IMG/VR virus record: IMGVR_UViG_2740892274_000005
DNA: 44,169 nucleotides
DNA from: a virus
Lineage: Duplodnaviria; Heunggongvirae; Uroviricota; Caudoviricetes
Reading direction: 5' to 3' (one strand)
Shown: one piece after another, positions 1 to 44,169 of the stretch
How the letters are laid out: each line of letters starts with the position of its first letter
Position numbering within the stretch: the stretch's first letter is position 1
Position numbers and translations under genes: made by a program
The notes under the pieces: model-generated
The model's database searches: none
What the model was told of the DNA's origin: nothing
The model's input: only the letters and a program-made list of their open reading frames with translations

Positions 1-136
1 GATCAAGAGCCTGTCCAATGTGCATAAAAAAATCCGGAAACAAGTGAGCGTTTCCGGATTCTTACACAGCCACTGGATCGGTCAACTGATCCTTAACTGA
101 TCGGCATTAGCTCAATGAGCACCTTTTTTCTGTCTG

Positions 137-427
137 TTATTTATTCGCTGATTTTTCTGCTCGTTGCCTGCGAAGCTCTTTCGGATCGGCAATGAGAGGG
201 CGATAAATCTCCACCCGATCGCCATCATGCACACTATCGCTTAGTTTTGCCGGACGGCTGTAAATGCCGACTTTGTTTTTAGTTAAATCGATATCGGTAC
301 GCAATTCCAGCAAGCCACTGGCGCGAATAGCTTCTTCAACCGTCGCGCCCTCCTGCAGCGTCACGCGCTGCAGGTACTGCTTCTCAGGTAGCGCATAAGC
401 CACCTCAACGGCAATTTTACCTAGCAC
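137..427 (-). CDS. ratB: RnfH-like protein RatB/YfjF (UPF0125 family)
   Basis: Minus-strand frame of tracked ORF 137..511; GTG start at 427..425 (GTG CTA GGT AAA = VLGK) overlaps the ratA stop by 11 nt. Translation ...[56 protein letters not shown]... matches the conserved enterobacterial YfjF as I recall it. Confidence 0.8.
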
Positions 428-854
428 TGTAAACCTCTTTCGCACGAACCGTAAAAGCCTGGACCATATTAGACGCCAGCTCTTTAAACACGCGACCAAA
501 GGCGAGTTCAATCAACTTATTGGTAAACTCAAAGTCGAGATGAAACTCGATACGACACGCCTCCTGGCTCAGCGGCGTAAACTTCCATCCACCAATCAAT
601 TTCTTGAACGGCCCATCCACCAGATTCATAAGAATACTTTGGTTACTGGTCAACTGGTTGCGGGTAGTAAACGTTTTGCTGATCCCAGCCTTAGAGACAT
701 CTACCGCCGCAGTCATCTGCCCAGGAGTGGACTCCAGAATCCGACTTCCGGTACAACCCGGCAAAAACTGAGGATAAGACTGAACGTCATTCACTAACTG
801 ATACATTTGCTCCGCGCTGTAGGGTACCAGTGCGGTCCGGCTAATCTGAGGCAT
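417..854 (-). CDS. ratA: SRPBCC-family ribosome-association toxin RatA (YfjG/PasT)
   Basis: Tracked ORF 417..893; likely start is the internal Met giving [34 protein letters not shown].... Conserved position next to smpB in enterobacteria. Confidence 0.85.
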
Positions 855-1024
855 AACTATTTCCATCAACAAAAATCCAACAAATAATATCATTTATCCT
901 GCTGTAAAAAAAACGCTATCCCGGCGCTGGGTAACATCGGGTTCATGCTAAGATAGAGCCTTGTCCCCCGCAGGATTGATATGGGGTGTTTTCGATTTCA
1001 GATTACCGATGATTCACGACGCTT

Positions 1025-1507
1025 ATGACGAAGAAAAAAGCACATAAACCTGGTTCAGCGACCATCGCGCTTAACAAGCGCGCCCGTCACGAATACTTTA
1101 TCGAAGAAGAGTTCGAAGCGGGACTTGCCCTGCAAGGCTGGGAAGTTAAATCCCTGCGCGCAGGAAAAGCCAATATCAGCGACAGCTACGTCCTTCTGCG
1201 TGACGGAGAGGCATTTCTGTTTGGCGCTAACATCACGCCAATGGCCGTGGCCTCCACGCATGTGGTGTGCGATCCTACCCGTACCCGCAAGTTACTTCTC
1301 AACCAGCGCGAACTGGACTCATTGTACGGTCGCGTCAATCGAGAAGGCTATACCGTAGTGGCGCTCTCCCTGTACTGGAAAAATGCCTGGTGCAAAGTGA
1401 AAATCGGCGTCGCCAAAGGTAAAAAACAGCACGATAAACGTTCAGATATCAAAGAACGCGAATGGCAGGTGGATAAAGCACGTATCATGAAAAACGCCCA
1501 CCGTTAA
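1025..1507 (+). CDS. smpB: SsrA-binding protein SmpB
   Basis: 160-aa translation [61 protein letters not shown]... is essentially identical to E. coli SmpB as I recall it; sits immediately upstream of ssrA. Confidence 0.97.
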
Positions 1508-1721
1508 ACCTGCACTCCAATTATTGACCAGTTCCTCACCGCGCCTCCCTCTCCGGCGGCGCGAATGAACATCTTATTGGCTATCACATCCGACACAAAT
1601 GTTGCCATCCCATTGCTTAATCGAATAAAAATCAGGCTACATGGGTGCTAAATCTTTAACGATAACGCCATTGAGGCTGGTCATGGCGCTCATAAATCTG
1701 GTATACTTACCTTTACACATT

Positions 1722-2084
1722 GGGGCTGATTCTGGATTCGACGGGATTTGCGAAACCCAAGGTGCATGCCGAGGGGCGGTTGGCCTCGTAAAAAGCCGCA
1801 AAAAATAGTCGCAAACGACGAAAACTACGCTTTAGCAGCTTAATAACCTGCTTAGAGCCCTCTCTCCCTAGCCTCCGCTCTTAGGACGGGGATCAAGAGA
1901 GGTCAAACCCAAAAGAGATCGCGTGGAAGCCCTGCCTGGGGTTGAAGCGTTAAAACTTAATCAGGCTAGTTTGTTAGTGGCGTGTCCGTCCGCAGCTGGC
2001 AAGCGAATGTAAAGACTGACTAAGCATGTAGTACCGAGGATGTAGGAATTTCGGACGCGGGTTCAACTCCCGCCAGCTCCACCA
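1722..2084 (+). ncRNA. ssrA: tmRNA (transfer-messenger RNA, SsrA), 363 nt
   Basis: Starts GGGGCTGATTCTGGATTCGAC and ends GGGTTCAACTCCCGCCAGCTCCACCA (tRNA-like acceptor/T-arm with encoded CCA). Internal tag reading frame GCAAACGACGAAAACTACGCTTTAGCAGCTTAA = ANDENYALAA-stop. Candidate -10 TATACT at 1702..1707. Confidence 0.97.
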
Positions 2085-2207
2085 CTTTTGACAGGACTGC
2101 AACCGGACAGAGACTATAAAAACAGTCACTTACGGACACTGACCAGACAGTAAGCGGACCAGAAAAAGACAAAAATATACACGCAAAATGCACGTGCATT
2201 TCAAAAA

Positions 2208-2237
2208 AGCCTCTGATTATGAAGTCAGAGGCTTTTC
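2208..2237 (+). terminator. Rho-independent terminator downstream of ssrA
   Basis: Perfect 9-bp stem AGCCTCTGA / TCAGAGGCT (2208..2216 and 2225..2233) with an 8-nt loop, followed by TTTT. Confidence 0.7.
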
Positions 2238-2282
2238 TAGTTGTAAATAAGGGTAACAATTTAACACGATGCAGCTTACCAA

Positions 2283-3134
2283 TTACGTAACATCAAACGC
2301 TCTAATTGTTCCCAAATCCTCCAGACCACTCAGCTCCTCTTTCATTTCACGCTGACGGCGATAAATCTCATCGTTGCGATCGACCTGCGCCTGCACCATT
2401 GCTGCCGCCAGTTCTTCCAGTTCCGGCATCGACAGTTTCACCTGCTGATTATCGGCATCACCCCACGCCATATGCGTTTGTGCTGTGACAGATTTTGCCA
2501 GCATGACTACCGGGGACAGGCGGCCCAGTGAGTNNNNNNNNNNNNNNNNNNNNNNNNNNNNNNNNNNNNNNNNNNNNNNNNNNNNNNNNNNNNNNNNNNN
2601 NNNNNNNNNNNNNNNNNNNNNNNNNNNNNNNNNNNNNNNNNNNNNNNNNNNNNNNNNNNNNNNNNNNNNNNNNNNNNNNNNNNNNNNNNNNNNNNNNNNN
2701 NNNNNNNNNNNNNNNNNNNNNNNNNNNNNNNNNNNNNNNNNNNNNNNNNNNNNNNNNNNNNNNNNNNNNNNNNNNNNNNNNNNNNNNNNNNNNNNNNNNN
2801 NNNNNNNNNNNNNNNNNNNNNNNNNNNNNNNNNNNNNNNNNNNNNNNTTCCATTCAAACGTGAACGGCTTCGCCTCCTGTTCTGTGCGCCATGCTTCAAT
2901 TTCCTGACGTCTGGCCTCTCTGGCCGCTTCCAGCATTTCTGGTGTCACAGTGAATGGGGCTATCTCACCCCATTTGCCACTTTGCAGTTCCTGCCAGATT
3001 CGCTGACCCGTCGGTGCGACATCATCAGCGGTGGCTGTGTAGGGGACTGCCTGGTCCCTGTCGTCAAAAAAAACGTCACAGTCTACTGCGCCACTTTCGG
3101 TATAACGGGGATTAATGATTTTTTTAATTTCCAC
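2283..3134 (-). CDS. Phage protein, possibly tail-fibre assembly/chaperone; interrupted by the N run (may be one or two genes)
   Basis: GTG start at 3134..3132 preceded by GAGGAA with a 6-nt spacer, the RBS overlapping the stop of the upstream tail-fibre gene (cgTGAGGAAtgcaccGTG). N-terminal part VEIKKIINPRYTESGAVDCDVFFDD...; C-terminal part after the gap ends ...GLEDLGTIRAFDVT. Functional call rests on position after a tail-fibre gene and is tentative. Confidence 0.4.
   Translation of the reverse strand: MEIKKIINPRYTESGAVDCDVFFDDRDQAVPYTATADDVAPTGQRIWQELQSGKWGEIAPFTVTPEMLEAAREARRQEIEAWRTEQEAKPFTFEWXXXXXXXXXXXXXXXXXXXXXXXXXXXXXXXXXXXXXXXXXXXXXXXXXXXXXXXXXXXXXXXXXXXXXXXXXXXXXXXXXXXXXXXXXXXXXXXXXXXXXXXXXXSLGRLSPVVMLAKSVTAQTHMAWGDADNQQVKLSMPELEELAAAMVQAQVDRNDEIYRRQREMKEELSGLEDLGTIRAFDVT
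2534..2847. other. Run of 314 N (assembly gap or masked sequence)
   Basis: Uninterrupted n characters from 2534 to 2847. Every tracked ORF containing X runs is an artefact of translating this stretch. Confidence 0.99.
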
Positions 3135-3144
3135 GGTGCATTCC

Positions 3145-4317
3145 TCACGATGTGCGAATAAAAAGCCCGGGCATTGCGCCAGAGACATGAGCATCCGGCA
3201 CCCCGGACAGGGCGCTATATGACCCCGGTAATGAATGCTCTGAACATCCCGTAATGAAAAATTGTGGGGATGCTATATACGTTCCGGTGGGAGTACTGGG
3301 CACTGAAATCCCCACCGGTCCCAGTCGTGAGCCTCTGTATGACTGCCCCCTGACAAGTCTGATGACTTTATCACCGTCAGCTTCTCCCTGGTACGCAGCA
3401 ATAATCAGCCCGCCAATGTCAGGGTCTCCCCATCTGTTGCAGACAGAGCTCGCCACGATTCTGTAAATAATATCTTCTGTGGTTATATTTATTTTCACCC
3501 AGCCAGTCAGTCTGGATATGGGCCAGTAGCAGTAGCGGGTGTGATAAATGGGGCCGTTAATGCCGTAAAAAGTAAGGGATTTGGCTCTGTACCTCGGTTC
3601 TGTTGTCTCAGGGCGTGCATCAGTCCACCGGATGCTGAGCACCCCTTCAAACCGTGTGTCGGGTATGATGATGTCGTAGGGGCCAGCAACGGAATATTCA
3701 CCTGGCAGCGCATTCCTTACCCAGGCCAGGAAATCACTCTTAGTGTCAAAACGGATAACATCTTCAGGCAGAAAAGCACACCCAAAGCCGAATGCGCCGG
3801 GTATCGCCAGACGGCCTTTTGTCCGGTCGTAAATGTCGCTCTGTGCTTCCATCGTGGCCGCACTTTTCAGCCCCAGATTATCCCGGGACTTCTGTTGTGC
3901 CTTTTCGCCTGCTGCTGCGATTTCAGACAGATGGTTAGCCGTTTTCAGAGTGCCGGTCAGCGCAGCATCAATGTCATTTTTGGCCTGCTCTGCTGCGCGG
4001 GCATAACCTGCGGCTGCCGCCACATCCTGCGCCGTCTGCTGTGCGTTTCCGGCTGCGGCCCCGGCGCTCTGCTGCGCCTGCGCCACCATTTCCTCAAAGC
4101 GTTTGACGACATCCGGTTTCAGGTCGCCCTCATCAGGAGCAATCAGAAAGTCATTCAGCGTGCCGGGCTTTGAGTCGTCGTATACAGCAATGTCGCCAAC
4201 GTTGTACTCGTTGTGCCAGCCCGGTTTCAGATACACACCATATTTTCCAGTCCGCGCATGGAAACAGTATTCACCATCGTTTCCTGTCATCACATCAGCA
4301 ACAGTGTGCATCACCAC
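3145..4317 (-). CDS. Phage tail fibre protein, probably a 5'-truncated remnant abutting the IS66 terminus
   Basis: 390-aa translation with an Ala/Gln-rich segment (AQAQQSAGAAAGNAQQTAQDVAAAAGYARAAEQAKNDIDAALTG...) then ...NLGLKSAATMEAQSDIYDRTKGRLAIPGAFGFG..., which resembles side-tail-fibre proteins. The first in-frame Met is only 16 bp from the IS66 end at 4334. Confidence 0.55.
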   Translation of the reverse strand: MVMHTVADVMTGNDGEYCFHARTGKYGVYLKPGWHNEYNVGDIAVYDDSKPGTLNDFLIAPDEGDLKPDVVKRFEEMVAQAQQSAGAAAGNAQQTAQDVAAAAGYARAAEQAKNDIDAALTGTLKTANHLSEIAAAGEKAQQKSRDNLGLKSAATMEAQSDIYDRTKGRLAIPGAFGFGCAFLPEDVIRFDTKSDFLAWVRNALPGEYSVAGPYDIIIPDTRFEGVLSIRWTDARPETTEPRYRAKSLTFYGINGPIYHTRYCYWPISRLTGWVKINITTEDIIYRIVASSVCNRWGDPDIGGLIIAAYQGEADGDKVIRLVRGQSYRGSRLGPVGISVPSTPTGTYIASPQFFITGCSEHSLPGSYSALSGVPDAHVSGAMPGLFIRTS

Positions 4318-4333
4318 TTCCGGGGTGTTTACC

Positions 4334-4360
4334 GTAAGCGTGCAGCAAGAACCGTATTGA
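4334..4360. repeat. IS66-family terminal inverted repeat (right end), begins GTAAGCG
   Basis: GTAAGCGTGCAGCAAGAACCGTATTGA lies 11-37 bp downstream of the tnpC stop (4371). IS66-family IRs characteristically begin 5'-GTAA. Exact IR length not determinable without the other end. Confidence 0.5.
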
Positions 4361-4370
4361 CGGGAATGTG

Positions 4371-4829
4371 TTATTCAGTCGGCAGTGCTACGCGCCAGGG
4401 GAGCAGTTCGCCGACCCGGTTTATCGGCCAGTCGGCTATGACGTCAAGGACATAGCGGAGGTAGCTTTCTGGCTCCACTCCGTTCAGTTTGCACGTCCCG
4501 ATCAGGCTGTACAGCAGCGCTCCCCGCTCTCCTCCATGATCCGAACCGAAGAACAGGTAGTTTTTGCGGCCCAGACTGACCATCCGCAACGCATTTTCAG
4601 CGATGTTATTGTCCGCCTCAGCCCAGCCATCATCTGCATAGTACGTCAGCGCCGGCCACTGGTTCAGGGCATATGCGAACGCTTTCGCCAGTTCTGAGTG
4701 TCGCGACAGGGTTTTCATCTTTTCACGCAGCCAGCTTTCCAGGGATTTCAGCAGCGGTTTCGTTTTCAACTGACGTTCGGCAAGGCGCTGTTTCAGCAGG
4801 AAGATGTCGTCAGAAGAGATGTCGTTCAT
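4371..4829 (-). pseudogene. IS66-family transposase TnpC, C-terminal fragment only (about 150 aa)
   Basis: Translation ...IAENALRMVSLGRKNYLFFGSDHGGERGALLYSLIGTCKLNGVEPESYLRYVLDVIADWPINRVGELLPW... matches the conserved C-terminus of IS66 TnpC. The N-terminal two-thirds is absent; the frame closes just before the prophage right end. Confidence 0.8.
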
Positions 4830-4936
4830 AAGCCCGTATTTTACCGGGCTTATTCTGTGACAACCAGGATAAAGAGATTTACAGCATGGTCAGGGAGGTC
4901 AGCAGCCGCTTAGGCTGTCTATAGCGCGGCGATTTT

Positions 4937-5010
4937 TTTGATACCGATTTGCATTTCATTTGATACCGCTGAAAAACGCCGATACGCAACTTATTTGATA
5001 CTAAATCGGC
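4937..5010. repeat. Prophage right-end repeats (putative transposase-binding sites, attR-like)
   Basis: TTTGATACCG at 4937..4946 and 4959..4968, plus variant TTTGATACTAAATCGG near 4994..5009. These are the reverse complement of the CGGTATCAAA copies at the left end. Confidence 0.6.
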
Positions 5011-5047
5011 GCTTTTCTTTTGAGTTTTAGAATGAGTTTTTAAGCGT

Positions 5048-5785
5048 TCATTCACTCTCTTTCAAACCAGTTTTAACTGTTTGTGGTTTTGGGTAAGGCT
5101 GGACTTTGAATAGCTTTGTGTTAAGGCGTTTTCTGGCTCTCTTGTCCAGAAACCGGATGTAACGAAACTGACGGAATTTATGAACACTGGCTCTGTCGAT
5201 ATTAGCCCGCAGATGTTCACCTCGCTGTCCTCCTCGTTTGATTGCATTCTTGCAAATCTCGTGATACCACTCGCCATCAAGTTCATAGAATGTTGTTTCA
5301 TGACTGCCTACATAATCAAAATTGCTTGCCTGGTACACGACACCAAGACAGCCACAACGCTCATCTGCAAACGACTGAACCCACTGCACCTGCGGATAAA
5401 GTTGTCTGATTAGTTTGAGCGCGTAACTGATTGCCCTTGATTCGGAGTTTCTCGGCATACAGTCATGCAGCCATAACCGGTTAAGCTCCATATATTCGCG
5501 GTTCTGCGTGCCAGTTACGACGCGTGCACCATTGTTTGGATTAAGGGCATAACCCCATTGCATTACGCCAACCAGCTCCCGTTCTGAAAATATGCCCAGA
5601 TGAAGGTAGGAATTATTTACGAAACGATGGCTGTAATGTTTATTGACGACGACCAGCCGGGCCAGCCAGCAACTTATTGTCTCAACCCGTAACTCACGGG
5701 AGCCATAACCGACGATATTGTCGTTATAGTGAATAAGTTCAGGCGTGCTGATGATACGGGATGTAACTTGCTTTCTGTTCCCCAC
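5048..5785 (-). CDS. mom: Mom-like DNA modification protein (adenine carbamoylmethylation family), start inferred at internal GTG
   Basis: Last gene before the right end and overlapped by a Com-like gene, as in Mu. Proposed start GTG at 5785..5783 preceded by AGGAAA with a 9-nt spacer (245 aa, against 231 aa for Mu Mom). The tracked 310-aa ORF 5048..5980 would run through com and is not favoured. Identity rests mainly on synteny. Confidence 0.6.
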
Positions 5786-5939
5786 GACAGGATTTCCTTG
5801 TGTATGTGGGGTGCTCTGTGGCGCTCTGAGATGTGATTTGATTGAGGGTTTTACAGCGCGGACATTTAACTTCCAGATAACTGAAGCTGGCTCGTGCCAG
5901 TAGCTTGTTACAATGTCGGCACCGTATGTTTCGATACAT
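5739..5939 (-). CDS. com: Com-like zinc-finger translational activator of mom
   Basis: [34 protein letters not shown]...EHPT... matches the Mu Com pattern (IRCKNCNKLL...IEIRCPRCK...EHPT) as I recall it. ATG at 5939..5937 with AGGAGG 10 nt upstream. The 3' end overlaps the mom start, as in Mu. Confidence 0.75.
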
Positions 5940-5984
5940 GGCCGCATAACCTCCTGCTTTGTTGTTGATATCTTTATCACTCAA

Positions 5985-6075
5985 TCGATCGACAAAAACG
6001 ATCGATTTGATTTATTTAATTGATACAACAAATAACACGAAATGTCATTAGCGAAAATTTATGAGTTTGATCACT
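5985..6075. promoter_or_regulatory. Putative mom promoter/regulatory region with a GATC (Dam site) cluster
   Basis: AT-rich region upstream of com with GATC at 5987..5990, 6000..6003 and 6069..6072. In Mu, Pmom is governed by the Dam methylation state of upstream GATC sites (OxyR binding) and is C-activated. No promoter hexamers assigned. Confidence 0.4.
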
Positions 6076-6195
6076 AATTTTAAACGGTGCTGTAACGCAT
6101 AAGTGCTGAATGATTGTACATTTGAATACCGCAAAGCAAACAAATCAACTAATTTATAGAAGTCAATTGGTTAATTGCCAGCGTAAGAGGCTGCT

Positions 6196-6489
6196 ATGGA
6201 CAATCATGTAACGACGAGAAATCGAAAAATGATTGAAAATGCGGAAATCTATAATGATTATTTTTCCGATTATTCAGATGCCTGCAAATACAGTTCGAGT
6301 GCGGGAGAGTTCATATGCTTCAACTTTTTTATTAAATCTTATGTTTTTCCTCCACAGCAAGAAGATGGAGGTGTGCCACCTCCTGAAATCACTTTGCACC
6401 GTATAGCCTCCGTCTCAATGATGGAGCAACAGGCTAATGAGCTGTATAGCATTCTGGGAACGATTCTACAAAAGCGTGAATCGGACTAA
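6196..6489 (+). CDS. Hypothetical protein (low-GC moron), divergent from com-mom
   Basis: 97-aa ORF with AAGAGG 6 nt upstream of the ATG. Visibly AT-richer than the phage backbone. No family recognised. Confidence 0.5.
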   Translation: MDNHVTTRNRKMIENAEIYNDYFSDYSDACKYSSSAGEFICFNFFIKSYVFPPQQEDGGVPPPEITLHRIASVSMMEQQANELYSILGTILQKRESD

Positions 6490-6656
6490 TGATACCGGTT
6501 CATTTGCCTGCCCGGATGGGGAAGCAGGATTGACTGCTCCATAAGCAGCTATATTTCTGAATACGAAATACTATCCAGCGATTACATATGGCTGGATAGC
6601 GGCAAAGATGTTTTCATTAGTGTCAAACCGGCAGAGGACACCACCGGTTTGTATTG

Positions 6657-6911
6657 TTACATCATGGTACTGTCAGTTCCGGGCTGAGCCGGGTCTGGTT
6701 GCTCTGGCTGCGCGTCGGTTTTCGGCTCATTATCAGCATCACTGGCCGCAACTGCTGGCCCAATAAGTTTTGCCAGCACTTCATCAACGTAAGTGTCGAT
6801 TTGTGCCTCAAAATCCTTGCGGACCTGCGCTTTCAGCAACTTATTTACTTCACCGGAATACAGTGCCTGTTTTACCAGGTCTTCAGTGACGGTGCCTTTA
6901 ATTTCTGGCAT
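6657..6911 (-). CDS. Hypothetical acidic 84-aa protein
   Basis: ATG at 6911 preceded by AAGGAGGA with about 6-nt spacing. Translation MPEIKGTVTEDLVKQALYSGEVNKLLKAQVRKDFEAQIDTYVDEVLAKL... then an acidic/Pro-rich tail. No family recognised. Confidence 0.6.
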   Translation of the reverse strand: MPEIKGTVTEDLVKQALYSGEVNKLLKAQVRKDFEAQIDTYVDEVLAKLIGPAVAASDADNEPKTDAQPEQPDPAQPGTDSTMM

Positions 6912-6946
6912 GTATATCCTCCTTATGCGGGAATAAAGCCCTGCAA

Positions 6947-7129
6947 TCAGGGCTGGGTCGGGTCTTTTGGGAGCGGAGTTACCTGCGCTGTTTTACTGAG
7001 TTTTTCAGCTGCTGCGTCCTCAATTTTGCGGCGAACATAATTTCTGATGGCCTTATAACCACCACTCACCAGATATAACGCACATACTGCCGTGCAGAAA
7101 TACAATAAAATAAGCTGTAAAAATGTCAT
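6947..7129 (-). CDS. Small single-pass membrane protein (60 aa)
   Basis: ATG at 7129..7127 preceded by GGGAGGG. MTFLQLILLYFCTAVCALYLVSGGYK has one N-terminal hydrophobic helix followed by a charged tail. The tracked ORF begins 4 codons earlier. Confidence 0.6.
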   Translation of the reverse strand: MTFLQLILLYFCTAVCALYLVSGGYKAIRNYVRRKIEDAAAEKLSKTAQVTPLPKDPTQP

Positions 7130-7225
7130 TATCCCTCCCAATTATTGACATGGTGTTGACACCGGTAATATCTGTTAGGTAAAAAGGTGCACTGCATTTT
7201 TTGCTTTGGATATAACGATCTTTTT

Positions 7226-7267
7226 GCCGCCGGTTTCTTGTTTTCCCTTACCGGCGGCATTTTTTTA
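7226..7267 (+). terminator. Rho-independent terminator, plus-strand orientation
   Basis: GCCGCCGGT (7226..7234) and ACCGGCGGC (7250..7258) form a 9-bp GC-rich stem, followed by ATTTTTTTA on the plus strand. On the minus strand the hairpin is followed by AAAAAG, so it is oriented for plus-strand transcripts. Confidence 0.55.
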
Positions 7268-7273
7268 TCCTGC

Positions 7274-9328
7274 TTACGCGTTATTCACTTCCACCACGAT
7301 ACTGTCAATCAGTACCGGGTAAGTCGCATTTTTAGTGATATCGGTCACGCGCAACTTGTCTGCCGTAAACGTGCCGACCGGAGACTGCGACAGCATGAAT
7401 GGTGTCCCGTCCTTACCATCAATGACCGGCGTCACCTCAATACTGTTGTTACCGGCAAAACGGAAGCCCAGCGTATGCCATTCGTTATTAAATGCGCCGA
7501 ATGACCCCAGCTTCGTGTTCTGCGCCGTGTTTCCTTTGTGATACATCACGTTAAGGTCTGTGGCATCGCTCTGTACGTAGAACGATGCCAGCAGGTTATG
7601 ACCGGCATTTCCTTCCAGAGTAACCCCTTGCGGCAGGGCAGAAACCGGCCAGTACAGCGCCAGTGCGTACTGATTAGCCGTAAGCGCGCCATCGAGTTTA
7701 AAACGACAACTGACAAGACCACCTTTACCCAGCAGGTCCGCACCATTACCAGCATCATGCTCAAGGTACCAGGGGGCTCTTCCTGTTTCCTTGGTCAGTT
7801 TCATTGCCTTACCCCCGCTGGCTCCGGCATCATCCACGATTTGAGCCTTGCCACCTCCGGCAGCCCAACCCTGTGGTGTCAACCGTCCTTCAGACTCAGA
7901 TGCCCGGTAAGCAAATAGCGTACTCATCGTCGTGGTGTCTGCGGGTGGCGTGGACGGTTTTGATGGTGTATCAGGTGACGGCTTCTCATCCGGTGGTGTC
8001 ACGGTCTGCCCACGCATCAGTTCAGCCGTGCGCCCTGCATGGAGCATAATAGCTGAGGCCAGACGGTCTGAAATGACGCCCCTGCGTGCCCATGAGCTGA
8101 AATGGCTGTCACGCTGTGTCGAAACAAAACTGCCCTGGGTTCGGGATGCTGCACCGTAATACCCGACAGCCACAATATCCGGGTCTTCCGCCGGAGCATT
8201 CGTTGGCGTGCTCTGTCCATTCTCATCCGTCAGGAACGGTACAAAGAAAATTTTCTGTGCTTCCTTGCCTTTGTAGCCACCGTATACTGCCTCATATTTA
8301 TCGGTGCCAGCGTTTTTCCAGTAATACGTGGTATCACCGCAAATCCACGGCACCGTGGTGGCATTTCCACTCACGCACTGCGCAGCAAGCGGAGCCAGGT
8401 CAGTTCTGAACTGCTGAACCATGGCCGTGAATAAACTATTATGCTGCTGGCTTCCTGAGGCAAGGTCTGCCTCTCCCTGCATCCAGACCACAGCCAGAAG
8501 TTTGTTTTTCGGGTTTTTCGCCAGCGCGACTTTGGTGCGGCTTACCAGGTCCTGATACAGAGGTTTACCGGCCCCCCAGCGTGAAGAATCAGCGGAAGCA
8601 CCGCTGGCCTCACTGAATGAGCCGTCGGCTCCAGTGGTGAATGCTGACCCGCCACGACAACAGGGCACCAGAAGTATCCCGGCATTCTGTGGGATATAGG
8701 GAAGCAGTTTTTTGGCAATATGCAACCCCTGACCGACAGTCCCGTACTGGCCTTTTGCCAGATCAGCTTTCGGGTGGTTTATCCCGCTCATATCCTGAAC
8801 ATCATGCAGGCAGTGGTCTGCCGGAATGATGTCGTTGTATGTACACGACGTACCGTTGGGCGTTACCGTACTGCGGCGTGCCAGTTGCTTAATGCGTGGG
8901 TCCGGGCGGTCAAACGAATCCGGTAACGGCAGCCCCTCGCCGTAGGCCATGCCATTTGACTGACCCGCGAGAATGACAACAAAGTAATATTCCGGCTCTG
9001 AACTGCTGCCATTCGTGCTACCGGAAGGCCCGGCGTTATCCGGTGCATTCCAGTCGGAGGGCGTGAGCGTTCCGGCCACGTCAGATGTGATTGGAATGAT
9101 GCCAGTCACGCCTGAACTGGTGATTTCTGCACTGGGATTACCGGATACCGGCATTACCCATAATGGCTCTTTCGTGCTGAAGCGGATCACGCAGTCTGCG
9201 AAGGTGATCCCCCCTTTATTACCCGAAGGGCGGAAAGGGCTTTCAATAAATGCCACCGTGCCACCGGCAACCTTGACTGAAAACTCTCCGGGCATGGCGG
9301 AGAGCATTTTCCACTTGGAGTCTGACAT
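7274..9328 (-). CDS. SGNH/SASA-type carbohydrate esterase-domain protein (sialate O-acetylesterase-like), 684 aa; candidate polysaccharide deacetylase
   Basis: Contains the esterase block YYFVVILAGQSNGMAYGEG (GQSN motif of the SASA/SGNH fold) after an N-terminal region of about 115 aa. C-terminal region of about 250 aa could be a lectin/jelly-roll domain. Not a Mu core gene. Confidence 0.7.
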   Translation of the reverse strand: MSDSKWKMLSAMPGEFSVKVAGGTVAFIESPFRPSGNKGGITFADCVIRFSTKEPLWVMPVSGNPSAEITSSGVTGIIPITSDVAGTLTPSDWNAPDNAGPSGSTNGSSSEPEYYFVVILAGQSNGMAYGEGLPLPDSFDRPDPRIKQLARRSTVTPNGTSCTYNDIIPADHCLHDVQDMSGINHPKADLAKGQYGTVGQGLHIAKKLLPYIPQNAGILLVPCCRGGSAFTTGADGSFSEASGASADSSRWGAGKPLYQDLVSRTKVALAKNPKNKLLAVVWMQGEADLASGSQQHNSLFTAMVQQFRTDLAPLAAQCVSGNATTVPWICGDTTYYWKNAGTDKYEAVYGGYKGKEAQKIFFVPFLTDENGQSTPTNAPAEDPDIVAVGYYGAASRTQGSFVSTQRDSHFSSWARRGVISDRLASAIMLHAGRTAELMRGQTVTPPDEKPSPDTPSKPSTPPADTTTMSTLFAYRASESEGRLTPQGWAAGGGKAQIVDDAGASGGKAMKLTKETGRAPWYLEHDAGNGADLLGKGGLVSCRFKLDGALTANQYALALYWPVSALPQGVTLEGNAGHNLLASFYVQSDATDLNVMYHKGNTAQNTKLGSFGAFNNEWHTLGFRFAGNNSIEVTPVIDGKDGTPFMLSQSPVGTFTADKLRVTDITKNATYPVLIDSIVVEVNNA

Positions 9329-9413
9329 CGTCTTTTCTGCCTGTTTCTGAATTAAACAGAGTCAGAATAGCGACCGCTGAAAAATATGTGTTTTGCGGAA
9401 ATTCAAAAAAGCG

Positions 9414-9986
9414 TCACGGTACTTTTGGTGACGGAGCTGGTGAGGCAGGAAAATAACGATAAAGGGTGGAAAGGCCAATATCAAATATCAGTGCGATTTG
9501 TTTACGGGACTCGCCATTAGCCAGCAAACGGGCGATTTGCTCCCGCTCTTTCTCTGTCAGTTTCTGAGGTCTGCCGCCATGACGCCCCTGAGCACGGGCA
9601 GCAGCAAGACCCGCGCGTGTACGTTCAATAATGAGTTCCCGCTCCATTTCCGCCAGCGCGCCCATTATATGGAAAAAGAAACGTCCCATGGGAGTGGATG
9701 TATCAATATTGTCCGTAATGCTGCGGAAGTTAACGCCGCGTTGCCGGAGTTCTTCTGTTAAAAGGACAAGGTGCTGCATACTGCGTCCAAGGCGATCCAG
9801 TTTCCAGACCAGCAGGGTATCCCCTGGCCGGAGTCGCTTTAATGCGCGTTTAAGTCCGGGACGCTCCCTTGTCTTACCGCTTATTCTGTCTTCGAAAAAC
9901 AGCTCACATCCTGCACATTCCAGCGCATTTCTTTGTAGCGCCGTATTCTGGTCATTTGTTGACACCCTGATATACCCAATCAGCAT
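9414..9986 (-). CDS. gin: Serine recombinase DNA invertase (Gin/Hin/Cin/Pin family)
   Basis: MLIGYIRVSTNDQNTALQRNALECAGCELFFEDRISGKTRERPGLKRALKRLRPGDTLLVWKLDRLGRSM... is near-collinear with Mu Gin as I recall it. Lies immediately beside the invertible segment. Confidence 0.93.
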   Translation of the reverse strand: MLIGYIRVSTNDQNTALQRNALECAGCELFFEDRISGKTRERPGLKRALKRLRPGDTLLVWKLDRLGRSMQHLVLLTEELRQRGVNFRSITDNIDTSTPMGRFFFHIMGALAEMERELIIERTRAGLAAARAQGRHGGRPQKLTEKEREQIARLLANGESRKQIALIFDIGLSTLYRYFPASPAPSPKVP

Positions 9987-10051
9987 ACGATTTCCTTATT
10001 ATAAAAAGCCGGAATTGTCGCATGAGGAATAAAACAGAGTTAATCCTGGCT

Positions 10052-10077
10052 TTCCTGAAAACCTCGGTTTACGGGAA
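10052..10077. promoter_or_regulatory. gix-like crossover site (right border of the invertible segment)
   Basis: Plus strand TTCCTGAAAACCTCGGTTTACGGGAA; its reverse complement TTCCCGTAAACCGAGGTTTTCAGGAA closely matches the Mu gix sequence as I remember it (TTCCTGTAAACCGAGGTTTTGGATAA). It sits exactly where homology between the two repeat blocks ends. Confidence 0.7.
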
Positions 10078-10190
10078 ACGGTAAACAGGGCGGCGAATGC
10101 TCTGCCATCGGACGGCACCGCCGTTGCCGCGAATAGACTCGCCACCCCAAGAAATATTAATGGGGTTCCCTTTGACGGGACGCAGGACAT
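10065..10190. repeat. Inverted repeat block (partner at 11256..11381) inside the invertible segment
   Basis: Plus 10065..10091 CGGTTTACGGGAAACGGTAAACAGGGC is the exact reverse complement of 11355..11381. Tracked ORFs 9999..10199 (-) and 11154..11444 (+) share [26 protein letters not shown] and [11 protein letters not shown], which shows the inverted homology. Confidence 0.85.
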
Positions 10191-10425
10191 AAACATCACT
10201 TCTGGTATAACACAGCAGGATGCGGATTCCCGATATATCCAGGATATCAGGCTGGGAGCAGAGAACAGGCAGGTAATGTACGGTGGGGCATATTACTCTG
10301 CGTACGGTAATGTTATGGCAGGCCTGCAGATTGACAGTAAAGTTGATGCTTCAAACGATTTTATAGCATTCAGACCCCTGCAAAAATTAGTCGGAGGTAC
10401 ATGGATTACGGTATCTCAGTTATAA
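10066..10425 (+). other. Promoterless alternative tail-fibre C-terminal cassette (S'v-like), currently in the off orientation
   Basis: Plus frame from 10066 reads [119 protein letters not shown], stop at 10423..10425. No start codon of its own; it would be fused to the constant fibre part after inversion. C-terminal RPLQKLVGGTW parallels [11 protein letters not shown] of the expressed fibre. Confidence 0.7.
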
Positions 10426-10476
10426 ATAGTCAGTAAATAATATATTTTAAAACAGATTTATTTCCAGGAGGATTTT

Positions 10477-10998
10477 ATGGAACTAAAAAATATAACCCGT
10501 TATTATCCTGAAAATATGCCATATGGTAATAATGTTCAGTATTTCCAGAGTGAAGATGGTAAGGATTTCTACGAATCCCTGCCATTATTCACCAAAAAAT
10601 ATAAACTTTGCATAACACCTGACAGCGGCGTTATCTGCTCAATATCACAGGACGCCTCGGCGCTGTATCCTGCGGGGTTTTCTGTGGTTGAGGTCGATGA
10701 ACTCCCTGAAGGCACGGATATTTCAGGAAACTGGAAGTTTGATAATGGCATAATCTCCCGTATTCCGGTTAACTACGCAAGAAAACTGGAAGCAATGCGC
10801 CAGTCATATCTTAATCAGGCATATGAAAAAATTAATGACTGGAGAACGGAGCTACAACTGGGCACCATCAGCGATGAAGACAGAGCAGCACTTACCCAAT
10901 GGATGGCATACATCAGTCAGGTGAAGAAAATGGAACTACCCGCCATTAAAACAGAAGCTGAATTTAACGCCATTAAATGGCCTGAGCAGCCACAGTAA
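10477..10998 (+). CDS. Tail fibre assembly protein (Tfa/Mu U-type chaperone)
   Basis: 173 aa with AGGAGG upstream. N-terminal region and C-terminal ...AEFNAIKWPEQPQ are typical of the Tfa chaperone family. Follows the alternative fibre cassette on the same strand. Confidence 0.8.
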   Translation: MELKNITRYYPENMPYGNNVQYFQSEDGKDFYESLPLFTKKYKLCITPDSGVICSISQDASALYPAGFSVVEVDELPEGTDISGNWKFDNGIISRIPVNYARKLEAMRQSYLNQAYEKINDWRTELQLGTISDEDRAALTQWMAYISQVKKMELPAIKTEAEFNAIKWPEQPQ

Positions 10999-11001
10999 TA
11001 A

Positions 11002-11021
11002 AGAAGGCCGGAAGGCCTTCT
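11002..11021. terminator. Hairpin between the convergent Tfa and tail-fibre genes (possible bidirectional terminator)
   Basis: AGAAGGCC GGAA GGCCTTCT is a perfect 8-bp stem with a 4-nt loop between the stops at 10998 (+) and 11030 (-). The flanking T/A runs are weak. Confidence 0.45.
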
Positions 11022-11029
11022 GAATATCA

Positions 11030-11911
11030 TTATATACTTGCAGCCGTCACCCATGCTCCATTTAACAGATACTGCAACGGCCGGTAATACACGCCGCCGA
11101 CGTTATCTGCCGTATTCTTACCGACATCCTGTACTTTAATTCCGGTAAGAACATTGCCGCCCCCCAGATTCAGATCCCAGCTTTCCCATGTTCCGGGCAT
11201 ATGTGCGGTCACCGACCCCAGTCTTATGGCGGTTACTGTTCCTGATGAGATAGTGATATCCTGCGTCCCGTCAAAGGGAACACCATTAATTGTGTGGGCA
11301 TTTGCCAGCCTGTTCGCGGCAACGGCGGTGCCGTCCGATGGCAGGGCATTCGCCGCCCTGTTTACCGTTTCCCGTAAACCGACGTTATCGATAAAAGCCC
11401 CTTTATCCGGAATGTCTGCGCCGTTCTGCTCCCTGCGCAGGTAACGGTTATCACCTTCGCTTTTGCTGTAAACATCCAGATTATTACGGGCGGTTCCCTT
11501 ATTCTCCAGGTCGGCGAGATTCTGATCCTTCGCCAGGGCATTAACGTCAGCGGGACCAAGACTGTTTTTTGTGGCAAGCGTCCCCAGACCAAGATAACCA
11601 CGGGCCAGACGCTGGGCCTCCGCACCGGCATCAGCAATTTCTTTCAGGTTATTTTTCCGGGAAAAGGCATTCGCAGCGATAATGGCTTTAATGGACAGCG
11701 TAAGCTGGTTTAACTGCGCCTTATCCGGCTGAATACTGGCTTCAGCCAGAATATTCAGCAGTTCGGCCTGGAGAATATTCAGCCAGTCCTGACCAATCCA
11801 GCTGATACCTTTTTGTCCGTCACCTTCGGTAAACCAGGTGGTGGTATTACTCTGCGCCGGTGCCAGCGCAGGCATATTCGCCACGCCGGAATTATTATCA
11901 ACATGAAACAT
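11030..11911 (-). CDS. Tail fibre protein (Mu S-like), constant N-terminal part fused to the currently selected variable C-terminus
   Basis: N-terminus [43 protein letters not shown] resembles Mu-type fibre proteins. C-terminus ...[22 protein letters not shown]. The gene spans the left gix-like site. Confidence 0.8.
11256..11381. repeat. Inverted repeat block (partner at 10065..10190)
   Basis: Same evidence as for 10065..10190. Encodes the fibre segment [24 protein letters not shown]...[12 protein letters not shown] shared by both alternative C-termini. Confidence 0.85.
11369..11394. promoter_or_regulatory. gix-like crossover site (left border), inside the tail-fibre gene
   Basis: Plus strand TTCCCGTAAACCGACGTTATCGATAA, in inverted orientation relative to the site at 10052..10077. 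Confidence 0.7.
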
Positions 11912-12471
11912 TAAATAGTCTCCTCTTCATGGCTGTTTGCATAAACGTAAATAAACGTCTGCCATGCAGGCTTATAACGGTTCAGAATACATTCCAGCGC
12001 ACCGCCTTCATAAATACGCAGCGGCGTGAGAATATCATCCAGCACATTCATATTCCGGTAGCCGGTTTCACTGTTAATCGTGACAATACTGACCCACTGC
12101 GAATCCGGTGAGGGCTGAATGTCAATCTGATAACCAAACTCCGCCGCAAACCGGATATAAAATTCACGGTTCAGCGAGGGCTTCATCCGGTATTTATTTC
12201 CGGCATAACGCTGTCGCTCCGTGAGGGTGGCTCCGGCCATATCACACTCGGGAAGCCCGAGATAACGCTCCCAGTCTTCCAGCAGCAGGCGCGACGTGTC
12301 AGGGAAACGCTCGGCAAGCAGCTGTTTACCCGTCCAGGATACACGCGCTGTCGAATGACTGAGGCCCAGACATAATGATGCCAGTACGGATGACGGACGC
12401 TTGTCCCATGCCAGCCCGTCAGGCAGTAACTGCAACAGGGCGCGCTGATGCGGGGTCAGGGTTACAGCCAT
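11911..12471 (-). CDS. Baseplate/tail protein (Mu gp48-like)
   Basis: 186 aa, translationally coupled between the baseplate J-like gene and the fibre gene. Assigned by position in the Mu-type tail module. Confidence 0.6.
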
Positions 12472-13544
12472 GTGATTTCTCCTACCGTCAGCAGCTCACT
12501 GTCTCCCGCCTGAACTGACGTCAGCGGACTGCGCACTTCAAAATCCTCCAGATTTTTCACCCCTGCCACCGCCCGCCAGAAAGACGACGGCAGAACCAGA
12601 CCGCCGGGCCGGGATTCGTTATACAACAGGTCGGTCAGCGCCTGTTTTACGGCCGCCTGATTCTCCGGTGTTTTCGGGATGATCCTGATGCTGAAGGGCA
12701 CCGGCTTATTGGTCAGTTTAAACACGGTCACCGTCGGCCCCAGAGGCTGTCCGACAGGCTGGCCGGTCGCCGGATCATCATGACTGCGGATATAATCCGC
12801 CACCCGCTGAACATCACCGTCACCGGGGAAAATATCCGGGTTATTATCCTGAACAAACGTTACCCCCACGCTGCCCGCCTGCGGCCATTCCGGGCGGCAC
12901 CATGCCCGCGTCACGCCCGGCACTTCACGCGCCCAGCGTTCAAAATCATACTGCGTGCCGCCGGACGGTGGATTCTGCACCCGGAAAACCAGACGGGAAA
13001 GCAGCTCCGGCACGGTTTCCACATCCGCACCACCGGTGATCCCCGTTCCGGTCACCGTGGCCGTCTGGTTGATCCCCGCCTGCGGTGTGATAAATGTCAG
13101 TTTTGTCCCTGCCGGGGCATTCCCCGCACGACCGGCACTTTCGGCTTCCACACTGACATTCAGCGTACCGGCCTTACCGGTCAGGGAGGTGGTGATACGG
13201 TAAACCACGCCATCACTTCGCTGGAGAAGCACACCTTCCTTGATCCCCGCATCCGTGGTCAGCATCAGCTGAACCGGCCCGTCCCCCCGAGAGGCAGGCT
13301 TACGCATGACGCCCCAGAATGCACAGTGTTTCAGCAGTTCGGCTTCATCGGCTTCGGTCGGGATGATCTGACGCGCAATCCAGGCCAGATGCTCATGCTC
13401 CTGAGCAGATAACCCTGCCTGAGCGTAAGCAATGGCATTCAGGGTGGTTTCATTCACACCCGGCTGCGAGCCGGGCAGGCGCTGGCTGATATCCTGCTGT
13501 GTCTGCGTGATTAACTGTGCCAGCGGTAAAGGCTGATAAGGCAT
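12462..13544 (-). CDS. Baseplate J-like protein (Mu gp47 family)
   Basis: 360 aa, overlaps both neighbours. Size and position match the baseplate J family in Mu/P2-type tails. Confidence 0.7.
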   Translation of the reverse strand: MPYQPLPLAQLITQTQQDISQRLPGSQPGVNETTLNAIAYAQAGLSAQEHEHLAWIARQIIPTEADEAELLKHCAFWGVMRKPASRGDGPVQLMLTTDAGIKEGVLLQRSDGVVYRITTSLTGKAGTLNVSVEAESAGRAGNAPAGTKLTFITPQAGINQTATVTGTGITGGADVETVPELLSRLVFRVQNPPSGGTQYDFERWAREVPGVTRAWCRPEWPQAGSVGVTFVQDNNPDIFPGDGDVQRVADYIRSHDDPATGQPVGQPLGPTVTVFKLTNKPVPFSIRIIPKTPENQAAVKQALTDLLYNESRPGGLVLPSSFWRAVAGVKNLEDFEVRSPLTSVQAGDSELLTVGEITWL

Positions 13545-13981
13545 TACTCCCCCTTAAGATCAGCATAAAAAATCATGGGCCTCACTGAACCATCAGGCAG
13601 GGTTATGCGCACCGAAAGCGCCAGCCGCGCGTGTCCCACACGTTCTGCATGACAGACCACGGATGACGCCACGCCATCCTGACTGAGCCAGCCCAGCGCC
13701 TCATCCGCGTAAGCACGGGCACGGCTTATCACCGAGGCCAGCGTTTTTTCCCGGCTGAGAAGCCACAGACGGGAGCCAATGGGGCGCGGGCGAAAACTGT
13801 CTCCCCACCATCCCCGGCGGTCGCGCGTACCGTCAGGGATTTCATCCGATGCCAGCGCCCGGCGGTCAGTAAACAGCGAAATCAGAACGGCCGTCAGCAG
13901 ACTGTCATCCGTCAGCAAGTCGGCACCGTTCAGTTGCAGCGAACCGCACCCCTGATCCCATACAATTGCAATATCAGCCAT
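13544..13981 (-). CDS. Baseplate wedge protein (Mu gp46 / GPW-gp25-like)
   Basis: Start taken at the internal ATG 13981..13979 (MADIAIVWDQGCGSLQLNGADLLTDD...), which overlaps the upstream stop in the pattern gagaATGGCTGAt. The tracked ORF extends further 5' into the upstream gene. Confidence 0.65.
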   Translation of the reverse strand: MADIAIVWDQGCGSLQLNGADLLTDDSLLTAVLISLFTDRRALASDEIPDGTRDRRGWWGDSFRPRPIGSRLWLLSREKTLASVISRARAYADEALGWLSQDGVASSVVCHAERVGHARLALSVRITLPDGSVRPMIFYADLKGE

Positions 13982-14588
13982 TCTCCGGCGCTCCTGTCTT
14001 ACTGCCTTTGCCGTTATCCTGATGCACATGGCCGGAATAGGTGATCCCGGCAATAACGGCATCAGACATCGTGAACAGCCCGTCTGATTTACCTGTACCA
14101 TCAAGCACGAAATTACCCTTAACATGCAGGTTTTTATCCACCGTCACATTGCCCGTAAAGGTGGCCTCCGGCGTATCCACCCGCATCCCCTCATCGGCGT
14201 AAATCTCCAGCATTTTGCATGTCACAATAATGCGACCATCCTTTGTTAACCGTATCCGGTGCCCCTCATGGTGATACACCCCCGTATCTCCGGCTGTGAG
14301 TCCGGTCGGGCGGCTGCGCCGGTCTTCCACCACAAGCACCACAGTCTGATCCCGCTGTCCGCCCAGACAGGCAAAAAAGGTTTCCGCACCCGGCAGGGGA
14401 ACGCTGATCTGCCCGTACTGCTGGGGACGCTCCACATCATCAAAGGTTTCGCCGTCCATGCCGGTGAGCTGCACATTCTGCATTTTCAGTTCGTCATGTG
14501 TGCCGGTCAGAACGCCCCGGCCAAACAACAGGCGAATACCGCGCGTTACCGGGGCAATCAGGCGGCTGAACACTTCATCATTCATCAA
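13974..14588 (-). CDS. Baseplate assembly protein V / spike (Mu gp45-like)
   Basis: 204 aa, ...QNVQLTGMDGETFDDVERPQQYGQISVPLPGAE.... Typical size and position for gpV-like spike proteins. Confidence 0.7.
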   Translation of the reverse strand: MMNDEVFSRLIAPVTRGIRLLFGRGVLTGTHDELKMQNVQLTGMDGETFDDVERPQQYGQISVPLPGAETFFACLGGQRDQTVVLVVEDRRSRPTGLTAGDTGVYHHEGHRIRLTKDGRIIVTCKMLEIYADEGMRVDTPEATFTGNVTVDKNLHVKGNFVLDGTGKSDGLFTMSDAVIAGITYSGHVHQDNGKGSKTGAPENG

Positions 14589-15702
14589 AGCTGATCCCCT
14601 GTTTTTTCATCTGCTGGCGAATAAAGGCATCAACATCGTCACCGGAACCACCCCGGCCCTTACTGTCCGGCTCTGCCGGAACGATAAAGCCGTCACGCGG
14701 TGCCAGTACCAGCCGGGTGACTTCCCCGTTATGTTCATCAAGTAAAAACTCCACCTGACAGACCAGCAGTTCAGTCTGTTCTATACCGAAACGCAGGGCT
14801 GAAACACCGGTCAGCAGATTGACATCCCATAACCGGCCATCATCCCGGAACCAGCCACGCACGGTGGCAGAAAACCGTTCTGAACGGGCAATCGCACGGC
14901 GCATTTCACGCAGGGCACGCTGCCGTGCACCGGTGGTGTCTGTCTGTTGATCGGCGAGGATGATTTTCGACCGGTAGCGGCCGATCTGCTCATCACTGAT
15001 GACGCCCACAGGTGCTGCCAGACGGGCGGCGGATTCGCTGTCTCCCCGTTTGCCACCACCGCGCCCGTGTCCCCGGACACGGTATTCGCTGTATCGTCCT
15101 CGCCAGTCCGTGTTGTAATCGGCATCAAGCAGGTTATCTCCCAGCACCAGTCTGTCCGTCTGCTGGCTTCCTGCCTGGGTGAACACCAGATCGCCGTCAG
15201 CATTACTGGTCACCAGCACCCCGCGATGCCGGGCAGCACGGGTCAGCGCATCCGCCACGGTTTCTGAGTTTTCCAGCGTAAAAGAGCTGAAGGGGCGTGC
15301 AGCCGTGTCGTCGTTAACCTGCCAGCGCACGGCTATCCCGAAGGGCGCACATAAATCTGCGGCAATCTGTGCCAGCGTCCGGTTGCGCCACTGGCTGCCG
15401 GGATGGATGGCGGCACAGTCCACCAGGTCGCCGGTTTTATCCCGACCGCTGATGCTGATCTGATGACGGGTTGCACTGATCCGCTGACTGACCTGATCCA
15501 GCCAGCCACTGATGACCGTCTGCCCGTTAATTCTGAGCGTCAGGGACTGACCGGTTCGCAGGGCTGAGGGGATGCGCTCACCGGGCAGCATCAGCCCCAG
15601 TTCAAACGACCCGGCCAGATGCTCCAGCGAGCGACGGACGCTGACCGTCAGCCAGCCGGAAAAAATACTGCCACCGATATACAGTTCAATCCTGCTGCTC
15701 AC
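14578..15702 (-). CDS. Baseplate hub / tail protein (Mu gp44, P-like)
   Basis: 374 aa, overlaps both neighbours. Assigned by synteny. Confidence 0.6.
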   Translation of the reverse strand: MSSRIELYIGGSIFSGWLTVSVRRSLEHLAGSFELGLMLPGERIPSALRTGQSLTLRINGQTVISGWLDQVSQRISATRHQISISGRDKTGDLVDCAAIHPGSQWRNRTLAQIAADLCAPFGIAVRWQVNDDTAARPFSSFTLENSETVADALTRAARHRGVLVTSNADGDLVFTQAGSQQTDRLVLGDNLLDADYNTDWRGRYSEYRVRGHGRGGGKRGDSESAARLAAPVGVISDEQIGRYRSKIILADQQTDTTGARQRALREMRRAIARSERFSATVRGWFRDDGRLWDVNLLTGVSALRFGIEQTELLVCQVEFLLDEHNGEVTRLVLAPRDGFIVPAEPDSKGRGGSGDDVDAFIRQQMKKQGISFDE

Positions 15703-17044
15703 TGATCACCTCCACGCTGCGGCCACCCGGAACAAAAACCGGATCGGGGATATTGTTTCTGCGGACAAAATACTGCCAGCGACTGCTGTTGCCGGTGGCA
15801 CGGTACAGCGTGACCAGTGCCGGTTCGGTGGTGCGAACCATGACCTGAAAAGCACCGGGAAGATGCACGCTCCGTGTGGTTAAATCTTCTGTCAGCGCAA
15901 GCCCTGCATCACGTAATGCAAGGGCAGTCCCGGTATAGCCCTGTGCGGACAGATCCAGCACCTGTTGTTCCATGGCATCGCTCAAATCCCGGTTGATACG
16001 CTGCACATCAGCAGAACTTTCCAGCCAGGCCAGTCCGCCCGAACGGTCAGTATCCTGAACGTGCGTCGTATTCTGCCGGATGACCTGATCCAGCAGTTTT
16101 CCGAGCGTCTGTGCCTGCGACACCAGGGTTGCACTCTGCATCACGCTCCGCAGCAGACGGATATTTTTCTGTGCCGCAGGCGTCAGGCCAATCAGGCGCT
16201 GTGGATCATCCTGTTCGCTGAGGGTGTAACGCAGGGAGGAAAGTGTGCGGTACAGCTGCGGCATGGCCTGCTCTGCCATGCTGTCACGGTTTGTGGTCAG
16301 GCTGCCGGACGGCGTTCCGGCTTTTCCGGTCAGAGACAGGGAAGGATCGCCGGGCAGCCCGGTCAGCACGGCAAACATTCCGGCCAGCGATTCAGCCATG
16401 CGACGGGGCGCATTAATCAGGGCGGCGGCATTGCCTTTCAGGGCAGTAAAACTGGCCGTAAAGGCACTGATATCCTGCACAATCCCCATCCCCGAAACGG
16501 CATTCTCCAGTGCATCAATCTTATCGCTGATGGTGTCGGTCATGGCCTGTACATCATGCAGACCGTCTGAAATCACCGTCCAGCCGTCTGAAAGCGTGTT
16601 AAACAGCTGATTCATTGCTGAGCCGCTTTTCTGCTCCAGCGCAGCTGCCGTATCTTCTGCCACCGCAGGGGCGGTATCGTCACTGGCGGGGATCACGTTG
16701 ATCGTGAACTCAACCGTTCCCTGCTCGCTGGCGTTATAACGGCTTTCAAAGCTGTTTATCAGCACGTTTAACGTGCCGTAATCCGGGTGCATCAGTTCAC
16801 CGGCACCGGGTGCACGCAGCGCATCACGCAGGCGGCTTCGCTGTGTCTGAAGATCGTCTCCGGTCACCAGAACCGTGAATGTGAACTCCGGGAGTTTTGG
16901 CCCCAGATCATCCGCACCGCCGCTTTCACGCAGTGGGTATTCACGGCGCACAATGTTACGTCCGCCCCGTTCCCGCTGCTCCTGATAAACCAGGAACGGT
17001 ACGCCACGAAAGGAGCCACGCCCCGGCGTGTCAGTAGAGGCCAT
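15686..17044 (-). CDS. DNA circularisation protein N-like (Mu gp43)
   Basis: 452 aa immediately downstream of the tape-measure gene. Assigned by synteny and size. Confidence 0.6.
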   Translation of the reverse strand: MASTDTPGRGSFRGVPFLVYQEQRERGGRNIVRREYPLRESGGADDLGPKLPEFTFTVLVTGDDLQTQRSRLRDALRAPGAGELMHPDYGTLNVLINSFESRYNASEQGTVEFTINVIPASDDTAPAVAEDTAAALEQKSGSAMNQLFNTLSDGWTVISDGLHDVQAMTDTISDKIDALENAVSGMGIVQDISAFTASFTALKGNAAALINAPRRMAESLAGMFAVLTGLPGDPSLSLTGKAGTPSGSLTTNRDSMAEQAMPQLYRTLSSLRYTLSEQDDPQRLIGLTPAAQKNIRLLRSVMQSATLVSQAQTLGKLLDQVIRQNTTHVQDTDRSGGLAWLESSADVQRINRDLSDAMEQQVLDLSAQGYTGTALALRDAGLALTEDLTTRSVHLPGAFQVMVRTTEPALVTLYRATGNSSRWQYFVRRNNIPDPVFVPGGRSVEVISEQQD

Positions 17045-19088
17045 AGTTCCCTCCGTTCCAGACGTTCACATCCAGGCCATGCTGTGCGGTATCATCCACA
17101 TCAATACTGCGCGCCCGCCAGCCTTCAGGGGCAACAAGCTCCACCCGTGCGGCGGTTTTCGCGGTGGCCTGTCCGCCGTTTTCGTCACTGCCGCCACGCA
17201 GTTTCTGCCAGGCCTGCGTCAGCCAGCCCCCCAGATAATCACCGAGATAGCTGCCCACCGTGGAACCAATGGCAACCCCGACCGGACCGGCAGCCGCCCC
17301 CAGCGCGCCACCGGCGATACTTCCGGCAAGGGAACCCACGGCACCGGCTTTATCGGCTGCACTGGCGCTGCTGTCCAGCAGTACAGGAGCCGCCATGGCA
17401 CCGGCCCACAGGGCACCACCACCCAGCCGACCGGCACCACGGAACAGCCCGGCAAAACGCCCCAGCCCCATGCGGTTTCCGGCCGCCGTTAGCAGACCAC
17501 CGGCACGGCTCATCATACGACCGAAGAAGCCCTGTTTACCGGCACTCTCCGCCAGTTGCTCACCGGCAGTCACGACGGTCGTGACACCCCGTCCACGTCC
17601 GGGGCCGCGTTTTTTACGGCCGCGCACGGTTTTGCCGTCACCGCTGACCACCACATCCCCGCCACCTGAGGCCAGGCCACCCGCAGGCCAATTGGTGACC
17701 AGCACGGGCTGAACGGCAGCCGGATTTACCCCGGTAAGGAAATTCAGGAACCGGCCAGCGCGTCCGGGCTGCGTTCCCGGTACAGTGGTCTGCGGTTTGC
17801 GGAAGGGCGACGTCAGCACGGAGGTCATCGCCATGCCATAGCGTAAGGGGGTTGCGCCGAGACGTAATGCCCCCGTCCCCGCAAACCTGAGCACCTTCAG
17901 CGCACGGGAGGCGAGATACATATACATCAGGTACTTTGCGGCGGTCTGCGCACCCTGACCAATGCGATCCAGCGCATCGCCATAACCGGCGTCGCGCAGT
18001 GCCTGAAGCGTTTCCCTGACTTTCTGAATGACCCGGTAAAAGCCGGTCGCAGCGTCTCTGGCATACTCAAATCCCTGATTCAGGGCTGAGGCCGTCTGTG
18101 TGGCCAGCTTATCCTGTAAGCCGCTTTTCTGTGCCGCATCAGCATAATCCAGAAAGCCTTTCAGGCTCTTTTTCAGGCTGTCAAACGGTCCCTTTGCCAT
18201 CACCTCGCGGGCAAATCCGTCCCAGACATCGCCCATCATGGACGTCATTCCCGTCCAGGAATTCATGGCGTTTTTCTGGGCACCTTTTGCCTGTTCGGCC
18301 ATCACCTGAAATAACAGGCGAATGCTGTCCGGTCCCAGTTTTCCTTTCTCGCCTTTCTCACGGATGATCTTCTGGTTTACACCCAGCTTATCGGCCAGCA
18401 ACTGGTAAACGTTAATCCCGTATCCGGTCAGAATATTGGCGTCCGCTGCCTGGATACTCTGGCGGGCAAACATCTGTTTGAGTTGCAGGGACGCACCCTG
18501 TGCATCTGACAGTGACCAGCCGTGATAGCCGCCCTGATCCTGAAGCATGGTAATAAAGCGACGGGCTTCCCTGTCACTCATACCGAACCCGCGACTGGAG
18601 GCGTATTCCTGCATAACCCCCGCCAGCCCCCAGGTGGTGTCTTTGGCGTTCTGTACCGCCCAGGCTTTCACTGCTTCCGTTTTTGCCGTATCGCCATGAT
18701 TAATGGCGTTGAGACGCAGAATATAGTTCTCCATCTCTGCGGCCGGGCGGATAAAGGCTTTATTAAACCCGTAGACCGCAGCCCCTCCCGCCAGCATCCC
18801 GTAAAGGTTGCTTATCCGCCCGATGGTGCCGGTAATGCTGCCCTGAAGGCGGTCAAAATCTGACGTCACCGTGCGGATACTGCCACGAACACCGGCAAGC
18901 GTTCGCTGCATACGGGAGCCGACAAGTTCTGTCTCCTGACCGGCACGACGTGCTGCATTTCCAAGACCACCCAGCCCCGTCCTGCCGGAACGGGAGAATG
19001 CCCCCAGCTCCTGTGACCACTGGCGGGATTTGGCAGAAATATTGCCGAGTAAATCGACAATCAGGGAGGCTTTCAGGTTTTTTGCCAT
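17031..19088 (-). CDS. Tail tape measure protein
   Basis: 685 aa with Gly/Ala-rich segments and a long helical region, located between the chaperone pair and the baseplate genes. Confidence 0.8.
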   Translation of the reverse strand: MAKNLKASLIVDLLGNISAKSRQWSQELGAFSRSGRTGLGGLGNAARRAGQETELVGSRMQRTLAGVRGSIRTVTSDFDRLQGSITGTIGRISNLYGMLAGGAAVYGFNKAFIRPAAEMENYILRLNAINHGDTAKTEAVKAWAVQNAKDTTWGLAGVMQEYASSRGFGMSDREARRFITMLQDQGGYHGWSLSDAQGASLQLKQMFARQSIQAADANILTGYGINVYQLLADKLGVNQKIIREKGEKGKLGPDSIRLLFQVMAEQAKGAQKNAMNSWTGMTSMMGDVWDGFAREVMAKGPFDSLKKSLKGFLDYADAAQKSGLQDKLATQTASALNQGFEYARDAATGFYRVIQKVRETLQALRDAGYGDALDRIGQGAQTAAKYLMYMYLASRALKVLRFAGTGALRLGATPLRYGMAMTSVLTSPFRKPQTTVPGTQPGRAGRFLNFLTGVNPAAVQPVLVTNWPAGGLASGGGDVVVSGDGKTVRGRKKRGPGRGRGVTTVVTAGEQLAESAGKQGFFGRMMSRAGGLLTAAGNRMGLGRFAGLFRGAGRLGGGALWAGAMAAPVLLDSSASAADKAGAVGSLAGSIAGGALGAAAGPVGVAIGSTVGSYLGDYLGGWLTQAWQKLRGGSDENGGQATAKTAARVELVAPEGWRARSIDVDDTAQHGLDVNVWNGGNYGLY

Positions 19089-19091
19089 GGG

Positions 19092-19286
19092 TTACTGCTT
19101 CGTTCTGAGAATTTTTTCGGTCTGTCGGCAGTGCCGGTAAAGCTGCGATAAGGGGAGGTTAAGCGCCCACTCCGGGCCGCTTTTTGTCACCATCCCCAGC
19201 ACAATTGCGGCTTCTTCAATCTGATCCCGGCACTGCATCTGGTCGCCCCCGTTCAGCGACCAGCTTTCCGGCCATCGCGGAATCAA
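19092..19286 (-). CDS. Frameshift extension of the tail assembly chaperone (GT-like product), no convincing independent start
   Basis: Frame is +1 (equivalently -2) relative to 19216..19692 and overlaps it by 71 nt. The overlap contains GAACGGGGGCGACCAG. The tracked start is a TTG with no RBS. Confidence 0.45.
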   Translation of the reverse strand: MIPRWPESWSLNGGDQMQCRDQIEEAAIVLGMVTKSGPEWALNLPLSQLYRHCRQTEKILRTKQ

Positions 19287-19692
19287 GCAGGCTTACTGCC
19301 GCCATCAGTCGGGAGAGATCGCGCTCGCTGAGCTGTCCTATCTGACGCGGAGACAATGGCCCCTCAATCTGGCCGACAGCGGCAATCTGACGGCGCAGCA
19401 GCGCAATGCCGCGCAGTGCCGGTGAGGCCACAAGAACCGGACCGTTTCGGGTTTCCATAAGACGCTCGGCCTCGCTCTCCGCATCAATGCTGTCTTTTGC
19501 CGTCAGTTCGCGGAAGGTGACGCGGTATTCACGGGATTCCCCGAACGGCAGACCGTCGAGCAGATCCACATAGCCGTTCGCCAGTTGTTCAGCCAGCCCG
19601 GCGGTGCGGGGATCGCCGTCTTCAAGTGCATCCCGGATAGCCTCCATCACGGCCTCGTCAGAAACCGCCGTTTTTTTCTTACGTGTGCTCAT
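19216..19692 (-). CDS. Tail assembly chaperone (Mu gp41 / lambda G analogue)
   Basis: 158 aa between the tube and tape-measure genes. Its 3' end overlaps a second frame (19092..19286), as in the conserved frameshift chaperone pair. Confidence 0.6.
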   Translation of the reverse strand: MSTRKKKTAVSDEAVMEAIRDALEDGDPRTAGLAEQLANGYVDLLDGLPFGESREYRVTFRELTAKDSIDAESEAERLMETRNGPVLVASPALRGIALLRRQIAAVGQIEGPLSPRQIGQLSERDLSRLMAAVSLLDSAMAGKLVAERGRPDAVPGSD

Positions 19693-19706
19693 TACATTTT
19701 TCCTGA

Positions 19707-20072
19707 TTACTGGACACGGGTACTGGTGGCGCTGGCGAACTTCGCGGAGATATCACCACCACCGTCAAGCGAGGCCGGTTCACTGCTCCAGGCCTTCGTC
19801 ATCATGTGGACTTCACCGGTATCGGCCACGAACTCAATCGTGACCGCAGTCCAGGTGTTGATTTCATCGGCAGCCGGTGAACCTTCTCCGCCCGCCGGGA
19901 ATTTACAGTCCAGCGTCGCCTCACGGGGTTTCTCGCGATAGCCGTAAACTTTCGCGCCTTTCACCACTTCACGCTCAAAGCCGGACGGGGAGAACGTGGC
20001 CCCCTCAAGGGTGTCGTACTCCTGCCCGTTCACACGGATGGTGGCCGTGCCCTGATACTGTTTTCCGCTCAT
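19707..20072 (-). CDS. Tail tube protein (Mu M-like)
   Basis: 121 aa directly downstream of the sheath gene: MSGKQYQGTATIRVNGQEYDTLEGATFSPSGFEREVV.... Confidence 0.75.
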   Translation of the reverse strand: MSGKQYQGTATIRVNGQEYDTLEGATFSPSGFEREVVKGAKVYGYREKPREATLDCKFPAGGEGSPAADEINTWTAVTIEFVADTGEVHMMTKAWSSEPASLDGGGDISAKFASATSTRVQ

Positions 20073-20080
20073 GCCTTACC

Positions 20081-21583
20081 TCACAAAATGAAACGGATCT
20101 GCGCGGCCATGAAGCGGAACTGGTTAACCAGATCCGGTGTACACATCACATCCAGACGGTTACGGTCTTTTGTGTTGCGCTCCACGAGCAGATTCTTTTT
20201 AAAGGTGTCCAGATTTTCGACCAGTCCCAGATCCACCCATTCTTCCCCCAGCGAAATTAACTGAAGTTTCATGATCTCCGGTGTCACGATATTCTGACCG
20301 GCACGAACGGGCGTCCCGTCATCAGCCAGTTTATGGCGCGGAAAACGCTGCGTGATAAAGGTGCGCAGGGAATAACGCAGATATGACAGGGTGTAGATGG
20401 TTTCCACATCCAGATAGCTGGGATCGATTTCGCCGTATGCATTCTGACGGTACATCGTCACCTGACGTTCAATCTGCACCACATCCGCGGCCGCGACGGT
20501 CACCGTGGACATGCCGGTATAAAGCAGGCTGTTTCGCTCTTCCCGCGTCAGACGATCCGGTGCTTCAGGTGCCATACGGGCAGGCAGCGCCAGTGTCTGT
20601 AATGGTCGGGCCGGATCCGTTGACAGGGAGGGCGCACAGACCGCACAAATGGAGGCAGCCCAGACATAATCCGGCTCTGGTGCTTTAGGAATAGAAGTGC
20701 AGGTAAACAGGAAGTCATTACGGGATTCACCAAAACTGGTTGCCGTACCGAAGGTGCCGGTATGCGCCATCCAGACCATACCGTCCGACATTTTTACCGG
20801 TCCCCAGCGTTTCAGCAGTTCATCCGCCAGAATTTTGAGATTTGCCGCATCCTTATAGGGCATGACGATGTAGTTGTACTGACGATTCCCCATCCCTGAG
20901 ACGCTACGGGTGATATCGGGGTTTGTTGCCTTCTGTGTTGGCGCGACGAGCTCCAGCGTAAGACCGGCCGGTGTAGTTTCACCGTCATAATAGTTCACCC
21001 GTAAATCATGAGCTGAGCATTCACCGATAAAGCGGGCGTTAACCCCCATGCTGCCTTTAAGTCCTTCAGCATTATCACCACTGACTTCAGCTGCGATAGC
21101 AGTGAATGGCGCATCAGTGTCAGCGTTAATGACCTTAGCCAGCTCTTCCACAAGCTCTTTACCTTTTTTCCCCTTACTGACGGGCAGGAGGTAACGGCGA
21201 CCGCCGATGTAAACACTTAACACCCCGTCTGCCAATGCTGTTCCAATGATATTCATCACGCATGCCCTGGACTGACCTGTTCCAGCCCCCTGTGCAATGG
21301 CATATAACTCTGTGTCAGGGTTAATGGCGATAAATTCCTCTACCATCAGTGCAATCATGGAACCTCGCCCCCAGAGTTCTCTTGCTTGTGAAGCTCGGGT
21401 AATACGTACTGGTACATCAAGCTGACCGCGCCCCTGAATGGTAGTGTCTTTCATTGCAGCCTGACCAAACAACAGTACCGCCTGACGCTGTGGTGGAGTG
21501 CCGGTCACGGCCATTGAATTATTGATTTCAATCTGTACCAGCGGAATGCGATTGTTATCGCCGATATAATCAAAGTTAATCAT
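20081..21583 (-). CDS. Contractile tail sheath protein (Mu L-like)
   Basis: 500 aa upstream of the tube gene. Canonical sheath-tube-chaperone-tape measure order. Confidence 0.85.
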   Translation of the reverse strand: MINFDYIGDNNRIPLVQIEINNSMAVTGTPPQRQAVLLFGQAAMKDTTIQGRGQLDVPVRITRASQARELWGRGSMIALMVEEFIAINPDTELYAIAQGAGTGQSRACVMNIIGTALADGVLSVYIGGRRYLLPVSKGKKGKELVEELAKVINADTDAPFTAIAAEVSGDNAEGLKGSMGVNARFIGECSAHDLRVNYYDGETTPAGLTLELVAPTQKATNPDITRSVSGMGNRQYNYIVMPYKDAANLKILADELLKRWGPVKMSDGMVWMAHTGTFGTATSFGESRNDFLFTCTSIPKAPEPDYVWAASICAVCAPSLSTDPARPLQTLALPARMAPEAPDRLTREERNSLLYTGMSTVTVAAADVVQIERQVTMYRQNAYGEIDPSYLDVETIYTLSYLRYSLRTFITQRFPRHKLADDGTPVRAGQNIVTPEIMKLQLISLGEEWVDLGLVENLDTFKKNLLVERNTKDRNRLDVMCTPDLVNQFRFMAAQIRFIL

Positions 21584-21861
21584 CAGGACGTCCCCTTATC
21601 TGATGCTGCGGTTTTTTCAGCCACCGCCGCAGTTTTTTCTGCTACCGCTCCCGCTGGTTTTGCCGCCGCGCCGGTATTAGCAGTTGTGGCAGCCGGGGCA
21701 GGCTCCGCCGTTTTATCCACCACAATGACGTCGCCATCATTAAGACGGCGGCACCAGAACGGAGTGAAGGGTTTCTCTTCCCCGTCCTGAGAGAGCGGAG
21801 TCATCGTGTCGGGATCGCGGATCAGGCATCCCGGCGCAGGTTTAATAAAAATGGTTGTCAT
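21583..21861 (-). CDS. Mu gp38-like small protein
   Basis: 92 aa with an Ala-rich C-terminus, between the head-completion genes and the sheath gene. Assigned by synteny. Confidence 0.5.
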   Translation of the reverse strand: MTTIFIKPAPGCLIRDPDTMTPLSQDGEEKPFTPFWCRRLNDGDVIVVDKTAEPAPAATTANTGAAAKPAGAVAEKTAAVAEKTAASDKGTS

Positions 21862-21864
21862 CTG

Positions 21865-22428
21865 TTATTCCTCTGACAGTCCGGCGTTTTCACCGGCGGC
21901 AGTTGCACCAGGCAGACGGATGTGTGCCTTAAATTCCGGCGTGCCTTCCGGTTCGGTAAAGGTTTCGTAATGGCGCAGGAAATCATCCAGCGAGCTGATA
22001 TCCGTCAGCGGGTCGATCATTTCCTCGCATGAGAAATACAGGGCGTACATCACGGCACCGCTGCCTGCCTGCGTTTCGGTGTAACCGTTGACCGCCTTTT
22101 CAAAGTAAAGCGGTGAGGTTTTTTCTGCTCTGAAGCCGTCCAGCACGGTAATCAGGCGGGCCACAATCTGATAAAGCCCGGGACGGCTGACCTCACGGCC
22201 ATTGAGCATGTCGCCGATGACGTAGAACACCCAGTGACTGACCAGACGCCCACGGGTACGCCCTTCACCGGCACCCAGCCAGGCAACATAGATAGCCGGG
22301 GCGTTAATCAGCATGGTGCGCAGTACGCTGTCGCTCCAGTCGCCGGGATGTGTGTCAACAGACACCAGTTCATTCCCGAAATACTCACGGATACGGGCGA
22401 TGTACGCCTGCTCGGTTTCCGTAATCAT
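21865..22428 (-). CDS. Head-tail joining / tail completion protein (Mu gp37-like)
   Basis: 187 aa. Assigned by synteny with the Mu J-K region. Confidence 0.5.
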   Translation of the reverse strand: MITETEQAYIARIREYFGNELVSVDTHPGDWSDSVLRTMLINAPAIYVAWLGAGEGRTRGRLVSHWVFYVIGDMLNGREVSRPGLYQIVARLITVLDGFRAEKTSPLYFEKAVNGYTETQAGSGAVMYALYFSCEEMIDPLTDISSLDDFLRHYETFTEPEGTPEFKAHIRLPGATAAGENAGLSEE

Positions 22429-22844
22429 ATAAAGCCCTTCTGGTTGCGCCCGAACACCGCCGCATCAGACTGCACCTGCGGTAAATCCCCGGATTCAGGG
22501 GCCGCACCGTCTGTATCCACGCCGACCGGCACGTTACCGTTCATGACATCTTTCAGCCAGGCCAGCGCCTCACGGTAACGGTCACGCGCCTGATCGGATG
22601 CCCGCTGATCGCACAGGTAATAAAAGGCAATCGTGCAGCAATGCTGAACAAGGACCGCCGGAACCACCGCCAGCGGCAGCGTGTAACGGGAAGACAGATA
22701 GCTGTCGATAAGGGCAGACGCGTCCGTCAGTGCCCGGTTCAGCTTGCGCGTGTCCGGTTCATCCGAACGGGGCACGGCCAGTAATGGCCTGAGCAAATCC
22801 TCGCGGTAACGTGCCCGCATATCGGTTTCGGTGGCGTAATTCAT
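22425..22844 (-). CDS. Head completion protein (Mu gp36-like)
   Basis: 139 aa, overlaps both neighbours by 4 nt. Assigned by synteny. Confidence 0.5.
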   Translation of the reverse strand: MNYATETDMRARYREDLLRPLLAVPRSDEPDTRKLNRALTDASALIDSYLSSRYTLPLAVVPAVLVQHCCTIAFYYLCDQRASDQARDRYREALAWLKDVMNGNVPVGVDTDGAAPESGDLPQVQSDAAVFGRNQKGFI

Positions 22845-23200
22845 GCGCGCGCCTTTTTCGCCTGTCTGGCGTTATTGCCGGTCTTTTTCCGGGGAGCATC
22901 CTGTACGGTTTCGGCTTCGGCTAAATCTGCACCGGTCTCTGCATGAACCACACCCGCCACGGCTCCCGCATCATCACCAGGCGTCTGTAGTATTCGTACA
23001 GTGAGGCATGGCTCCGCTTCCAGTCGGGCAAGCTGCTCCGGGGTGACGTCAACCTGCTGGCGTCCCCGCATGAACAGGAACCCCGCACGACGAAAATGCG
23101 TACGACTGCAACGCACTTCTGCCAGTACCGTGACAGGACTGTCACCACTGACCTGAAGGCCTGAATCATCTGTTGCTGCCACAGTGTGATGTTCATTCAT
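22841..23200 (-). CDS. Mu gp35-like protein
   Basis: 119 aa immediately downstream of the major capsid gene. Assigned by synteny. The alternative frame 22921..23196 is treated as spurious. Confidence 0.45.
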   Translation of the reverse strand: MNEHHTVAATDDSGLQVSGDSPVTVLAEVRCSRTHFRRAGFLFMRGRQQVDVTPEQLARLEAEPCLTVRILQTPGDDAGAVAGVVHAETGADLAEAETVQDAPRKKTGNNARQAKKARA

Positions 23201-23243
23201 ATTTGCCCTCCGCAGGGGCCGGGCCGTAAGCCCGGCTCACCGT

Positions 23244-24191
23244 TTACAGATAATCCGCGACAACCAGCTCCAGCTTGCCCTTCATCTCGTTAGAGACTGT
23301 GGCGTTACCGTCTGCGAACAGCTCGCGCTCCAGCAGCTGCACCGCCTGTTTTTCCAGCGAGGTGGGGACAACAATATGGGTGGGTTTGATGCCGAGTTTG
23401 CGGCCACCGTCAGCCTTAAAGTCACGCATGGCTGACCAGCCGTGCCACAGCGCATCCAGCGTCAGCGGTGACTGCATCATGTAGGCCATCTGCCAGAAGC
23501 CGTAGCCCACATTGCGACGGGCGGAAGCACCGAACACAAACTCGTTATCAGTAAACGCACGGCCTTCATCGACTTTTGTCTGGGCAACCAGTTCGGCTTT
23601 GCGGCGATCCTGATAAATCAGCGGTTTTACCGCGCGGGAGCAGTCAAGCAGATACCAGGCCGGGCCGCTGTAATCCGCCTGTGCACCGACAGAGCCGGTT
23701 TTTGCCACAAACATATTGCTGACCATCTGTGCATCACCGGAGCCATCCACTTTGGGGTAAACAGGGTGTTCGGTATCAAAGAAGTTCTGGCCGTCATAGC
23801 AGGCCGCATTCAGACCATCACGCAGTGCAGCAAAGACCAGTTCATCCGGTTGTGCCGCAGCGGCACGACCCATTTCCTGGAATAACGGGGAGTAGATGCC
23901 GAGATTGTCGTCTTCAAAGTCATCGCGGCTAATGGCAACGGTGCCTTCAAAGGTTTTGTTCACGATGGCGTAGCCATAGGCTTTCATCTTCTCGATGACG
24001 CGGGAGCCGATCCACTCACGGAACTGCGGGAACTGCCCCAGCCAGCCGTAGGTGTTGGATTTCGAGGTGGACGGCACGGTCATCGCAATTTTCTGGTACT
24101 GCGACGGAGCCATGGACATCCCGGCCTGAAAATCAGAACGGTAGCCCGTCATCAGGGCGGTGATCATCGCCGGTGTAATCGGGGTAGGCAT
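23244..24191 (-). CDS. Major capsid protein (Mu T-like)
   Basis: 315 aa, MPTPITPAMITALMTGYRSDFQAGM...TYGWLGQFPQFREWIGSRVIEKM... resembles Mu major head subunit T as I recall it. Follows the protease/scaffold gene. Confidence 0.85.
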   Translation of the reverse strand: MPTPITPAMITALMTGYRSDFQAGMSMAPSQYQKIAMTVPSTSKSNTYGWLGQFPQFREWIGSRVIEKMKAYGYAIVNKTFEGTVAISRDDFEDDNLGIYSPLFQEMGRAAAAQPDELVFAALRDGLNAACYDGQNFFDTEHPVYPKVDGSGDAQMVSNMFVAKTGSVGAQADYSGPAWYLLDCSRAVKPLIYQDRRKAELVAQTKVDEGRAFTDNEFVFGASARRNVGYGFWQMAYMMQSPLTLDALWHGWSAMRDFKADGGRKLGIKPTHIVVPTSLEKQAVQLLERELFADGNATVSNEMKGKLELVVADYL

Positions 24192-25324
24192 TATTGCATT
24201 TCCTCTTTCATTTTCAGGAACTCGGCTTCGGTTTTACCCAACAGACGTGCGGCGGCGATATCTTCAGCCGACAGCACAGCGGTGGCGGTCTTTTTATCCG
24301 GCACGGTTACGGTGTCGGTCTGAAGAGTGGTCAGAGCCGCAACCGGCTGGCGGGCGTCAAGCTGTGCAGAAAGTGCCGCGACGCCAATCTGTTGTCCGAG
24401 TCCTTCCATGTATCCGCGTTCGCTTTTGAAAATGCGTCCTTCGGACTCGGCCTTATCCAGCAACTGCTCCAGCGTGGTGCTGCCGTGTTGTGCCGACAGC
24501 GCGGCATATTCGGTACGCAGGGCGTTATACGTCTCAACGGGCACATATTTCGTCAGATCAATAGTGCCGCCAGTTGGTGTGCCTTTTGCGGTTTCCAGTT
24601 CTGCCGACAGGCTGGCAACCTGCGTTTTCAGGGTGTCGTGCGCATCCGCACGGGTTTTGATCCCGGTAAGGGCAGACAGCGCCGCCGTGCCCAGTTCCGG
24701 TGTAAATTCGTCACCGTCAGCCACGGTCAGACCGAGCGCCGTCAGCAACTGGCGTAATTGCTCATTCATGGGGGATTGCTCCTGAGAAGGGGAAACGACA
24801 TAGAGATCATCAGCACTGAGTGCCGCGACAGGGTTCATACCCGTAATACCCGGATCATTCGTCAGGGAAGCCATGCGCAACAGGTAGGGTTCCCCGGTGT
24901 CAGCGAAATAATGCATATATGCAGACAGATAGGCATATTCACGGTCATCAATATGTTTTTGTGCCTGTGGTGTCCATTCAGGTTTAATGAAAATCCCCTG
25001 ACCCTCACGCCATTCGATGTTTTCCGGCTTAACCCATCCTGCAGCAATAGCCTTGAATCCGTTTTTCTGCGCATTCACGGAGTGATGGTCATAATCAATC
25101 AGTAACGGCTGATGCAGGGCGGAAAGCCCGGCTTTCATCCGGTTACAGGCGGATTCGTTAATCAGCCAGCCTTCAGTCGGTTTTTCCGGGCGACCGTCAC
25201 GGGCCTTTACCCGACCGGCTGGCAGTAACTGACACCATCCGTCGCCGGATGCAGTCAGCGAAGCTGAAAGCACGGCTAAACCGGAGGGGCGATTTGCGTC
25301 TTTTGGGTGATTTTCTGTCTTCAT
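24191..25324 (-). CDS. Head maturation protease with nested scaffold (Mu I/Z-like)
   Basis: 377 aa with an N-terminal protease-like region and a C-terminal helical, Ala/Glu-rich scaffold-like region. Immediately upstream of the capsid gene. Confidence 0.8.
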   Translation of the reverse strand: MKTENHPKDANRPSGLAVLSASLTASGDGWCQLLPAGRVKARDGRPEKPTEGWLINESACNRMKAGLSALHQPLLIDYDHHSVNAQKNGFKAIAAGWVKPENIEWREGQGIFIKPEWTPQAQKHIDDREYAYLSAYMHYFADTGEPYLLRMASLTNDPGITGMNPVAALSADDLYVVSPSQEQSPMNEQLRQLLTALGLTVADGDEFTPELGTAALSALTGIKTRADAHDTLKTQVASLSAELETAKGTPTGGTIDLTKYVPVETYNALRTEYAALSAQHGSTTLEQLLDKAESEGRIFKSERGYMEGLGQQIGVAALSAQLDARQPVAALTTLQTDTVTVPDKKTATAVLSAEDIAAARLLGKTEAEFLKMKEEMQ

Positions 25325-25501
25325 ACCGGCAGCATAAGCCGGGTATTTTTGGGGCTGGTTTTGCGGGACTTCAGAAAGTGCTGACAGGGGGGGAATGAGA
25401 AAGGCGCTTCACGCAGATTTTAAAGCCCGTTAAATACAGGTTAGAAAATCACGACACGCGCCTGAAGGGGGTAAGGTAATACGTTTGCATACCTTAAACC
25501 A

Positions 25502-25975
25502 TTACGGCGTTTCTGTGGCCTTTTTAAAGCGTTTTCTGATTTCGTCCATGATCTCCTGTTCTGCCACCTGATCAAAGCCCATATACGGACGTGCGCCAAT
25601 GGCCGCCGGTCCCGGTGGCATACCAGGCAGGCCACCCCACTGATGAATGGCTGCATAAGGTTCATTTGATCCAATCAGCGCCCAGGTATCGCCATAATCC
25701 GTGGTCAGGCGGCGGGCCAGATCGCCGTTCAGCGTCAGGATTTTGCCGGGCGTGTATCCCTTACGGGTACGCCACTCACGGTAAGGATCTGACCAGTCAT
25801 GCCAGCGTTCACCATCCGGCTCTTTTTCCTGCTCAAACGCCATTTCTGACGATGACAGAAGACTCGCCGCCACACTGCGGGCCAGGTCTTTTCCGCCGCC
25901 CACAAACTGAAGCCGGGCAAACACTCGCTGGAGACGCGTAACGTCAACAACGACAGCTGCATCAATGGATGACAT
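25502..25975 (-). CDS. Virion morphogenesis protein (Mu G-like)
   Basis: 157 aa between the F-like and protease genes. Synteny plus recalled family features. Confidence 0.75.
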   Translation of the reverse strand: MSSIDAAVVVDVTRLQRVFARLQFVGGGKDLARSVAASLLSSSEMAFEQEKEPDGERWHDWSDPYREWRTRKGYTPGKILTLNGDLARRLTTDYGDTWALIGSNEPYAAIHQWGGLPGMPPGPAAIGARPYMGFDQVAEQEIMDEIRKRFKKATETP

Positions 25976-26096
25976 ATTGCCTCCGCATAAAGGATGAATA
26001 TAAAATAAACAGGCGGTCAGTGTACGCTTAACTGGTAAAGTCGGTGCCTGCCTCCGGGTGGATCATGTATGCGGGTTCGACCCCCGCCACTGACCG

Positions 26097-27428
26097 TTAA
26101 TCAATTTGTCCTTCCAGCACCTCAAGCATTCCGCCCCGGATATCCGATTTCAGCTTATCCATATTGATAACCCGGTAAGCATTCACAATCACATCCAGTT
26201 TGTCGGGCTGACGTTTCAGACTGTACGGTGCATTAACGGCAATCTGCACACTGCCATCCTGATTTTCCACGATATACATCAGATTGTTGTGCCGTTTGTC
26301 CCACAGTACCGCTTTTGGCCTTGCCAGCATTGCCGGTAAGCGCCCGAAGTCCTCCGGCGTCAGAGCGATGCCGTCATTCTGATGTTTCACACTGTCCGCA
26401 TGGAGCACATTTTTACCGCTCATCGCCAGCAGGCGGGCCGGTGGCGTTCCCGTCCGGCTTTCCACTGCCTGCGCAATGCTTTCAGTCATAAAGCCCAGCG
26501 TGCGGATATCGTTACCACCTCGCCGGGTCTGCATGATGTTTTTTGCCCAGATGCGGAACGCCAGCTGCCGCTCCGGGCTGTTGTTCATCTCCTGAACCAC
26601 CATTTCCCGTAACGCCGGGCTTTTCACCTCGATCAGTTTGCGGATCAGCGCCTGGTCTGTGCCGAACGCTGCCGAGCCGGGGTTATATGACCAGCCCACA
26701 TCCGGTGTCATGGTTCTGGCGCCATCTGAATATGTGGTCACCGGCATTTCTCTGACTTCTCCGGTCTGTTTATCCACGCCAGCCTCAACATTGCGGGTGG
26801 AGAGATGATCCTCACCGGATGAAACGGATAACCCCATTGCATCCAGACGGGCCTGAGACAATGGCCGCACACGGCAGCGGCAGTTCCAGCCATTGGGCGG
26901 GTAGTGTGTTTTCCAGAACGGATCGTCATAGCGGAATACCAGACCGTTAAGGGCGGAATGCGACGGGCGGGTACGGCTGTCCATGACCGCCACATACTGC
27001 CAGAACGGATGCGTGTCCGTGTTGTTCATCATCTGCGTGTAACGCCCGGCATTGTAAGCCACACGGGTGTTCACGTTGTAAATCAGCGCCAGACGACGGG
27101 GACTGCCCTGCTGCACTTCTTCCGCGTTACCGTCGCTGTCCACCACAATCTGCTTTCCCCACCATCCCAGCTTTTGCAGGCGTGGCGTCAGTGTGCGGAT
27201 AAATTCTTTCTGTGAAATCCCCTCATCAATGGCCCGCTGCACTTCGGCCTGTAATGTGGTTACCACATCCAGCCGTGCCGTTTTTGCTGCCGTGAATGAG
27301 CGGGCATGAACATCCGCGTCTGTTTCGAACCAGTTCCAGCTGATATGCGCCCCTTTGGCGCGGAAGTATGCCACCGTCTCTTTTGAGGGAAGCGTGGCGG
27401 CATAACCTAAATCAATCCCCTGAGCCAT
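26097..27428 (-). CDS. Head morphogenesis / minor capsid protein (Mu F, gp30-like)
   Basis: 443 aa immediately downstream of the portal gene. Confidence 0.8.
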   Translation of the reverse strand: MAQGIDLGYAATLPSKETVAYFRAKGAHISWNWFETDADVHARSFTAAKTARLDVVTTLQAEVQRAIDEGISQKEFIRTLTPRLQKLGWWGKQIVVDSDGNAEEVQQGSPRRLALIYNVNTRVAYNAGRYTQMMNNTDTHPFWQYVAVMDSRTRPSHSALNGLVFRYDDPFWKTHYPPNGWNCRCRVRPLSQARLDAMGLSVSSGEDHLSTRNVEAGVDKQTGEVREMPVTTYSDGARTMTPDVGWSYNPGSAAFGTDQALIRKLIEVKSPALREMVVQEMNNSPERQLAFRIWAKNIMQTRRGGNDIRTLGFMTESIAQAVESRTGTPPARLLAMSGKNVLHADSVKHQNDGIALTPEDFGRLPAMLARPKAVLWDKRHNNLMYIVENQDGSVQIAVNAPYSLKRQPDKLDVIVNAYRVINMDKLKSDIRGGMLEVLEGQID

Positions 27429-29001
27429 CCAGCATCCCCTTCATTTCCGCAGCAAACATGGCATCACTGAGCAGCGTCATCAGGCGGGAATCATCCATTT
27501 CACGGTAAAGGGCAGGCAGGTCTGCCAGTGCCTCCGCCAGCCCCCGCGTTCTGATGACATCAATGACCGGCTCCAGCACCGGATCGATGGCCTCCTGTAA
27601 GCGGCGGGCAGGCACCGCGTCCCCCATGTCGTCCAGTTCATCACGCGGCGTGTTTTTCGCTTCCGGCAGTCGGGCTGAAAGCGCCGTCTGTTCTGTCTTT
27701 TCCTGTTTTTCCGGTAGCGTTTCCCTGTCAGGCATGGCCGGTTCATTACTGCTCTGACGGACACGGAATATGGCTTCACCGGGCGTGGGCTGTGGAATAC
27801 CGGTCTGATCCCGTACCCAGGGATCAGGAATATCCATCCCCGCACTGAGTTGCATCACCGCACTGGCTATTTTGGTGATATCCCCCGGTTCTTTGGTCTG
27901 GAAACAGATACGCGGCAGGCGACGGATATCAATGGCGTGGGCGGTGTTCAGGGCATACAGCGGATACACCAGATCGCGGTTCAGGGTTGCAGCCAGCTGG
28001 CGTAAATCAGAATCCCTGATTTCCCGGCGCACCTCGTTATGCACCTCACCCAGCGAGCGCGCGCCTTTGTCTCCGGCTTCTGTGGTCAGCGTGCCGCCGA
28101 GTATTGCTTTGGAGATGGAACGCTCACCCCACGAAATCATGGTTTCAAACGGATCGGCCTGACCGTTCGCTGCCGCCTGAAACTCCAGCGACATCCCGGC
28201 CGGGATGATCCCGCCTGTACGTCGCCCGATATCCATCACCGCCCGCATCAGGGCACTTTTCTGCTCCGGTGTTGCCCCGGACGGGTATTTCCCGACCTTC
28301 ATTGGCAGGCCGTACACCTCCAGAAATTCCGCCAGATCGCGCACGGAATAGTTTTTGAAAATGAACGGCCAGATAAGCGTTCTGACAAGCCCCGTCGCAC
28401 CACCGTAGCCGGTGCGTGAACGCGACTGATGCACTATCCAGCCAAAGGGCTGAAACGCCACCCCGGCATGGCTGCCGTCACGCAGCCGCAGTTCGCTCAA
28501 ATCATCCGGGTTAAGGCAGAAATGCCCGCTGTCACGCCAGCGGATGGCGCGGATGATGTGCATTTTACCGAGCATCCCGTGCTCAATTTCCATGCAGGAA
28601 TAGCCCTTCAGGATGGCATCCGTGGCGTCAAACAGCATGGCATCAAACCAGTCTGCGGAATGCAGATATTCGTCGAGCATTTCCGCGTCCTTTTTCTCAT
28701 TCGCGCTGGCGTTCGGTGGCGGCTCAATACTCCATGGCACCCCCTGAATGGCAAGACGTCGCTTGCCCAGCTCCGCAAAAAGGTGGGTGTCCTTTTCTTC
28801 AATATCAGCGGCCAGATCGGACTGGGCAATCAGATCGCCACGTTCAGCCCCGCGAAGGCACTGCGCCGCCCGGTTCGGGGTGATACCCGAAGCCGGATGT
28901 TCAATATAACGGCTGGCAATCTGCGGAATATCCAGCGCGGCACTCTGCATCTCCGGGTCAAAGGAGAAAGGTTTTCCGTCAGTATCAATGATGCGTCCCA
29001 C
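27412..29001 (-). CDS. Portal protein (Mu gp29-like)
   Basis: 529 aa between the large terminase and F-like genes, coupled to both. Confidence 0.8.
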   Translation of the reverse strand: MGRIIDTDGKPFSFDPEMQSAALDIPQIASRYIEHPASGITPNRAAQCLRGAERGDLIAQSDLAADIEEKDTHLFAELGKRRLAIQGVPWSIEPPPNASANEKKDAEMLDEYLHSADWFDAMLFDATDAILKGYSCMEIEHGMLGKMHIIRAIRWRDSGHFCLNPDDLSELRLRDGSHAGVAFQPFGWIVHQSRSRTGYGGATGLVRTLIWPFIFKNYSVRDLAEFLEVYGLPMKVGKYPSGATPEQKSALMRAVMDIGRRTGGIIPAGMSLEFQAAANGQADPFETMISWGERSISKAILGGTLTTEAGDKGARSLGEVHNEVRREIRDSDLRQLAATLNRDLVYPLYALNTAHAIDIRRLPRICFQTKEPGDITKIASAVMQLSAGMDIPDPWVRDQTGIPQPTPGEAIFRVRQSSNEPAMPDRETLPEKQEKTEQTALSARLPEAKNTPRDELDDMGDAVPARRLQEAIDPVLEPVIDVIRTRGLAEALADLPALYREMDDSRLMTLLSDAMFAAEMKGMLDGSGD

Positions 29002-30668
29002 TACCAGCCCCCCCGATCAAATTCATGATATGCCTCATCGTCATCACGATAACCGCCCTCCATTGCCCGCGACCGCTCCTGTAGCGCCTGACAGGCTGAT
29101 TCATCCAGGATGAAGCCCTCCATGTATGACGCCCGGTTTGCCATACAGAGCGCCACGGCAAAATCACCATGGCGGCGGGCGTTCGCAGCCGTTGCGTTCT
29201 GGTCCTTCGTGCGCCCCTTGTCGATTTGCGGGATACCATTCACTACCTTCACATGGCGCAAATCATCAAGCGTGGTCTGATGGCGGGCGACGAGGATATT
29301 CTGATCTTCAAACTCGGCTTTCAGTTTTGGCATCCACTCGCCGTACCACTTCGGCGACAACATCACGCAGTCGATGATGTCCGGGCCAAAGGCCAGCAGT
29401 GCGGCCTCTGCCAGATAGCCGCCGTTACCGGTGGCGTCGAACGCCGCACCGACCAGCGCCGGAACGCGGGTCAGGATGTACATCATCACCTGTTCCTGCT
29501 GGGCATACGGCAGGTTGCGCAGCTCCACGCGAAACACCTCGCGCTTTGCCAGGGATTCGGTGATTTCCAGCAGCACAAAGCAGGACAGGTCACCGGTGCG
29601 GGCAAAGTCTTCCCCGAAGCTGAAGCGGGAACGGGGATTTAATTTCTCTAAAAGCGGTTTTAAATGTTCTTCACACCAGGTTAAAACTTCCGATTCACGC
29701 AGCCATGCGGCACGGCTGATGAAGTTGTCCGGGGCTTCAAACGTCAGAATCGGGATGTCGCGGATCATCGCCATTTCAATAAGCGCGTGGGGGATATAGG
29801 CACCGCCGGATTTTTTCGGGATACAGCCGTATTCCTCGTCGGCATCCTCACGGGTCGGGGCGTTTTTGTAGAGATCATCACGCCATTTCTGCTCGCTTTC
29901 CGGTGACCATTCCTGATCGGTGACGTAACAGATACGACGGTACAGCCCGTCCGCAATGGCATCATCCAGGGTTATGCGGTGGACGCTGTAATCCTTGCGC
30001 CCCTCGCGGGCTTCCTGAATGTACTGATTAAACAGATTATCGACGCCGTTATGCGTGGAGATAATACGCACGCGCGCGCCCCACATAGTGAGCGCCATTG
30101 CCGCCTTGAGAAGCTCATCCAGTGACTCGTGGAACGCGGCTTCATCAATCACCACATCCCCCTGAAGGCCGCGCAGGTTTGACGGACGGGAAGACAATGC
30201 CTGAATTTTGAATCCACTGTTCGGAAAGCGGATCATGTAGGTCAAAATTTCTTCTTTTTTATCCCGATCCCAGAATGTCTGCTCATACACATCAGCATCT
30301 GCCAGCTGGTTAAAGGCACGGGAGAACAGCGCGCAGGCAGAAATATATTCCAGCGCCATCTCCTGCTTTGATCCCACATAAAACACATTGCGGCCACCAC
30401 GACGCTTCGGTTTTGCAGCAGTAATGACGTTACGCCCGGCTTCCGCCCAGGTAAGACCGGTGCGGCGGGATTTCTCCGCGATGCAGACCTGACTTTCATC
30501 TGCAAACCAGCGGGCCTGATAATCCAGAAACACCGGCATATCACCGGGCAAATCAAGGCTGTCCGGCACATCCACGCCCAGCAGGGCTTTTTCACCTGAC
30601 AGATCAATTTTGCGGGGAGGCGTCATTTGCATCAGTGAAGGCGACGTTTCTCTGGCTTTGTTCATCAT
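29001..30668 (-). CDS. Terminase large subunit (Mu gp28-like)
   Basis: 555 aa with an ATPase N-terminal half and a nuclease-like C-terminal half, upstream of the portal gene. Confidence 0.85.
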   Translation of the reverse strand: MMNKARETSPSLMQMTPPRKIDLSGEKALLGVDVPDSLDLPGDMPVFLDYQARWFADESQVCIAEKSRRTGLTWAEAGRNVITAAKPKRRGGRNVFYVGSKQEMALEYISACALFSRAFNQLADADVYEQTFWDRDKKEEILTYMIRFPNSGFKIQALSSRPSNLRGLQGDVVIDEAAFHESLDELLKAAMALTMWGARVRIISTHNGVDNLFNQYIQEAREGRKDYSVHRITLDDAIADGLYRRICYVTDQEWSPESEQKWRDDLYKNAPTREDADEEYGCIPKKSGGAYIPHALIEMAMIRDIPILTFEAPDNFISRAAWLRESEVLTWCEEHLKPLLEKLNPRSRFSFGEDFARTGDLSCFVLLEITESLAKREVFRVELRNLPYAQQEQVMMYILTRVPALVGAAFDATGNGGYLAEAALLAFGPDIIDCVMLSPKWYGEWMPKLKAEFEDQNILVARHQTTLDDLRHVKVVNGIPQIDKGRTKDQNATAANARRHGDFAVALCMANRASYMEGFILDESACQALQERSRAMEGGYRDDDEAYHEFDRGGW

Positions 30669-30913
30669 GCTTTACCTGTCAGAATGCTTTTGATTCGGGA
30701 CTCAAGCTCTTCAGTCATCACGTCCACGCCGCTCAACTCATCAGTGGCAGCCTCTGCCAGCAGCGAATGCAGTTGTTCCAGGGATATTTCCCCGGCAATG
30801 CTGAGTTCAGTCAACTCACGACATACCTTTATGGTTTCAGGAGGTAACTGTGTTGCAAGACTGAATGCTTTCTGATGGGCACTGCTCATCAGTGAGCGGT
30901 TATCTGTTGCCAT
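30665..30913 (-). CDS. Small protein paralogous to the C-terminus of the upstream gp27-like protein
   Basis: 82 aa; C-terminus ...DELSGVDVMTEELESRIKSILTGKA parallels ...DELRGVDGMSEQIEFRIRQMLLGKA of 30924..31505. Confidence 0.5.
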   Translation of the reverse strand: MATDNRSLMSSAHQKAFSLATQLPPETIKVCRELTELSIAGEISLEQLHSLLAEAATDELSGVDVMTEELESRIKSILTGKA

Positions 30914-30923
30914 GATTCACCTC

Positions 30924-31505
30924 CTACGCCTTACCCAGCAGCATCTGCCTGATACGGAATTCGATCTGCTCGCTCATGCCATCCACGCCGCGCAACTCAT
31001 CGGTGACCGCATTCGCCATCTCTTCAGCAAATGCGGCCCGGATTTCTTTTTCACGCTTAATGCTGCGCTCGGCGGCACTTTCTGCACGCTGTGCCGACAG
31101 GAGGATGTCCTTAATAAGGCGCATATCCACATCGCTGTCGCTGTTCAGGGATTCGGTGGCGGCACGCAGACGGCGGTACATCAGGGCACGGGACATCTCC
31201 AGAATCAGTGCCGTGGTTTCACCGGTCGGCTTATCCCCCAGTTCGGCCATCATGGCTTTTGTCTGCTCGCGTAAATCACGCAGATTACGGGCAATCAGCT
31301 CATTACGGGAGGCTTCCCGGCTGATGGCCGCCGGTGAGAGCTGCTGCTCTTCCGGCAGACCTGCTTCACGGATCAGACGGTTGATTTCCTCGCGGATCTG
31401 GACCTGCGTCAGACGTTTTTCACGCAGCATTTCCAGCAGCGGCTTACGGATGCTGTCGGGGAGCAAATCCACCTTGCGTACACGGCCACGCGCTGGCTTA
31501 TCCAT
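30924..31505 (-). CDS. Mu gp27-like protein (putative terminase small subunit)
   Basis: 193 aa with a basic N-terminus and helical body, upstream of the large terminase gene. Assigned by synteny. Confidence 0.6.
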   Translation of the reverse strand: MDKPARGRVRKVDLLPDSIRKPLLEMLREKRLTQVQIREEINRLIREAGLPEEQQLSPAAISREASRNELIARNLRDLREQTKAMMAELGDKPTGETTALILEMSRALMYRRLRAATESLNSDSDVDMRLIKDILLSAQRAESAAERSIKREKEIRAAFAEEMANAVTDELRGVDGMSEQIEFRIRQMLLGKA

Positions 31506-31507
31506 CG

Positions 31508-31798
31508 TTACCCCCTTGCGCGTGGTTTCTTCACACCCGGAACGGTGGCGCGGCCTTCCGCCACATCCTGACCCCGGCCGGTCAGTTCAGCGATGAAATA
31601 ACCGTTAACAAGCGTGCGCTTACGCACCAGTCCCTGCTCGGCAAGCCAGGCAATGTGGGTATGAACGGTGTCGCGGGACACGCGGTGACCGTAATCATCC
31701 AGGCAGTCCTGAAGCACGGATTCGCCCAGTTCGCCGTTGTAATCCGCCAGCGACCGCAGAATGACAAGACGCTGATCTTCAGTAATGAAATCACTCAT
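31508..31798 (-). CDS. Mu gp26-like small protein (possible winged-helix)
   Basis: 96 aa, MSDFITEDQRLVILRSLADYNGELGESVLQ.... Assigned by synteny. Confidence 0.5.
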   Translation of the reverse strand: MSDFITEDQRLVILRSLADYNGELGESVLQDCLDDYGHRVSRDTVHTHIAWLAEQGLVRKRTLVNGYFIAELTGRGQDVAEGRATVPGVKKPRARG

Positions 31799-32102
31799 TG
31801 TGTTTTTTCCTTACAGCCTGCTCCAGCAGCAGTTCGTTCTGATGGGAGACGGATTTCAGGGTGGCATTGGTGGCCTTAAGCTCACCGCGCAGGGTGGTGA
31901 TTTCGATATTGAGTCTGTTCACCTCCTGCTGCGTGGGCAGGCCGGAAATCCGGCTCTCCACCCGCTCAACCCGGTCGGAGAGTTTTTCAAAGGCCTCGCG
32001 GGGGACAAAGGTTTTGCGCATCAGCGCCATGAAGATCCCCCCGGCTGTGGCCGTTGCCGACAGGATCGGCACGACATAATCTTTAACGATGCTGACCCAC
32101 AT
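31791..32102 (-). CDS. Mu gp25-like membrane protein (lysis-associated in Mu)
   Basis: 103 aa with an N-terminal hydrophobic helix (VVPILSATATAGGIFMALM) and a coiled C-terminus. Confidence 0.5.
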   Translation of the reverse strand: MWVSIVKDYVVPILSATATAGGIFMALMRKTFVPREAFEKLSDRVERVESRISGLPTQQEVNRLNIEITTLRGELKATNATLKSVSHQNELLLEQAVRKKHNE

Positions 32103-32310
32103 GACCGGCCTCCATGATGTTCTGGCAGTTCACACAACGGATGGCATCCGGCACGGCAACCAGACGGGCAGCCGGAATGTCACCCCCGCAGTCCGCGCAT
32201 ACACGCCTGCCCGGTGTCTCCGCCACCCGGCGCTTACGTGTCAGCCGGTCACAAAGGGCGCGTTCTGTTGCACGCTCCATGACTGCCTGAGCACAATCTG
32301 AATCATCCAT
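32083..32310 (-). CDS. TraR/DksA-family C4 zinc-finger protein
   Basis: Start taken at the internal ATG 32310 (MDDSDCAQAV...). Contains ...CADCGGDIPAARLVAVPDAIRCVNCQ..., the four-Cys zinc finger of the TraR/DksA family. Confidence 0.7.
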   Translation of the reverse strand: MDDSDCAQAVMERATERALCDRLTRKRRVAETPGRRVCADCGGDIPAARLVAVPDAIRCVNCQNIMEAGHVGQHR

Positions 32311-32320
32311 ACCTTTTTCC

Positions 32321-32692
32321 TTACTTCGTCTTTCCTGCCGGAACAGCAGTCGTTCCGGCCATATCAGTAAATTCATGCTGTCGCTGTGTCTCCAGACGGC
32401 GGATGCTGGCCTTGTCCACGTTGCAGTTTTTAATCACCGCCAGCAGTTGCAGGTTGTAAGTGACCGATGCACCAAACGTGAACGGCTGCGGCGCGGGAGG
32501 GACCAGGCAGTCAGCCAGCCATTCAGCGGGGATCGGCACCGGCTTCACCGGCACGTATTTCACAGACGGCCCGCCGCACCCGGTCAGCCACATCATCAGG
32601 CACAGGCACAGCGGCAGCAGGCACCGTTGCCAGTGACCGGCGGACAATGCTCTGCTGTTCCTCGCTGTGCTGCATGTTCTGCTGTTTTTCAT
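32321..32692 (-). CDS. Outer-membrane spanin (Rz1-like lipoprotein), start uncertain
   Basis: Frame overlapping the 3' part of the i-spanin gene and extending beyond it. Lipobox LTGC followed by a Pro-rich mature region (CGGPSVKYVPVKPVPIPAEW...PPAPQP). ATG at 32692 with AAGG upstream. Confidence 0.5.
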   Translation of the reverse strand: MKNSRTCSTARNSRALSAGHWQRCLLPLCLCLMMWLTGCGGPSVKYVPVKPVPIPAEWLADCLVPPAPQPFTFGASVTYNLQLLAVIKNCNVDKASIRRLETQRQHEFTDMAGTTAVPAGKTK

Positions 32693-32873
32693 TCGTGGCC
32701 GCCTTGCTGATTTGTGAAATGAGTTGCAGGGTGCGTTGCTGGTTTGCCAGCACCAGACGGGCTTCGTCCCGTTCACGCACAAGCACATGATTATTGTCCT
32801 CAAGGCGCTGCGTCTTCTGGTGCATTCCCCATACCACGGCAGCCAGCACGCTCATCACCCCCAGCGCCGCCAT
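32523..32873 (-). CDS. Inner-membrane spanin (Rz-like), start uncertain
   Basis: ATG at 32873 with GGAGG upstream gives MAALGVMSVLAAVVWGMHQKTQRLEDNNHVLVRERDEARL... (N-terminal TM helix then coiled coil). The tracked ORF extends 57 codons further upstream. Confidence 0.55.
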   Translation of the reverse strand: MAALGVMSVLAAVVWGMHQKTQRLEDNNHVLVRERDEARLVLANQQRTLQLISQISKAATNEKQQNMQHSEEQQSIVRRSLATVPAAAVPVPDDVADRVRRAVCEIRAGEAGADPR

Positions 32874-32985
32874 ACAGCCTCCGGCAATCAGGGCCGGTAA
32901 GGGATTGTTCACCGCAGACACAGCACACCCCGCAGCAGCACAACGGCACACAGCAGCGCAATCATGAGCGGTCGCCAGAAGCGGT

Positions 32986-33486
32986 TCAGACTTTCGGCAA
33001 ATCGTAACGACATAACCATTCATCCGCCGAACGGCGGGCCTCAAGACCGGGGAGTTTTACCCCCTTTGAATAAATCCAGCGGATATACTGCTTACAGGAC
33101 GCGGGCATCTGCCCGGCATTGATAAGGCGCAGGAGCGTGGAGTTGCGAAAGTTCGTTTCACCGGCCCAGAAAATCCAGGAGGCCAGCGCCACCGTCTGAC
33201 CACGGGTAAGCGGCACCTGAACATGACGATCGATAGCCGCAAAGGCCCATTTCATGTCCTTTTCCAGCAGCTCCAGACACTCTTCATCAGTTTTTGTCAT
33301 CCCCGGTTTCACATCCGGGCCGGTATGGCCGTAACAGATGGTGGGGGTGCCGGTGGGATCAATGTACGTGGTGTTTTCTTTCCCTTCCCAGTAGCCGGTG
33401 TAGTGCGTGGCAATGGTGAACGTCCCGGCTCCGGCCAGAACAAGGGCAATCAGCTTTTTACGCAGGGGTGCGGGGAGTTTTGGCAT
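32986..33486 (-). CDS. SAR endolysin (T4-lysozyme-like)
   Basis: 166 aa; weakly hydrophobic Gly/Ala-rich N-terminal SAR segment (KKLIALVLAGAGTFTIA) followed by a catalytic E...D...T arrangement (YWEGKENTTYIDPTGTPTICYGHT). Confidence 0.85.
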   Translation of the reverse strand: MPKLPAPLRKKLIALVLAGAGTFTIATHYTGYWEGKENTTYIDPTGTPTICYGHTGPDVKPGMTKTDEECLELLEKDMKWAFAAIDRHVQVPLTRGQTVALASWIFWAGETNFRNSTLLRLINAGQMPASCKQYIRWIYSKGVKLPGLEARRSADEWLCRYDLPKV

Positions 33487-33557
33487 TGTTACGCTGTCTC
33501 ATGGTGTTCTCTGAGTCAGCGTAACCGTGAGGAAAAGGGGGCAGGATTTGCGGAATA

Positions 33558-33980
33558 TCAGAAAAGCCGTGGCTGCGTGCGTTCCTGATGCAGGCGACGC
33601 TGGTTGCGGATAACGGAGTAAATCTGCGTCTCTGACATCTGGTAGTGGCGGCGCAGGGTTTCAATTTTTTCGCCCTGGCTCCAGCGGGAAAAAATTTCAT
33701 TATTGCGCAGTTCGGTGAAAAGGGATTCACCGACCGGGAGATAATAACCACGCCCGCCCATGTACCCGGCCTGTGCGGCTGCAACCTTACGGGCAAGCAT
33801 TCCCGCCTGAGCAGGTTCAATCCCCTGACGGTGCAGTTCAGCACTGATCACATCAACCAGGTCCCGCAGCGTGCCGGGCCAGTTCTTTTTCAGCTCATCA
33901 TCAGGAATATCATCCAGACGGTCAATCAGCGCGTGCAGCTGTTCGCTGTCACCAAACATGCTCATCTGTGTTTCAGCCAT
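33558..33980 (-). CDS. Mor/C-family transcriptional activator
   Basis: 140 aa with a C-terminal HTH (...IETLRRHYQMSETQIYSVIRNQRR...), located between gemA and the lysis genes. Only one Mor/C family member is present in the window. Confidence 0.75.
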   Translation of the reverse strand: MAETQMSMFGDSEQLHALIDRLDDIPDDELKKNWPGTLRDLVDVISAELHRQGIEPAQAGMLARKVAAAQAGYMGGRGYYLPVGESLFTELRNNEIFSRWSQGEKIETLRRHYQMSETQIYSVIRNQRRLHQERTQPRLF

Positions 33981-34050
33981 ACCCGCCTCCGGTCATCATT
34001 ACACAGGGCAAGTTTAAAATAAAAATCCCGCGCTGTGGCGGGATTTGGGG

Positions 34051-34563
34051 TTAACGGGGGAATGATTTTTCATACAGCCTGCAAACACGCTCATAACTCA
34101 TCACTGCACGTTCCGACATATCCAGGGCTGCCAGCATTTTGCGGCGGTGCCAGCGTTTGAGACGCTCCAGCACATCAGAGGCCAGCGCGGGTTGTTGCTC
34201 CAGCCACTGCCAGTTAGCCACACCTTCGCCGTCGTTCTGCGCGGCCGTCTGCGATTTCACCCAGCGGTTAAGGGCCGTTTCCCCGCCATCAGAGATAAAT
34301 CCCTGCCGGTGCATCACTTTCCAGATGGCGCGAATTTTGGCGGTCACCGTACCCGGTTTTAAGGCCCGGTTAACCGGCTTCTGACGCACTTTAAAACCGC
34401 GTTTTTTGAAAACATCCAGCACGCGGGATAACTCACCGGGTGACATATCACGGCAACTGGATTTGCCGGTGGCTGCCAGCAGCGCGGATGTATAGGTATC
34501 ATGGTCAAGCTGTAGATCGCGTTTTGCGACATGTATTAAGGTAATCAGGGAAGCGCGATTCAT
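34051..34563 (-). CDS. gemA: GemA-like regulatory protein (Mu gp16 family)
   Basis: 170 aa immediately upstream of the Mor/C gene. GGAG RBS 8 nt upstream of the ATG. Confidence 0.7.
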   Translation of the reverse strand: MNRASLITLIHVAKRDLQLDHDTYTSALLAATGKSSCRDMSPGELSRVLDVFKKRGFKVRQKPVNRALKPGTVTAKIRAIWKVMHRQGFISDGGETALNRWVKSQTAAQNDGEGVANWQWLEQQPALASDVLERLKRWHRRKMLAALDMSERAVMSYERVCRLYEKSFPR

Positions 34564-34575
34564 TATCGTGGCTCC

Positions 34576-34605
34576 ATAAAAAATGGGCGGTGTTACCGCA
34601 CCGCC
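34576..34605 (-). terminator. Rho-independent terminator on the minus strand, immediately upstream of gemA
   Basis: Stem GGCGGTG / CACCGCC (34586..34592 and 34599..34605) with a 6-nt loop, followed on the minus strand by CAUUUUUUAU. Lies between the low-GC cassette and the gemA RBS. Confidence 0.6.
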
Positions 34606-34633
34606 ATGTCAATTAACATAAAAGGAAAAATCT

Positions 34634-34873
34634 ATGTCAGATATAAAAAATGCACTTGATGTTGCCGCATTCACAATGGCTGGAAATCTTATGGTAACCC
34701 TGTTCGATAAGGGGCTGATTTCCCGTGAGGAGGCAATACATATTATCAATCTCGCTCAAAAAAACTCTACCCCGGAAAATGCAGAAGATATCCAGGATGG
34801 CTCATATATTAATACCGACTGGCATTTCGACAATCTCCGGGCCTGTATGGGGATTACCGCTGAAAAAGATTAA
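34634..34873 (+). CDS. Hypothetical 79-aa protein on the opposite strand within the early region (low GC)
   Basis: ATG with AGGAAA 6-7 nt upstream. Converges with 34854..35141, with a 20-nt 3' overlap. No family recognised. Confidence 0.5.
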   Translation: MSDIKNALDVAAFTMAGNLMVTLFDKGLISREEAIHIINLAQKNSTPENAEDIQDGSYINTDWHFDNLRACMGITAEKD

Positions 34874-35141
34874 AAATTTTTGCATAATGTTCAGATGTAA
34901 GAATTGCTGAACCATCAACACCGAGCCTACGGCGAACGTATTCCTCGCGGGCTATTTTATTATCCAGAGATACAGCATCCTTAATCAGGTTAATCTCCCG
35001 CTCCATTATCAAAAGGGCTTCTCTGGCTGCAAGATTTTCTTTTATCGCATATTCGATAATGTCCCGCATACGTTCAAGCATGCCGATTTTAGCCAGTTCT
35101 TCGTCGATAGATTTAGGCGCAAATTTGATTTCTTTTTCCAT
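34854..35141 (-). CDS. Hypothetical 95-aa helical protein
   Basis: ATG at 35141 preceded by AGGA with an 8-nt spacer, 1 nt after the stop of the zinc-ribbon micro-ORF. MEKEIKFAPKSIDEELAKIGMLERMRDIIEYAIKENLAAREALLIMEREINLIKDAVSLDNKIAREEY.... The tracked ORF starts at an upstream GTG. Confidence 0.55.
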   Translation of the reverse strand: MEKEIKFAPKSIDEELAKIGMLERMRDIIEYAIKENLAAREALLIMEREINLIKDAVSLDNKIAREEYVRRRLGVDGSAILTSEHYAKIFNLFQR

Positions 35142-35142
35142 A

Positions 35143-35286
35143 TTATTCATCCTCACAATTTATACATGCAGTGTCGTCGCCCATATCGCAGTGGTTACAT
35201 TTTATCTCACCACAATGTGGGCACTCTTTCAGATACTCCGGGTCCTCATTTCCACAGGTGGGACATTCAACAATTTGCTCATCCAT
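35143..35286 (-). CDS. Zinc-ribbon micro-protein (47 aa), absent from the ORF track
   Basis: Hand translation: MDEQIVECPTCGNEDPEYLKECPHCGEIKCNHCDMGDDTACINCEDE. Two CxxC pairs plus a CxxC/C cluster. ATG at 35286 overlaps the upstream stop (ATGGATGA); stop TAA at 35145..35143. Confidence 0.55.
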   Translation of the reverse strand: MDEQIVECPTCGNEDPEYLKECPHCGEIKCNHCDMGDDTACINCEDE

Positions 35287-35611
35287 TATGTATCCCCTGT
35301 AATTCCGGCAAGGCCGAAAGATGGCACCAGTGCGTCACCTGTCCGTCCTCATCTTCAAGGCAGGCTCCGGTTTCTTCATCAATAAAAAAGCCTTCATACC
35401 CCATATGGCCGATGCGCAGTTCCTGTTGGTCACCATACTGAACAATCAGCACGACAGCCTCCATATCAGGCGGAAATGCGTCATCCAGTGAATGCCAGGG
35501 ATAACCGCGCAAATCCCCGAAATAAACGCCGGTCAGCGTTCCGCCACAGAGCGGCATTCCGGCGGCACACACAAGAGGTTCATCTGATTCAACAAATAAG
35601 GTCGTTATCAT
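35279..35611 (-). CDS. Hypothetical 110-aa acidic protein
   Basis: Coupled to both neighbours by 4-nt and 8-nt overlaps. No family recognised. Confidence 0.55.
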   Translation of the reverse strand: MITTLFVESDEPLVCAAGMPLCGGTLTGVYFGDLRGYPWHSLDDAFPPDMEAVVLIVQYGDQQELRIGHMGYEGFFIDEETGACLEDEDGQVTHWCHLSALPELQGIHNG

Positions 35612-36159
35612 GGCGTTAACTCCCGTAATACAGCGTCCTCGGCAGTCCGGCGACGGTAATAAACTGCGTGAGCAGAATGTTCAGATATTCCAAACTTTTC
35701 GCCAATTTCCCGGAATGACAGACGGCGTGGGTAATCGGAATCACGCAGCTCACGTATAAGACGTACATCATCATCAGATATGCGCGTGCCGGGGCGTAAC
35801 TCTCCGCACTTTGTTAATCCAGCACCAATCATTCCTGCCCGACATCTGACAGAATCTTTATTACGTCCGAGATATTCTCCCATTTGCTGGCAGGTCATTG
35901 TTCTGGCATTTTTTCGAATAAACTTATCTTCATCAGGTGTAAATCTTGGGTGTTTATATTTCAGTAACTCCGGGTATGAACTGCGCAATACACCAGTCCG
36001 GTTATATACAGCCCAGACAGTTCTTTTTATTCTGGCAGCAATATCCTTAACCGGGGTGGATGAATAAAGCGCAATCAGCAGCGCATCTTCTTCAGGTGTC
36101 CACGGACGGACATGAGCGGGGGCGCGACCTTTTAGTCCCATGGGTTGTAATTTCATCAT
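35608..36159 (-). CDS. Protein with three tandem Myb/SANT-like HTH repeats
   Basis: Repeat 1 RPWTPEEDALLIALYSSTPVKDIAARIKRTVWAVYNR; repeat 2 PRFTPDEDKFIRKNARTMTCQQMGEYLGRNKDSVRCR; repeat 3 ISDDDVRLIRELRDSDYPRRLSFREIGEKFGISEHSAHAVYYRR. Confidence 0.6.
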   Translation of the reverse strand: MMKLQPMGLKGRAPAHVRPWTPEEDALLIALYSSTPVKDIAARIKRTVWAVYNRTGVLRSSYPELLKYKHPRFTPDEDKFIRKNARTMTCQQMGEYLGRNKDSVRCRAGMIGAGLTKCGELRPGTRISDDDVRLIRELRDSDYPRRLSFREIGEKFGISEHSAHAVYYRRRTAEDAVLRELTP

Positions 36160-36162
36160 GCA

Positions 36163-36678
36163 TCACCCCCTGACTCGCTTTTCAGCAGCATAAAACTCAT
36201 CAGACAGTATTTCGGTCATTTTCTGTTTTGCGGGTTTTACGCCGCACTGAAGGTAAATCACATCGTCAACGCAGAACCACTTCACAGGGCCAAACAGGAT
36301 TGCCGAGAAATCAATACCCAACCAGAACAACAGCGCATCGGTTCTGGCATACGTGACGGGCGAATATTCACGCCACAGACTGTTCAGTTCATCAGAGGCA
36401 ACACGCAGGGTTTTAGGGATACGTGATGTGCGCGGTGTGCAGCTCCAGCCATTCGACGCAGTCGGTTTTCGCCATAAGTCGCGATGAAAAGGATATTTGT
36501 CCTCCGTAAAACGCAGTCCCTTAAAGTAAAATCCACTGATACCGGATACAAATACCGACCGGCACGCAACATTCAGCACGGCCTCAAGGCGTTTTGCCTC
36601 ATCCTTAACTTTCTGGCAGTCCTGCTGGTATTTTTGCCACGCAGCCAGCGCGGAAGGGTTTGATGTTTTAAAGAACAT
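36163..36678 (-). CDS. Hypothetical early protein (171 aa)
   Basis: In the early operon between gam and the accessory cassette. No family recognised. Confidence 0.5.
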   Translation of the reverse strand: MFFKTSNPSALAAWQKYQQDCQKVKDEAKRLEAVLNVACRSVFVSGISGFYFKGLRFTEDKYPFHRDLWRKPTASNGWSCTPRTSRIPKTLRVASDELNSLWREYSPVTYARTDALLFWLGIDFSAILFGPVKWFCVDDVIYLQCGVKPAKQKMTEILSDEFYAAEKRVRG

Positions 36679-37211
36679 TACGCCACCTCCGCAGATATCC
36701 CGGCAGGCGCTGCTGTCCGGTCAACAATCAGGTAGCGCAGAACATGTTCAGTGATATTCCAGCCGCTTAAACCGCAGATAATGACGCCCAGGCGTATGTC
36801 GATATACGCCATCACAAACTGGGGCACGCCTTCTTTCATGGCCTGCTCATCAACTTCAGCCACCACATAAACGGTTTCACAGGTCAGAACGCCCTGAGCA
36901 AATTCCCACGCCATCGACGGAATATCATGCCCCTCAATCCATGGCAGGGATTTTCTGAAGCCGCACCACTGAACATCATCAGCCGCAGATTCCTGGCTGC
37001 ATTTGCGACGAACCGGCTGCACCGGGCGGGGACGCGGAATATCATAAAAACCGTTACATTCCGTCAGCACGCCTGCATCAACCGCATCACGCAGAAAATA
37101 AACCATGGAGGATGGCGGCATATTCATTTTTTCAGCCAGTACACCGCAGGTCAGGCGGCCATAAATACACAGCCAGTTTTTAACCCCTTCAAGCACTTTT
37201 GCATCAATCAT
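36678..37211 (-). CDS. Hypothetical early protein (177 aa)
   Basis: Follows gam after a 145-bp AT-rich gap. No family recognised. Confidence 0.5.
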   Translation of the reverse strand: MIDAKVLEGVKNWLCIYGRLTCGVLAEKMNMPPSSMVYFLRDAVDAGVLTECNGFYDIPRPRPVQPVRRKCSQESAADDVQWCGFRKSLPWIEGHDIPSMAWEFAQGVLTCETVYVVAEVDEQAMKEGVPQFVMAYIDIRLGVIICGLSGWNITEHVLRYLIVDRTAAPAGISAEVA

Positions 37212-37356
37212 GATTTATTTCCCCACCACATTATTAATGACGATATAAACGTATTTCATATTTCTTAACCCTTATTTTCTGTTTTCAGGCGCAAGCAGTC
37301 CCCTGACGCGAGCGCCATAATTAAAATGAAGTGATATTTAATTGATTAATGCGGTG

Positions 37357-37887
37357 TTATTTATTCAGTCCGGCGTCCTGTTCAAAAGGCTCGACATAAA
37401 AACTTTCAGCGCCTTTATTCACCTTGATACCGGCAATGCCTTTCACAGCATCCGGCTCCGCCAGGACGGCTTCCTTGTTCACTTCCTCTTTCGTGCGGAT
37501 GAAACGCTCAAGCCCCATACGGCGCAGCATTTCAATCACACCTTCCACATCACGGCTGACGCTGCATGATGGCGTTCCCAGCCGCCATGACACCGTTCCG
37601 GTGGTCAGATTGGCTGTTTTGGTTTTGCCGCCGTTCGTCAGCTCATCACGGTTGGTTTTGCACCAGTCCTGAATCCCTTTAAAAAGCACTTTGATTTGCT
37701 TTTTAAGATTTTCAATCTGCGGCGTATAACGGGCGGTGATTTCTGCCACTTCGTCATTCATCGCCGTTTCCAGGCGCAGCGCCTCTCGCTGAATATCTCC
37801 CAGGGTGCGGATATCACGGCTGACTTCTTCCCGGGTCTGCGGTGCCGCCTCGGCTGCGGCCTTTAATTTTGTAACGCGTTTAGCCAT
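37357..37887 (-). CDS. gam: Host-nuclease inhibitor Gam (Mu Gam, Ku-like)
   Basis: MAKRVTKLKAAAEAAPQTREEVSRDIRTLGDIQREALRLETAMNDEVAEITARY...NRDELTNGGKTKTANLTTGTVSWR... is near-collinear with Mu Gam as I recall it. Confidence 0.85.
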   Translation of the reverse strand: MAKRVTKLKAAAEAAPQTREEVSRDIRTLGDIQREALRLETAMNDEVAEITARYTPQIENLKKQIKVLFKGIQDWCKTNRDELTNGGKTKTANLTTGTVSWRLGTPSCSVSRDVEGVIEMLRRMGLERFIRTKEEVNKEAVLAEPDAVKGIAGIKVNKGAESFYVEPFEQDAGLNK

Positions 37888-37898
37888 TTTGTTTTTCC

Positions 37899-38192
37899 TT
37901 ATTGCAGTGTGCCTGATGCTTTATGCACGCGGTGGCGTTTAATGATGGCATCCGCTCCAAAAGACTGTGCAGATGCCTGAAATTCCGCTGAGAGAAACTG
38001 AATAATTGCAGGACTGTGATACTGGAGAATACTTGCATAAACGTCACAGAGTGACGTCGGCCTGTTATCCGTATCACGTTCTGTTTTCACATCCACTCCA
38101 ATCTTTTCATGCACTTCAACACAGTCATTGCCTGCCAACTTTTCGTCATGCGAAACATGATTAAATTCAAAAATAACGCGTACTTTGCTCAT
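37899..38192 (-). CDS. Small early protein, paralogue of 38197..38469
   Basis: Start taken at the internal ATG 38192 (MSKVRVIFEFNHV...). Shares the N-terminal pattern MSKV-R-IFE-F/Y with the adjacent gene. Confidence 0.5.
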   Translation of the reverse strand: MSKVRVIFEFNHVSHDEKLAGNDCVEVHEKIGVDVKTERDTDNRPTSLCDVYASILQYHSPAIIQFLSAEFQASAQSFGADAIIKRHRVHKASGTLQ

Positions 38193-38196
38193 GGAA

Positions 38197-38469
38197 TTAC
38201 CCCTGTTGATTAAATTCATTACCGTTAATAACCCCGGAAGCCATGCCTCTGTCTTTCATGAATGCACTGGCTTTCATTGCCACAAACTCTGCGAAGTTTC
38301 TGCTTTCTGCCAGCATAACCACCCCAAAAATCATGGCGGGTCCATTATCTTTCTTCTTTATTCCGGTTGAACGTATATCCAGACTTACCCCTCTGTGCGT
38401 GCTGCCATCAGAGTTTTTGCAGATAACATCTTCCTTGTATTCGAAAATAATGCGTACGACTTTACTCAT
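38197..38469 (-). CDS. Small early protein, paralogue of 37899..38192
   Basis: 90 aa, MSKVVRIIFEYKEDVICKNSDGSTHRGVSLDIRSTG.... Tandem with its paralogue. Confidence 0.5.
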   Translation of the reverse strand: MSKVVRIIFEYKEDVICKNSDGSTHRGVSLDIRSTGIKKKDNGPAMIFGVVMLAESRNFAEFVAMKASAFMKDRGMASGVINGNEFNQQG

Positions 38470-38747
38470 CCTCTGGTCCTCGTTCTGTTTGGATAACTGA
38501 CCCGGCGTCTAACCTCACGGCAGAACCGAATCATGGCATTAAAGGCTTCTTCCTCCGTCACCGCTTCCGGTATCCCCGGAACCAGTAACTGCTCCTGTTC
38601 ATCACGTCCATGACGCGCCATAACCTCAATCACATGCCGTACCGTGGCAGGCTTTCCGGCAACTATCGGCAATGCACCTTCCGGCAGGACGTAACCAAAC
38701 TCAATAAGACCACTCGACCACGCCCATGCAATGAGATTTTTTTTCAC
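38466..38747 (-). CDS. Hypothetical early protein (93 aa)
   Basis: Coupled by a 4-nt overlap to the downstream gene. No family recognised. Confidence 0.5.
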   Translation of the reverse strand: MKKNLIAWAWSSGLIEFGYVLPEGALPIVAGKPATVRHVIEVMARHGRDEQEQLLVPGIPEAVTEEEAFNAMIRFCREVRRRVSYPNRTRTRG

Positions 38748-38748
38748 C

Positions 38749-39015
38749 TCACACCTCCCAGTAAACCGTGCAGCCGCTGATGCGGGTGGCCTTCACACGG
38801 CGGCGCAGGCCGTTGGTCTGTATGGTGATTTCAATTTCACCGGTTCCCTGCACGTTGCCTACCGGCGGCGTGGTTTTCAGTGCAAAACGTTGCGGATAGC
38901 GCTTACTGCGTTCCAGTACCGCACCGGCAAGTTCGGTCAGACGGCGCGCGCTGTTCAGGGAGTCGAATAAATTCATTTTGTTACCGCAGGATTGCATATT
39001 CATATAACACCTCAT
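38749..39015 (-). CDS. Hypothetical early protein, start uncertain
   Basis: 88-aa tracked ORF with several candidate Met starts (MNMQ.., MNLFDS..). No family recognised. Confidence 0.4.
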   Translation of the reverse strand: MRCYMNMQSCGNKMNLFDSLNSARRLTELAGAVLERSKRYPQRFALKTTPPVGNVQGTGEIEITIQTNGLRRRVKATRISGCTVYWEV

Positions 39016-39243
39016 TTAGCTGACTTGTTTCGCACCAACAGAACGGCATATTCCGCTGTAAACTTCTGTCGCACCTTCGCGATCAAGTCCGGCAGATATC
39101 ACCATTCGTGTGCGGTCATTAAATTCAAAAAGTAAATCGCCACATTCTTTATTTTCGGCCAGTGAAATCACCTTCACGTTATCGAAATTAACCAGGTAAA
39201 AGCGTCCGTAAATATCAGGAATATTAAATACCGCCATAATCAC
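39016..39243 (-). CDS. Small early protein immediately after B (position of kil in Mu)
   Basis: 75 aa, overlaps the B stop by 4 nt. Assignment to kil is positional only. Confidence 0.4.
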   Translation of the reverse strand: MIMAVFNIPDIYGRFYLVNFDNVKVISLAENKECGDLLFEFNDRTRMVISAGLDREGATEVYSGICRSVGAKQVS

Positions 39244-40181
39244 ACCTGTGAGAGTAATTCAGGGTTGGTATAAACCTCTTTAAAGGCCGCATTAATATGT
39301 TTTTCTGTCAGCGCCGCGCCTTCACCGCTGGCGGTGAGCCACGCCTGGTTAAGCGTATGTGTCAGAACGCGTAACGCTCCCGGCTTTTCAGCGATAGCCT
39401 GCATGACGGCCAGCTCGGCCTCACCACTGATCCCCCACGCCATGGCAATGGCCAGCACATCCGCCTTTTTGGCCTTGCGAAGTTGTTTTGTACGGGCAAG
39501 ACGGCTGAACAGGCGCGATAAATCATCAAAGGCGCGGCGTCCACCTTTAAACAATCCGCGCGGGTTACCAATAAGCACCATCCCGATCCCCGTGGCGTCC
39601 TGAATTGCCCGGAGTTGCTCCAGACCGTCAATACCAAGATGATCCGCCTCATCCACAATCACCAGTCCACGCGTTCCCATCAGGCGACGGCGGATGGCGC
39701 GGGATAATGCCCCTTTGTTCGCGCGGGTGTAATCAATCCCCAGCGCATCGGCCAGCTCCAGCAGACACTCCGTGACGCTGGAGTGCGCGGGTGACAGGGT
39801 GATCATCCAGGTGTTTGGTTGCTCCTGGCAGTAATTACGGGCAGTGGCCGTTTTACCCACACCCGGTACGCCCACAATAACGTTAATACAGCCCATCAGG
39901 CGAACCGCCTGAAACAGTGCGCGCAGCTCCTGGACTGTCTGAGTTTCCACAAACTGCGGCGGTTCCGGCAGTGCGCTTTGTTTATTCCAGTTCTCATACC
40001 AGGAGCGCAGGGAAGCAGCCACAGCAGCGTTATCGCCTTTATATTTTCCCTTACGGAAAGCCGATAATGTGCCGTCGGAAATTCCCGCCTCTCTGGCGAT
40101 GGCATACTGCGTCAGTACGCCGCCATCAATAAGTTCATCAATGGTCTTGATTACATCGTTAATATCGGTCATATTATTCAC
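39240..40181 (-). CDS. B: DNA transposition ATPase MuB-like
   Basis: 313 aa; ...LPEPPQFVETQTVQELRALFQAVRLMGCINVIVGVPGVGKTATARNYCQ...WMITLSP...LVIVDEADHLG... is collinear with Mu B as I recall it (Walker A GVPGVGKT). Confidence 0.88.
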   Translation of the reverse strand: MNNMTDINDVIKTIDELIDGGVLTQYAIAREAGISDGTLSAFRKGKYKGDNAAVAASLRSWYENWNKQSALPEPPQFVETQTVQELRALFQAVRLMGCINVIVGVPGVGKTATARNYCQEQPNTWMITLSPAHSSVTECLLELADALGIDYTRANKGALSRAIRRRLMGTRGLVIVDEADHLGIDGLEQLRAIQDATGIGMVLIGNPRGLFKGGRRAFDDLSRLFSRLARTKQLRKAKKADVLAIAMAWGISGEAELAVMQAIAEKPGALRVLTHTLNQAWLTASGEGAALTEKHINAAFKEVYTNPELLSQV

Positions 40182-40254
40182 CTCGCTTGAGACAGCATTC
40201 TCCGAGACTGAAACCTCAAATAACCTGAGTCACCCCTCGGGTTATTTTTTTATT

Positions 40255-42342
40255 TCAGGCCAGCGGATCACTTTCTTTTAATTTCGCTTCGAGCAGTTGC
40301 AATCCCCGCTGGAAATTACGCTCGTATTCTTCATCAGGTTCATCGTCAGCGACCGGTTGCTGAACGGTCACCGTATTACCCACAGGGCGGTATATGTTTT
40401 CCAGCCAGGGCTCCTGCGGCTTGTGCTCCAGCACGTTGACAACCTCATCCTCGGCATCACGGATTTTTTCCTCTGCGCGTTTACGCATGCCTTTAAGGCG
40501 CTGCTGCTGTTTGTAGTATTCCGCGCTGACAGGGAAGGCTTCGCGTTTATTGCCGTCCCATACCGCCTCGCAAATCACGCTGCCATCCGGGCGGCGCACG
40601 GTAATTCGTTCGGCATCATGAATGTCATAGCTGATAAGTACCTTACGGCCATGCTCGTCACGCAGCTCGGGCGCGTAGTAAATATTATTCAGCCAGCGTA
40701 TTTCACAGCGTCTTACAGGGCGCTCCACCATCGGCCGGAACATATCCCGCAGTTCAACATCGGACAGCCATTCAATTTCCGTGTCCTCTTCCGCCAGGCG
40801 TTTTTTTCTGAACTCCGCCGGGCTGTAATGTTTACCGTTCGGCTTCATGGGTAATTCATCGTGCGGCCGGTTGTTGTACCACTCAACACCGTCACGAATG
40901 GCATCAATCAGTTCAGACCAGGACGGTAAATCACGCATCGCTGACTGCTGCCGGGCGTTCAGCCGTTTGCCCTGTTGCAGGGCACTGAATGCCGAGCGTA
41001 AATCGCGGTTGGTTTTACGTAACGTCTCGCGATCTGCTCCTTTCCCGAAATAGGTGCGGTATTTACGGGCTATGCGCATCGGTAATGTGCGGTTAAGCCG
41101 TTCGATAATGCCCCGTCCCTGCGGATTACCGGCAATCCCTGTCGGGTGATTAATCCCCAGTCGTGGCAGTATCCCCACAATCTCCTTATCCAGGACGTCG
41201 GCGGTTTCCCCGGAGCCATTATCCGAGTAATACAGAAACGGTTTGCCATGATGGCGAATACCGTGCTGTATGGCACCGGCTACGGCGAAAACATTTTCAG
41301 CCAGGTCAAGGCTCCAGCCCACCACAAAGCGCGTGCCACCGTCGATAACAAAGGTCACTTCCGGTGCGAATGGCCGCCCGTGAACCGGGTGCGCGCATTT
41401 CAGCTTCATGCCGTGACCGTCACCAATCCAGACATAATTCACCGGCATTCTGGACCAGTCGCGGCGCGTGAATCCCTCAAGCTGACGGTATTCACTGCCA
41501 GTTACCCGGCCTTTTTGTTTCACCACTTCCGGCAGTTTCTTCATTGCGCGGCGAATGGTGTCATAAGAGGGCATGATATCGAGCATATAAGGCTCATCAG
41601 CGTGCCGGTGCTGCCATTCAGCAACAAAATCCTCGTAAGCCTCGGTCATTGGTCGGCCGTTTGACTGGCGATACTGCGCCAGAAATTCGGGCAGCCAGTT
41701 AATATCTTCGGCTTTTATTTCCTGGCGTTTACCCGGTGCCAGTAAAAGCAGGCGTTCAGCGGCGTTCTGTGCCTTGTTAAAGGCCGCAATCCAGCGTTTC
41801 AGCGTGATTTCACTCAACGCGCGGCTGTTTCCCTTTTTGGCGTTCGCCGTCTCAACCATTGCCACAATGCGCTCGTCCAGTTGTGATCGTGCCAGGCTGT
41901 TAACGAGGAACCGGATAGCTTTAGCGCAGCTGAAACCGGGTTGTTGCGTGAATTTCAGCACCTCACTGACGATCGCAATGCGTGCGTCTGCCACCTGGCG
42001 CTGGTTTTCAGTCAGGGCATTGAGGCGTTCGACCATCAGTTGTGGTGATCCGCGATATGCCTCCACCGCATCAACCACGGCAGACGAGCGTCTGGCCTTT
42101 GTCACCACCGGAGCCGGTGATTCATCGGCTTTTTGCGTCATCAGTTGCAGGGCATAACGTTCGCGTAATGCCTGCTGTGTCACTTCAGGTAAACAGTCAA
42201 TGCTGTATTCAAAACCTTTAGCGCCTTTCTTGCGGCGTCTGCTGGTTTCGCTGGTTGCATACTTCCTGATTGAATAGCGAACGCCTTGCTCCGTTCCCGG
42301 CATCCCCGGTAATCCAACCAGTTCTTTAACTGAAGCAAACAT
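40255..42342 (-). CDS. A: Mu-type DDE transposase A
   Basis: 695 aa directly downstream of ner and upstream of B. Large multidomain protein of the size and position of MuA. Confidence 0.88.
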   Translation of the reverse strand: MFASVKELVGLPGMPGTEQGVRYSIRKYATSETSRRRKKGAKGFEYSIDCLPEVTQQALRERYALQLMTQKADESPAPVVTKARRSSAVVDAVEAYRGSPQLMVERLNALTENQRQVADARIAIVSEVLKFTQQPGFSCAKAIRFLVNSLARSQLDERIVAMVETANAKKGNSRALSEITLKRWIAAFNKAQNAAERLLLLAPGKRQEIKAEDINWLPEFLAQYRQSNGRPMTEAYEDFVAEWQHRHADEPYMLDIMPSYDTIRRAMKKLPEVVKQKGRVTGSEYRQLEGFTRRDWSRMPVNYVWIGDGHGMKLKCAHPVHGRPFAPEVTFVIDGGTRFVVGWSLDLAENVFAVAGAIQHGIRHHGKPFLYYSDNGSGETADVLDKEIVGILPRLGINHPTGIAGNPQGRGIIERLNRTLPMRIARKYRTYFGKGADRETLRKTNRDLRSAFSALQQGKRLNARQQSAMRDLPSWSELIDAIRDGVEWYNNRPHDELPMKPNGKHYSPAEFRKKRLAEEDTEIEWLSDVELRDMFRPMVERPVRRCEIRWLNNIYYAPELRDEHGRKVLISYDIHDAERITVRRPDGSVICEAVWDGNKREAFPVSAEYYKQQQRLKGMRKRAEEKIRDAEDEVVNVLEHKPQEPWLENIYRPVGNTVTVQQPVADDEPDEEYERNFQRGLQLLEAKLKESDPLA

Positions 42343-42344
42343 AA

Positions 42345-42575
42345 TTACGCGACCTTACGAATGTAGCGGCTGGGCCAAATCTCCTCGGGCGGCACCCCCA
42401 GGCATTCCGCGATAATCCCCTCATACTTGGGAACATGGCGGTATACCGCGTTGTACAGATTGTTCTGACCCACGCCAGCTTTACGGGCCAGCGCCCTCAT
42501 GCTTCCTTCTCTGGCTCTGACTTCCCCCAAAATTCTTTGAGGATGCCAATCAGGCTTAACTTCATTTCTCGCCAT
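42345..42575 (-). CDS. ner: Ner-like DNA-binding regulator (Ner/Nlp family)
   Basis: 76 aa; ...WHPQRILGEVRAREGSMRALARKAGVGQNNLYNAVYRHVPKYEGIIAECLGVPPEEIWPSRY... matches the Ner pattern (...IWPSRY). First gene of the early operon. Confidence 0.85.
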   Translation of the reverse strand: MARNEVKPDWHPQRILGEVRAREGSMRALARKAGVGQNNLYNAVYRHVPKYEGIIAECLGVPPEEIWPSRYIRKVA

Positions 42576-42603
42576 GATTCATCTATCCTAAAAAGTTACG
42601 AAA

Positions 42604-42627
42604 TTTGATAACTAAACTTAGTTATCA
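42604..42627. promoter_or_regulatory. Perfect palindrome in the c/ner intergenic region (candidate operator)
   Basis: TTGATAACTAA AC TTAGTTATCAA has 11-bp arms and a 2-bp spacer. A further inverted pair ATTGATCCAC (42643..42652) / GTGGATCAAT (42698..42707) carries GATC sites. Confidence 0.5.
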
Positions 42628-42760
42628 AGTTTGATATAAGTATTGATCCACTTCTGCTTCATGTAAAGCAAAAAAAACATCTTTCTTTTGTCTATTGTGG
42701 ATCAATGGTTGCTGACAACACTAAAAGTTAATAATTTCAAATTGATAGGAAGAAAAGAAA

Positions 42761-43306
42761 ATGAACAAGCAAACAACAACATCTCTTTCTTTTCCTGGTG
42801 GTAGAAAAGAAAGCATTGCTGAGCGTCTGAAAAGGCTGATTGGCTCCCGCAGCGTCAGAGCTGCAGCAAGAGATTGGGGGCTTTCATTTTCAACACTAAA
42901 CAATTATCTGTCTCGTGGCACTGAGCCATCCTTAAGTGTCGCCCTTCAGATTGCGTCTATCGAAGGAGTAAGTGTTGAGTGGCTATGTGGATTCAGTGAT
43001 GCATCACAAGTGAATCGGTGTGAGATCAAGGAAAATCAAGATGAAAGCAAGAAGATAATTATGACGATTATCAGCGCACTTGATGAAAAAGACTTAGAGC
43101 AGCTATCGAAAAATTTGGTTCTGAATGGAGCCAAGTACTTAGCTCGGTTGTTAGAGCCTGAAAATCAAGATCTAATCCGCTTAGAAGGAAGGAAAAGAAT
43201 AGCTGCATTACAGCTTGAAGGTATGTCTGACGAACGCGTCAGAGAGATTTTGGAAGAAACTGAGAGAAGTCGCAAATCTAACGCGGTAGAACCAAAAGCG
43301 GGTTAA
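42761..43306 (+). CDS. Putative phage repressor (HTH protein, c-repressor position)
   Basis: 181 aa transcribed divergently from ner towards the left end, as for Mu c. N-terminal HTH-like segment (...SVRAAARDWGLSFSTLNNYLSRGTEPSLSVALQIASIEG...). Confidence 0.6.
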   Translation: MNKQTTTSLSFPGGRKESIAERLKRLIGSRSVRAAARDWGLSFSTLNNYLSRGTEPSLSVALQIASIEGVSVEWLCGFSDASQVNRCEIKENQDESKKIIMTIISALDEKDLEQLSKNLVLNGAKYLARLLEPENQDLIRLEGRKRIAALQLEGMSDERVREILEETERSRKSNAVEPKAG

Positions 43307-43377
43307 TAGCATTAGCCCGCATTTTGCACTATATCGAGTATTTCGCATTGTTTGGAACGCCTTAAAAGACTAAAACC

Positions 43378-43545
43378 ACAGTATCAAATGAGTTGCCGAT
43401 TTTATAATAAATGACTAATTATTGCACAATCGGTATCAAATAGACCTTATCCGCACATCTAGCCATCACCTGTTTTATTTCAGTATCTTACAGGTGATTT
43501 CACCTCCTTTCACTAAACCCCTTGTCGGTATCAAATGATTCACCT
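43378..43545. repeat. Prophage left-end repeats (putative transposase-binding sites, attL-like)
   Basis: CGGTATCAAA at 43431..43440 and 43526..43535, plus variant CAGTATCAAA near 43378..43387. Reverse complements of the right-end copies. Confidence 0.6.
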
Positions 43546-43863
43546 GGTTATATGTCGCCAGTCGATACCTTCCAGCAGCATCGCCAGCTGCGCCTGTGTA
43601 AGGAACACTTTGCCATCACGGGCTGACGGCCAGGCGAAGCGCCCACGCTCCAGCCGTTTGGTCAGGAGGCACAGTCCGTCACTGGTGGACCACAGCAGTT
43701 TAACCTGACTGCCGCTGCGGCCCCGGAAAATGAAAACATGGCCGGACATGGGATCGTCTTTCAGCGCCGTCTGTACTTTCGCAGCCAGGCCGTTGAAGCC
43801 ATTTCTCATATCGGTGATACCGGCAACCAGCCAAATTTTGATCCCGGAAGGTAACGGGATCAT
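43540..43863 (-). CDS. IS66-family accessory protein TnpB (Orf2), extreme C-terminus probably altered by the prophage junction
   Basis: MIPLPSGIKIWLVAGITDMRNGFNGLAAKVQTALKDDPMSGHVFIFRGRSGSQVKLLWSTSDGLCLLTKRLERGRFAWP... is the conserved IS66 Orf2 sequence. The stop falls in the first bases of the phage end region. Confidence 0.85.
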   Translation of the reverse strand: MIPLPSGIKIWLVAGITDMRNGFNGLAAKVQTALKDDPMSGHVFIFRGRSGSQVKLLWSTSDGLCLLTKRLERGRFAWPSARDGKVFLTQAQLAMLLEGIDWRHITR

Positions 43864-44090
43864 CGCTTCAGTTCCTGTATCAGCAGAGTCAGGAGCTTTT
43901 CGCTGACATTGCCATTGAAGCGGAGCGTCCCGTGCCGGAACGTTACCTCACAGCTGATACTGAGGGTTTTCGGGTCCTCTGCGAGCGATTCTGGCTGTTC
44001 GGCAGCTGCATCGAGAGTCACAGGAAGTAGCTGGGGGCTCTCTGAAGAAGGTAATAGCTGAGGTGTACTGGCAATAGCGGACACTACCAT
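43860..44090 (-). CDS. IS66-family accessory protein TnpA (Orf1), possibly extending upstream beyond the tracked start
   Basis: 76-aa ORF overlapping the tnpB start by 4 nt, the characteristic IS66 orf1-orf2 coupling. The IS left IR must lie beyond the window end. Confidence 0.6.
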   Translation of the reverse strand: MVVSAIASTPQLLPSSESPQLLPVTLDAAAEQPESLAEDPKTLSISCEVTFRHGTLRFNGNVSEKLLTLLIQELKR

Positions 44091-44169
44091 TTGTTCTTTT
44101 TTTAAGCAGCCATCTGATGATATTTTTCCCTGAAGGCTGCCGGGGAGATATTCCCCAGACGAGAGTGAC

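Follow-up and report, generated by a model that had tools for sequence, protein, structure and literature searches.

The window analysed here, a stretch of 44,169 nt, is a segment of an E. coli chromosome that carries a complete Mu-like prophage of ~38.6 kb (~4.9-43.55 kb). The prophage is inserted in a gene encoding an SgrR-family regulator, with com and mom at one end and repressor, ner, A and B at the other. Along the direction of early transcription, B is followed by a run of five small ORFs, then by Gam (37357-37887), by a protein that carries the C-terminal domain of Mu Gp11 (36678-37211) and by a homologue of Mu gp12 (36163-36678; product 55% identical to Mu gp12). The gene described here, which encodes a protein of three helix-turn-helix (HTH) repeats, comes next, and is followed in turn by ORF110 (35279-35611), the Mu gp13 and gp14 homologues, a gp15-like ORF on the opposite strand, GemA, Mor and lysozyme. 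This gene order identifies 35608-36159 as an early gene of the semi-essential region, and its position between gam/gp11/gp12 and gemA/mor bears out an earlier note on this DNA, made from the letters alone, that had assigned it to the early region. The features of the gene are as follows.

35608..36159, minus strand: coding sequence of the three-repeat HTH protein, 183 aa plus stop (ORF list, translation)
36166..36171, minus strand: Shine-Dalgarno-like AGGGGG, 6 nt 5' of the ATG (read from the sequence)
36112..36159, minus strand: N-terminal peptide, aa 1-16 (alignments A1 and A2; pLDDT <50; mean entropy 1.65 bits)
35974..36111, minus strand: repeat 1 (R1), aa 17-62, Myb-like three-helix HTH with a WTPEEDALL signature (Pfam, c-Myb alignment, model)
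35821..35952, minus strand: repeat 2 (R2), aa 70-113, Myb-like HTH, FTPDEDKFI (hhalign against R1, c-Myb R3 and Mu gp9)
35650..35790, minus strand: repeat 3 (R3), aa 124-170, classical HTH (ISDDDVRLIRELRD ... FREIGEKFGIS ...) (Pfam, hhalign, entropy)
35611..35649, minus strand: C-terminal tail, aa 171-183, R-T-A-x-D-A-x-x-R-E-L-x-P (alignments A1 and A2; model)
35608..35611, minus strand: ATGA stop/start overlap with the next gene, 35279-35611 (sequence, ORF list)

The stop codon of the upstream gene (36163-36165) lies between the AGGGGG and the ATG, 3 nt before the start. At the other end the four-nucleotide overlap with the next gene, already noticed before, is present as ATGA and is compatible with translational coupling of the two genes. 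That next gene, ORF110, belongs to PHROG 6925, to which no function is attached in a PHROG scan. The three-repeat gene evolves as coding sequence under purifying selection, with a dN/dS of 0.24-0.26 against a second allele found in E. coli. The 1.5-kb region around it is present in 232 of 5,426 complete E. coli genomes, and its product, identical (100%) at an E. coli locus, is RefSeq WP_000977059.1, named 'SANT/Myb-like DNA-binding domain-containing protein'. No paralogue or gp9-like ORF was found elsewhere in the whole window, a scan of genome contigs found no relatives, and PADLOC defence-system models matched neither the protein nor six neighbours.

Three tandem repeats of ~45 aa had been claimed for the 183-residue protein, with self-alignment as the proposed check. 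Alignment of the single sequence with itself is suggestive for R1-R2 (p=0.012) and R2-R3 (p=0.03) and not significant for R1-R3, and a shallow family alignment supports R1-R2 alone. Because single-sequence self-alignment is too weak to serve as proof, we accepted the repeats on profiles from a 30-member alignment (A2) of full-length orthologues of at least 31% identity, drawn from an exhaustive profile search. Slices of this profile compared by hhalign relate all three repeats to one another: R1-R2 with 98.9% probability (E 3e-17), R2-R3 with 91.4% (E 9e-7, covering all three helices) and R1-R3 with 85.8% (E 5e-6, covering the HTH core alone). An AlphaFold2 model (mean pLDDT 80.7) contains three three-helix bundles, with helices at aa 22-32/37-43/48-59, 75-84/90-97/101-110 and 129-140/149-156/160-169, and a C-terminal helix. 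Profiles and model thus agree with the claimed number of repeats; the period, counted from W20, F73 and I127, is 53-54 aa rather than ~45. With a pTM of 0.46 the orientation of the domains relative to one another is unreliable, and the model points to three domains that may be flexibly linked.

The predicted recognition helices of R1 and R2 are aa 48-59 and aa 101-110, respectively. By entropy, no other helices vary as much across the 30 orthologues as the third helices; R3 has the most conserved scaffold of the family, with a variable third helix (aa 160-169). Both termini are conserved as well. The N-terminal peptide has the consensus M-x-L-x-P-M-G-x-P-G-K-C-P-A-H, kept in Mu-like and P2-like orthologues, and the C-terminal tail includes a helix predicted by AlphaFold2 at aa 173-181. 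The protein is basic (pI 9.9; 35 K+R vs 23 D+E), as are R1 and R2 taken alone (pI 9.7-9.8).

R1 and R2 have the form of Myb/SANT domains, namely three-helix bundles in which helices 2 and 3 make up the HTH, in tandem repeats of ~52 aa. The c-Myb R2R3 region aligns as a tandem pair to positions 19-105 of the family profile (E 9e-8), and 18 of the 30 orthologues match PF00249 (Myb_DNA-binding) at E <=0.01, the best at 2.2e-8. The protein itself scores 19.7 bits for PF00249 on R1, under the gathering threshold of 24.4, and 16.5 bits for PF13921 against a threshold of 22.9. The three-aromatic core of Myb domains is lacking: W20 alone is invariant, with F73 as its equivalent in R2, and at the second and third Myb Trp positions the alignment to c-Myb shows aliphatic residues. 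Eukaryotic R2R3 Myb proteins (c-Myb, 1H88/1MSE; WER, 6KKS), in contrast, have three regularly spaced Trp residues, of which the phage family keeps only the first. The phage protein further differs from them in adding a third, non-Myb HTH and in having third helices that are its most variable rather than its most conserved part.

The third repeat is of another type. Its best models are Sigma70_r4 (in 20 of 30 members), AsnC-type, HTH_23 and HTH_38, and in the query protein it yields sub-threshold Pfam matches to HTH_AsnC, HTH_10 and Sigma70_r4. The earlier note's description of three Myb/SANT-like repeats therefore holds for R1 and R2, whereas R3 is closer to the Sigma70_r4 and AsnC HTHs. Neither likeness extends to family membership. 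The HTH_AsnC-type match (aa 130-164) reaches 18.8 bits against 27, and the protein has neither a RAM domain nor room for one; since this ligand-binding domain (RAM/AsnC_trans_reg) is absent, membership in the AsnC/Lrp family was rejected, and the NCBI name 'AsnC family protein' carried by relatives is a mis-transfer. Membership in the sigma-70 family was likewise rejected, as there is no region 2 and R3 alone is r4-like; the NCBIfam sigma70-ECF model gives 12.3 bits against a cut-off of 42.9.

Other proteins resemble the repeats in part. One is the N-terminal DNA-binding domain of GcrA (5YIU), although the C-terminal sigma-70-binding domain of GcrA is absent from the phage protein and Pfam GcrA matches neither the protein nor its orthologues. 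Sulfolobus Cbp1 (2LVS), which binds CRISPR repeats, and the bipartite domains of the Tc3 and Mos1 transposases likewise consist of imperfect HTH repeats that bind an extended DNA site. The Cbp1 profile matches at E 1.5e-5 and Cbp1 ranks first among Foldseek PDB matches, there with a non-significant E of 0.08; it is an archaeal chromosomal protein from an unrelated context.

The protein is a member of PHROG 323 ('transcriptional regulator, D5-like'), with aa 2-182 matching profile positions 80-256 of 319 at E 5.3e-53. The family's founding member is the D5 protein of phage T5 (T5.118, YP_006946.1, 255 aa; E 1.2e-71 against PHROG 323). Residues 71-252 of D5 are colinear with aa 17-183 and span all three repeats (hhalign, 97.4%, E 9.6e-12, 163 columns). 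According to the T5 RefSeq record, D5 binds DNA, is needed both for DNA replication and for late transcription, and takes part in shutting off earlier expression; PMC12630848 attributes the same role to McCorquodale et al. 1979 (reference 34). D5 and the prophage protein are both expressed early. D5, which has an additional segment at its N-terminus, exceeds the prophage protein by 72 aa, and identity over the aligned region is only ~25%. They differ in setting: T5 is virulent and needs D5, whereas Mu-like and P2-like phages have late activators of their own (Mor/C in the former, Ogr in the latter), so that the role of the protein here is probably accessory.

Phage Mu has a shorter relative, gp9 (E8, NP_050613.1, 99 aa), which is also in PHROG 323 and is homologous to R2-R3 (98.3%, E 1.6e-14, 28% identity over 92 columns), its first repeat aligning with R2. 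With two repeats, gp9 has no counterpart of R1 or of the conserved peptide at the N-terminus. It is encoded upstream of gam, and the three-repeat gene follows gp12; both places lie in the semi-essential early region. In Mu this region is described as a set of 14 ORFs, largely uncharacterised, and its expression is harmful to the host cell (PMC3325207, PMC3820752). Mu, D108, SfMu and Yersinia Mu-like phages have gp9 and lack the three-repeat gene, and the present prophage has the three-repeat gene and lacks gp9. This complementary distribution hints that the two proteins may be equivalent in role. Clear homology to a Mu early protein of established function would have spoken against the earlier note; this applies only by half, as the homology to gp9/E8 is clear but gp9 is without an established function.

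Orthologues of 35-46% identity occur in P2-like prophages, where they lie between cox and A, the replication gene; Citrobacter phage Shae_phiSM and six IMG/VR contigs are among the carriers. From its occurrence in both Mu-like and P2-like early operons it follows that the gene moves alone between lineages of temperate phages and always settles in an early operon. The repeat unit itself is widespread: 11,611 cluster representatives match it at E <=1e-3, some with up to 11 tandem copies, and BFVD contains many tandem-HTH proteins of phages. Fusions to HNH nucleases are also among the matches. In one of these, gp103 of mycobacteriophage Thibault, two repeats are joined to an HNH_3 domain, and the gp103 gene splits a methyltransferase gene; the fusion supports a DNA-targeting role for the repeat module. 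An architecture once judged unusual for a phage early protein is thus already represented in PHROG 323, in the RefSeq name, in Mu gp9 and T5 D5 and in the BFVD proteins, and its annotated form and a family with a characterised founder are already known; a phage specialist would find no surprise in these results. Searches of the literature for Myb/SANT domains in prophages, for D5-like proteins and for Myb-like proteins of E. coli prophages turned up nothing about this family. What is new is the explicit link to T5 D5 and Mu gp9/E8, the presence of the family in early operons of P2-like prophages and the allele structure described below. The value of the links lies mainly in annotation, as they join three names that are listed separately in databases: 'SANT/Myb-like' in RefSeq, the mistaken 'AsnC family protein', and 'D5-like transcriptional regulator' in PHROGs. 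They also place Mu gp9/E8, an uncharacterised semi-essential early ORF, in the T5 D5 family, and so provide a testable hypothesis for it, namely that it binds DNA and in this way influences replication or the early-to-late programme.

Among Mu-like prophages of E. coli the gene occurs in two forms. The encoded proteins are ~72-75% identical, whereas the neighbouring genes are 91-100% identical, and the divergence is confined to one block.

35620..36020, minus strand: allelic block, ~aa 47-183 (sliding identity, dS, association scan)

Nucleotide identity between the alleles is 69-79% in the block and 93-100% in its flanks, and dS is 0.86-0.97 in the block, as against 0.16 in aa 1-46 and 0.03-0.27 in neighbouring genes; overall dN/dS is 0.21-0.23. 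The alleles are old (dS ~0.9) and have been moved by recombination, rather than being products of recent rapid change. A scan of 40 loci found 75 sites fixed between the allele groups in 35600-36199, 71 of these in 35600-35999, and outside the gene none in 36200-42199 and a single one in 34000-35599; a few more, at 31.6-33.4 kb, are based on no more than 5-6 loci from one of the groups. No candidate binding site was found, and across 31.6-42.2 kb of the window none co-varies with the allele. Each allele occurs with at least three types of Ner (immunity region), and allele and immunity type are not linked.

Within the block, the differences are concentrated in the third helices, where 17 of 32 residues differ between the alleles, compared with 2-5 of 38 in helices 1 and 2 (Fisher p 6e-4 to 7e-6). 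Correspondingly, the third helices have a dN/dS of 0.56-0.72, compared with 0.02-0.05 for helices 1 and 2; being below 1, the third-helix values do not demonstrate positive selection. A few basic positions within the third helices or immediately following them are conserved: the close set A1 has R54 and R170 without exception and R107 nearly so, and R170 is kept in at least 90% of A2. The constraint on the scaffold helices, together with the differences in the third helices, suggests that the two alleles probably recognise different DNA sequences.

We consider it very probable that 35608-36159 encodes a D5-like, three-HTH, DNA-binding protein that is expressed early, and we favour an accessory early DNA-binding regulator as its most likely role. 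On this explanation, the gene is transcribed with the early (Pe) operon of the Mu-like prophage and encodes a basic dsDNA-binding protein, its two Myb-like repeats and its sigma-r4/AsnC-like HTH joined by flexible linkers. In the proposed mechanism, the three third helices would lie in successive major grooves of one extended DNA site, and binding would modulate transcription, replication or both at an early stage of lytic growth, in the manner of T5 D5 but in a role that is accessory and not essential. The analysis shows the architecture, homologies, genomic position, purifying selection and allele structure; that the protein binds DNA, that it does so through its third helices and that it acts as a regulator is inferred. 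Taken as a whole, with a specific extended site and an early accessory role, this explanation seems to us reasonably likely.

The main rival is that the protein, like T5 D5, coats dsDNA cooperatively and without specificity, changing global transcription, replication or the nucleoid with no operator involved and leaving the third helices weakly constrained. T5 D5 is classically described as a non-specific, cooperative coating protein of dsDNA, and the colinear homology to it speaks for this alternative, as do the conserved Arg residues at the third helices and the harm done to the host by expression of the Mu semi-essential region (PMC3325207, PMC3820752). Counted in its favour and against the specific explanation alike is that no cis site near the gene co-varies with the allele, and we also counted against the latter the free reassortment of the alleles with Ner/immunity types. 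The variability of the third helices, with dN/dS below 1, could just as well stem from a loosening of constraint in a protein that binds DNA non-specifically. Two old alleles nevertheless persist side by side in near-identical prophages, and because their differences focus on the helices that canonically contact bases, specificity fits better than neutrality; moreover, the binding mode of T5 D5 is drawn from older literature. We therefore regard non-specific coating as rather unlikely, if the strongest of the alternatives. A score under the Pfam Myb threshold and a low pTM were also entered against the specific explanation. Another reading is a SANT-like or GcrA-like adaptor whose repeats or conserved termini would dock on RNA polymerase sigma-70, or on some other protein of host or phage, and redirect it. 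SANT domains have acidic third helices and DNA-binding Myb domains are basic; R1 and R2 are basic in the manner of the latter, the same two-repeat module forms the non-catalytic part of an HNH endonuclease, and the GcrA domain that is matched is the DNA-binding domain itself, all of which makes an adaptor improbable.

The remaining readings fare worse. The earlier note had suggested a regulator of a low-GC cassette said to lie directly downstream. Adjacency and the ATGA overlap favour such a dedicated regulator, but the adjoining gene has 51% GC, the low-GC genes (40-44%) beginning one gene further on, and the cassette is made up of a gp15-like gene and the counterparts of Mu gp13 (PHROG 5584) and gp14 (PHROG 6075). 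Mu has gp13-gp15 with no family gene adjoining them, its sole homologue gp9 lying upstream of gam. The cassette occurs in ~11 of 40 related Mu-like loci, most others lacking or replacing it; both alleles of the three-repeat gene are found with it and without it, and the P2-like carriers of the orthologue have no cassette genes. With the two present or absent independently of each other, a dedicated relationship is unlikely. Gene and cassette belong to one operon, a scan found no promoter-like sites between them, and terminator-like hairpins appear further on only (34605-34586 and 34046-34023). A regulator of the cassette is accordingly very improbable and essentially excluded. We give an equally slim chance to a remnant of a homing endonuclease, or a trans-acting targeting subunit whose nuclease is lost or separate. 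Weak PHROG matches to HNH endonuclease families, phage endonucleases among the BFVD structural matches and the arrangement of Thibault gp103 recall such a module, but a nuclease-free form of 180 aa with conserved termini is kept under purifying selection in Mu-like and P2-like phages, down to 34% identity, and has no nuclease gene as a constant neighbour. A DNA mimic or decoy, also suggested earlier, has the acidic starts of the repeats (PEEDA, PDEDK, DDDV) as its only support, and these are the normal signature of Myb helix 1. Known DNA mimics are strongly acidic; at pI 9.9, with an excess of K+R over D+E and an HTH fold, the protein is the opposite, and this reading, the least credible of all, is essentially excluded.

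The allelic dimorphism is the one feature that goes beyond the routine and is mildly interesting. The alleles, which differ mainly in the predicted recognition helices and reassort freely with flanks and immunity types, might be specificity alleles whose target lies outside their own prophage, for instance in the host chromosome, in a satellite or in a rival phage of the Mu-like or P2-like kind. We think this a long shot; if true, the gene would be a balanced determinant of conflict between elements and not a housekeeping regulator. The allele pair, with its differing recognition helices, is a natural experiment on specificity.

The prophage looks complete, extending over approximately 38.6 kb (window ~4919-43552), and is inserted within a gene encoding an SgrR-family transcriptional regulator, which is annotated in the identical RefSeq record as two pseudogene halves split by the prophage. 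Its gene content includes com/mom, and a Gin-like recombinase gene adjoins the tail-fibre genes. The part of the early region that lies downstream of the HTH-repeat gene contains the following features.

35279-35611, minus strand: 110-aa ORF, PHROG 6925
35143-35286: Mu gp13 homologue, four-Cys zinc-ribbon-like, PHROG 5584
34854-35156: Mu gp14 homologue, PHROG 6075
34634-34873, plus (opposite) strand: gp15-like ORF, PHROG 32893
34586-34605, minus strand: terminator-like GC-rich hairpin followed by a T-run, between the gp13-15-like genes and gemA
34023-34046, minus strand: terminator-like GC-rich hairpin followed by a T-run, between gemA and mor

The 110-aa ORF, which has no Pfam match, and the HTH-repeat gene overlap by ATGA at the latter's stop codon. 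Most, though not all, of the related Mu-like loci carry this ORF, and it is absent from the P2-like prophages that possess an orthologue of the HTH-repeat gene. The gp13 and gp14 homologues together with the gp15-like ORF constitute the low-GC cassette (34634-35286), which occupies a variable slot: gp13-gp15-like genes are present in approximately 11 of the 40 related loci, and most of the others have a replacement or nothing at this position. The two terminator-like hairpins may divide the early transcript into parts.

Additional DNA in relatives is found at two other positions of the early region, the junction of gam and the gp11-like gene (within window 36163-37356), where related prophages contain an additional ~520 bp (within 6355-6941 in the related locus L027), and the gemA/mor junction, where another related locus, L021, contains an additional ~1.5 kb (9944-11462). 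These junctions look like further slots for the insertion of accessory genes.

At least four types of Ner (window 42345-42575), with 100%, 43%, 37%, and 36% identity to the window protein, occur among the related loci, and distinct types are borne by prophages that are otherwise very similar. This indicates that the Mu-like clade contains several immunity types. These reassort freely relative to the other parts of the early region. Within 31600-33400, a few seemingly fixed differences, such as four in 31600-31799, distinguish the two groups of loci defined by the allele of the HTH-repeat gene; this is probably a sampling effect, since one group is represented there by only 5-6 loci.

The HTH repeat unit also makes up nearly all of four proteins from metagenomes (P0028, P0030, P0040, and P0161), which are between 490 and 1570 aa long and carry 5 to 11 tandem copies of it in the form WTxEED...GRT..AV..RA..LG. 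In Mycobacterium phage Thibault (L054 1000-3130), a DNA methyltransferase gene is seemingly in short pieces (gp102 and gp105); HNH endonuclease genes separate these pieces and also follow them. The non-catalytic part of one of these endonucleases, gp103, comprises two HTH repeats of the same type.

Follow-up and report, generated by a model that had tools for sequence, protein, structure and literature searches.

Tandem genes of the Mu gp7/Gnarl2 type, very probably ancient paralogues, between kil and gam in a Mu-like prophage lineage of Escherichia coli

The semi-essential (SE) early region of Mu is described in reviews as a series of small genes of unknown function (PMC3325207, PMC8705779), among which unassigned ORFs affect host viability (PMC3325207). 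One small protein of the Mu early operon, gp7 (also E6 or Mup07), has been tested in a functional screen of phage accessory genes (Silas et al., Nat Commun 2025, PMC12373910); in the supplement of that screen, orf63 is NP_050611.1 (NC_000929, 4784-5047), the exact gp7 sequence, and carries the name gnarl2. Expression of Gnarl2 in the wild E. coli strains ECOR1 and ECOR22 produced a downshift of the O-antigen ladder, T5 infection rose 1e5- to 1e6-fold upon Gnarl2 expression, and AP-MS on Gnarl2 gave no clear target pattern (PMC12373910). The effect on O-antigen could be indirect. Gnarl2 is also listed among the genes that are lethal in some hosts only (preprint, bioRxiv 10.1101/2023.04.06.535777), and it belongs to a very short list of small phage proteins with a demonstrated, enzyme-free effect on the O-antigen.

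Two further small, non-enzymatic accessory proteins, Gnarl1 of Klebsiella phage KpV79 (40 aa) and Gnarl3 of phage Mangalitsa (78 aa, which binds GalU), have likewise been reported to shift the O-antigen ladder downwards, and are possible functional analogues of the two genes described here, g1 and g2. Unlike g1 and g2, they come from lytic phages, and when they were searched with the profile of the gp7 superfamily (hmmsearch), both scored below zero bits (E=0.15 and 0.21), which shows no relationship in sequence. In Pseudomonas Mu-like phages, small hypervariable early effectors encoded after the transposition genes (such as Aqs1 and Tip) manipulate the host. Their targets are quorum sensing and pili, so that the likeness to g1 and g2 is one of concept, and homology is not expected.

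The window, by which is meant the whole stretch of 44,169 nucleotides analysed here (IMG/VR record IMGVR_UViG_2740892274_000005), carries a Mu-like E. coli prophage of a lineage whose representative in strain Sakai bears the annotation Mu-like prophage Sp18. Its early operon lies on the minus strand, in the order A, B, a 75-aa gene, a Kil-like gene, a 93-aa gene, g1, g2 and gam, followed by gp11- and gp12-like genes. The features that matter here are as follows.

42342-40255, minus strand: transposase A
39240..40181, minus strand: ORF of the MuB-like transposition ATPase (B), which marks the early operon carrying g1 and g2
39016-39243, minus strand: 75-aa gene, the first after B (PHROG 3375, function unknown)
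38749..39015, minus strand: Kil-like gene, 88 aa (phrog_2679, E=7.8e-46), the upstream boundary of the slot
38466..38747, minus strand: 93-aa gene, the upstream neighbour of g1 (PHROG 1518, labelled "host nuclease inhibitor")
38466..38469, minus strand: ATGA, in which the stop of the 93-aa gene overlaps the start of g1 (from ORF coordinates and sequence)
38197..38469, minus strand: g1, 90 aa, pI 9.25 (PHROG 4107; phrog_4107, E=1.7e-54), which starts MSKVVRIIFEYKED
38200..38204, minus strand: AGGGG, a Shine-Dalgarno-like site for g2 in the last codons of g1, read in the sequence as ...CAACAGGGGTAATTCCATG
37899..38192, minus strand: g2, 97 aa, pI 6.27 (PHROG 2230; phrog_2230, E=1.8e-38), which starts MSKVRVIFEFNH
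37357..37887, minus strand: gam, 176 aa (PF07352, E=5.5e-42), the downstream boundary of the slot

The genes that frame the pair have recognisable counterparts in Mu. The Gam of the window is 57% identical to Mu Gam, the Kil-like protein shares 33% identity with the C-terminal half of Mu Kil, and the position of B is annotated in related loci as AAA ATPase or Phage-MuB_C. The Kil homologue is the second gene after B here and the first after B in Mu. The intervening 75-aa gene is itself hypervariable, with amino acid identity down to 75% among prophages in which B is about 98% identical, and a dN/dS of 0.21. The 93-aa gene has no match in Pfam or NCBIfam and is variable in its presence: of the 42 tabulated loci (41 IMG/VR contigs and strain CI5), 26 had it at scorable coverage, 12 in which the Kil-like gene and g2 were both scored had it below the cut-off of 80% coverage, and 4 were truncated so that it could not be scored. 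In other loci it often stands beside members of the gp7 family, its homologues adjoining the gp7-family gene in locus L081 (after it) and in L104 (before it).

The first-pass annotation of the locus had pointed to two adjacent small genes, 4 nt apart, with near-identical N-termini, and this description holds. The N-termini, MSKVVRIIFEY in g1 and MSKVRVIFEF in g2, match at 8 of 10 aligned residues. The TAA stop of g1 (38199-38197) is followed by the 4-nt spacer and by the ATG of g2 at 38192, and the AGGGG that had been picked out as resembling a ribosome-binding site is indeed there (38204-38200), 7 nt upstream of that ATG. Its location within the end of g1 suggests translational coupling from g1 to g2. 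The mechanical ORF of g2 reaches back to an ATG at 38219, but all database homologues begin at MSKV. No promoter or terminator consensus was found on the minus strand within the g1-g2 pair, the counts being no higher than shuffled expectation, and the two genes are therefore taken to be part of the early transcript. Plus-strand ORFs antisense to the pair (38243-38500, 38185-38370 and 38006-38164) were considered and set aside, as both purifying selection and homologues back the minus-strand frames. A structured RNA at g1 or g2 was also rejected; the only Rfam match in the window is a tmRNA that lies elsewhere.

Pairwise BLASTP comparison with every Mu early protein gave no match for g1 or g2, nor did Pfam or NCBIfam, and the family has no match in a PDB sequence-profile search or a fold search. 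Of 50,697 phage records searched at the nucleotide and translated levels (megablast, blastn and tblastn), only two matched, both from Stx phages with an inserted Mu-like element. Among curated families and solved structures, no match was obtained to the known anti-restriction, anti-CRISPR and nuclease-inhibitor families (Ocr, ArdA, Ral, Gam, Acr), and no nucleic-acid-binding family or fold matches g1 or g2.

A relationship to Mu gp7 emerges from the genomic neighbourhood of gam. When other genomes were inspected with Gam as the anchor, a Kluyvera prophage and an enterobacterial prophage proved to have small genes beginning MAKVIIE... immediately ahead of gam, and Mu gp7 itself (MAKVIIEIKN..., 87 aa) has a weak full-length match to phrog_2230, the family of g2 (E=0.009). 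The family was widened by a word-indexed search with a mixed alignment and then by a HMMER scan of 1.84 billion representatives, which yielded 30 matches only, consistent with a small family residing in Mu-like prophages; where the source is named, the hosts are mostly Escherichia, Salmonella, Kluyvera and Citrobacter. One of the 30, P0098, a protein of 710 aa with 13 tandem repeats (GPASMFAVILLSGSRAD...; E=1e-16 against the family profile), was judged a spurious low-complexity match that repeats a motif of the g1 helix. Profile-profile comparisons (hhalign) link the subgroups stepwise: the group formed by g2 and MSN proteins matches the D108-gp7-like group (99.1%, E=9e-19, 75 columns), the latter matches the Mu gp7 group (97.6%, E=4e-12, 78 columns), and g1 matches the g2 and MSN group (94.9%, E=4.5e-8, 74 columns). 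When g1 or g2 is compared directly with the profile of the Mu gp7 group, the match is weak (E=0.01-0.1), and the link to Gnarl2 is therefore a transitive one. On these profiles, g1 and g2 are very probably paralogues within the gp7/Gnarl2 family, in which g2 is the more canonical copy and g1 a divergent member.

Comparisons made within this family are also what joins g1 to g2. Taken directly, the two proteins are 22% identical over 76 aa (BLASTP, E=6e-4) and 14% identical in the family alignment, PHROGs assigns them to separate families (4107 versus 2230), and the two family profiles, both shallow, align over the first 33-45 columns only (E=2e-5 to 3e-6). On such pairwise or two-family comparisons alone, paralogy would be doubtful, and the simple picture of a duplication followed by divergence, which the first-pass annotation had drawn from the pair itself, is not supported by pairwise alignment, as identity beyond the first 11 or so residues is only 14-22%. 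Against the rest of the family, however, the g1 family aligns over 77 columns (hhalign, 96.4%, score 50.4, E=1.1e-9), and still over 71 columns when g1 and g2 are both excluded from the opposing profile (95.4%, E=1.7e-8); for the g2 family, the corresponding match covers 78 columns (99.0%, E=7e-18). Sixty column-shuffled g1 alignments scored 11.0 on average (sd 2.1, maximum 17.2), compared with the observed 50.4. The full-length alignment of g1, g2 and the family is collinear with few gaps. Thus, g1 and g2 appear to be true, very old paralogues whose homology past the N-terminus becomes visible only through profiles of the wider family, and the earlier reading of the pair as paralogues within the early (semi-essential) operon, with B on one side and gam on the other, is supported.

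Similar comparisons can be drawn with the individual members. Mu gp7 (PHROG 10252) shares with g1 and g2 its size class (87 aa versus 90 and 97 aa), an N-terminal strand of the form M-[AS]-K-V-x-I-x-E, a collinear alignment, the slot between kil and gam, and membership of one superfamily through the transitive profiles; like them, it is a fast-varying accessory gene, and was flagged as such independently. It differs in being 14-20% identical to them, in occurring as a single copy rather than as two in tandem, and in belonging to the "MAK" rather than the "MSK/MSN" branch, and the O-antigen and T5-sensitisation phenotype has been reported for Mu gp7 only. The closest well-supported relatives of g2 are D108 gp7 (ACV50266.1) and its Kluyvera and Citrobacter relatives (P0066, P0096, P0099 and P0102), which occupy the same slot; unlike g1 and g2, these are single-copy genes, are uncharacterised, and are 20-30% identical to g2 and 10-14% identical to g1. 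The 41 homologues of g1 are all from E. coli, and the scan of 1.84 billion representatives contained no relative of it outside that species. In a neighbour-joining tree, the sole split with 100% support separates the MSK/MSN branch (g1 and g2) from the MAK branch (Mu gp7 and D108 gp7), and a sister clade of g1 and g2 has no bootstrap support of at least 50%.

The family consists of small early proteins encoded at one fixed place in Enterobacterales Mu-like phages, a hypervariable slot with kil on one side and gam on the other. A gp7-family gene is found there in Mu, D108, L081, L083 and L106, and in L104 one precedes a DUF3164 gene that replaces gam. In L104 (5303-5941) and, at the same coordinates, in L105, the DUF3164 gene sits at the gam position directly after the gp7-family gene and is followed by a DUF5420 gene. 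Run over the fetched loci, the superfamily HMM detected one member each in Mu, D108, the Kluyvera prophage, the enterobacterial prophage, L106 and L104, and none in Gam-bearing Mu-like prophages of Gilliamella, Pseudomonas, Rodentibacter and others. A survey of copy number in related prophages, which had been proposed along with the first description of the pair, accordingly finds a slot that varies in both copy number and allele. Both g1 and g2 are present in 38 of the 42 tabulated loci (the 41 IMG/VR contigs and the CI5 chromosome), and 226 of 232 complete E. coli genomes having the region cover the two genes. In strain CI5 and in IMG/VR contig L040, g2 stands alone, and the 93-aa gene is missing as well; g1 without g2 was never seen in the loci examined. 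Two copies are therefore the rule in the Sp18-like E. coli lineage, and a single copy is found in the other Mu-like loci that have the family.

The two genes also stand apart from their neighbours in rate of change. Mean amino acid identity to the window among related loci is 98% for B (dN/dS 0.06-0.10), 97% for the Kil-like protein (0.11), 99% for the 93-aa protein where present, and 98% for Gam (0.09-0.10), with dN/dS for B, kil and gam together spanning 0.06-0.12. For g1 the mean is 86.6% and the minimum 79% (dN/dS 0.30), and for g2 the mean is 86.5% and the minimum 57% (dN/dS 0.37). Thus, g1 and g2 are under purifying selection and evolve about three times faster than B, kil and gam, and gene-wide ratios below 1 do not demonstrate an arms race or positive selection. 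The alleles fall into discrete classes that reassort independently, so that a g1 of 96% identity occurs with a g2 of 58%, and a g1 of 81% with a g2 of 94%. Because each copy has deep allelic lineages of its own, the duplication is taken to be ancient. Variability of the slot extends to Mu and its nearest relatives: ORF7 of SfMu is identical to Mu gp7 and less than 50% identical to the D108 equivalent, and it is against a background of similarity in the rest of the two phages that Mu and D108 gp7 fall below 50% identity (PMC4406740). As D108 gp7 clearly belongs to the family, within its MAKVIFEF branch, Mu and D108 appear to hold very divergent alleles of one slot. In the annotation of D108 (L107, 1733-2002), gene 7 lacks the "similar to Mu" note that all of its neighbours carry.

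In both genes, residues 1-10 and the N-terminal half of a predicted helix are near-invariant, and the variable sites lie in the distal hairpin and the linker and, in g2, also in the C-terminal tail. The AlphaFold2 (AF2) model of g2 has a beta-hairpin (residues 4-18 and 25-39) followed by a helix (48-77; pLDDT 75.4), and that of g1, built on its own family alignment only, has a hairpin (6-17 and 24-35) and a helix (42-73) at low confidence (pLDDT 55.7). The same beta-beta-alpha order is hence predicted from independent alignments, at low confidence in the case of g1. The family, whose early proteins have about 85-100 aa, would on these models fold as a long beta-hairpin and one long helix.

On balance, and with moderate confidence, we favour the reading that g1 and g2 are ancient tandem gp7/Gnarl2 paralogues, co-transcribed and translationally coupled, that act as host-protein binders with an outcome like that of Gnarl2. 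The proteins are too small for enzymes and bear no DNA-binding or enzymatic signature, and so they are probably non-enzymatic. They would be made in lytic development and would bind host proteins, like Gnarl2; the scaffold would be made up of the invariant strand at the N-terminus and the adjoining half of the helix, and specificity, different in each copy, would lie in the variable parts, namely the hairpin tip, the linker and the C-terminal tail. If Gnarl2 is a guide, interference with O-antigen or LPS biogenesis might be the likeliest outcome. A function resembling that of Gnarl2, in the sense of modulating the host envelope or barrier, is proposed only tentatively, since the link to Mu gp7 is transitive, the identity is 14-20%, and Gnarl2 has no clear target; at such identity the function of g1 and g2 may differ from that of Gnarl2. 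That early-operon genes are repressed in Mu lysogens also counts against it, as this makes a benefit of O-antigen alteration to the phage less evident.

The case for ancient paralogues has to be set beside two other accounts of the shared N-terminus. It could be a 5′ box, such as a translation-initiation or recombination joint, placed on otherwise unrelated genes, or a chance resemblance, as would fit a direct similarity between g1 and g2 that is confined to the first 33 or so columns, an E value of 0.31 (no signal) for the two compared without their N-termini, and a first 33 nt that are 82% identical (27 of 33) ahead of a remainder at background. This is extremely unlikely, and is largely refuted by a truncation control: even after the N-terminal 11-12 residues are cut from g1 and from the family, a match between the two remains, in register and 58 columns long (score 30.2, E=8e-6; highest shuffle score 18.0), and both the full-length collinear alignment and the shared order of predicted secondary structure tell against it too. 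The chance match over a few residues that the first-pass annotation had allowed for is thus contradicted by the profile match at about 1e-9 and by the shuffle and truncation controls. A tandem duplication that is recent, specific to this lineage and subject to strong positive selection would explain why two copies occur in this E. coli prophage lineage only, why g1 is without relatives outside E. coli, and why both genes fall on the same side of the one fully supported split. Such a history is nevertheless very improbable and is rejected on the depth of the divergence, given copies that are 14-22% identical, a deep allele series in each, a gene-wide dN/dS of 0.30-0.37, and no support of at least 50% for g1 and g2 as sisters.

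As regards function, the two proteins might instead be halves of one factor, an obligate heterodimer. Adjacent, translationally coupled genes with products of opposite charge (pI 9.25 and 6.27) would suit such a partnership, as would a small hairpin-plus-helix fold that likely needs oligomerisation, for which the invariant N-terminal strand could be an interface, and the constant company of g2 wherever g1 occurs in the loci examined. That notion is improbable, however, in view of the solitary g2 of strain CI5 and L040, the single-copy state of the family in Mu, D108, Kluyvera, L104 and L106, and the free reassortment of g1 and g2 alleles, which argues against a co-evolving interface. Conceivably, the family could also serve the phage itself, in its transposition, replication or DNA metabolism, for instance as a small auxiliary to B, Gam or the transpososome, so that the effect of Gnarl2 on O-antigen would be an indirect artefact of overexpression. 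Its fixed place inside the replication and early operon, between B/kil and gam, accords with this, as do the AP-MS result and the SE-region ORFs that affect host viability (PMC3325207). This too is unlikely, for an internal partner should impose constraint, yet the family is the most variable gene of a region in which B and Gam are 98% conserved; many Mu-like phages that have a Gam, such as those of Gilliamella, Pseudomonas and Rodentibacter, lack it, and it matches no nucleic-acid-binding family or fold.

The reading of g1 and g2 as Gnarl2-type host-protein binders bears on the suggestion, made when the pair was first described, that they are anti-defence genes in an arms race. The barrier-compromising phenotype of Mu gp7 (PMC12373910) speaks for the first part and makes "anti-defence-like accessory gene" a reasonable guess, so that an anti-barrier or anti-defence role is plausible by homology; the second part is not borne out, as dN/dS of 0.30-0.37 does not amount to positive selection. 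It had likewise been considered that both might be conserved single-copy Mu early proteins of known function, and this applies by half: they would be relatives of the conserved Mu gp7, for which a phenotype, as distinct from a mechanism, has been reported. A bolder and rather doubtful extension is that the kil-gam slot houses radiating Gnarl2-type binders with specificities that follow the diversity of the host envelope or O-antigen, or escape from abortive-infection sensors, and that the Sp18-like prophages of STEC have fixed two of them with distinct specificities, a basic g1 and an acidic g2, as a two-effector counter-barrier module. Were that so, the alleles would be markers of the host pathway variants that the phage can disarm; should g1 and g2 prove to lack a phenotype like that of Gnarl2, they would be an ordinary pair of hypothetical early genes.

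What is new is, first, that gp7 can be placed in a delimited family that is hypervariable, in which the scaffold would be conserved and the surface would vary, and, second, that two copies differing greatly from each other are carried by a prophage lineage that is widespread in pathogenic E. coli (O157, O111, O121 and others). The natural allele series of g1 and g2 could provide a ready panel of specificity variants for finding host targets, and would permit asking whether O-antigen diversity and this phage locus co-diversify. There may also be a practical side in the phage susceptibility of STEC, given the 1e5- to 1e6-fold rise in T5 infection with Gnarl2.

Two minor observations concern the surroundings of the locus. 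Downstream of the gp12-like gene, a 183-aa ORF (35608-36159, minus strand) includes a region that is 27% identical to Mu gp9 (E=4e-6); as gp9 lies immediately upstream of gam in Mu, a gp9-like domain appears to have been relocated or fused in this ORF. At 1722-2084 on the plus strand is a complete tmRNA gene (ssrA; Rfam RF00023, 295.8 bits), which indicates that the window takes in chromosomal flank beside the Mu-like prophage.
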